The notes under the pieces are model-generated. The model made no database searches. It was not told the DNA's origin and saw only the letters and a program-made list of their open reading frames with translations. Position numbers and translations under genes: made by a program. A stretch of 32,000 nt of DNA from Telmatocola sphagniphila (GTDB lineage: Bacteria > Planctomycetota > Planctomycetia > Gemmatales > Gemmataceae), in contig NZ_CP074694.1 in the NCBI RefSeq assembly GCF_018398935.1, forward strand, positions 4,110,001 through 4,142,000, given 5' to 3'. Position 1 is the first letter of the stretch, and the number at the start of each line of letters is the position of its first letter. Positions 1 through 32,000 of the stretch are shown one piece after another.

Positions 1-663
1 CTGGAAGATTGCGCCTTGATTTTAGGGGTGATCCATGGCGCGGATGGTCTCGACAATTGTGCCGTCGATCGCCCTTTCAACTGGCCGGGTCGGAAAGATC
101 TCAAGGGAATCAAGGTCGGTTATGCGGAAGGTGCGAAAGAGGTCAAAGATCGAACGGAATTGCAGGTTCTAAAAGAACTCGGCGTGGAATTGATTCCCCT
201 TTCTTTACCGAACAAAGTGCCGATGGGCATTACCTCGATTATTCTCAATGCCGAATGTGCCTCGGCCTTTGATGATCTGACGCGCAAGGGCGTAACCGAA
301 GGTTTAAACTCCTGGCCGGAGATTTTCCGCGGCGGTCAGTTCATCTCGGCAGTGGAATATCTGCGAGCCAATCGACTGCGAGCCGTGCTCATGGAAGAAA
401 TGGCCAAGATCTTCGAAAAAGTGGACATGTACGTCGGTATTCCAGATCTCGGCATCACCAACTTGACCGGTCACCCGACGGCCGTGATGCCCAATGGGTT
501 CCGAAAGATGAATGAGATCTCGACGCCTACGGCCATCACTTTCACAGGACGGCTGTATGGCGAAAGCGATCTGCTGGCAGTGGCGAGCGCATACCAAAAA
601 GCGACCGGGCACCACCTGAAGCATCCACCAATGGATAAAGTGGTTGTGAAGGAAAAGAAGTAA
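1..663 (+). CDS. Amidase-family protein, C-terminal part (gene starts upstream of the window)
   Basis: Frame 1 is open from base 1 (LEDCALILGVIHGADG...) to TAA at 661-663. The C-terminal layout is typical of amidase-signature enzymes (ITNLTGHPTAVMPNGF ... TAITFTGRLYGESDLLAVASAYQ). The catalytic Ser-Ser-Lys region would lie upstream and is not visible. Confidence 0.75.
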   Translation: MEDCALILGVIHGADGLDNCAVDRPFNWPGRKDLKGIKVGYAEGAKEVKDRTELQVLKELGVELIPLSLPNKVPMGITSIILNAECASAFDDLTRKGVTEGLNSWPEIFRGGQFISAVEYLRANRLRAVLMEEMAKIFEKVDMYVGIPDLGITNLTGHPTAVMPNGFRKMNEISTPTAITFTGRLYGESDLLAVASAYQKATGHHLKHPPMDKVVVKEKK

Positions 664-665
664 GC

Positions 666-3600
666 TCAAACGGCCGGGTGCGACGGTGTTCTCCTCCGTC
701 GCAACACCGGAACCAGGATCGCGGCCAGACCCACCAGGAATACCGGCTCGGGCACCGGTGTCGGCTGCCAAATCAGATCCATGGTGGAGGAACCATCCGA
801 ATTGTTGATGATGCTTGTCGTGATGGTGCCATAACTGCTGTATGAGATTGGGTTGTTATTGGTATCGATCATACCGTAGACAAACGGAGCGTTCGACCCG
901 GTTAGGATAATGCTATTCTGATCGACGAAATTGCCCTTGCTGTTGGTGATGACCCGCCAACTTTCGGACACGCCCCAGAAAGAATCGCCCCAGTTCGGCT
1001 GAGTCGTGCGAATCTGCATCGATGCACCCGGACGAATTATCGTATTACTGGTAGTAATGGTAATGGTGTCGAAACCGCTGCCTGGCTTGGTATTTCCCTG
1101 AGTATTTGAATTCCCGGGGGGCACGTCGATGACTGCTCCGCCGCCAAGGTCCAAGCCATTGGTGATGGTAATAATTCCAGGAGAATCGCCTGGCTTCAAA
1201 ATGCCGCCCGACTGCACCGAGAGAGTGGAAATCGTCCCGTTGCCGTTGACATAACCACCCGATTGAATTGTCACCACTTTGGAAACCTGGCTTGTCGGGT
1301 CGGGCAGCGAGAGTTGCGAAGAATTCGTAACGATCAAATTCCCGGAACCTGTAAAATTTGCCCCGCCGCTGACAGTCAGAGTGGAATTAACTGTTGTGGT
1401 GCCTGTTACGCTTACCGTTCCATTGAGAAGATTCGTGGAACTATTCACCGTGAGCGTCGATCCCAAGGTGATGGTGCCGCTGGTGCTGACGGTGCCGCCG
1501 TTGAAGTAGCCGGGGTTATTGGAAGAGAGAGTTCCATAATTTTGATAATTGCCGCTGGTCGAAAATGTTCCGCCGACGTTGATATTCCCATAATTGATGA
1601 GTGTGCCGGTAGCCGAGTTAGTGAGATCGCCGGGTACTGCTAACGTCGAATTAGTACCTACCGTGAGCGAACCGTTGTTCAGGAACGTGCCAACGGTCGT
1701 AAAACTTTTGCCGTTGATGACCTGAAAGTTGCCGTTGTTGGTGGCCAGATTATTGATGGCATTAAAAGTCGCCCCTGTACCGCTTAATATGACGGTGGTA
1801 CTGGAGGCCAGAGTAGTGATCGATTTCGAGCCAAAATTGATGGTACCATTTGAATTATTGGTGTCTCCCACCGACCAGGTACCGCCGGTCAACGTACCGC
1901 CCGAGAAATTGATGATGTTGCTGTTACTGAGATCGAGCGTTCCATTCTGAACGTCCACCGTTCCGGTGTTATTGAAATTCAAACCTGCGGTGAAGGTCCT
2001 ACCCCCTTGAAGGGACAATGTACCGTTATTGGTGCTCAAGCCATTGATAGCTGTGAAGGTCGCATTGGGGCCACCCAGGATCACGGTAGTATTGGCCGCG
2101 ATGGTGGTAATGAGATTGGAGCCAAAGCTCAGAGTGGAATTATCGTTGACTTGCCAGATTCCGCCCGTGAGGGTATTCGCCGCATAGTTGGTGATATTCA
2201 CCGTGCTGAGATCGAGGCTCCCTGTTACGGTCAGCGTTCCATTATTGGTAAATGTGATATTGGTGATCGTCCCGCCGGTGTAATTGAGTGTACCGTTGTT
2301 GATTAAGGTACCCGTCCCGGTGATGGATCCGGTGGAGAGATTGATTGTCGAAGTTGCGGCCGATGTAAAAACGGAACCACTGGGAAGGCTAAGTGTTCCG
2401 CCACTGATAGCAAATTGACCTGCAACTGGATTAGTCGTTCCTGCCGTGGCGACTGCAATTCCACCTTCATTCAAGGTCAGGTTACTTACAACGATCCCGG
2501 GATTTAAAGTTGTCGTGCCGTTAGCAACAGTGAATCCATAGGCGCCATTGAGATTATCGGAGGTAGTGAGATCGAGATCAATTCCATTGATGGAGAGATT
2601 GCCTACGATTGGACCTCGGTTGACGAGAGTCGGAGCACCCGTACCATTTACACCTACGAAAACTTGCTGATAGTAACCCGTCGTTATTGTGTATCCATTG
2701 GCATTTATAACACTACCTGCGTCCTGCAAGTTTATATTTGCGTAGCTAAAAGCGGATACATCCAGATTTGCTCCAAGTGTGAGAGTGCTACCCGATGCAA
2801 CGCTCACACCGGCTTGGCCTGCAATATTCCCAGCTTGCGTCGTTGTTGCTGAAGCTCCATTCGTCAGACTTAATCCGCTAACTACAACACCGGTCCCTAA
2901 AACGGTCGTAGCGAGGTTGCCACTCAAGCTCAATCCATAACCGCCATTAAGTTGATCCGCGGGACTTAAAGTAAAGCTTTGATTTGCAATCGAGAGATTT
3001 CCTAGGATCGGGCCTCTACTCTGTAATGTAGGATTACCGATACCATTTGTGCCAATGAAGAATTGCTGATAATACCCCGTCTTAATACTATATCCATTCG
3101 CATTTAATACACTGCCCGCATCTTGCAAGTTGACGTTGGCATAATTGAAGGCGGAAAGATCTAAATTTGCACCCAAATTAAGCGTACTTCCCGATGTGAT
3201 ATTAACGCCAACCTGCCCCGCAATATTCCCTGTCTGCGTTGTGGTCGCAGTTGCGCCGTTAGACAAATTAAGTCCGCTGATGACAATTCCAGTACCTAAA
3301 ACTGTTGTGGCGGCAACTCCGCTGAGACTCAAACCATAAGGCCCAGTAATTTGATCGGCTGTGGTCAACGTAATGCTTTGATTTGCTACTGACAAACTGC
3401 CAATAATAGGACCGCGATGAAGGATAGTTGGATTACCGGTACCGGTCAATCCGATGTTTACACTACCATAAGGCCCAGTAGTGATTGTATGGAACTGACA
3501 ATCCAAAACGCTTCCACTATCAGTCAGATTAACACTTCCCGCGTTCAAATTGGTCAGATTTAGGTCTGCTCCCAAAGTAAGAGAACTGCCTGTTGATATT

Positions 3601-5657
3601 GAGACACCATTGGTAATATTTCCAATCTGTGAAGTAGTTGCGGTCGCACCGTTACTCAAATAGAGACTGGACACCACAACTCCAGGAACCAAGGCTGTCG
3701 ATCCATTACTCAGCGAAAATCCAGAAGCTCCATTCAACTGATCTGAGGCAGTCAAAGTAATATTCTGATTCGCTACCGACAAACCCCCAATTATCGGACC
3801 ACGATTCAACAACGTCGGATTTCCAGATCCGGTTACACCGATACTGAGTGTCCCATTCGTGCCCGTGTTGATCGTGTAACCATTCGCATTCAACACACTT
3901 CCCGAATCCTGCAAATACACATTCTGGCCTGTACCCGCCGACAAATCCAGATTCGCTCCCAAGGTCAAAGTACTGCCACTAGTAATAATTACGCTACCTG
4001 TTATATTCCCCGTCTGAGTCGTAGTCGCTGAAGCAGAGTTGTTTAACGTTAAACTACTTATCACCACACCCGAACCCAACGTCGTCGAACCGTTACTCAA
4101 CGTCAAACCGTTAGCTCCGGTGATCTGATCCGCCGCAGTCAAAGTAATATTCTGATTCGATACCGACAAATTCCCAATAATCGGACCCCGATTTTGAATT
4201 GTTGGCATTCCAGAGCCGGAGGTGCCGATATTTACTCCACCAAAGAAGCCGGTTGTGATCGAATATCCATTGGCATTCAACACACTGGCGTTGTCTTGTA
4301 GATTTACGAAGCCAAATCCAGTACTATTCGCAGACACATCAAGATTCGCTCCTAGGGTTAACGTACTTCCAGTCGCTATTGTTATAGACCCGGTGATATT
4401 CCCCGTCTGAGTCGTAGTAGCCTTTGCACTATTGCTCAACGAAAGAGTACTCACCACTACCCCAGTTCCCAAGGTCGTCGTACCGTTACTTAAACTAAAC
4501 CCGCTTGAACCTGTGATCTGATCTGAAGAAGTTAATGTGAAATCTTGATTGGCAACCGACAAACTGCCGATGATCGGCCCCCGATTCAACAACGTCGGAT
4601 TGCCCGAACCATTAACACCGATGTTCAAGACACCGAATTGACCAACATTGATCGTGTGACCATTCGCATTCAAGGTGCTACCTGAATCTTGCAAATTCAC
4701 ACTGTACCCATTGTTCGCCGATAAATCCAAATTCGCACCCAACGTTAAGGTGCTTCCGTTTGCCACAGTCACGGTTCCGGTAATATTCCCAGTTTGCGTT
4801 GTGGTTGCATTCGAACCGTAAAGTGTTAAACTGCTAACTACCGATCCAGCCACAAGAGTGGAGGAACCATTGGTCAGAGTAAATCCATTGGCTCCTGTTA
4901 AATTGTCTGATGAAATGAGGTTGAAAGTCTGATTCGAAACCGACAGGTTACCTATGATTGGTCCTCGATTCTGCAATGTCGGATTTCCTGAACCCGAATC
5001 GCCGATACTCAACACTCCGTATTGGCCGGTATTAATCGTGTGACCATTGGCATTCAAAACGCTGCCGGCATCTGTCAGATAAATGCTTCCCCCATTGGCC
5101 GACAGATCGAGATTAGCACCCAATGTCAGTGTGCTGCCAGTGCTCACATAAATGCTGCTCGGAGCGTTCGCGGAAGTAATGTTATTTACCGAAGCGGTTG
5201 TCAGACTCGCCCCAGCAGCCAGGGCAATCGAGTTCACACTATCATTGGCATTCATCACGAGTGTATTGGACCCGTTCATATTTAACGTGCCCAATACCAG
5301 ATAGCCAGTCGTTCGGGTGATCGCTCCGTTACCACCGTTACCGATCGTTAGCGATCCTGCCGTGAGGGTATAGGCACCGAGATTCAGGATACCACTCGCA
5401 CTCGCTCCGTCGCCCAAGGTCACATCATTCGCATATTGAGCCTGGAGCAACGCCACGGTCGCGCTATTGGCACCACCCCCCGTGCTACCAATGTAGACGC
5501 TATCATTGACCCCCGGAATTCCACTCGGCGTCCAGGTGCCAGCCGTGCTCCAGTTTCCGTTCCCTGTCGCATAGTAAGTTGTCTGAGCTTTCAAATCGGA
5601 GTTTGAATAAAGCGCTGCAAGAACAGCCGCTAAAAGCCAGCGTCGGCGGATACGCAT
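666..5657 (-). CDS. Giant secreted beta-helical repeat protein (1663 aa) with C-terminal PEP-CTERM sorting signal
   Basis: Uninterrupted 4992-nt ORF. N-terminal signal peptide MRIRRRWLLAAVLAALYSNSDLKAQ. Gly/Thr/Asn/Ser-rich beta-strand repeats throughout, with an N-terminal GNGNWSTAGTWTPSGIPGVNDSVYIG motif like autotransporter-associated beta-strand proteins. C-terminus PVPEPVFLVGLAAILVPVLRRRR is a PEP motif, a hydrophobic helix and an Arg cluster. Confidence 0.9.
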   Translation of the reverse strand: MRIRRRWLLAAVLAALYSNSDLKAQTTYYATGNGNWSTAGTWTPSGIPGVNDSVYIGSTGGGANSATVALLQAQYANDVTLGDGASASGILNLGAYTLTAGSLTIGNGGNGAITRTTGYLVLGTLNMNGSNTLVMNANDSVNSIALAAGASLTTASVNNITSANAPSSIYVSTGSTLTLGANLDLSANGGSIYLTDAGSVLNANGHTINTGQYGVLSIGDSGSGNPTLQNRGPIIGNLSVSNQTFNLISSDNLTGANGFTLTNGSSTLVAGSVVSSLTLYGSNATTTQTGNITGTVTVANGSTLTLGANLDLSANNGYSVNLQDSGSTLNANGHTINVGQFGVLNIGVNGSGNPTLLNRGPIIGSLSVANQDFTLTSSDQITGSSGFSLSNGTTTLGTGVVVSTLSLSNSAKATTTQTGNITGSITIATGSTLTLGANLDVSANSTGFGFVNLQDNASVLNANGYSITTGFFGGVNIGTSGSGMPTIQNRGPIIGNLSVSNQNITLTAADQITGANGLTLSNGSTTLGSGVVISSLTLNNSASATTTQTGNITGSVIITSGSTLTLGANLDLSAGTGQNVYLQDSGSVLNANGYTINTGTNGTLSIGVTGSGNPTLLNRGPIIGGLSVANQNITLTASDQLNGASGFSLSNGSTALVPGVVVSSLYLSNGATATTSQIGNITNGVSISTGSSLTLGADLNLTNLNAGSVNLTDSGSVLDCQFHTITTGPYGSVNIGLTGTGNPTILHRGPIIGSLSVANQSITLTTADQITGPYGLSLSGVAATTVLGTGIVISGLNLSNGATATTTQTGNIAGQVGVNITSGSTLNLGANLDLSAFNYANVNLQDAGSVLNANGYSIKTGYYQQFFIGTNGIGNPTLQSRGPILGNLSIANQSFTLSPADQLNGGYGLSLSGNLATTVLGTGVVVSGLSLTNGASATTTQAGNIAGQAGVSVASGSTLTLGANLDVSAFSYANINLQDAGSVINANGYTITTGYYQQVFVGVNGTGAPTLVNRGPIVGNLSINGIDLDLTTSDNLNGAYGFTVANGTTTLNPGIVVSNLTLNEGGIAVATAGTTNPVAGQFAISGGTLSLPSGSVFTSAATSTINLSTGSITGTGTLINNGTLNYTGGTITNITFTNNGTLTVTGSLDLSTVNITNYAANTLTGGIWQVNDNSTLSFGSNLITTIAANTTVILGGPNATFTAINGLSTNNGTLSLQGGRTFTAGLNFNNTGTVDVQNGTLDLSNSNIINFSGGTLTGGTWSVGDTNNSNGTINFGSKSITTLASSTTVILSGTGATFNAINNLATNNGNFQVINGKSFTTVGTFLNNGSLTVGTNSTLAVPGDLTNSATGTLINYGNINVGGTFSTSGNYQNYGTLSSNNPGYFNGGTVSTSGTITLGSTLTVNSSTNLLNGTVSVTGTTTVNSTLTVSGGANFTGSGNLIVTNSSQLSLPDPTSQVSKVVTIQSGGYVNGNGTISTLSVQSGGILKPGDSPGIITITNGLDLGGGAVIDVPPGNSNTQGNTKPGSGFDTITITTSNTIIRPGASMQIRTTQPNWGDSFWGVSESWRVITNSKGNFVDQNSIILTGSNAPFVYGMIDTNNNPISYSSYGTITTSIINNSDGSSTMDLIWQPTPVPEPVFLVGLAAILVPVLRRRRTPSHPAV
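669..764 (-). other. PEP-CTERM sorting domain coding segment (last 32 codons of the giant protein)
   Basis: Translation PTPVPEPVFLVGLAAILVPVLRRRRTPSHPAV. It has the canonical order VPEP, TM helix, RRRR, plus an unusual 7-residue tail after the Arg cluster. Confidence 0.8.
679..703. terminator. GC-rich hairpin at a convergent gene junction (candidate bidirectional terminator, embedded in the last codons of the giant gene)
   Basis: tgcgacgg (679-686) pairs with ccgtcgca (696-703) across a 9-nt loop, 16 nt after the amidase stop. An alternative stem is cggtgtt/aacaccg (684-690/703-709). There is no U-tract on either strand. Confidence 0.3.
1668..2240 (-). repeat. Second repeat type: two copies of an about 90-codon module in the C-terminal third of the giant gene
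   Basis: LTGGIWQVNDNSTLSFGSNLITTIAANTTVILGGPNATFTAINGLSTNNGTLSLQGGRTFT aligns with LTGGTWSVGDTNNSNGTINFGSKSITTLASSTTVILSGTGATFNAINNLATNNGNFQVINGKSFT (residues about 1140-1330). Confidence 0.75.
2406..5138 (-). repeat. Seven in-frame tandem coding repeats of about 127-133 codons (about 380-400 bp each) inside the giant gene
   Basis: Repeat anchors GSTLTLGANLD occur at residues 174, 301, 430, 561, 690, 823 and 956. Each unit repeats LQD(S/A)GSVLNANG(Y/H)TI.TG, GSGNPTL.NRGPIIG.LSVANQ..TLT..DQ(I/L)(T/N)G and ATTTQTGNI(T/A)G. DNA-level similarity is visible, e.g. cgattcaacaacgtcggatt near 3796 and again near 4574. Confidence 0.9.
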
Positions 5658-5774
5658 ATTCAGGACACCAGAAAGCGAAAGAGGTCTATCGATGAAGTTC
5701 AGTTAAGTAATGGCGGGGCATGGACTTAACGATCCCGAGATTTTCGGATTGTGAAGTGTAAATCAAGGAAGGGT

Positions 5775-5807
5775 CTGCTGTCGAGTAAATTTTCTACCCG
5801 ACAGCAG
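5775..5807 (-). terminator. Hairpin downstream of the dienelactone hydrolase gene (candidate terminator)
   Basis: ctgctgtcg (5775-5783) pairs with cgacagcag (5799-5807), a 9-bp perfect stem with a 15-nt loop, 19 bp after the stop at 5826. No clear U-tract. Confidence 0.3.
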
Positions 5808-5825
5808 GAAAGTACGAAAAATTAA

Positions 5826-6605
5826 CTACTTGGCGAAAACTTTATGGAACAGGTCCTGCATCTGCTGCCAAGACTTCTCATCCGCGGCCTTGTTGTAAGC
5901 CATCCCCGGCAACTTTCTCTTATCCGCCTCGGCCACCGTAAAGCTGTGAACCGCTCCCGGATAGTTTTCGAATTGCAGGTCCACTCCAGCTTGGGTCAAC
6001 GCGGCCTTGAAATTCTTAATGGAAGCGGCCGAGACAAAGGTATCATCCGCGCCGTTGCAAACCAGCACCTTGGCCTTGATGGCTTTCGCATCGGTTTCTG
6101 ACGGAGTCGGCAACCCTGCATGGAATGTACACACCGCTTTCAAGTTGGCCCCGGAATAGGCCAGTTCCAGAGCCGTCGAACCTCCGAAACAGTAACCGAT
6201 CGCCGCCAATTTGCTCGAATCCACCTCGGGCTGGGACGCCAAAATCTTCAAACCAGCATTAGCACGACCCTGCCAAATCTTAACGTTGTTGCGAACCAAA
6301 GTGGACATTTTGCCTGCATCTTCCGGATGCTCCGTCGTCGCTCCCTCCCCATACATGTCCGGACAAAATGCCACATAACCCAGCTTCGCTAGAGCTTTCG
6401 CCCGTTCCTTGGCATAGTCGTTCAAGCCCCACCACTCATGAACCACCAACACTCCCGGCTTCTTGTCCTTATGAGCATCATCGTAAGCCAGAAAACCAAC
6501 GAGTTTAGTTCCTTCGTAGGTATATTCGATGGTCCGCGTCTTCACTTCCGCTCGGACCAGCGAGGCCCCGAAAAGAATCACCATTGCTGACAAAATCTGT
6601 TTCAT
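5826..6605 (-). CDS. Dienelactone hydrolase family protein, secreted
   Basis: Signal peptide MKQILSAMVILFGASLVRA. Nucleophile motif IGYCFGG with Cys, and C-terminal PGAVHSF histidine. Length 259 aa is typical for the family. Confidence 0.85.
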   Translation of the reverse strand: MKQILSAMVILFGASLVRAEVKTRTIEYTYEGTKLVGFLAYDDAHKDKKPGVLVVHEWWGLNDYAKERAKALAKLGYVAFCPDMYGEGATTEHPEDAGKMSTLVRNNVKIWQGRANAGLKILASQPEVDSSKLAAIGYCFGGSTALELAYSGANLKAVCTFHAGLPTPSETDAKAIKAKVLVCNGADDTFVSAASIKNFKAALTQAGVDLQFENYPGAVHSFTVAEADKRKLPGMAYNKAADEKSWQQMQDLFHKVFAK

Positions 6606-6677
6606 GCTGTTTCTCCTGAGGTTGAGAGGATTCCGTAGATTGCTACATCGAATCTCCAGACATCTTACGCCGGAGTG

Positions 6678-7355
6678 TTAATTGAGTCGTTCCCCTTCCA
6701 ACTCCCGGAAACGTTTTTCATCGATTCTTGCGAATTTCACAGCGTCCCCGACATCGATAGGGAAGTACCGATCCTCAACATCGACGAGCACCAGAGGCGT
6801 TCTAGCCACAATATTCCAGCCTCCCGGCCGAACCAGCGGATACACGCCAGTCTGTTTACCGGTCATTCCCACGGAACCAGCTTCTAACCGTAATCGCGGC
6901 GTGTCGAGCCGCGGCACATTCTGCAATGCCTCCGGTAGATAGCCGAGATAGGGGAAGCCGGGGGAAAATCCGATGGCATAGACGGTGTAGGTAACCGAGG
7001 TGTGCTGCTCAATGACTTGTTCCGGATTCAGCCTGGTGAAATCGCAAACGCGGCTCATGTCCTTTTGCATCTCATAGCAGCAGGGAATTAGATGCGTTTT
7101 ACCCGTAACACTCTCCGCTTGGAAATCAGAGATTTCCAATCCCCCACGGAGTGTCACTATCAATTCCTGAATTCGAATTTTGCTTCGGTCGAAGAAAATG
7201 CCAACGGAGCTATAGGCCGGCACCGCATCCTGAAGCCAGCCGGGATTTTGAGCTCTTAGCTGGACAGCAAAAGTTTGCGCGGCGACCTCAGTTGACCAGT
7301 AAGTCAGAATCGCCTGATCACCCAAAGGACTTATCTTGATGGGAAATAATAGCAT
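6678..7355 (-). CDS. pxpB: 5-oxoprolinase subunit B / KipI (allophanate hydrolase subunit 1) family protein
   Basis: Family-typical motifs AIGFSPGFPYLGYLPEAL, PRLDTPRLRLEAGSVGMTGKQTGVYP, PGGWNIVARTP. 225 aa. Confidence 0.8.
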   Translation of the reverse strand: MLLFPIKISPLGDQAILTYWSTEVAAQTFAVQLRAQNPGWLQDAVPAYSSVGIFFDRSKIRIQELIVTLRGGLEISDFQAESVTGKTHLIPCCYEMQKDMSRVCDFTRLNPEQVIEQHTSVTYTVYAIGFSPGFPYLGYLPEALQNVPRLDTPRLRLEAGSVGMTGKQTGVYPLVRPGGWNIVARTPLVLVDVEDRYFPIDVGDAVKFARIDEKRFRELEGERLN

Positions 7356-7580
7356 AACATCAGTGATTTCTAGAGCCCGGATTTAAAAACGCCGGCTGTT
7401 ATGGCCAATTCAAATCAAAAACAGAGATGAGTTTCTATCTTAGGGACGATTGGGACAGGATCTTTCGCCCCCCCTTGGAACTCTTCAGGTTTACCTGACA
7501 TACTCGGCCACTGCGGCGCAGCAAAAAACAGCCCCGTTCATATTCTGAACAATGGAATTTGCGGATCTGCGGAGTGAACT

Positions 7581-8609
7581 ATGCCGAAGCGACCGATGGC
7601 GATCTATCACGAACATCCTGACTGGTTCCGCCCCTTATTCGCGGAACTGGATCGACGGGAGCAATCCTATGTTCGTTTGGATCCGCGAGCCCATCTCTAC
7701 AATCCCGCAGAAATCAGTTCCCCATATTCTCTAGTTTTCAACCGGATGAGCCCCTCCGCTTATCTCCGCGATGGCGTGCAGGGGATGTTTTTTACCTTGA
7801 GCTATCTCGCCCATCTCGAACGGCTGCATGTTCCGGTAATCAATGGCCTGCAAGCTTTCACCGTGGAAACTTCCAAGGCCCGCCAGTTGGATCTGCTCGA
7901 ATCGCTGGGGCTGCCCTATCCGAGAGCCATCGTCATTAATCATCCGTCCAGAGCGGTGGAAGCCGCAAAAAATTTGCGCTTCCCAGTGGTCGTCAAAGCG
8001 AACATCGGCGGCAGTGGAGCCGGGATCGTCCGGTTCGACCAACTCGAAGATCTTGCTCGCGCGGCCGAGGAAAATCGTCTTGACTTTGGCGTCGATCACA
8101 CGGCGCTGGTTCAAGAGTACATCCCGGCCCGTGGCGGCCATATCGTCCGGGTCGAACTACTCGGCGCCCGGTATATGTACGCCATCAAGGTCTTTACAAC
8201 CGGCGAATCTTTCAATCTCTGCCCGGCGGATATTTGCCAACGCAGTGATGGCATGGCCCTTGAGCGTTCGGCCTGCCCGGTGGATGCCCCGAAAACCGGA
8301 TTGAAGGTCGAATCTTATACTCCGCCGATTTCGGTGATCGAAGCCTGCGAAGAGATCATGGAGAATGCCCAGATCGACATCGGCGGCATTGAGTATATGG
8401 TCGATGATCGCGATGGCCGGCTGGTCTATTATGACATTAACGCTCTCTCGAATTTCGTGGCCGATGCCAAGAATGTCGTCGGCTTCGATCCGTTTGCCCG
8501 ATTAGTCGATTTTCTTCAGGATGTCGCCCAGCGCGGCTATATCCCGACACGGCTCAAGAAGCATTCTGCGGTCGATTCCGATTTCGCCTGCTGGGACGCT
8601 GCACTGTAA
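7581..8609 (+). CDS. ATP-grasp domain protein (RimK / glutathione-synthetase-like ligase fold), substrate unknown
   Basis: SKARQLDLLESLGLPYP, then FPVVVKANIGGSGAGIVRF (Gly-rich ATP-grasp loop), LVQEYIP, and GGIEYMVDDRDGRLVYYDINALSNF (Mg/ATP-binding C-terminal motif). GGAG lies 6 nt upstream of the ATG. Confidence 0.75.
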   Translation: MPKRPMAIYHEHPDWFRPLFAELDRREQSYVRLDPRAHLYNPAEISSPYSLVFNRMSPSAYLRDGVQGMFFTLSYLAHLERLHVPVINGLQAFTVETSKARQLDLLESLGLPYPRAIVINHPSRAVEAAKNLRFPVVVKANIGGSGAGIVRFDQLEDLARAAEENRLDFGVDHTALVQEYIPARGGHIVRVELLGARYMYAIKVFTTGESFNLCPADICQRSDGMALERSACPVDAPKTGLKVESYTPPISVIEACEEIMENAQIDIGGIEYMVDDRDGRLVYYDINALSNFVADAKNVVGFDPFARLVDFLQDVAQRGYIPTRLKKHSAVDSDFACWDAAL

Positions 8610-8628
8610 AAAAACGGGAAATTTCACC

Positions 8629-9648
8629 ATGCGATATGGTTATTGGATGCCGGTATTCGGTGGTTGGCTACGCAACGTCGATGACGAGAAGATGTCTGCG
8701 ACCTGGGAGTATACCAAAAAGCTCGCCCAACGCAGCGAACAGATCGGCTTCGATCTCAGCCTCGTGGCCGAGTTGAATCTGAACGATATTAAAGGAATTC
8801 GCGAGCCGTCGCTGGATGCCTGGTCGACTGCGGCGGCGCTGACCGCCGTTACGGAGCGACTTGAATATATGGTCGCCGTGCGACCGACCTTTCATAACCC
8901 GGCCCTTCTGGCTAAGCAGGCGGCGAACATCGACCACATCGGCGGCGGGGGGCGTCTCTCCCTAAATGTCGTTTCCTCCTGGTGGAAAGATGAAGCCCTC
9001 AAATATGGCGTGGGCTTCGAAGAGCACGACGATCGTTATGCCCGCACGGAAGAGTGGCTGAAAGTTCTGGACACCCTCTGGCAGCGCGACGACTTCAATT
9101 TCTCCGGGAAGTATTACAAGATTCAGGATTCCGTGCTGCAACCCAAGCCGCTCACCAAACCCCGTCCGACGATTTACGCCGGTGGAGAATCGGAAGCGGC
9201 CAAGAATCTCATCGCTCGTACTTGCGATGCGTATGTCATGCATGGTGATCCGCCGGAGCGCATTCAGCTGAAGATCGCAGACATGAATCAGCGCCGCGAA
9301 AAGTTGGGGCTGGGCCTCATGATTTACGGGGTGGCCGGCTACTCCATCGTTCGCGATACCGAAGCGGACGCAAAGAAAGAATTAGCTCGAATCACGGATG
9401 TGAAGCAGTCGGCGGCCGGCTACGATAACTATCAGCAGTGGTTATCCGGCACGCAACTGGAACAAAAGGTTTCGCTGGAAGACTACTCCGTTTCCAATCG
9501 CGGTTTGAGAGCGGGTCTGGTGGGTACGCCGCAGCAGGTGAAGGATCAAATTGGTCGGTTCGAAGCGGCGGGAGTGAATCTGCTATTGCTCCAATGCAGT
9601 CCGCAACTCGAAGAAATGGAACGATTCGCGGATTCGGTAATTCATTAA
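8629..9648 (+). CDS. LLM-class (luciferase-like) flavin-dependent monooxygenase, SfnG/RutA-like subgroup
   Basis: Start chosen at MRYGYWMPVFGGW (ATG 8629), 19 bp after the ATP-grasp stop. GGRLSLNVVSSWWKDE, HDDRYARTEEWLKVLDTLWQRDDFNFSGKYYKIQDSVLQPKPLTKPRPTIYAGG and GLVGTPQQVKDQIGRFEAAGVNLLLL closely parallel what I recall of dimethylsulfone monooxygenase-type LLM enzymes. Confidence 0.8.
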   Translation: MRYGYWMPVFGGWLRNVDDEKMSATWEYTKKLAQRSEQIGFDLSLVAELNLNDIKGIREPSLDAWSTAAALTAVTERLEYMVAVRPTFHNPALLAKQAANIDHIGGGGRLSLNVVSSWWKDEALKYGVGFEEHDDRYARTEEWLKVLDTLWQRDDFNFSGKYYKIQDSVLQPKPLTKPRPTIYAGGESEAAKNLIARTCDAYVMHGDPPERIQLKIADMNQRREKLGLGLMIYGVAGYSIVRDTEADAKKELARITDVKQSAAGYDNYQQWLSGTQLEQKVSLEDYSVSNRGLRAGLVGTPQQVKDQIGRFEAAGVNLLLLQCSPQLEEMERFADSVIH

Positions 9649-9672
9649 CGAATTGACGAAGAAGGGATTCAA

Positions 9673-10833
9673 ATGAGCCGGGAAAACCTCGAACAAGGAT
9701 TTTCGACTAAGGCGATTCACGCCGGGCAACCGGCCGATCCGGCCACGGGAGCCACCGTGGTGCCGATCTACGCCACTTCAACTTATACGCAAGCGGCCCC
9801 CGGTGAGCATAAAGGATACGAGTACTCCCGGAGTGGCAATCCCACGCGAACGGCACTTGAAACCTGTCTGGCGGCCCTGGAATCCGGCGAACGAGGACTC
9901 GCATTTGCCTCCGGTCTGGCGGCCACTAATGCGGTACTGGCGGCCTGTTTGAAACCGGGCGATGAAGTGGTCGCGGCGGCCGACCTCTACGGAGGGACCT
10001 TCCGACTACTGGAGCGAGTTTTCAAACCCTGGGGGATTTCCGCCCACTATACCGATGATGCCTCCGCGGAAGGCTTCGCCAAGATCATTACACCGAAGAC
10101 GAAGTTGGTCTGGATCGAAACGCCCACCAATCCGTTGTTGCAAATCCTGGATATCGAATCTCTAGCCGAGTTGGCCCATAAAAACGGCGCCCTGCTGGTC
10201 GTGGACAACACCTTCGCTTCCCCCTATTTGCAACAGCCGATCAAGTTGGGAGCCGATATCGTCGTCCACAGCACGACGAAATATCTCGGCGGTCACTCCG
10301 ATGTGGTGGGGGGAGCAATCGTCACGCGGGAAGATCTAGTTCAGCCAATCAAATTTTACCAGAACGCTGCCGGCGGAGTGCCCGGTCCGTTCGATTCCTA
10401 CCTGACTCTTCGCGGCATGAAGACACTCGCTGTACGTATGGACCGGCATTGCCAGAATGCTCGCGAGTTGGCGGACTGGTTGACGAAACATCCCTCCGTT
10501 GAGAAGGTTTATTTTCCCGGACTCAAGAGTCATCCCGGTTTCGAGGTGGCTCGAAAACAGATGCGTGATTTCGGAGGTATGATTTCGCTTCGTCTCAAAG
10601 GGGGCGCGACCGCAGCTCATAATTTTCTCACGCGAACGCACCTCTTCAGCCTGGCGGAGAGCCTCGGAGGCGTGGAATCGCTCGTCAATCATCCGGCGAA
10701 GATGACGCACGCCAGCATTCCTCGGGAAATACGGGAAGCTCGGGGCGTGGATGATGCCCTGATACGATTGAGTGTGGGAATCGAGGATGTAGCGGATTTG
10801 AAGGAAGATTTGCGGTATGCGCTGGAGAGCTAG
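9673..10833 (+). CDS. Cys/Met-metabolism PLP-dependent enzyme (cystathionine gamma-synthase / gamma-lyase type)
   Basis: PLP-lysine motif VVHSTTKYLGGHSDVVGG, N-terminal YSRSGNPT, C-terminal LAESLGGVESL..HPA.MTHA and IRLSVGIED. 386 aa. Confidence 0.9.
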   Translation: MSRENLEQGFSTKAIHAGQPADPATGATVVPIYATSTYTQAAPGEHKGYEYSRSGNPTRTALETCLAALESGERGLAFASGLAATNAVLAACLKPGDEVVAAADLYGGTFRLLERVFKPWGISAHYTDDASAEGFAKIITPKTKLVWIETPTNPLLQILDIESLAELAHKNGALLVVDNTFASPYLQQPIKLGADIVVHSTTKYLGGHSDVVGGAIVTREDLVQPIKFYQNAAGGVPGPFDSYLTLRGMKTLAVRMDRHCQNARELADWLTKHPSVEKVYFPGLKSHPGFEVARKQMRDFGGMISLRLKGGATAAHNFLTRTHLFSLAESLGGVESLVNHPAKMTHASIPREIREARGVDDALIRLSVGIEDVADLKEDLRYALES

Positions 10834-10932
10834 TAGTGTTCCGATGCCGGGATAAATTTAAAAAATTAGCTCAATATCTCAATCGTTAGAGCGAATAAAC
10901 TCGAATCGGATATTCCCCAGAGGACCTCCCTG

Positions 10933-11637
10933 ATGCGTATTCTTTTGACCTCCGTGCTTATCGCCTCGATTTTCGCCAGCGGGTGCGGTCGCTTGATCGT
11001 CGGCGTTGTGGGTAACGGGGTGAGCAAGACGGAAAAGCGGGATATCAGCAGCTTCACCGAACTTAAAGTGGATACCCCTTGTCTCGTCGAAGTGGTCGAA
11101 GGGGAAAAACCCACTCTGGAAATCACCGCTGATGAAAATCTGCTGCCGCTGTTATCGACCTCGGTCAATGGTAAGCAACTCCAAATTAGCGCAACGGATT
11201 CTTACAGTACCTCTCAGAAGATCAAAGTCAAAATTACGGTGAAAGATCTGCAAAAGGTTGAAGCCGGCTCCGCCAGCGAGGTGAAAATTGAAAACGCCAC
11301 CGCGAAAGAATTCGTGATGCGCCTCTCCGAAGCCAGCCAGGGAAGTTGGTCGGGCACAGCCGACAAGATAACTTATTCCGGAGATAGTGCCTCGACCGGA
11401 ACGCTTAAAGGCAAAGCACTTGAACTCGTAGCCAATTGCCAGAGTGCTAGTAAGCTCCACGCTTTCGAACTCGAAGCGGTCAGCGTGAAAGCGATTAGTA
11501 AAGAGGCCAGTTCCATGGAAGTGAGCCCCAAGACGAGTCTGGAAGCTTCCGCGCACTCGGCCAGTAAAGTTCGTTACCACGGCTCGCCGGAAAGCGTGAA
11601 AAAAGATATCCAGTCTGCTGGCTCGATTGACAATTAG
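10933..11637 (+). CDS. Lipoprotein with DUF2807 / head-GIN (putative adhesin head) domain
   Basis: Lipobox LIASIFASGCG. G.GV...EKRDISSFTELKVDTPCLVEVVEGEKPTLEITADENLLPLLSTSVNGKQLQI is the characteristic start of DUF2807-type beta-solenoid proteins. Confidence 0.65.
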   Translation: MRILLTSVLIASIFASGCGRLIVGVVGNGVSKTEKRDISSFTELKVDTPCLVEVVEGEKPTLEITADENLLPLLSTSVNGKQLQISATDSYSTSQKIKVKITVKDLQKVEAGSASEVKIENATAKEFVMRLSEASQGSWSGTADKITYSGDSASTGTLKGKALELVANCQSASKLHAFELEAVSVKAISKEASSMEVSPKTSLEASAHSASKVRYHGSPESVKKDIQSAGSIDN

Positions 11638-11667
11638 CCGGAGTTGGTTGGACAAAATAGGGTTACT

Positions 11668-11697
11668 TAGGCAAGGCCCGCATTTCGATCCTATAAT
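11668..11697 (+). promoter_or_regulatory. Candidate sigma70-like promoter giving a near-leaderless CDF transcript
   Basis: Perfect TATAAT at 11692-11697, only 8 nt before the ATG at 11706. Weak -35-like TAGGCA at 11668-11673 with an 18-nt spacer. No Shine-Dalgarno in the 8-nt gap (ccctatct). Confidence 0.25.
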
Positions 11698-11705
11698 CCC
11701 TATCT

Positions 11706-12635
11706 ATGCCAATCGACTACCGTAAACGGGCCATGAGCGCGAGCCTTCTGATTGCAGGCTTAATGCTCATCGGCAAGGTCTTCGCCGCCTATTTGACGGG
11801 TAGCGTGGCGATTCTTTCCGATGCCCTCGAATCGATCATTCACATTGGGGCCACATCCGTGGCCGCCTTCAGTTTATGGTACTCGCGACTGCCCGCGGAT
11901 CGCGACCATCCTTATGGTCATGGGAAGATCGCTTATTTCTCCGCCGGGTTGGAGGGGGCCTTCATTCTGGTTGCCTCCCTGAGCATTTTTACCAGTAGCA
12001 TCCGCGCCTGGATTTTCGGTCAGGAATTGGGTAACCTCAGCACAGGTTTGACAATCATTGTCATTCTGGCCCTGGTGAATCTGCTTCTCGGACTTTATCT
12101 CATCCGCATTGGTCGCCGTGAAAATTCGCTCGTCCTGCTCGCCAACGGCCAACACGCAATCTCCGATATGATCACGAGTTCTGGCGTGGTGCTAGGCATT
12201 TTCCTGGTCTGGGCCACCGGTTTAACCTGGCTCGACCCTTTAGTCGGAATTCTGATAGGAATCAACGTTCTGGTGATGGCGTGGTCCCTAATGCGGCGAG
12301 CGTATGACGGTTTAATGGAACGGGCTGATCCTCAGCAGACGGAGAGAATTCGAGATATCTTGCGAAAAGCGGTGAAAGATAACGTCCTGGTCGATTGGCA
12401 TCAGCTTCGTCATCGAATTGTCGATACAGATCTCTGGATTGAAGTGCACCTGCTGATGGCAAGCGATCAAACACTCCGTGCCGCTCACCACGCCGTAACG
12501 AAACTTGAGGATGAGATTCGAGTGCTCTTCCCGGGTCGTACGGTACGAATCACCACCCATCTCGAACCAGCCGACCATGAGCTGGATCATCCGCCGGGGC
12601 ATCCCGATCACCGGCAGGAAGACGAAATTTTCTAG
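11706..12635 (+). CDS. Cation diffusion facilitator (CDF) family metal efflux transporter
   Basis: Six predicted TM segments. SDALESIIH in TM2, HPYGHGKIAYF, HAISDMITS in TM5. C-terminal cytoplasmic domain, then a His-rich tail HELDHPPGHPDH. Confidence 0.9.
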   Translation: MPIDYRKRAMSASLLIAGLMLIGKVFAAYLTGSVAILSDALESIIHIGATSVAAFSLWYSRLPADRDHPYGHGKIAYFSAGLEGAFILVASLSIFTSSIRAWIFGQELGNLSTGLTIIVILALVNLLLGLYLIRIGRRENSLVLLANGQHAISDMITSSGVVLGIFLVWATGLTWLDPLVGILIGINVLVMAWSLMRRAYDGLMERADPQQTERIRDILRKAVKDNVLVDWHQLRHRIVDTDLWIEVHLLMASDQTLRAAHHAVTKLEDEIRVLFPGRTVRITTHLEPADHELDHPPGHPDHRQEDEIF

Positions 12636-12642
12636 CGAGCCA

Positions 12643-14187
12643 TTACAGCTCGTGTTCCGATCCCAGGTTATACTTGGGTCGACTCTCACCCCATTCGAAA
12701 GTCACTTTCCGGCCGGCCGATTCATTTTGAGATCGCCAGCTATTCAGAAGCTCAATACAAGCATGATCGATGAAACTGACGTTTTGCAGATCGACTTGCA
12801 ACGAAGTGGTTTGCAAGGGAAGATTTTCGAGTGTGGCCGCGAGTTTGGGCAGGGAAAGGAAGGTAGCGGCTCCGTCGAGAATGATTCGAAATTCATTTCC
12901 TTCCATGAGAGTTTTCTCAACGCGCAGGCTCGCGAACTGGTGAAGCAGATGCAGCATCGACAGCACCAGCCCCAGGATAACCCCGACCAGAAGATCCGAG
13001 AAGACGATTGTTAAGGCAGTAACGAAATAGATGACCACCTGAGCCCGGCCAAAAATTCGCAATTCCCAGATCTGGTCGAGATCCACCAGTTTGAAACCGG
13101 TTACTACGAGCACCGCCGCCAGCGAACATTTGGGAATTAGGTTCAACAAATTGGGAAAGCAAACCGCTAGCCCCAGTAGCCAGACACCGTGAAAAATCGC
13201 CGAACATCGGGTACGCGCTCCGGCCTGGACATTTGCGGCGCTGCGAACGATCACCCCGGTCATCGGGAGGGCTCCCAGAAATCCGCAGATCGAATTCCCA
13301 ATTCCCTGCGCCGCTAATTCCTTGTTGTAATTGGTCCGTGGCCCGGAATGCATCTTGTCCACAGCGCCGGCGCAAAGCAGCGTCTCCGCGCTGGCTATCA
13401 AAGCTACGGTCAGTGCTGAAATCCAAGTCACTTTCTGGTAAAGGAAAGGGAGCGAGGCGGAATCGGGCAGGATCACCGCTTTGAAGAGGTTCTGCGGAAC
13501 TTCGATTTTTTGCACCTTCGTCGCGAAGGGAAGTAAGTTAGCCAGCAGAGTTCCAACAATTAACGCCGCCAGGGGAGCGGGTAAAAATTGCAATTTCCCG
13601 GGGGCCAGGCTTTTCCAGGCGAACAACGCGACTATGGTCGCCATACCAATAATGGCCGCGGCGGTATGGCTGTTTTCCGAGTCAAACGAAAAGGCTTTCT
13701 GAAACGACTCCGGCAACATCAGCAGATTGTCCAGTCCGGTCGATTTGGCTTTCACATCGAACATGGCATGAATCTGGCCCAGAACGATGAGTGTCCCGAT
13801 TCCCGCCAGCATGCCGTGAATGACGGCGGGGGAGACGGCCCGAAACCAGCGCCCCCAACTAGCGAAGGCCGCCAGGATCTGAATGAAACCTGCAAGAATG
13901 ATGATAACGCTCAGAGCGGCCGGGCCCAGATCTTTATTCAAGACGACACCGACAACGACCGTGGTCAGACCGGCGGCGGGCCCGGAAACCTGGAGTGGAC
14001 TACCGGAAAAGCAGCCGACGATGATGCCGCCGACTATTCCGGTGATCAAACCGGCAGCCGGCGGCATTTCACAGGCTAAAGCCACTCCCAGGCACAGTGG
14101 CAACGCCACCAAAAAGACGACCACCGATGCCGGCAGGTCACTCTTGAAGGCAAGAACCGGGGGAGAGATTTGGTTTTGCGAGTCCAT
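12643..14187 (-). CDS. SulP-family anion transporter with C-terminal STAS domain (bicarbonate/sulfate type)
   Basis: N-terminal SDLPASVVVFLVALPLCLGVALA, many TM segments, GIGNSICGFLGALPMTGVIVRSAANVQAGARTR. C-terminal STAS-like segment FLSLPKLAATLENL...VSFIDHACIELL. Confidence 0.9.
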   Translation of the reverse strand: MDSQNQISPPVLAFKSDLPASVVVFLVALPLCLGVALACEMPPAAGLITGIVGGIIVGCFSGSPLQVSGPAAGLTTVVVGVVLNKDLGPAALSVIIILAGFIQILAAFASWGRWFRAVSPAVIHGMLAGIGTLIVLGQIHAMFDVKAKSTGLDNLLMLPESFQKAFSFDSENSHTAAAIIGMATIVALFAWKSLAPGKLQFLPAPLAALIVGTLLANLLPFATKVQKIEVPQNLFKAVILPDSASLPFLYQKVTWISALTVALIASAETLLCAGAVDKMHSGPRTNYNKELAAQGIGNSICGFLGALPMTGVIVRSAANVQAGARTRCSAIFHGVWLLGLAVCFPNLLNLIPKCSLAAVLVVTGFKLVDLDQIWELRIFGRAQVVIYFVTALTIVFSDLLVGVILGLVLSMLHLLHQFASLRVEKTLMEGNEFRIILDGAATFLSLPKLAATLENLPLQTTSLQVDLQNVSFIDHACIELLNSWRSQNESAGRKVTFEWGESRPKYNLGSEHEL

Positions 14188-14236
14188 TCAATCCCTTTTT
14201 AAATTGATCCGGAACGTGCGAGTCGTAACTCTCGGA

Positions 14237-14968
14237 TCATGAGATTGATTCTACGGTTTCCAAATCGGGCAGGATTAAATCCAATTGATTATTTGCACCC
14301 AATATCGACGTCGCGACTCGCGATTGCTCCAGTGGCAGAAATCGATCCAGATGGGGTTCGTAGGCCTGAATCTCCCCCGTCTCAATTTCGTAAACCCAGC
14401 CGTGAATATTCAGGATTTCCCGTCGCAATGCCTCCTGAACGCTGTCGTGGGACCGGAGATTTTCCAATTGCGCGAGGACATTCAGATCCACGGCCTGCCT
14501 CCAGAGGTTGGGATCCTCCGGATTCTGGTGCAGCGCTTCGATGCGGGTCCGCGCGGAGGTTCCCGCGCGGTCGAGCCAATTTTTAATCGCCGGCATCGAA
14601 TCGATCGTTTGGGGATGCAACAGACCGTGCACGGCCCCACACTTCGTATGTCCGCAAATGACGATATCGCGGATATTCAAGACGTTGATGGCATAGTCTA
14701 TCGCCGCCGACTCCGCACCCGGCTCGGATTCGTGTTTCGCGGGAATGAGGTTGCCCATGTTGCGAACCACGAAGATTTCACCCGGTTCGGTACGCGTGAT
14801 AATATCGGGCTGAATGCGAGAATCCGAACAGGTAATCAGCATCACCGTGGGCGTTTGACCCTTGCTGAGCTTCCGAAACAATTCTTCCTTCTGGTACCGG
14901 CGATTTTTTTTGAACGACAGAATACCGCGCAGAACATTTTCCATGACTTCACTCTCTACGAATTCCAA
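14237..14968 (-). CDS. Beta-class carbonic anhydrase
   Basis: Zinc ligand motifs ITCSDSR and VICGHTKCGAV, plus VVRNMGNL. It lies directly upstream (49-bp gap) of the SulP gene on the same strand. Confidence 0.9.
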   Translation of the reverse strand: MEFVESEVMENVLRGILSFKKNRRYQKEELFRKLSKGQTPTVMLITCSDSRIQPDIITRTEPGEIFVVRNMGNLIPAKHESEPGAESAAIDYAINVLNIRDIVICGHTKCGAVHGLLHPQTIDSMPAIKNWLDRAGTSARTRIEALHQNPEDPNLWRQAVDLNVLAQLENLRSHDSVQEALRREILNIHGWVYEIETGEIQAYEPHLDRFLPLEQSRVATSILGANNQLDLILPDLETVESIS

Positions 14969-15041
14969 TAATGTGCAGTCTGGCAGCCGCTCGGAAGCAG
15001 ATGCCTACGAAGATTGATCAGGAGAGCAGATGGAAAGAGCT

Positions 15042-15359
15042 TTAACAGCGTAGTGGAATGGGCGCGCCAATCGATCGACGAAGGAGACTACTGGGGAATG
15101 CAACGAACTGGGGCAAAGCGGGGGAAGAGTAATCTTTCGGTCTTTCGAAGAATCGCTTGCGAGGTGGAATTTTGCCGGGAGACTGCCGAATCCAGGAGTG
15201 CAGGCTTTGTTTCTGCGAATCCACCTTATCATCATCATCCTCGCTATAGCGGGAAATGGAATTGGTGAAAGCGCAGCAGGTGATATCCCAGATGGGTGCG
15301 GTCACCCATCCAACGAGTATTAAGAGCAGTATCAGGTTTCGGTTCAGCAAAGTGTTCAC
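15042..15359 (-). CDS. Hypothetical small membrane protein (weak call)
   Basis: 105-aa ORF with an N-terminal hydrophobic segment LILLLILVGWVTAPIW, then an acidic DDDDK stretch. No recognisable family. It is the only sizeable ORF with a plausible TM in an otherwise empty 735-bp gap. Confidence 0.25.
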   Translation of the reverse strand: MNTLLNRNLILLLILVGWVTAPIWDITCCAFTNSISRYSEDDDDKVDSQKQSLHSWIRQSPGKIPPRKRFFERPKDYSSPALPQFVAFPSSLLRRSIGAPIPLRC

Positions 15360-15703
15360 ACTAGTAGTTCGGCTGCCCCAGCTGATTTATTAACTAAATT
15401 TTACAACGAATCGCTTTGATTTTCATTAGGCTTTACCAGTACATAATTGAGAATTCCTATTAAGCCTCGATGAATTCAGGAGCCTTGGGTTCCACTAAGT
15501 GGTCCCGAGCCATAACATAGGACACTTCGGCTCTTTCTCTCCAGTTAAACGACTCAAGAGCTGACAGGAAGTTGCAACTGAAGGGAACGAACTCGGCCAT
15601 CTGGTCGGGCCGGGCGATGCACTTTCGATTTTCCAATGCACTCTCCGAGTGCCTTACCCTTCTTCTGATACGATTACGACCCGTTATGAGGTGACTTGAG
15701 TCG

Positions 15704-17491
15704 ATGGCCGTTCTCTTTCAAATCAAAAAAGCTTATAAGCACTATGGGGAACAAGTGCTGCTCGATGGGGCCGAAGCCACCATCACGGATAATGTCAAAG
15801 TCGGGTTTATCGGACGCAACGGGGCCGGTAAGAGTACCCTGCTGCGCATTCTTCTGGGTGAGGAAGAATTGGATCAGGGCGAAATCGCCCGGCATCCGAA
15901 CCTGAAGCTCGGCTATCTTCGGCAGCACGACCCGTTCCTCCCCAACGAGACCGTCATCGACTTTCTTATGCGCGACAGCGGCCAGCCGAACTGGAAATGC
16001 GGGGAAGTGGCCGGGCAGTTCGAATTGAAGGGGGCCTACCTCGAAGGTCCTGTGGCTAAACTCTCCGGGGGTTGGCAGACGCGCGTGAAACTCGCTGCGC
16101 TACTGTTGCACGAACCCACGCTCCTGATCCTCGACGAACCGACAAACTTCCTCGACTTGCGCACCCAGATTCTGCTTGAACACTTTTTGATCAATTACCG
16201 GGGTGGTTGCCTAATCGTCTCCCACGACCGTGCCTTCCTCGAGACGACATGTACCCACACGCTGAACCTCAGCCGCGGGAAGCTTACCTCCTTTCCGGGC
16301 AAAGTGGAAGCCTTCCTGGAATTTCAGAAAGAACGGCGCGAGCACGAGGAAAAAACGAACGCCGCGATCGCGACCAAACGGAAGCAACTCGAAGAATTTA
16401 TTGCCCGCAACCGAGCGCGGGCCGCGACGGCCGCCCTGGCCCAATCCAAGAGCAAAGCCTTGGAGAAACTCGAACTGATGGAAGTCCTCGGCGATGAACC
16501 GACCGCGCGGATTCGGCCACCGCGCGTCGAGCCGCGTAAAGGCCCGGCACTCCGTTGCCGGGATCTGGCGATCGGGTATCCCGAACGGACGATTGCTACT
16601 GACATTCAGCTGGAACTCGACCATGGTACGCGGGCCGCGATCGTCGGCGACAACGGTCAGGGAAAAACGACTTTTCTGCGAACTCTCGTCGATTCTCTGA
16701 AGCCCGTCTCGGGAGAAGTTCGTTGGGGGTTCGGTTGCAAGATCGGGGTCTACGCCCAGCATGTTTACACCACGCTTCCTGAAAAGCAGACGGTGATCGA
16801 ATATTTGCGCAGTCAGGCGGCCTATGGAAAGAAAGAGCAGGAAATCCTCGAAGTGGCGGGGTCGCTGCTCTTCAAAAAGAAGCAGGTGGAAAAACCTATT
16901 TCTGTGCTGTCCGGGGGCGAAAGAGCCCGCTTGTGTCTCGCGGGGCTTTTGCTCAGCGACTACAACATTTTGATTCTCGACGAACCGGGTAACCACTTGG
17001 ATGTCGATACGATTGATGCGCTGGTGGACGCTCTGCTGGATTATGAGGGAACGGTCATCTTCACCAGCCACGATCGGCATTTTACCGGTAAAGTGGCAAC
17101 CTGCATCGTTGAAGTTCGCGACGGTCGGGTGGTGAATTACAGCGGCAAATATCATAACTATGTCGAAAAAGTGAACGAAGAGATCGCAGCGGGAGAGCGG
17201 GAATTGGCGAACCAGAAGGCCAAGCTCCCGCCCGATGTCATCAAAACTCGAGTGGCGGTGCAGAAACCGCACCGCAGCGAGAAGGAGATTCGCAAGGAAC
17301 TGAAGTCGATCGAGAAAAAGATTGCAGAATTGGATAGTCAGAAGAAAGAACTGAACGCTCAGCTGATGAATACCAGTAATTCGGCCGAAGCCATGCGTTT
17401 GCACAACGAAATCAATGCCATTACCCAGCCGTTGTCGGATGCGGAGGAGCGCTGGTGCGAATTGAACGAGGAAATTCAGGAATATGAATAA
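15704..17491 (+). CDS. ABC-F family ATPase (two ABC domains, no TM domain, C-terminal coiled coil)
   Basis: Walker A GRNGAGKST and GDNGQGKTT. Signature LSGGWQTR and LSGGERAR. Walker B LLILDEPTNFLD and ILILDEPGNHLD. Charged inter-domain linker and a Lys/Glu-rich C-terminal extension. GAGG lies 12 nt upstream of the ATG. Confidence 0.95.
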   Translation: MAVLFQIKKAYKHYGEQVLLDGAEATITDNVKVGFIGRNGAGKSTLLRILLGEEELDQGEIARHPNLKLGYLRQHDPFLPNETVIDFLMRDSGQPNWKCGEVAGQFELKGAYLEGPVAKLSGGWQTRVKLAALLLHEPTLLILDEPTNFLDLRTQILLEHFLINYRGGCLIVSHDRAFLETTCTHTLNLSRGKLTSFPGKVEAFLEFQKERREHEEKTNAAIATKRKQLEEFIARNRARAATAALAQSKSKALEKLELMEVLGDEPTARIRPPRVEPRKGPALRCRDLAIGYPERTIATDIQLELDHGTRAAIVGDNGQGKTTFLRTLVDSLKPVSGEVRWGFGCKIGVYAQHVYTTLPEKQTVIEYLRSQAAYGKKEQEILEVAGSLLFKKKQVEKPISVLSGGERARLCLAGLLLSDYNILILDEPGNHLDVDTIDALVDALLDYEGTVIFTSHDRHFTGKVATCIVEVRDGRVVNYSGKYHNYVEKVNEEIAAGERELANQKAKLPPDVIKTRVAVQKPHRSEKEIRKELKSIEKKIAELDSQKKELNAQLMNTSNSAEAMRLHNEINAITQPLSDAEERWCELNEEIQEYE

Positions 17492-17505
17492 GCCGTTATT
17501 CTTTT
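17486..17505 (+). terminator. Small AU-rich hairpin plus T-run overlapping the ABC-F stop codon (candidate intrinsic terminator)
   Basis: gaataa (17486-17491, contains the TAA stop), gccg loop, ttattc (17496-17501), followed by tttt (17502-17505). The stem is only 6 bp and AT-rich. Confidence 0.3.
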
Positions 17506-18775
17506 AGGCCCATTGAAAGATCTTCGGCAGGGTCTTCTCCTCGGAGACCATTAGAACGGCGCGATTTCCATCGGTGAAGTAGGGATCGCCCGTTAAATTG
17601 TGACGGGGATTCTCCCGCGTGCAAGCCCCGACTCCGGGCAGGTAGCCGCCTCCCAATAAACGACCCGATTCGAACAAATCTTCCATCACATAATCCCGGG
17701 CTTCATCGACATCCGAATCGATGCGATGGGTCGTTAAATTCCAGGTTTTCCAGGTGAAGCGGACTCCGATATCCCGGCTGATCTGCCCCACCCAAACCGG
17801 CTGACCCTGAAAAAGCCAGGAAGTGCTCCAAAGTCGCAAATGTATTCGCTCGTTGATCGAATCTCGCACCCTTTGCAGTGCGAAATCCTGGGGTCGGGAG
17901 AACAAATAAAGAGCACTCACCGGACTGTAGCGATACTCCGCACCGGTGAGAAATGACTTGAACGTTCGCCAGCAGGAACCGAGGGTGATGATTTCCGTTT
18001 GATCCCAGCGCGGCGCAAAGACACCGATCAGAGTAGCGAACTGACCGATCACCGCCAGATTCACCGGGTCGCCGGTTCGTCCCCCTAAAGCATTGGTCGT
18101 CGTGGCGGGTAAACCGCGCAATTTATGCAGTAGCGTCGCGAGATCGAGGTCCTGCTTTTCCTCAGACGCTGCGGTCGGGGCCAGCGTCAGCTGATGATCG
18201 ACTTTCGGTCCCACCAGATCGACGGAAAAGCGATATTCTTTGACATCCATATTCATCACGAGAGCGACATCGACCACCTTGGTCCCGAAATCTCGTGGTG
18301 CAAAAACGATTCCTTCCGAGGTCGTTCCCGGGGCGATATTTTTCAGCGGAAAACTGAGCTGCTGGAAGCAGGCGTTCATCTTCTCGTTCGCTCGGCGCAC
18401 CGCATAAAGCTTGAACGGCAGAGCCAGTATGACCAAGGGAAGTAAAAACCAACCGGCAAAGCCGAAGGCCAGGAGCCGTTTGAGTATGGAGAAGTGACAG
18501 ACCCCGGCAGCCTCCCGCGCGGTGAAATAGTCCCGTGCGATCTTGGTCATCAACAGACGGGTGCCATTCTCCGATTTATTTTTCACCCGGACCCAGATCG
18601 CTTGCAGGCCGCGATTAGCGAGAGGTACGCCGAGTATCTGCTTGGCCTCTAGGGAGGTCAGAATCGCAATGCTGATTTCGGCATGTTCATCGGATTGATT
18701 TTGGATTCGCGACAGGTAAGGTTGTTCGCTCGGCTGGGGAGTGTAATTCAAGCGGAATAGCGAGATCATTCGCAA
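17504..18775 (-). CDS. LssY-like C-terminal domain membrane protein
   Basis: Central TM pair LLAFGFAGWFLLPLVILALPFKLY. The C-terminal half, DPVNLAVIG...YRYSPVSALYLFSRPQDFALQR...ERIHLRLW...GQPVWVGQISRDIG...THRIDSDVDEARDYVMEDL, follows the conserved LssY_C pattern as I remember it. Confidence 0.65.
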   Translation of the reverse strand: MRMISLFRLNYTPQPSEQPYLSRIQNQSDEHAEISIAILTSLEAKQILGVPLANRGLQAIWVRVKNKSENGTRLLMTKIARDYFTAREAAGVCHFSILKRLLAFGFAGWFLLPLVILALPFKLYAVRRANEKMNACFQQLSFPLKNIAPGTTSEGIVFAPRDFGTKVVDVALVMNMDVKEYRFSVDLVGPKVDHQLTLAPTAASEEKQDLDLATLLHKLRGLPATTTNALGGRTGDPVNLAVIGQFATLIGVFAPRWDQTEIITLGSCWRTFKSFLTGAEYRYSPVSALYLFSRPQDFALQRVRDSINERIHLRLWSTSWLFQGQPVWVGQISRDIGVRFTWKTWNLTTHRIDSDVDEARDYVMEDLFESGRLLGGGYLPGVGACTRENPRHNLTGDPYFTDGNRAVLMVSEEKTLPKIFQWA

Positions 18776-18852
18776 TACTCAATAATCGGATGGGATGGAT
18801 CTTTTTTAGGTTACCGATCCCCACCGATTTGTATCGAAGAAATCGGGAAGGA

Positions 18853-19437
18853 TCAGGGAACTGCCCAGTAGAAAACCGCGATCACGCTTCCCAGACCCAG
18901 GAGCATGGCGACTGTCCCCCATTTGCCGCGGGACTTCAGAGAAGACCAGAGCACCAAGCCGGTGGTGCAGATGATCACCAACAAAATGCAGACGATGTCG
19001 ATCACCCATCCCCAGACCGAACCGGCCGATTTTCCCTTGTGCAAATCGGTAATCAACCCGGCCCAGCCTCGACTTTCGAAAGTGATTTGCGTTTCACCCG
19101 TTTCCCGATTGATTTCGGCGACAGTGCGTTCGCTGGGCCGGATGAATTCGACTTCAATGGAATTCTCATCGTCCCGGAAAGTGTTCACGAAACCGGCGAT
19201 ACCAAAAACGCGCCGCAAGTTTTCGGAAACGATAAACTTATCGACCGAGTGCAGGGTGGCCGCATCCAGTTTCCCTTCCATAGTTCGAACGCGCGGCTCC
19301 GAGGGCAGAAACCAGTCTTCATGATTGAGCATGAAGCCGGTCGCGGCGAAAAAGAGGATCGTCACCAGCCCAAAGAGGGTCAAGTAGACGTGCATCAGCC
19401 GTGAAACTTTCAGTAAACGACGATAAGCAGGAGTCAT
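18853..19437 (-). CDS. PepSY-associated TM helix family protein (short, 194 aa)
   Basis: N-terminal RLMHVYLTLFGLVTILFFAATGFMLNHEDW and later ITDLHKGKSAGSVWGWVIDIVCILLVIICTTGLVLW are the two signature helix motifs of PepSY_TM proteins. The start codon overlaps the upstream stop (ATGA at 19434-19437). Confidence 0.7.
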   Translation of the reverse strand: MTPAYRRLLKVSRLMHVYLTLFGLVTILFFAATGFMLNHEDWFLPSEPRVRTMEGKLDAATLHSVDKFIVSENLRRVFGIAGFVNTFRDDENSIEVEFIRPSERTVAEINRETGETQITFESRGWAGLITDLHKGKSAGSVWGWVIDIVCILLVIICTTGLVLWSSLKSRGKWGTVAMLLGLGSVIAVFYWAVP

Positions 19438-20969
19438 GATGTCTTCTTAGGTCCATACTCCACACTGGTGTCGCCCGTCTCGTCGTTTTTCTCCAGGGAG
19501 GCGGAGAACTTTTCCGCCCGACATTCCAATTTGGTCGTCTGCCGGAGGTGCTTGCCATGCTCGCGATGAACTTCGATCTTCAACTGATAGGTGCCCTGAC
19601 CCTGCTTCTTACCCTTATCATCTTTGCCGTCCCACACCAGATCGTATTTACCCGGCCCGCGCGTTGCACGAGTCACCGCTTTAATCAAATCCTTATCGTC
19701 TTTACCGATCTTCCACCAATCGGTGAGATCCTTCAGATACTTCGGAGCATTGCCCCACACCGCTAGCGTTCGAATTGCTTTGCCTTCTTCCGTTTCGATC
19801 CAGACGGCGACATAAGGCCGACGATATTTCTTGGCCCCTTCGATCTTGGGGATTTCCAGATTTATGGAAACCTGGTAACCCTCGGGCCAAGCTTCCGATT
19901 TGGGTTTGGTTTTCGAGTCGTCGGATTTTTTCTTGTCATCGTCCGACAGAATCGGCTGCAATTCCAGGCCGCTGCTGGTGAATACTTCTCCGGAGGCATT
20001 CACCAGCAGACATTCCACACCCGAAATCGACTCGATGAGCCGAAGTCCCTCTTCCACACCCAGTACGCAGAGGGTGGTAGCCAGGAGGTTGGCGGTGGTA
20101 CTATCCCGGGCGGTAACCGTAGCCGAGCACACCGATTCGGCCGACTGGCCCGTGCGCGGATCGATCAGGTGAGAGTAACGCCGCGAGTCGATCACGAAAT
20201 AACGCTGATAGCCGCCGCTGGTGGCAACAGCGGAATTATTCAACCGCACCGCCGCTAGTGGAATCGCATTTTCCTCGGGCGTTTTGGGATTCTGAATGCC
20301 AATCGGCCAGGATCGGCCCCAACCGAACATGTCGCCACCCAGATTTACTAAACCGCTGGCGATGTTTGGGAAATTGGATTTGATTACCTCGCCCACCCGC
20401 TGCACGATGTAACCTTTGGCGGCCGCATTCAGGTCGAGAGTATGGGAAGTCGTTCGAGTTACCAGACCACTCGCCGAATCGATGTTCCAGGCGGGACTTC
20501 TCATCACACGGACCAAGGAATGGAGTGGCTCGGGTTCGGGTAGACGGCCCTCGTTTTCCGCGGTCTTCCAAATCGCTCGCAAAACATCCACTTGGGCATT
20601 CAATGCCCAACCAGTGGCCGGTTGCCAATTTTCATAAAGTCGGAGTACGGTCAGCAGGTCGGCCGAAACGGCCATCGCTGATTCGGTCCGGTTCAAGCGT
20701 GACAGTTCGCTTTCGGGGTCGTGCAGACTGAAGACTTTTCGGAGTCGATCGATTTCGCGCAAAGCGAGGCTTTCGGCCTCTTCCGCGATCTCGCAAGAAT
20801 TTGTCTGGATTATCAAATCGAAGGAAGTACCAAGGATATGGTCATGATGGAAGGCGAATTCCTCGGCAGGGATTTCATTTTCGCGGCCTGACACCCAACC
20901 GGGCAACAGACTGCTGGCGAGACCAGCCGCGCCGGCTTGCATCAAGCCGCGCCGAGTAATCTCCTGCAT
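19434..20969 (-). CDS. apbE: Fusion protein: Tat-signal FAD:protein FMN transferase (ApbE) plus C-terminal DUF2271 domain
   Basis: Twin-arginine leader MQEITRRGLMQAGAAGLASSLL. ApbE motifs LDLNAAAKGY, LVNLGGDM and YSHLIDPRTGQSAESV..ATVTA.DSTTANLLATTL (residues about 35-340). Low-complexity linker DDDKKKSDDSKTKPKSE. DUF2271-like module YRRPYVAVWIETEEGKAIRTLAVWGN..KYLKDLTDWW...AVTRATRGPGKYDLVWDGKDDKGK..GQGTYQLKIEVHREHG. Confidence 0.8.
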   Translation of the reverse strand: MQEITRRGLMQAGAAGLASSLLPGWVSGRENEIPAEEFAFHHDHILGTSFDLIIQTNSCEIAEEAESLALREIDRLRKVFSLHDPESELSRLNRTESAMAVSADLLTVLRLYENWQPATGWALNAQVDVLRAIWKTAENEGRLPEPEPLHSLVRVMRSPAWNIDSASGLVTRTTSHTLDLNAAAKGYIVQRVGEVIKSNFPNIASGLVNLGGDMFGWGRSWPIGIQNPKTPEENAIPLAAVRLNNSAVATSGGYQRYFVIDSRRYSHLIDPRTGQSAESVCSATVTARDSTTANLLATTLCVLGVEEGLRLIESISGVECLLVNASGEVFTSSGLELQPILSDDDKKKSDDSKTKPKSEAWPEGYQVSINLEIPKIEGAKKYRRPYVAVWIETEEGKAIRTLAVWGNAPKYLKDLTDWWKIGKDDKDLIKAVTRATRGPGKYDLVWDGKDDKGKKQGQGTYQLKIEVHREHGKHLRQTTKLECRAEKFSASLEKNDETGDTSVEYGPKKTS

Positions 20970-21361
20970 GACATTTCTCCCAAGTAAAGCTCAGATAGGA
21001 AATTCGAGTCGTAGCCAGTTTGGATTCCCGATTATCCTACGATCCCAAGTAACCATTTTTTTTTAAATCCTGCCCCGGGAGAGTGGGAGCAGGCCGATTT
21101 TTCCCCAAAACAGGAATTCGAAATCCGCAGCATCTTCGAATGCTGGCTATGCGAACGGTGTTCCAGGATCATACACTCCATTATAAATTAAATCTTTATG
21201 AGAACGTCGGATTACGAAAGGGCTCGTCCATTAGCCACAGTGCCTCCGAGTTTTGAGACGTGCGTTGCCAATTACCCTAAAATAGGTTCACTCCGAGAGA
21301 GAGGACCAGCCGTTCTGGTTGAATCGGAATGCCTCAGACTTATAGTGATTAGCGATTCTGT

Positions 21362-23422
21362 ATGACGGATGCTCTTCAGGCTGTTTTTGAACAGGCGGTA
21401 ATGGCTCACCGCAACGGTCGGCTGGATCTGGCCGACCAGCTTTATCGTCAGGTGCTGTCGGAAATTCCCGATCACGCCCCCAGTCTGAGCAACCTCGGCT
21501 CAATTTTCGTGAATCGAGGCCAGCTTCAAGACGCGATTCAAACTTATCAACATGCCATCAAGGCCGATCCGAATCGACCGGATGGCTATTACAATCTCGC
21601 CAATCTGGTGCGAAAACTTGGGAGATTGTCGGAGGCCGAGGGGCTATATCGGCGGTCTCTGGTGGCCGACTCGGAGTTTGCCCGTTCCTACCATAACCTC
21701 GGCCTGGTTCTGGGTCAGATGGGTCGATGGAATGAAGCGATACCCTGCTATGAAAATGCTCTGCGGCTCGATTCGCAATTTGTGGAAGTGCACAATCTGT
21801 TAGGTCAGGCTCTGCTGCAGGCGGGCAAATTCGATGCGGCGATTTCCCGGTTTCAGCGTTATACGCGCTTGCAGCCTAACGATCCCCGCGGTTTTCATAA
21901 CCTTGCGCTGGCGCTCGCCCAGCGCAATATGCTGGAACCGGCCAAGCAGGCCATTGAAGCGGCTCTGAAACTCAAGCCGAATTATGCGGAAGCCTTCAAC
22001 GCCCGGGCCATTTTACTCTGGCAACAGGGAAAATGTCTGGAAGCCATCGGCGATTGGCGACAGGCAATCACGCTACAGCCAAACAATCCTGAATTCTTAG
22101 CCAACTTAAGTTCGGTAGCCGAGGAAGCAGGCGATCTCGATCATGCCGTGGGGTCTCTGGAAAAATCCCTGGAACACTTCCCGCATAACCCGGCCATGCA
22201 TAGTTCCCTTATTCGCTTACTGAACTCCGTGGCCATGCCTCCCGAAGAGCTTTTTCAGGAACACTTGAAATGGGCGGCCCGGTTTGCCAATCCGATTCAC
22301 CCGACGGTCAATCCGAAACCGACCGACTCTCAGGCCGAACGAATTCTGAATATCGGCTATGTTCTCGGTGAAGTTTCGCTGGCGGAAGTGCGTGCATTTT
22401 TTGAGCCCTTGTTCCGGCAGCATAAGCGGGACCAGGTGAAAGTGATTCTTCTATCGAACACCCGAACCGAACCGGTAATAGCCGCACTAAGAAAGTCTTG
22501 CGATGCCCTGCATAGTATCGTCGGGCTGAACGACGCCGAAGCGGAACATCTGATTCAAAATGAGAAGATCGACATCCTGGTCGATCTGAGCGGCCATAAT
22601 CCGGGGAATCGTCTCGGCCTCTTCGCTCTGAAAACGGTTCCCGTACAGGCTTCGCTCTTCGGCTATCCCTTGTCGACCGGAATGAAGGCGATCGACTATC
22701 GAATCTCCGAATCTTATGCGGATCCACCGGGAAGTACCGAGAAACTGCATTCGGAAAGAGTCTGGCGACTGCCTCAGGTCTCCTGGGCCTATCAACCGCC
22801 AGAGCCCTTACCAAAACTGAGTTCCCCTCCGTTCGTTAAGAACGGCTATATCACCTTTGGGGTGATGCAGACCCCGCGGCGAGTGCTGCCCGGAATGATG
22901 GATGTCTGGGCCTCAATTCTGAAGGAAGAACCGACGGCACGACTCCGCATGGTGCTGGGAAAAAACGCATTCGCGAAGGAACGCTACGTTCAAATTTTCA
23001 CCAAATTTGAAATCGATCCCGCCCGCATCGACTTTCTGCCGAGACTGGAAGAAAAGGACTACTGGGAGTTCTTCAATAGCATCGACATCTCACTCGATAC
23101 GTTTCCGGCCAACGGACGATTGACGACGGCAGACGCCTTACTCATGGGTGTTCCTGTAGTGACCCTGTCGGGTCGAACGGCCGTCTCCCGCTTGGGCCTC
23201 AGCTTACTTCGACTGGTGGATCTGAACGATCTGGTGACTTGGAAGCCGGAGGATTACAAGGTAATTGCGGTGCGGTTGGCTCGCGATGCGTCGCGGTTGA
23301 AAATACTCAGGGATGTGCTTCGGGGGAAACTGCAAAGCTCGGCCGCCTGCAACTGGGAACAATTCGTGCGCGATCTGGAAACGGCTTATCGCGGGATGTG
23401 GCTCCGAGCAATTACGAACTGA
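21362..23422 (+). CDS. TPR-repeat protein with C-terminal O-GlcNAc-transferase-like (SPINDLY / GT41-type) domain
   Basis: About 8 TPR units in residues 1-290 (A..YQ.AI..DPN....Y.NLA periodicity). The C-terminal half carries IDILVDLSGHNPGNRLGLFALKTVPVQASLFGYPLSTGMKAIDYRISESYADPPG and DISLDTFPANGRLTTADALLMGVPVVTL, typical of bacterial SPINDLY-family OGT homologues. Confidence 0.85.
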   Translation: MTDALQAVFEQAVMAHRNGRLDLADQLYRQVLSEIPDHAPSLSNLGSIFVNRGQLQDAIQTYQHAIKADPNRPDGYYNLANLVRKLGRLSEAEGLYRRSLVADSEFARSYHNLGLVLGQMGRWNEAIPCYENALRLDSQFVEVHNLLGQALLQAGKFDAAISRFQRYTRLQPNDPRGFHNLALALAQRNMLEPAKQAIEAALKLKPNYAEAFNARAILLWQQGKCLEAIGDWRQAITLQPNNPEFLANLSSVAEEAGDLDHAVGSLEKSLEHFPHNPAMHSSLIRLLNSVAMPPEELFQEHLKWAARFANPIHPTVNPKPTDSQAERILNIGYVLGEVSLAEVRAFFEPLFRQHKRDQVKVILLSNTRTEPVIAALRKSCDALHSIVGLNDAEAEHLIQNEKIDILVDLSGHNPGNRLGLFALKTVPVQASLFGYPLSTGMKAIDYRISESYADPPGSTEKLHSERVWRLPQVSWAYQPPEPLPKLSSPPFVKNGYITFGVMQTPRRVLPGMMDVWASILKEEPTARLRMVLGKNAFAKERYVQIFTKFEIDPARIDFLPRLEEKDYWEFFNSIDISLDTFPANGRLTTADALLMGVPVVTLSGRTAVSRLGLSLLRLVDLNDLVTWKPEDYKVIAVRLARDASRLKILRDVLRGKLQSSAACNWEQFVRDLETAYRGMWLRAITN

Positions 23423-24509
23423 GATTCAAAAGACAAATCTCCGCCGGTTGGCCGACTTCCAGGGTGTGAATCGGGCAACCTAGCAAACGAGCCGGGTGAG
23501 CCGTGGCCATATCCACCGCGGTTCCTAAATCGATGCCGATCTCATTGACCAGATGAACTATGCAATCGTTCAGAAAGATTCCCGAACCGGCCAGGAAGGA
23601 AGTGCCTGGAACCACAATCCGGCCCGCTTTTTGTACTTCAAAGACCGACCCCCATTCGGAATATTCTCCAGGTGGTAGCCCCGCCAAACTGCTGGCATCG
23701 CAGGTCAGGACGATCCTTTCCGGCATTTTCGCACGAATTAGACTCTGGAGCACCGCTCTTGGCAGGTGATGCCCGTCGGCTATCACACTGGCCATCAATT
23801 CATCGGAGGCTAACTGCTCCCAGATGTAGTTCTCGTGCCGTGGAACTTCCGCGTGCGAGCCATTCCCCAAATGCGTACTCAATCGGGCACCTGCAGAAAC
23901 GGCATCGCGAATGAGCTGGGGAGAGGCTGCTGTATGACCAATCGCGACTACGACGCCCTGTCGGATCAACCACTCGATAAACGGTATGGCGCCCGGCAGT
24001 TCCGGTGCAAGCGTCACCAGCCGAATTCGCCCGCCGGCCGCCTCCTGCCAACTTTGAAACTCCGCGCGATCCGGATCGCGTACATGGACTTTCGGATGGG
24101 CACCGCGCGGCCCGTTTTCCCCCGAAATATAAGGGCCTTCCAGATGAAAGCCGGGAAGAGCCCGGGACAGAACCGGGTCTCTTTCCCAGGCCCGATGCAG
24201 AACGGCAAAACCGTGGGAGATGGCGGCGCGGCTCGCAGTAATCAAAGTTGGGCAAAAGCGAAAGATACCATGACTTTGACACTTTTGGACGACTCGACGG
24301 ATGCGATCTTCATCGAGTTGCAGCGAATTGAAGCTGATGCCGAGCGCTCCATTGATCTGAATATCGAATAATCCGGGAGCGAGAAATTCCGCCGTGACAT
24401 CGGCGGTAAGCTTCGGATCGATCGGTGCGATGGCCTCGATCCGTCCCTCGCGACAGACGATGTCGATCGGTTGCCTGGTCCGAAAATGCTGGCCACGATA
24501 GCGGATCAT
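23412..24509 (-). CDS. nagA: N-acetylglucosamine-6-phosphate deacetylase
   Basis: E. coli-type NagA motif series: PGLFDIQINGALGISFN, FHLEGPYIS...GAH, AIGHTAAS, THLGNGSH, IADGHHL, LTCDASSLAG. Confidence 0.85.
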   Translation of the reverse strand: MIRYRGQHFRTRQPIDIVCREGRIEAIAPIDPKLTADVTAEFLAPGLFDIQINGALGISFNSLQLDEDRIRRVVQKCQSHGIFRFCPTLITASRAAISHGFAVLHRAWERDPVLSRALPGFHLEGPYISGENGPRGAHPKVHVRDPDRAEFQSWQEAAGGRIRLVTLAPELPGAIPFIEWLIRQGVVVAIGHTAASPQLIRDAVSAGARLSTHLGNGSHAEVPRHENYIWEQLASDELMASVIADGHHLPRAVLQSLIRAKMPERIVLTCDASSLAGLPPGEYSEWGSVFEVQKAGRIVVPGTSFLAGSGIFLNDCIVHLVNEIGIDLGTAVDMATAHPARLLGCPIHTLEVGQPAEICLLNLSS

Positions 24510-24533
24510 TGGCTTTCTACAAACCGAGTGAGG

Positions 24534-26060
24534 TTATTCGGCTTTCTCCTTCTTCGCTCCCTGGGAAAGAACATAACCGATCCCGGCAATCAGCAATCCC
24601 CCCGCCGCGCCAATTCCGAGCATTGCAAAATCTCGGCGGGACAGTGCAAATTTTTGAATGGGCACAGCCGCGCCTCCCTGGTCTGGCACCAGTTCGACGT
24701 CGAACTCCTCCGAAACCGGTTCGACATCCACTTCAAGAGGTTCCAGTTTCGGAATCGGTTTCGGAGCCGGGCTGGCTTCTTTAGTCCTGGCCTTCGAAAC
24801 TTCGGCTGTCGGAGGTGTACGAGGCGATTCGAGTTTGGCCGGATTCGGTCGCGGTCGGTGCCCGGAATCGGTAGCCTTCAAAGCCGCCGTATCAGCGAGC
24901 TTTTTCTGTTCGGACGATTGGATCTGCAGCCATTTCAAATACTTGGCGGAGGGCTCGGGGGATACCGGAGCCTCGGGGAGATGCTTCAAAAAGAGCTTCA
25001 AGGCCTGAGCCGCTTTTTCGGGTGTCTGGTACCGTTTCTCCGGCTCTTTCGCCAGCATGATGTCGATAACGGCCTGCAATCCTTCCGGAACCGGATTGAG
25101 CATATCCTTTAAAGGTTTCGCCGTTTCGGTCGCATGCCGAATAATCTGATTCATCAGATTGCGATCCGGAAATGGCGGCTGGCCGGTCAGGCAATGGTAG
25201 AGCACGCAGCCCAGGCTATAAATATCGGCTCGAATATCCGCCGCGGACGCGTTCTTGGCCTGTTCGGGGGACATATAATCCGGGGTGCCGAGCAGCACGC
25301 CTTCACTGGTCAATTGAGTTTCCGCTTCGTGGATCGGTATATTTTCGTCGAAGAAAGTCTTTCCCAAGCCAATGTCCAACAGTTTCACATTAGCTTTGAG
25401 TGTGTTTTCCGCCAGACTGGAACCGGCGGAAGGAATCAAAATCAGATTGGCCGGCTTGATGTCGCGGTGGACCATGTTGCGCGAATGGATATGCTCCATG
25501 CCTCGCATCGCCTGATAGACGATCTGAATGGCCTCGGCGGGCGGCAAACGTTTACGCGTCGAAAGAATCTCGTCGAGAGTCTGCCCATCGAGATACTCCA
25601 TCACGAAGTAATGTTTGCCAGCCGATTCCCCGAATTGAAAAGCCCGCACCACATTCGGGTGATCGAGCTTGATCAGCAATTTGGCTTCTCGCTGAAACCG
25701 CGAGAGCATCGTAGGATCTTTAGCGGAGGACGGAGGCAAAACTTTTATGGCCACGACTTGGCCGGTACTATGGATGGCTCGAAAGACCCCGGCCATTCGC
25801 CCTTTGCCGATGCGGTCCTGAATCGTGTAGGTGTCGAGCTGGAAGCCGTCCGCGTGTCCGCGCGCCAGCATAACCGATTGATACTCGGATAAAAAACCGG
25901 CTTTAACCAGGAATTTTCTGAAGTGTTCGACATCATCGCTGGCAGAATTACGGCTCTGCCAGAGTTCGAATTGTTCTTTCACCATCTCGGCGGGCACCAA
26001 CTTGCTCTTCACGATCAGAGCGCAATAGTTGGCAAGTGAGATCGAGGGTGCATTGGCCAT
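24534..26060 (-). CDS. Ser/Thr protein kinase with Pro-rich C-terminal region and a terminal TM anchor
   Basis: Start taken at MANAPSISL (ATG 26060), because the longer ORF to 26255 would overlap the divergent CbiX gene. Kinase motifs IGKGRMAGVF, VVAIKVL, HRDIKPANLIL, DIGLGK (DFG variant), TPDYMSPEQ. C-terminal FAMLGIGAAGGLLIAGIGYVL helix followed by only 10 residues. Confidence 0.9.
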   Translation of the reverse strand: MANAPSISLANYCALIVKSKLVPAEMVKEQFELWQSRNSASDDVEHFRKFLVKAGFLSEYQSVMLARGHADGFQLDTYTIQDRIGKGRMAGVFRAIHSTGQVVAIKVLPPSSAKDPTMLSRFQREAKLLIKLDHPNVVRAFQFGESAGKHYFVMEYLDGQTLDEILSTRKRLPPAEAIQIVYQAMRGMEHIHSRNMVHRDIKPANLILIPSAGSSLAENTLKANVKLLDIGLGKTFFDENIPIHEAETQLTSEGVLLGTPDYMSPEQAKNASAADIRADIYSLGCVLYHCLTGQPPFPDRNLMNQIIRHATETAKPLKDMLNPVPEGLQAVIDIMLAKEPEKRYQTPEKAAQALKLFLKHLPEAPVSPEPSAKYLKWLQIQSSEQKKLADTAALKATDSGHRPRPNPAKLESPRTPPTAEVSKARTKEASPAPKPIPKLEPLEVDVEPVSEEFDVELVPDQGGAAVPIQKFALSRRDFAMLGIGAAGGLLIAGIGYVLSQGAKKEKAE

Positions 26061-26111
26061 GCAAGATTCTCTGATATTGGGCAGACTATCAATAAAATAT
26101 GTCAAAATGGA

Positions 26112-26510
26112 TTGCAAGGTAGGACCGAAATGTCGAGTCGAGAAGGAATCGGGCTGTTGTTGATTGCTCATGGCAGCCGGCGCAAGCAGGCCAATGAAGA
26201 TCTCGAATGGCTGGCCGGGAGAATCCGCGAAACGGCCACTTTTCGGTTCGTGCAAACTTCTTATCTGGAACTGACCGAACCCAACATCCTACAGGGTGGC
26301 ACTTTGTGTGCTCAGCAAATGGTTTCGACAGTGGTCATGATGCCCTATTTTCTCTCGCCTGGTGTCCACGTCCGGGAGGATCTGACCGAAGCACGGGATC
26401 AATTGATCGCGCAATATCCCGATGTGAAATTTCTGTTAGCGGAACCGTTGGGAAGGCACCCCCTGCTGGTGGAAATCGTCCAGCAGCGGATTGGAGAAGC
26501 GACGAACTAA
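26112..26510 (+). CDS. CbiX/SirB-type small chelatase (sirohydrochlorin ferro/cobalto-chelatase family)
   Basis: GLLLIAHGSRRKQANEDL with the catalytic His, and VVMMPYFLSPGVHVREDL. Single-domain size of about 130 aa. An alternative start is at 26130 (MSSREG). Confidence 0.7.
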   Translation: MQGRTEMSSREGIGLLLIAHGSRRKQANEDLEWLAGRIRETATFRFVQTSYLELTEPNILQGGTLCAQQMVSTVVMMPYFLSPGVHVREDLTEARDQLIAQYPDVKFLLAEPLGRHPLLVEIVQQRIGEATN

Positions 26511-26524
26511 ACAACCTATGGCGA

Positions 26525-26977
26525 TCAGGGACTGCGGTATTTCTGAAATTGTTTTTCGATTTCCGGATTCCAGGGATATAGGTAAACGCGGCCACCATGT
26601 TCGCCGGGAGAATTAGGCGTTAAAGCCACGGTATACTGATCGCCTTGTTTCTTGCCTAAAAGCAGCAGGTGCTTCCCGGATTCCAATTTTTTCTTTTCCG
26701 GATAATTGGCATCCGCGAGATTGATGATGGAGATGCTTTTCGGCAATTCCGGCTTTTGCTTATCCCAGTGCAGATCCTCTACTACCTGAACTTCCGGCGA
26801 AGGATCCCCTTTCTCATCCACCTTGATGTCCGCAACGACTGCCCACTCGGTTGTGAGTAATTGCGAACGGGAAAGGATGACGGGGTGGTTGAAGTTCAGA
26901 GCCAGGTACGCCAAATAAGCGATCCAGCCGAAAAAGAGCACGGCTGCGATGTAGAGGCGAATTTTCGCGAAAATCAT
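26525..26977 (-). CDS. Hypothetical N-terminally membrane-anchored protein
   Basis: 150-aa ORF with TM helix IRLYIAAVLFFGWIAYLAYLAL. Its ATG overlaps the stop of the upstream gene (ATGA at 26974-26977), which supports real translation. No family recognised. Confidence 0.5.
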   Translation of the reverse strand: MIFAKIRLYIAAVLFFGWIAYLAYLALNFNHPVILSRSQLLTTEWAVVADIKVDEKGDPSPEVQVVEDLHWDKQKPELPKSISIINLADANYPEKKKLESGKHLLLLGKKQGDQYTVALTPNSPGEHGGRVYLYPWNPEIEKQFQKYRSP

Positions 26978-27399
26978 CGAGTGCCTCGTTTGGACCAGGG
27001 GGTTTCTGCCAGGGAGATGGCAAAGTCCTCGGTCAGGGCATGCTCCAAATCGAATAGTTGATGAAAGTGATCCCGGCTATCATTCTCGTTCTTGTAGAGA
27101 ATGCCGGCATCGATCAGGTGGAAGACGATTTCACCGATGTCGTCGGTACAGGTGAGCTTCCAGTGGCGGAAAACGGCATTGGCCAGCATTCCGAATTCCT
27201 GCTTGGCATATTCGACCGCTCCGACAGCCAGTTCTGGACCACTGATGTGGTGCCGGGCATCGGGAGGTGTGACATCCCCCGGATCGCGGCCCAATCGTTT
27301 CTGCGTGAATTTTAAGGCCTCTTCAATGAAATCGTAGGCCTCATAAGGGTACCGACCGCCCTTTTGAGCGATCTCCAAAATCGCAGGTTGATATTTCAT
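26974..27399 (-). CDS. Minf_1886-like protein (small conserved protein family restricted to Planctomycetes/Verrucomicrobia)
   Basis: 141 aa. YPYEAYDFIEEALKFTQKRLGR...RHHISGPELAVGAVEYAKQEFGMLANAVFRHWKLTCTDDIGEIVFHLIDAGILYKNENDSRDHF matches my recollection of this family. The assignment is from memory only. Confidence 0.5.
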   Translation of the reverse strand: MKYQPAILEIAQKGGRYPYEAYDFIEEALKFTQKRLGRDPGDVTPPDARHHISGPELAVGAVEYAKQEFGMLANAVFRHWKLTCTDDIGEIVFHLIDAGILYKNENDSRDHFHQLFDLEHALTEDFAISLAETPWSKRGTR

Positions 27400-27554
27400 A
27401 GCGCTCGAAAGCGAGTGATAAGTTTACTAGCGAGAGATTTTTCTTCGCTAATTATTTATAGCGATCTTGGCCGGAAATTGCTTCCGATACAAGATGAAAA
27501 TCGAACAAAAATTTCCGCTGTGGAAAATCGCCGGAATCACTCTAGACTTCTGGG

Positions 27555-28307
27555 ATGAAACTTGATCCACGCGTTGCCCTGATCACTGGTGCCTCCAGCG
27601 GAATCGGTGCCGCTCTGGCCAGGGAATTCGCCCGGAACAACTGGTCGGTTGGACTGATCGCACGTCGCAAAGACAAATTAATCGAATTGACCGAAGCCCT
27701 CCGGCAGTCGGGAGCCATCGCCGAATACTCCGAAGCCGACGTCGCTCAGATCGAGTCGTTGCAACGGGCTGTAGCGCAGCTTCGAGAGAAATTAGGACCG
27801 ATCGATTTGATGATCGCCAATGCCGGCATCGGCATCCCAACGCGAATTGAACCATTTAATCGGATGGAGATCGAGTCCACATTCCAGATCAACACACTGG
27901 GCGTCGTTTATGCGTTCGATGCCGTACTGCCCGAAATGCTGCAACGCCAATCGGGTCAACTTGTGGCCATTTCCAGTTTGGCAGGTTTTCAGGGACTGCC
28001 CGGAGAATCCGCCTATTGTGCCAGTAAAGCCGCCGTGAATGTCTTCCTGGAAGGTCTGCGAATGCAGTTGCGTGGCCGGGGAATTGCCGTGACCTGTGTC
28101 TGTCCCGGGTTCGTGAAAACACCGATGACCGATAAGGATCCCTACCCTCAGCCTTTTCAGATGAGTGCGGAAAAAGCAGCCACGATCATTTACCGCGGCA
28201 TTCAGAAAAAGAAGAAAGTATTGCGCTTCCCCTGGCAGACTTCGCTGATGATGCGAGTGGTTCGCTGGTTACCCGACTGGCTTGTCATCAAACTTGTGGA
28301 GCATTGA
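27555..28307 (+). CDS. Short-chain dehydrogenase/reductase (SDR) family oxidoreductase
   Basis: Cofactor motif ITGASSGIGAALA, NAGIG, catalytic SSLAG...YCASKAA, and PGFVKTPM. Confidence 0.9.
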   Translation: MKLDPRVALITGASSGIGAALAREFARNNWSVGLIARRKDKLIELTEALRQSGAIAEYSEADVAQIESLQRAVAQLREKLGPIDLMIANAGIGIPTRIEPFNRMEIESTFQINTLGVVYAFDAVLPEMLQRQSGQLVAISSLAGFQGLPGESAYCASKAAVNVFLEGLRMQLRGRGIAVTCVCPGFVKTPMTDKDPYPQPFQMSAEKAATIIYRGIQKKKKVLRFPWQTSLMMRVVRWLPDWLVIKLVEH

Positions 28308-28324
28308 AGTCGAGAATCGGAAGA

Positions 28325-29143
28325 TCAGTCTTTGGCTGACTTTTTCTGCGCGAAGAATACGGGCTCAACGCTCTTCTGAATTCGCGTAAGACTGAAACCA
28401 AAGGGATTGATGAAACTGTTGATTTCCTGCTCCGAGGTATTGGGGTGAATTTCGAGAACGATGGCTTTAACCCGTTTTAGCCATTCGTTATTCGAGCCAA
28501 GTAAATCCTTCTCGGTTCCTTCGATATCGATTTTCAGAAGATCAATATGGCTCCATCCCGACTCGCTAAGCAGATCCGGAACCGTGCGTACCGGGACTTT
28601 GACTCCGGAACTCAGATCGTGCATCGGCGACGTTTCCAGGGCGCTGCAGGTGGGATTGTCTCCAAACCGTAAAATCAATTCCCCGGCTTCCGAGGAGACT
28701 GCGGCAGGCACCACCTTAGCACGTATCTGATTGGCCTGGATTGTCTGTTCCAGAAGCGGCAGGTTTCTCGGATCGGGTTCGACGCAAATGAACTGAGCAT
28801 CGGGATAGACCGCATTCATATACGCCGTGGCCATCCCGGCATTAGCCCCAAGATCGACGATCAACTTAGGTGATTCGTTCAAAAATTTCCGAAGGTCATA
28901 CTCTTCCCCTAGAAAAAGATTGGCCATCGTAAAGGCATGCGCGGAAGTGAGGTAAAGATGAATTCTCTTCCCGTCAACGCGAATTGAACTCTCAATCTTG
29001 GGAGCCTCTTCTCCACGACGACTACGAACTCTATCCCGATAGTGAATTCGCGTGTACTGGCCGGGCATCATACCATGCAGAGAAAGTCGAAAGTCGGTTG
29101 CCAAAGTTTTTGTCAGACTGCGAAGAGAGGATAAGATATTCAT
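28325..29143 (-). CDS. FkbM-family SAM-dependent methyltransferase
   Basis: VDLGANAGMATAYM (SAM-binding glycine motif), VCVEPDPRN, IDLLKIDIEGTEKDLL, VLEIH. Start set at MNILSS (29143). The ORF is open to 29251, but the extra 36 codons are very AT-rich and look non-coding. Confidence 0.7.
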   Translation of the reverse strand: MNILSSLRSLTKTLATDFRLSLHGMMPGQYTRIHYRDRVRSRRGEEAPKIESSIRVDGKRIHLYLTSAHAFTMANLFLGEEYDLRKFLNESPKLIVDLGANAGMATAYMNAVYPDAQFICVEPDPRNLPLLEQTIQANQIRAKVVPAAVSSEAGELILRFGDNPTCSALETSPMHDLSSGVKVPVRTVPDLLSESGWSHIDLLKIDIEGTEKDLLGSNNEWLKRVKAIVLEIHPNTSEQEINSFINPFGFSLTRIQKSVEPVFFAQKKSAKD

Positions 29144-29328
29144 AGTGAGTATTAAATAAAACCAGAACAGACTGTATTGGCAACTACTGAGAAAAATGGA
29201 TAAGTAATTCCTGATACCATGGATCTGAGAATACGTAGACTCCCAGGTCAATTGTTACGCTATTGATCTATTTGAGTTCGTCGCGGTTCGCGATCGAAGT
29301 TTATTAGTGCGATGAGAACTAAGGTCCG

Positions 29329-29931
29329 ATGACCGATCTGCAAGCATTTCTCCGACATATCCGGGAGTACCCGTTCGACGCGACCCCTCGACTGATATTT
29401 GCCGACTGGCTGGAGGAGCAGGGAGACCTTTCAACGGCTAATTTCATTCGCGGACTACATTCGCCCGTGGCGGAAGAATCAGAATCTTCACAGCTAATCC
29501 TGTACCATACCACGCAAGATAGTTCACTTCGTTTTCAGAAGATATCTCGTCCTGGTTGGGAGATCGAAAACGGCTTTGTGCAGGCCGTCTCTTTTACCTG
29601 TTACGATTTCCTCTTCAATGTGAGAGATCTGTTCAACAGTCAGCCAATTACCGTAGTAAAGTTAATCGATAAGAAGCCTTTAGAACAGGAGAGGCAGTTT
29701 TTCTGGAGCCTCTCTTTTCTGAGATTTCCTAGCCCGATGCACGATTCCTATCTGCCCGCCGACATCGGGAGATTTTTGCCTCGCTTAAACGGCGAAACCG
29801 GCAATACGATCGGCTATGCCTCCTTAGAGATTGCCGAAGAGGCGCTTTCTCGCGCCTGCGTGGCTCATGGACGGAACATCGCCGGATTGCCGCCGCTGGT
29901 GTGGCCGGACTTTGAGGAGATTCGGAATTAG
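29329..29931 (+). CDS. TIGR02996-like domain protein (planctomycete/myxobacterial N-terminal domain), C-terminal part unknown
   Basis: N-terminus LQAFLRHIREYPFDATPRLIFADWLEEQGDLSTANFIRG matches the hallmark ..P.D...RLV(Y/F)ADWLEE.GD..RAEFIR signature. The remaining roughly 150 aa have no recognised motif. Confidence 0.6.
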   Translation: MTDLQAFLRHIREYPFDATPRLIFADWLEEQGDLSTANFIRGLHSPVAEESESSQLILYHTTQDSSLRFQKISRPGWEIENGFVQAVSFTCYDFLFNVRDLFNSQPITVVKLIDKKPLEQERQFFWSLSFLRFPSPMHDSYLPADIGRFLPRLNGETGNTIGYASLEIAEEALSRACVAHGRNIAGLPPLVWPDFEEIRN

Positions 29932-29949
29932 CAAACACCGGCCCGTTAA

Positions 29950-30432
29950 TCACGAGCTCAATTCGACGGACCACTCCTGGTCTTTTTCTTTAAGTTCAAA
30001 TCTCAGGCCCGACTGCTTCGGATCGCCGTATTTTACTGGCAAGACGACTTTTCGCTCGATTGGAGTGGAAGCCGGAGGAGCATCCTCAACCACCTTTTGC
30101 TGATCCTTCGCCTCGCTATTCTTGGGTTTCTGAGCTGCTCGAGTCGGATTTGGTCGCGGACCGACTTTCGGTAAATCCTGCTGAATACAAACTTCAACCG
30201 GCCCTTGGACCACGCCATCGACTGAATAGGTACCATCGTTGCGGAGTTTTACGAGGGTAGTTTTTTTATCCTGAGTCAGAAAGACCACGGTGGACTCTGT
30301 CAGCGGCTTACCATTCAGCGTGATTTTGCCGTGTACTCGGGAGCGAGGAAGATCCCCACCGCATCCTGCAAGAGACAGGAGTGCGATAGAGATGATTCCA
30401 AAGGAATAATGCAAACGCATGGGAAAGTCCAT
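29950..30432 (-). CDS. Lipoprotein with carboxypeptidase-regulatory-like beta-sandwich, partner of the DUF1559 gene
   Basis: Start at MDFPMRLHYS (30432; alternative at 30420). Lipobox LLSLAGCG. VHGKITLNGKPL..STVVF... is typical of the small lipoproteins that follow DUF1559 genes. It begins 10 bp after the DUF1559 stop. Confidence 0.6.
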   Translation of the reverse strand: MDFPMRLHYSFGIISIALLSLAGCGGDLPRSRVHGKITLNGKPLTESTVVFLTQDKKTTLVKLRNDGTYSVDGVVQGPVEVCIQQDLPKVGPRPNPTRAAQKPKNSEAKDQQKVVEDAPPASTPIERKVVLPVKYGDPKQSGLRFELKEKDQEWSVELSS

Positions 30433-30442
30433 TATTCGATGA

Positions 30443-31345
30443 TTACCAATCGGAGCCGAGAATTTCGCCTTGATCGGGAGTGCAGGCAGCCCACCAGGTC
30501 TGGGGAGAGACGCCGGATCCCACAAATCGCACGCTGCCATCGGCCATTCCTACGAGAATGCCGGAGGAGCGAAATGTGCTCGCCAAACGGGGGTCGCAAT
30601 TGGCATTCGCTCCGGTAGTGATGGGATTCACCTGAAACAGGGAAGCGACTCCTGTCAGCTGGTATTCGAAGACGGGATTCCACTCTTTCCAGGCGGTGCG
30701 ACCATAAGCCCAGATGTTGTAGTAATTGGGATCACCCTGAATTGCCGAATCGAAATAGTTGGAATTCTGACAGACGGTAATCTTCTCCGAGAGGAAAATC
30801 GTGTTCGAAGTTCCGTCGGTGATGCTCGCCATGTTTCGAATTTTCTGGGTGGCGTCATTGAGGAAGTAGCCGAGGCTCTGGTAATTTGCCGCGTAACCGG
30901 TCACACCGTAAAGTGCCCCGTAATCGTTTTCGAGGCCATTCGCCGGAGTTGTGGGATCGCCCGGATTGAGATAAGTTTTCACGGGATAGTTAGTGTAGAC
31001 CGACCAGAAATAGGTCGGCGTTTTTGCCGCCAAAGCGCTTTGTTCGATGTAGGCGAGAATGAAGTAATGCGTCGAACCGCAATGATTGTACCAGGTGGGA
31101 TTATAATCCGAATCCCAATCGACGAATGCGGGCGGAAAATGCCCGATCGCGTCGTGATAAGAATGCGTTGCCAGGGCCATTTGCTTCAGATTGTTCATGC
31201 TCTGCGTGCGAGCGGCCGCATCGCGTACTTTTTGCACTGCGGGCAGTAACAGGCCAATCAAGATGGCAATGATTGCGATGACGACTAGCAATTCAATCAG
31301 TGTGAATGCGGTGCGCGATACTCGAGTTGCCCGATAGTGAGTCAT
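30443..31345 (-). CDS. DUF1559 protein with prepilin-type N-terminal cleavage/methylation domain
   Basis: [53 protein letters not shown] is the canonical type IV pilin-like leader plus DUF1559 start. The C-terminal [14 protein letters not shown] corresponds to the H-X9-DG tail, here with Arg in the His position. Confidence 0.9.
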
Positions 31346-31564
31346 TTTCCACCTCTACAGGAAGATCAATTCGAAGGAATACGATAATCACGTCGGGTAC
31401 AGTTTAAATACTGTCGGTGATGGATCGAAGTTCGCGGGATAAAGCTTTAGTGAAGACTGCAAACGACAAGAAATGTCCGCAAAAACTGCTACCGATTAAT
31501 AGAAATCCTGAGCTTTTAGTGACTCTTTAGAAGTGCTATTTTTTGTCCGACTGAACGATTTAGG

Positions 31565-31599
31565 CGAGGCACTGCCTTCTGAGGAATTGCAGTGCCTCG
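31565..31599 (-). terminator. Perfect 11-bp stem hairpin downstream of the esterase gene (candidate terminator)
   Basis: cgaggcactgc (31565-31575) pairs with gcagtgcctcg (31589-31599) across a 13-nt loop, 79 bp after the stop at 31678 on the minus strand. No U-tract follows on either strand. Confidence 0.4.
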
Positions 31600-31677
31600 A
31601 TTGGATATATGAGCCTGGAATACGAGAAAGGCTAGCCACTCGGATAGCTTTTCCAACTTGGCTCCTGAAGAAGAGGG

Positions 31678-32000
31678 CTACGACTTTTTATCCAGCGAAC
31701 TGTCCTTGAAGATGAGCTGCGCGAAGTGGTACAGGTCGCTTTTCCAGACTTTGAAATCGTGCGCGCCACCGGGAATGACGTTGTACGCATGAGGGATTTT
31801 TTTCTCCTCCAGAGCTTTATGAAGCCCCTCAGTGATCCGGAATAGTCCATCTTTGTCACCACAGGCCACATAGAGCAGCCGAAGTTTGGTGTTCATTTCC
31901 TCCGGATTCTTGATCAGATCCTGCGGCGGCCGGGTATTTGGGGCGGAGGAGAAACCGCCGACCCATGCAAAAGTGTTCAGGTTGCTGAGTCCAAAATTCA
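31678..32000 (-). CDS. Esterase-family alpha/beta hydrolase, C-terminal fragment (gene starts beyond the window end)
   Basis: The minus-strand frame stays open from 32000 down to the stop at 31678. Translation ...NFGLSNLNTFAWVGGFSSAPNTRPPQDLIKNPEEMNTKLRLLYVACGDKDGLF...IPGGAHDFKVW has the Asp and His regions of putative-esterase (enterochelin/feruloyl esterase-like) proteins. Confidence 0.7.
   Translation of the reverse strand, partial: NFGLSNLNTFAWVGGFSSAPNTRPPQDLIKNPEEMNTKLRLLYVACGDKDGLFRITEGLHKALEEKKIPHAYNVIPGGAHDFKVWKSDLYHFAQLIFKDSSLDKKS

Follow-up and report, generated by a model that had tools for sequence, protein, structure and literature searches.

A fused ApbE-DUF2271 gene and its PepSY-like partner: a probable two-gene unit for extracytoplasmic flavin electron transfer

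Introduction

The closest described counterpart of the locus studied here is the "PepSY-like" flavinylation system, which was defined using PF16357 together with the corresponding clusters of PepSY-like, ApbE and DUF2271 genes (Méheust et al., eLife 2021, PMC8238504). DUF2271 is an experimentally proven ApbE substrate, the Thr of its motif being flavinylated (PMC8238504), and the logic proposed for the system runs from a membrane cytochrome through the flavinylated DUF2271 protein to a periplasmic acceptor. A typical cluster carries separate apbE and DUF2271 genes, often with a DUF4198 gene, as on a Sphingomonas plasmid, and the classical Sphingomonas cluster includes siderophore receptors. 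DUF4198 is accessory and not defining, being found in 1500 of 3220 clusters (PMC8238504). Single genes for ApbE plus DUF2271 were already stated in the same work, with RUL87804.1 as an example, and this fused subfamily was not analysed further there.

The characterised FMN transferases include the stand-alone enzymes V. cholerae ApbE (6nxi), T. pallidum Ftp (4ifu), L. monocytogenes FmnB (7esa) and TM1553 (1vrm). A metal-binding Asp is one of only three conserved active-site residues in characterised ApbEs (PMC12052999), and the D284A mutant of T. pallidum Ftp loses both of its activities (PMC4436053). An ApbE domain joined to its own substrate is known from trypanosomatid fumarate reductases, in which an N-terminal ApbE and the flavinylated target form one polypeptide, implying self-flavinylation (PMC12052999); these are intracellular enzymes of eukaryotes with another kind of substrate domain, and they stem from an unrelated fusion event. 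Among PepSY-type proteins, FoxB, a siderophore reductase of P. aeruginosa (7ABW), is a two-heme membrane protein (PMC11334425), and both FoxB and V. cholerae VciB are characterised as ferric or siderophore reductases. Fur repression of PepSY-like clusters has been described in Shewanella and Caulobacter.

Results

A Continuous ApbE-DUF2271 Fusion

The features of the locus, which lies in a window of 32,000 nucleotides (the whole stretch of DNA analysed), are listed in Table 1. The ORFs, the Lys/Asp-rich linker and the ATGA overlap were found by direct sequence check exactly where the original prediction had placed them, and its four domain identities (ApbE, DUF2271, PepSY_TM-type and LssY_C) were all recovered as Pfam matches. 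ApbE, expected at residues 35-340 of the fusion, was matched at 47-321 (PF02424; E 2e-60, 204.9 bits versus a cut-off of 25.6), and DUF2271, expected at about 360-505, at 367-497 (PF10029; E 4e-35, 121.1 bits versus a cut-off of 27.3, profile positions 2-133 of 136). The fusion ORF is not an assembly artefact, since the same continuous two-domain architecture was present in all 120 homologues among the database matches listed and in 80 genomic loci. The 511-aa protein itself had no entry in the exact-match gene index.

Table 1. Coordinates of the features of the locus within the window.
Feature	Position	Strand	Basis
LssY_C-domain protein gene, adjacent, outside the conserved module	17504..18769	(-)	Pfam; 421 aa from ATG 18769
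Gene for 194-aa PepSY_TM_like_2 membrane protein; start overlaps fusion stop (ATGA, 19434-19437)	18853..19437	(-)	Pfam
His133, invariant, presumed heme ligand	19039-19041	(-)	Conservation
His39, invariant, presumed heme ligand	19321-19323	(-)	Conservation
His16, invariant, presumed heme ligand	19390-19392	(-)	Conservation
Gene for 511-aa ApbE-DUF2271 fusion protein	19434..20969	(-)	ORF and Pfam
DUF2271 domain, residues 367-497, Ig-like beta-sandwich	19479..19871	(-)	Pfam
Thr436, predicted FMN acceptor, in loop V-T-R-A-T436-R-G-P-G	19662-19664	(-)	Conservation
Flexible Lys/Asp-rich interdomain linker, residues 342-359, SDDDKKKSDDSKTKPKSE	19893..19946	(-)	Sequence check
ApbE (FAD:protein FMN transferase) domain, residues 47-321	20007..20831	(-)	Pfam, PDB, Foldseek
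Asn294, at the place of the essential metal-binding Asp of ApbE	20088-20090	(-)	Alignment
Predicted twin-arginine (Tat-type) signal peptide, residues 1-28, MQEITRRGLMQAGAAGLASSLLPGWVSG	20886..20969	(-)	Sequence check
Intergenic region shared with divergent TPR/GT41 gene, presumed promoter	20970..21361	(-)	No regulatory element recognised

The AF2 model of the fusion reached a pLDDT of 88.6 and a pTM of 0.77. Its pLDDT was below 50 in the leader (residues 1-28) and 60-65 across the linker (residues 341-360), a region that is unconserved in the homologue consensus; within the DUF2271 domain, which gave weak Foldseek matches to the FlgD Ig-like fold, the acceptor loop had the lowest pLDDT. The leader begins MQEITRRGLMQAGAAG, as checked directly in the sequence, and its RR is kept in the consensus of close fusion homologues. 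The Tat-type leader is lineage-specific, most fused homologues having Sec-type leaders. For this reason, self-flavinylation in the cytoplasm ahead of Tat export was rejected as an explanation valid for the fusions in general.

An ApbE Domain Lacking the Metal-Binding Asp

Sequence searches of the PDB matched the ApbE domain to TM1553, FmnB, T. pallidum Ftp and V. cholerae ApbE (E 4e-26 to 1e-16). The best Foldseek match was 4xdt (E 2e-22, TMt 0.79), and the top 39 matches were ApbE, Ftp or FmnB without exception. The domain thus has its fold in common with the stand-alone enzymes (Foldseek E about 1e-22, TMt about 0.8) at only 21-27% identity, and the fusion differs from them in its C-terminal substrate domain and in a Tat-type leader in place of their lipoprotein signal. 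The catalytic and FAD-binding residues K185, G211-G212-D213, S251, R256, H267 and T298 are retained, Ser251/His267 being equivalent to V. cholerae S241/H257, T298 to the metal ligand T288 of T. pallidum, and K185 and R256 being conserved as well. Neither S251 nor H267 varies, and 79 of 81 sequences have T298.

One position departs from this pattern. Asn294 aligns with D285 of V. cholerae ApbE, D284 of T. pallidum Ftp and D301 of FmnB, and it is invariant in 121 close homologues. Across 81 fused proteins the position is occupied by Asn (16), Gly (57) or Asp (8), so that Asn or Gly stands in 73 of 81, in contrast to the Asp of every unfused ApbE examined. This replacement in fused proteins appears to be undescribed. 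Given the inactivity of the D284A mutant of Ftp, the activity of the ApbE domain cannot be taken for granted.

A Conserved, Predicted Acceptor Threonine in a Divergent Motif

A435, T436, R437, P439 and G440 were invariant in 121 sequences, and every fused homologue that could be aligned had Thr or Ser as the acceptor. The surrounding motif is divergent: T-R-A-T takes the place of the conserved [S/T]GA[S/T], with Arg/Lys where Gly stands, and in K-A-V-T-R-A-T a Lys replaces the canonical Asp at -6. The TRAT acceptor likewise appears not to have been described. In another flavinylation substrate, a Gly-to-Ala change reduced flavinylation only to about 50%. Stand-alone DUF2271 proteins carry SGAT in Sphingomonas and Cupriavidus, TSAT in Vibrio and TSPT in Deinococcus; the latter two also do without the Gly, which weakens the notion that the non-Gly motif results from the fusion.

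The PepSY-Like Partner

The 194-aa protein matched PepSY_TM_like_2 (E 2e-30) and PepSY_TM (37.5 bits versus a cut-off of 28.8). Its AF2 model (pLDDT 93.7) has three TM helices (3-38, 140-165 and 171-192) and a periplasmic PepSY-type beta-sheet domain, with His16, His39 and His133 placed at the ends of the TM helices. These conserved histidines, taken with the PepSY_TM match in Pfam, make it likely that the protein binds heme. It has in common with FoxB and VciB the PepSY_TM signature, the conserved His at helix ends, the periplasmic PepSY-type domain and a proposed transmembrane electron transfer to ferric substrates. FoxB is about twice as large and has four TM helices, its two hemes being held by four His; the present protein, with three helices and three invariant His, would have to oligomerise. 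Foldseek and profile searches gave no significant link between the two.

Gene Order across Relatives

Full-length fusions occur in Planctomycetota, Verrucomicrobiota, Bacteroidota, Acidobacteriota, Acinetobacter and Deinococcus. A neighbourhood comparison, which had been suggested as a check, bore out the order of the fusion and PepSY genes: of the 80 fusion loci, 78 had a PepSY_TM_like_2 gene as the next gene downstream in the same orientation, and this was every locus where it was detected (78/78). The 4-bp overlap of the two genes occurs in the window and in the closest relatives. A split version on a Deinococcus plasmid keeps the order apbE, DUF2271, PepSY_TM. No third gene family recurred broadly among the 80 loci, in which the pair forms a self-contained unit with variable flanks. 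DUF4198, correctly predicted to be absent, was found neither in the nine other window genes scanned, among them the three nearest genes on each side of the cluster, nor next to the fusion in its closest relatives; its absence is the norm of the fused subfamily and no special feature of this locus.

The LssY_C gene had been proposed as a third member of the module. Its ORF extends over 17504-18775 (-), with the domain at residues 223-404 (E 2.5e-45), and the ATG at 18769 is most likely its start. The resulting length of 421 aa is identical to that of an exact database copy of the protein (P0121) and typical of homologues. The gene does lie downstream of the PepSY gene on the same strand; the gap, reported as 77 bp, is 83 bp from this ATG. 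The gap contained no terminator, stable hairpin or structured RNA (z = -1.2), so co-transcription here is possible, though unconserved. The placement of an LssY-like protein in the downstream slot was not borne out elsewhere: LssY_C relatives occurred in 0 of 80 fusion loci, convergent unrelated genes follow the two closest fusion homologues, and three LssY_C orthologues of 70% identity lie in unrelated neighbourhoods. The order was repeated only on a 100%-identical metagenome contig, presumably of the same organism. In the soil MAG BH11PLA2, homologues of the fusion and of LssY_C carry distant locus tags (_29260 and _25090), and nearest-relative identity is 70% for LssY_C versus 56% for the fusion, as expected of an independent gene. 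Literature searches on "LssY" returned unrelated matches only. On these comparative grounds, LssY_C is rejected as a component of the module; it is an unrelated, lineage-specific neighbour, and the unit comprises two genes, not three.

Upstream Region and Iron-Related Neighbours

The minus strand of 20970..21361 contained no sigma-70-like site, and no Rfam family, riboswitch or known RNA was found upstream of the fusion. Regulation by Fur or iron was considered and set aside, the proteobacterial Fur consensus scoring no higher than in shuffled sequences in the window and in 12 related upstream regions. An iron transporter, a TonB receptor or a Fur box was not found at the locus. Elsewhere in the fusion family, VIT1 lies directly upstream in 6 fusion loci and TonB-dependent receptors near about 13; such iron-related neighbours are a minority.

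Discussion

Under the operational definition of Méheust et al. (2021), the locus is an ordinary member of the published PepSY-like system: both PepSY Pfam models score above their cut-offs, the two genes overlap by 4 bp, and their linkage holds in 78 of 80 loci. It has three Pfam families in common with that system (PF02424, PF10029 and PF16357/PF03929), is likewise extracytoplasmic, has the fused architecture of the published example RUL87804.1, and fits the electron path proposed there. It differs in having two genes, in the TRAT acceptor and in the change of the ApbE Asp to Asn. The original prediction had regarded the architecture as undescribed; this does not hold, as the single-gene form had been stated in PMC8238504, the fusion is widespread across phyla, and fusion of ApbE to its own substrate is known in trypanosomatids. 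Its proposal for the fusion and the PepSY-type protein, an extracytoplasmic module for flavin-based electron transfer, is supported. We consider the locus to be a two-gene PepSY-like unit of the fused type, with LssY_C unrelated, at a probability of about 0.72.

In the mechanism that we propose, the 511-aa protein would be exported, by Tat in this lineage to judge from its leader. The ApbE domain would then use FAD to link FMN through a phosphoester bond to Thr436, as family knowledge and conservation suggest. Thr436 would sit in an exposed loop of the DUF2271 domain, which a flexible linker some 25 residues long ties to the enzyme, so that each enzyme domain would mainly serve its own or a neighbouring tethered substrate. 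The translationally coupled 194-aa protein, probably a dimer, may bind b-type heme through its three invariant His and supply the FMN on DUF2271 with electrons taken from a donor in the cytoplasm or the membrane. In the weakest step, the reduced flavin would hand electrons to an acceptor in the periplasm, for which Fe(III) or ferric chelates in iron uptake are the most plausible candidates; we suggest tentatively that the acceptor is probably Fe(III).

The final step has a competitor of appreciable, though minority, probability, namely that the pair is a general supply of periplasmic reductant unrelated to iron, serving another reductase, a repair enzyme or an extracellular acceptor. Neither an iron gene nor a Fur box occurs at the locus or in Planctomycete relatives, the pair moves as a self-contained unit, and many redox functions are served by flavinylated proteins (PMC8238504). 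Nevertheless, VIT1 and TonB-dependent receptors are the only recurrent functionally suggestive neighbours of fusion loci, and the precedents of FoxB, VciB and the Fur-repressed clusters point to iron.

We regard it as rather unlikely that the fused ApbE is impaired or repurposed, for example for flavin binding, scaffolding or docking. In that case a second, canonical ApbE from another place in the genome would flavinylate Thr436 in trans, or Thr436 would carry no flavin at all. The replaced Asp, the Ftp mutant and the non-canonical acceptor motif speak for this explanation. Against it, the remaining catalytic and FAD-binding residues are strictly retained, Asn could still ligate Mg2+ via its carbonyl oxygen, and the invariant acceptor Thr/Ser with its flanking A-T-R..P-G argues for continued modification; that an inactive 300-residue ApbE domain should be kept across phyla also seems unlikely. 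The three-gene operon of the original prediction, with the LssY_C membrane protein as functional partner of the relay, is largely refuted by the comparisons above and very improbable despite the shared strand and short gap.

Returning to the two-gene unit, it is conceivable, if doubtful, that fusion has altered ApbE chemistry, the Mg2+-binding Asp having been lost independently in two lineages while the recognition motif drifted. The residue is Asn in Planctomycetota/Verrucomicrobiota and Gly in Bacteroidota, and the motifs include TRAT, TSAT and AKPS. If this were true, the fused ApbE would either flavinylate itself in cis, in a single turnover and with an active site that is modified or independent of metal, or be a dead domain retained for another role.

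The value of the locus lies mainly in its correct annotation. The comparisons also sharpen the question of how an invariant acceptor threonine can still be served by ApbE domains that have lost the Asp on which T. pallidum Ftp depends. In this respect the fused subfamily offers a natural experiment on how constraints on catalysis and recognition are relaxed or rewired once an enzyme is tethered to its substrate, and compact flavin tags that label themselves could be derived from it. For a search for the physiological acceptor of DUF2271/PepSY-like systems, the minimal two-gene version would be a convenient model.

Organization of the Locus

The three ORFs named in the original prediction were present exactly as described, and its domain calls (ApbE, DUF2271, PepSY and LssY_C) were borne out by Pfam; the 194-aa protein also matched PepSY_TM above the cut-off. 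The twin-arginine leader, the Lys/Asp-rich linker and the ATGA stop/start overlap were all found by direct inspection of the sequence. The start of the LssY_C gene required correction, as it is most likely the ATG at 18769, which gives 421 aa, the same length as in a database protein of 100% identity and in the homologues. A gene divergent from the fusion operon encodes a large protein with TPR repeats and, at its C-terminus, a GT41 (O-GlcNAc-transferase-like) glycosyltransferase domain. Elsewhere in the window, a beta-class carbonic anhydrase gene is followed directly, in the same orientation, by one for a STAS-domain transporter of the SulP family, a pairing that fits bicarbonate transport and interconversion.

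Features of the locus, in window positions and, for domains, residues of the protein named
Feature	Position	Strand	Protein and residues	Evidence
ApbE-DUF2271 fusion	19434-20969	-	511 aa
ApbE domain			511-aa fusion, 47-321	Pfam, E 2e-60
DUF2271 domain			511-aa fusion, 367-497	Pfam, E 4e-35
Lys/Asp-rich linker SDDDKKKSDDSKTKPKSE	19893-19946			Direct sequence check
Acceptor-motif region IKAVTRATRGPGK	19647-19685
PepSY-like partner	18853-19437	-	194 aa
PepSY_TM_like_2			194-aa protein	Pfam, E 2e-30
LssY_C gene (most likely start)	17504-18769	-	421 aa
LssY_C domain			Third protein, 223-404	Pfam, E 2.5e-45
TPR/GT41 gene	21362-23422	+
SulP transporter and carbonic anhydrase	12643-14968	-

The Fusion and Its PepSY-Like Partner Form a Gene Pair

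Both domains occurred in a single chain in 120/120 database homologues among the matches listed (48-56% identity), which shows that the ApbE-DUF2271 fusion is genuine. Scanning one genome per species gave 80 loci with full-length matches, in Planctomycetota (Gemmata, Singulisphaera, Isosphaera and Fimbriiglobus), Verrucomicrobiota, many Bacteroidota (Hymenobacter, Pedobacter, Mucilaginibacter, Aquirufa, Sediminibacterium and others), an Acidobacteriota MAG, Acinetobacter and other Moraxellaceae, and Deinococcus. Used on its own as the query of an exhaustive search, the DUF2271 domain matched 1297 representative clusters; by a manual tally of lengths, roughly 60% of the best 150 of these were of fusion length with a C-terminal DUF2271.

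When all ORFs of the 80 fusion loci were searched with the PepSY-like protein of the window, 78 contained a homologue, in every case directly following the fusion gene and sharing its strand. In the two closest relatives, the genes overlap by the same 4 bp and the partner is again 194 aa long. When the flanking genes were clustered, no further family was present in more than about 8 of the 80 loci; the module is thus a self-contained gene pair, and DUF4198 does not belong to the fused subtype. A Deinococcus sp. KNUC1210 plasmid (NZ_CP092192.1, locus L088, 2732-5045) carries a split version in the same order, apbE, DUF2271 and PepSY_TM, and another Deinococcus genome carries the fused form (L075). 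The split and fused ApbE sequences were sisters in a rough NJ tree, suggesting a recent fusion or fission. A Sphingomonas plasmid, in contrast, carries a classical cluster of TonB receptor, dioxygenase, PepSY_TM, DUF2271, DUF4198 and ApbE.

An LssY-like protein had been proposed as the third member of the module. This was rejected, as no LssY_C relative was present in any of the 80 fusion loci and three LssY_C orthologues (70% identity) sit among unrelated genes. In the closest fusion relatives, convergent and unrelated genes come after the pair, and in the BH11PLA2 MAG the fusion and LssY_C homologues have distant locus tags. The gene order of the window was repeated only on a 1974-bp contig encoding 100% identical proteins, presumably from the same organism. 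Since no terminator or stable structure was found in the 83-bp gap between the PepSY-like and LssY_C genes, local co-transcription with the pair is possible; functional coupling is unsupported by these comparisons. The LssY_C protein has one hydrophobic segment (at about residues 95-125) and no match among solved-structure sequences, and is widespread in Planctomycetota, with 70% identity in its nearest relatives, 60% in Schlesneria and about 50% in Pirellulales and Phycisphaerales.

The reading of the first two genes as a flavin-based electron transfer system was right, though already published, and the claim that the architecture is undescribed therefore fails. Méheust et al. (PMC8238504) stated that single genes encode ApbE plus DUF2271, demonstrated in experiments that DUF2271 receives its flavin from the cognate ApbE, at the Thr of a [S/T]GA[S/T] motif, defined the PepSY-like system as PF03929/PF16357 with ApbE, DUF2271 and often DUF4198, and proposed a role in iron reduction. 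Trypanosomatid fumarate reductases likewise combine ApbE and its substrate in one chain (PMC12052999). With roughly 55% identity, the locus adds a new member to a known type of system.

Structural Models and Proposed Mechanism

The AF2 model of the fusion was confident (pLDDT 88.6, pTM 0.77), with a disordered leader (residues 1-28) and a low-confidence linker (residues about 341-360). The best structural matches of the ApbE domain were T. pallidum Ftp, FmnB, TM1553 and V. cholerae ApbE (E about 1e-22, TMt about 0.8). DUF2271 was modelled as an Ig-like beta-sandwich, in which the loop carrying the predicted acceptor Thr436 had the lowest confidence of the domain and is presumably exposed. Three giant proteins (P0375, P0427 and P0461; 1756-4065 aa) contained 12-21 repeated stretches that matched the 152-residue DUF2271-region query at its residues about 59-121 (roughly 418-480 of the fusion), indicating that this part resembles a widespread Ig-like (FlgD_ig-type) repeat. 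Most fused homologues have Sec-type signal peptides, the Tat leader being lineage-specific, so Tat export is not intrinsic to the fusion architecture.

The PepSY-like protein (AF2, pLDDT 93.7) was modelled with a long TM helix (3-38), a periplasmic beta-sheet domain (49-122) and two further TM helices (140-165 and 171-192). The positions of His16 and His133, both invariant, and of His39, almost invariant, are compatible with bis-His heme ligation of the FoxB kind (PMC11334425). Each chain has only three His, which makes a dimer the probable functional form.

In the most likely mechanism, based on family knowledge and conservation, the fusion would be exported, its ApbE domain would flavinylate Thr436 of its own tethered DUF2271, and the PepSY-like cytochrome would carry electrons across the membrane to the DUF2271 FMN. 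The reduced FMN would then reduce a periplasmic acceptor, probably ferric iron. This last step is the weakest, because no iron genes, Fur box or riboswitch were found at this locus and iron-related neighbours occur in a minority of the family, with TonB-dependent receptors nearby in about 13 fusion loci and VIT1 directly upstream in 6. The latter gives the fused subfamily its clearest link to iron: in six Bacteroidota loci, this VIT1-family ferrous iron transporter gene shares the strand of the fusion (cluster 11, e.g., L066, 2044-2748).

Acceptor Motif and ApbE Active Site

The acceptor site of the window, K-A-V-T-R-A-T, is non-canonical: the canonical Gly is replaced by Arg/Lys and the Asp at -6 by Lys, and both changes are kept across the Planctomycete clade. 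A435, T436, R437, P439 and G440 were invariant in 121 sequences. The fusions carry TRAT in Planctomycetota, mostly [T/S]-S-A-T with some T-G-A-T in Bacteroidota, and A-K-P-S in Acinetobacter; across the loci compared (L001-L091), only Ala/Pro-Thr/Ser-Arg...Gly is general. Stand-alone DUF2271 proteins carry SGAT in Sphingomonas and Cupriavidus, and since others deviate too (TSAT in Vibrio, TSPT in Deinococcus), the deviation is not exclusive to fusions.

Only three active-site residues are shared by the characterised ApbEs (PMC12052999). One of them is the metal-binding Asp (T. pallidum D284, V. cholerae D285, FmnB D301), and the D284A substitution in T. pallidum Ftp abolishes both enzymatic activities (PMC4436053). 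We found that this Asp aligns unambiguously with Asn294 (codon 20088-20090), which was invariant in 121 close homologues. In 81 fused proteins, the position was Asn in 16, Gly in 57 and Asp in 8 (Asn/Gly, 73/81), and Asp was retained in 6/6 unfused ApbEs compared, including the Deinococcus split version. In the rough NJ tree, the Asn and Gly forms fell mainly into two separate derived clades, outside which lay the Asp-retaining forms (Acinetobacter, Deinococcus fused and unfused, and three Planctomycete MAGs); one Asn sequence (L013) grouped with the latter. Asp to Asn and Asp to Gly are each single-nucleotide changes, whereas Asn to Gly takes two, which together with the separate clades suggests at least two independent losses of Asp after fusion.

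The other catalytic residues (K185, GGD213, S251, R256, H267 and T298) are strictly conserved, and D213 and D292 are candidates to take the place of the missing Asp. We infer that the ApbE domain is probably still active, with a modified metal site and relaxed, single-turnover demands. A less likely alternative is that the fused ApbE is a non-catalytic domain. For the fused subfamily, the replacement of the Asp and the drift of the motif appear to be undescribed in the literature consulted; it is in these two features, both directly testable, that the residual interest of the locus lies.
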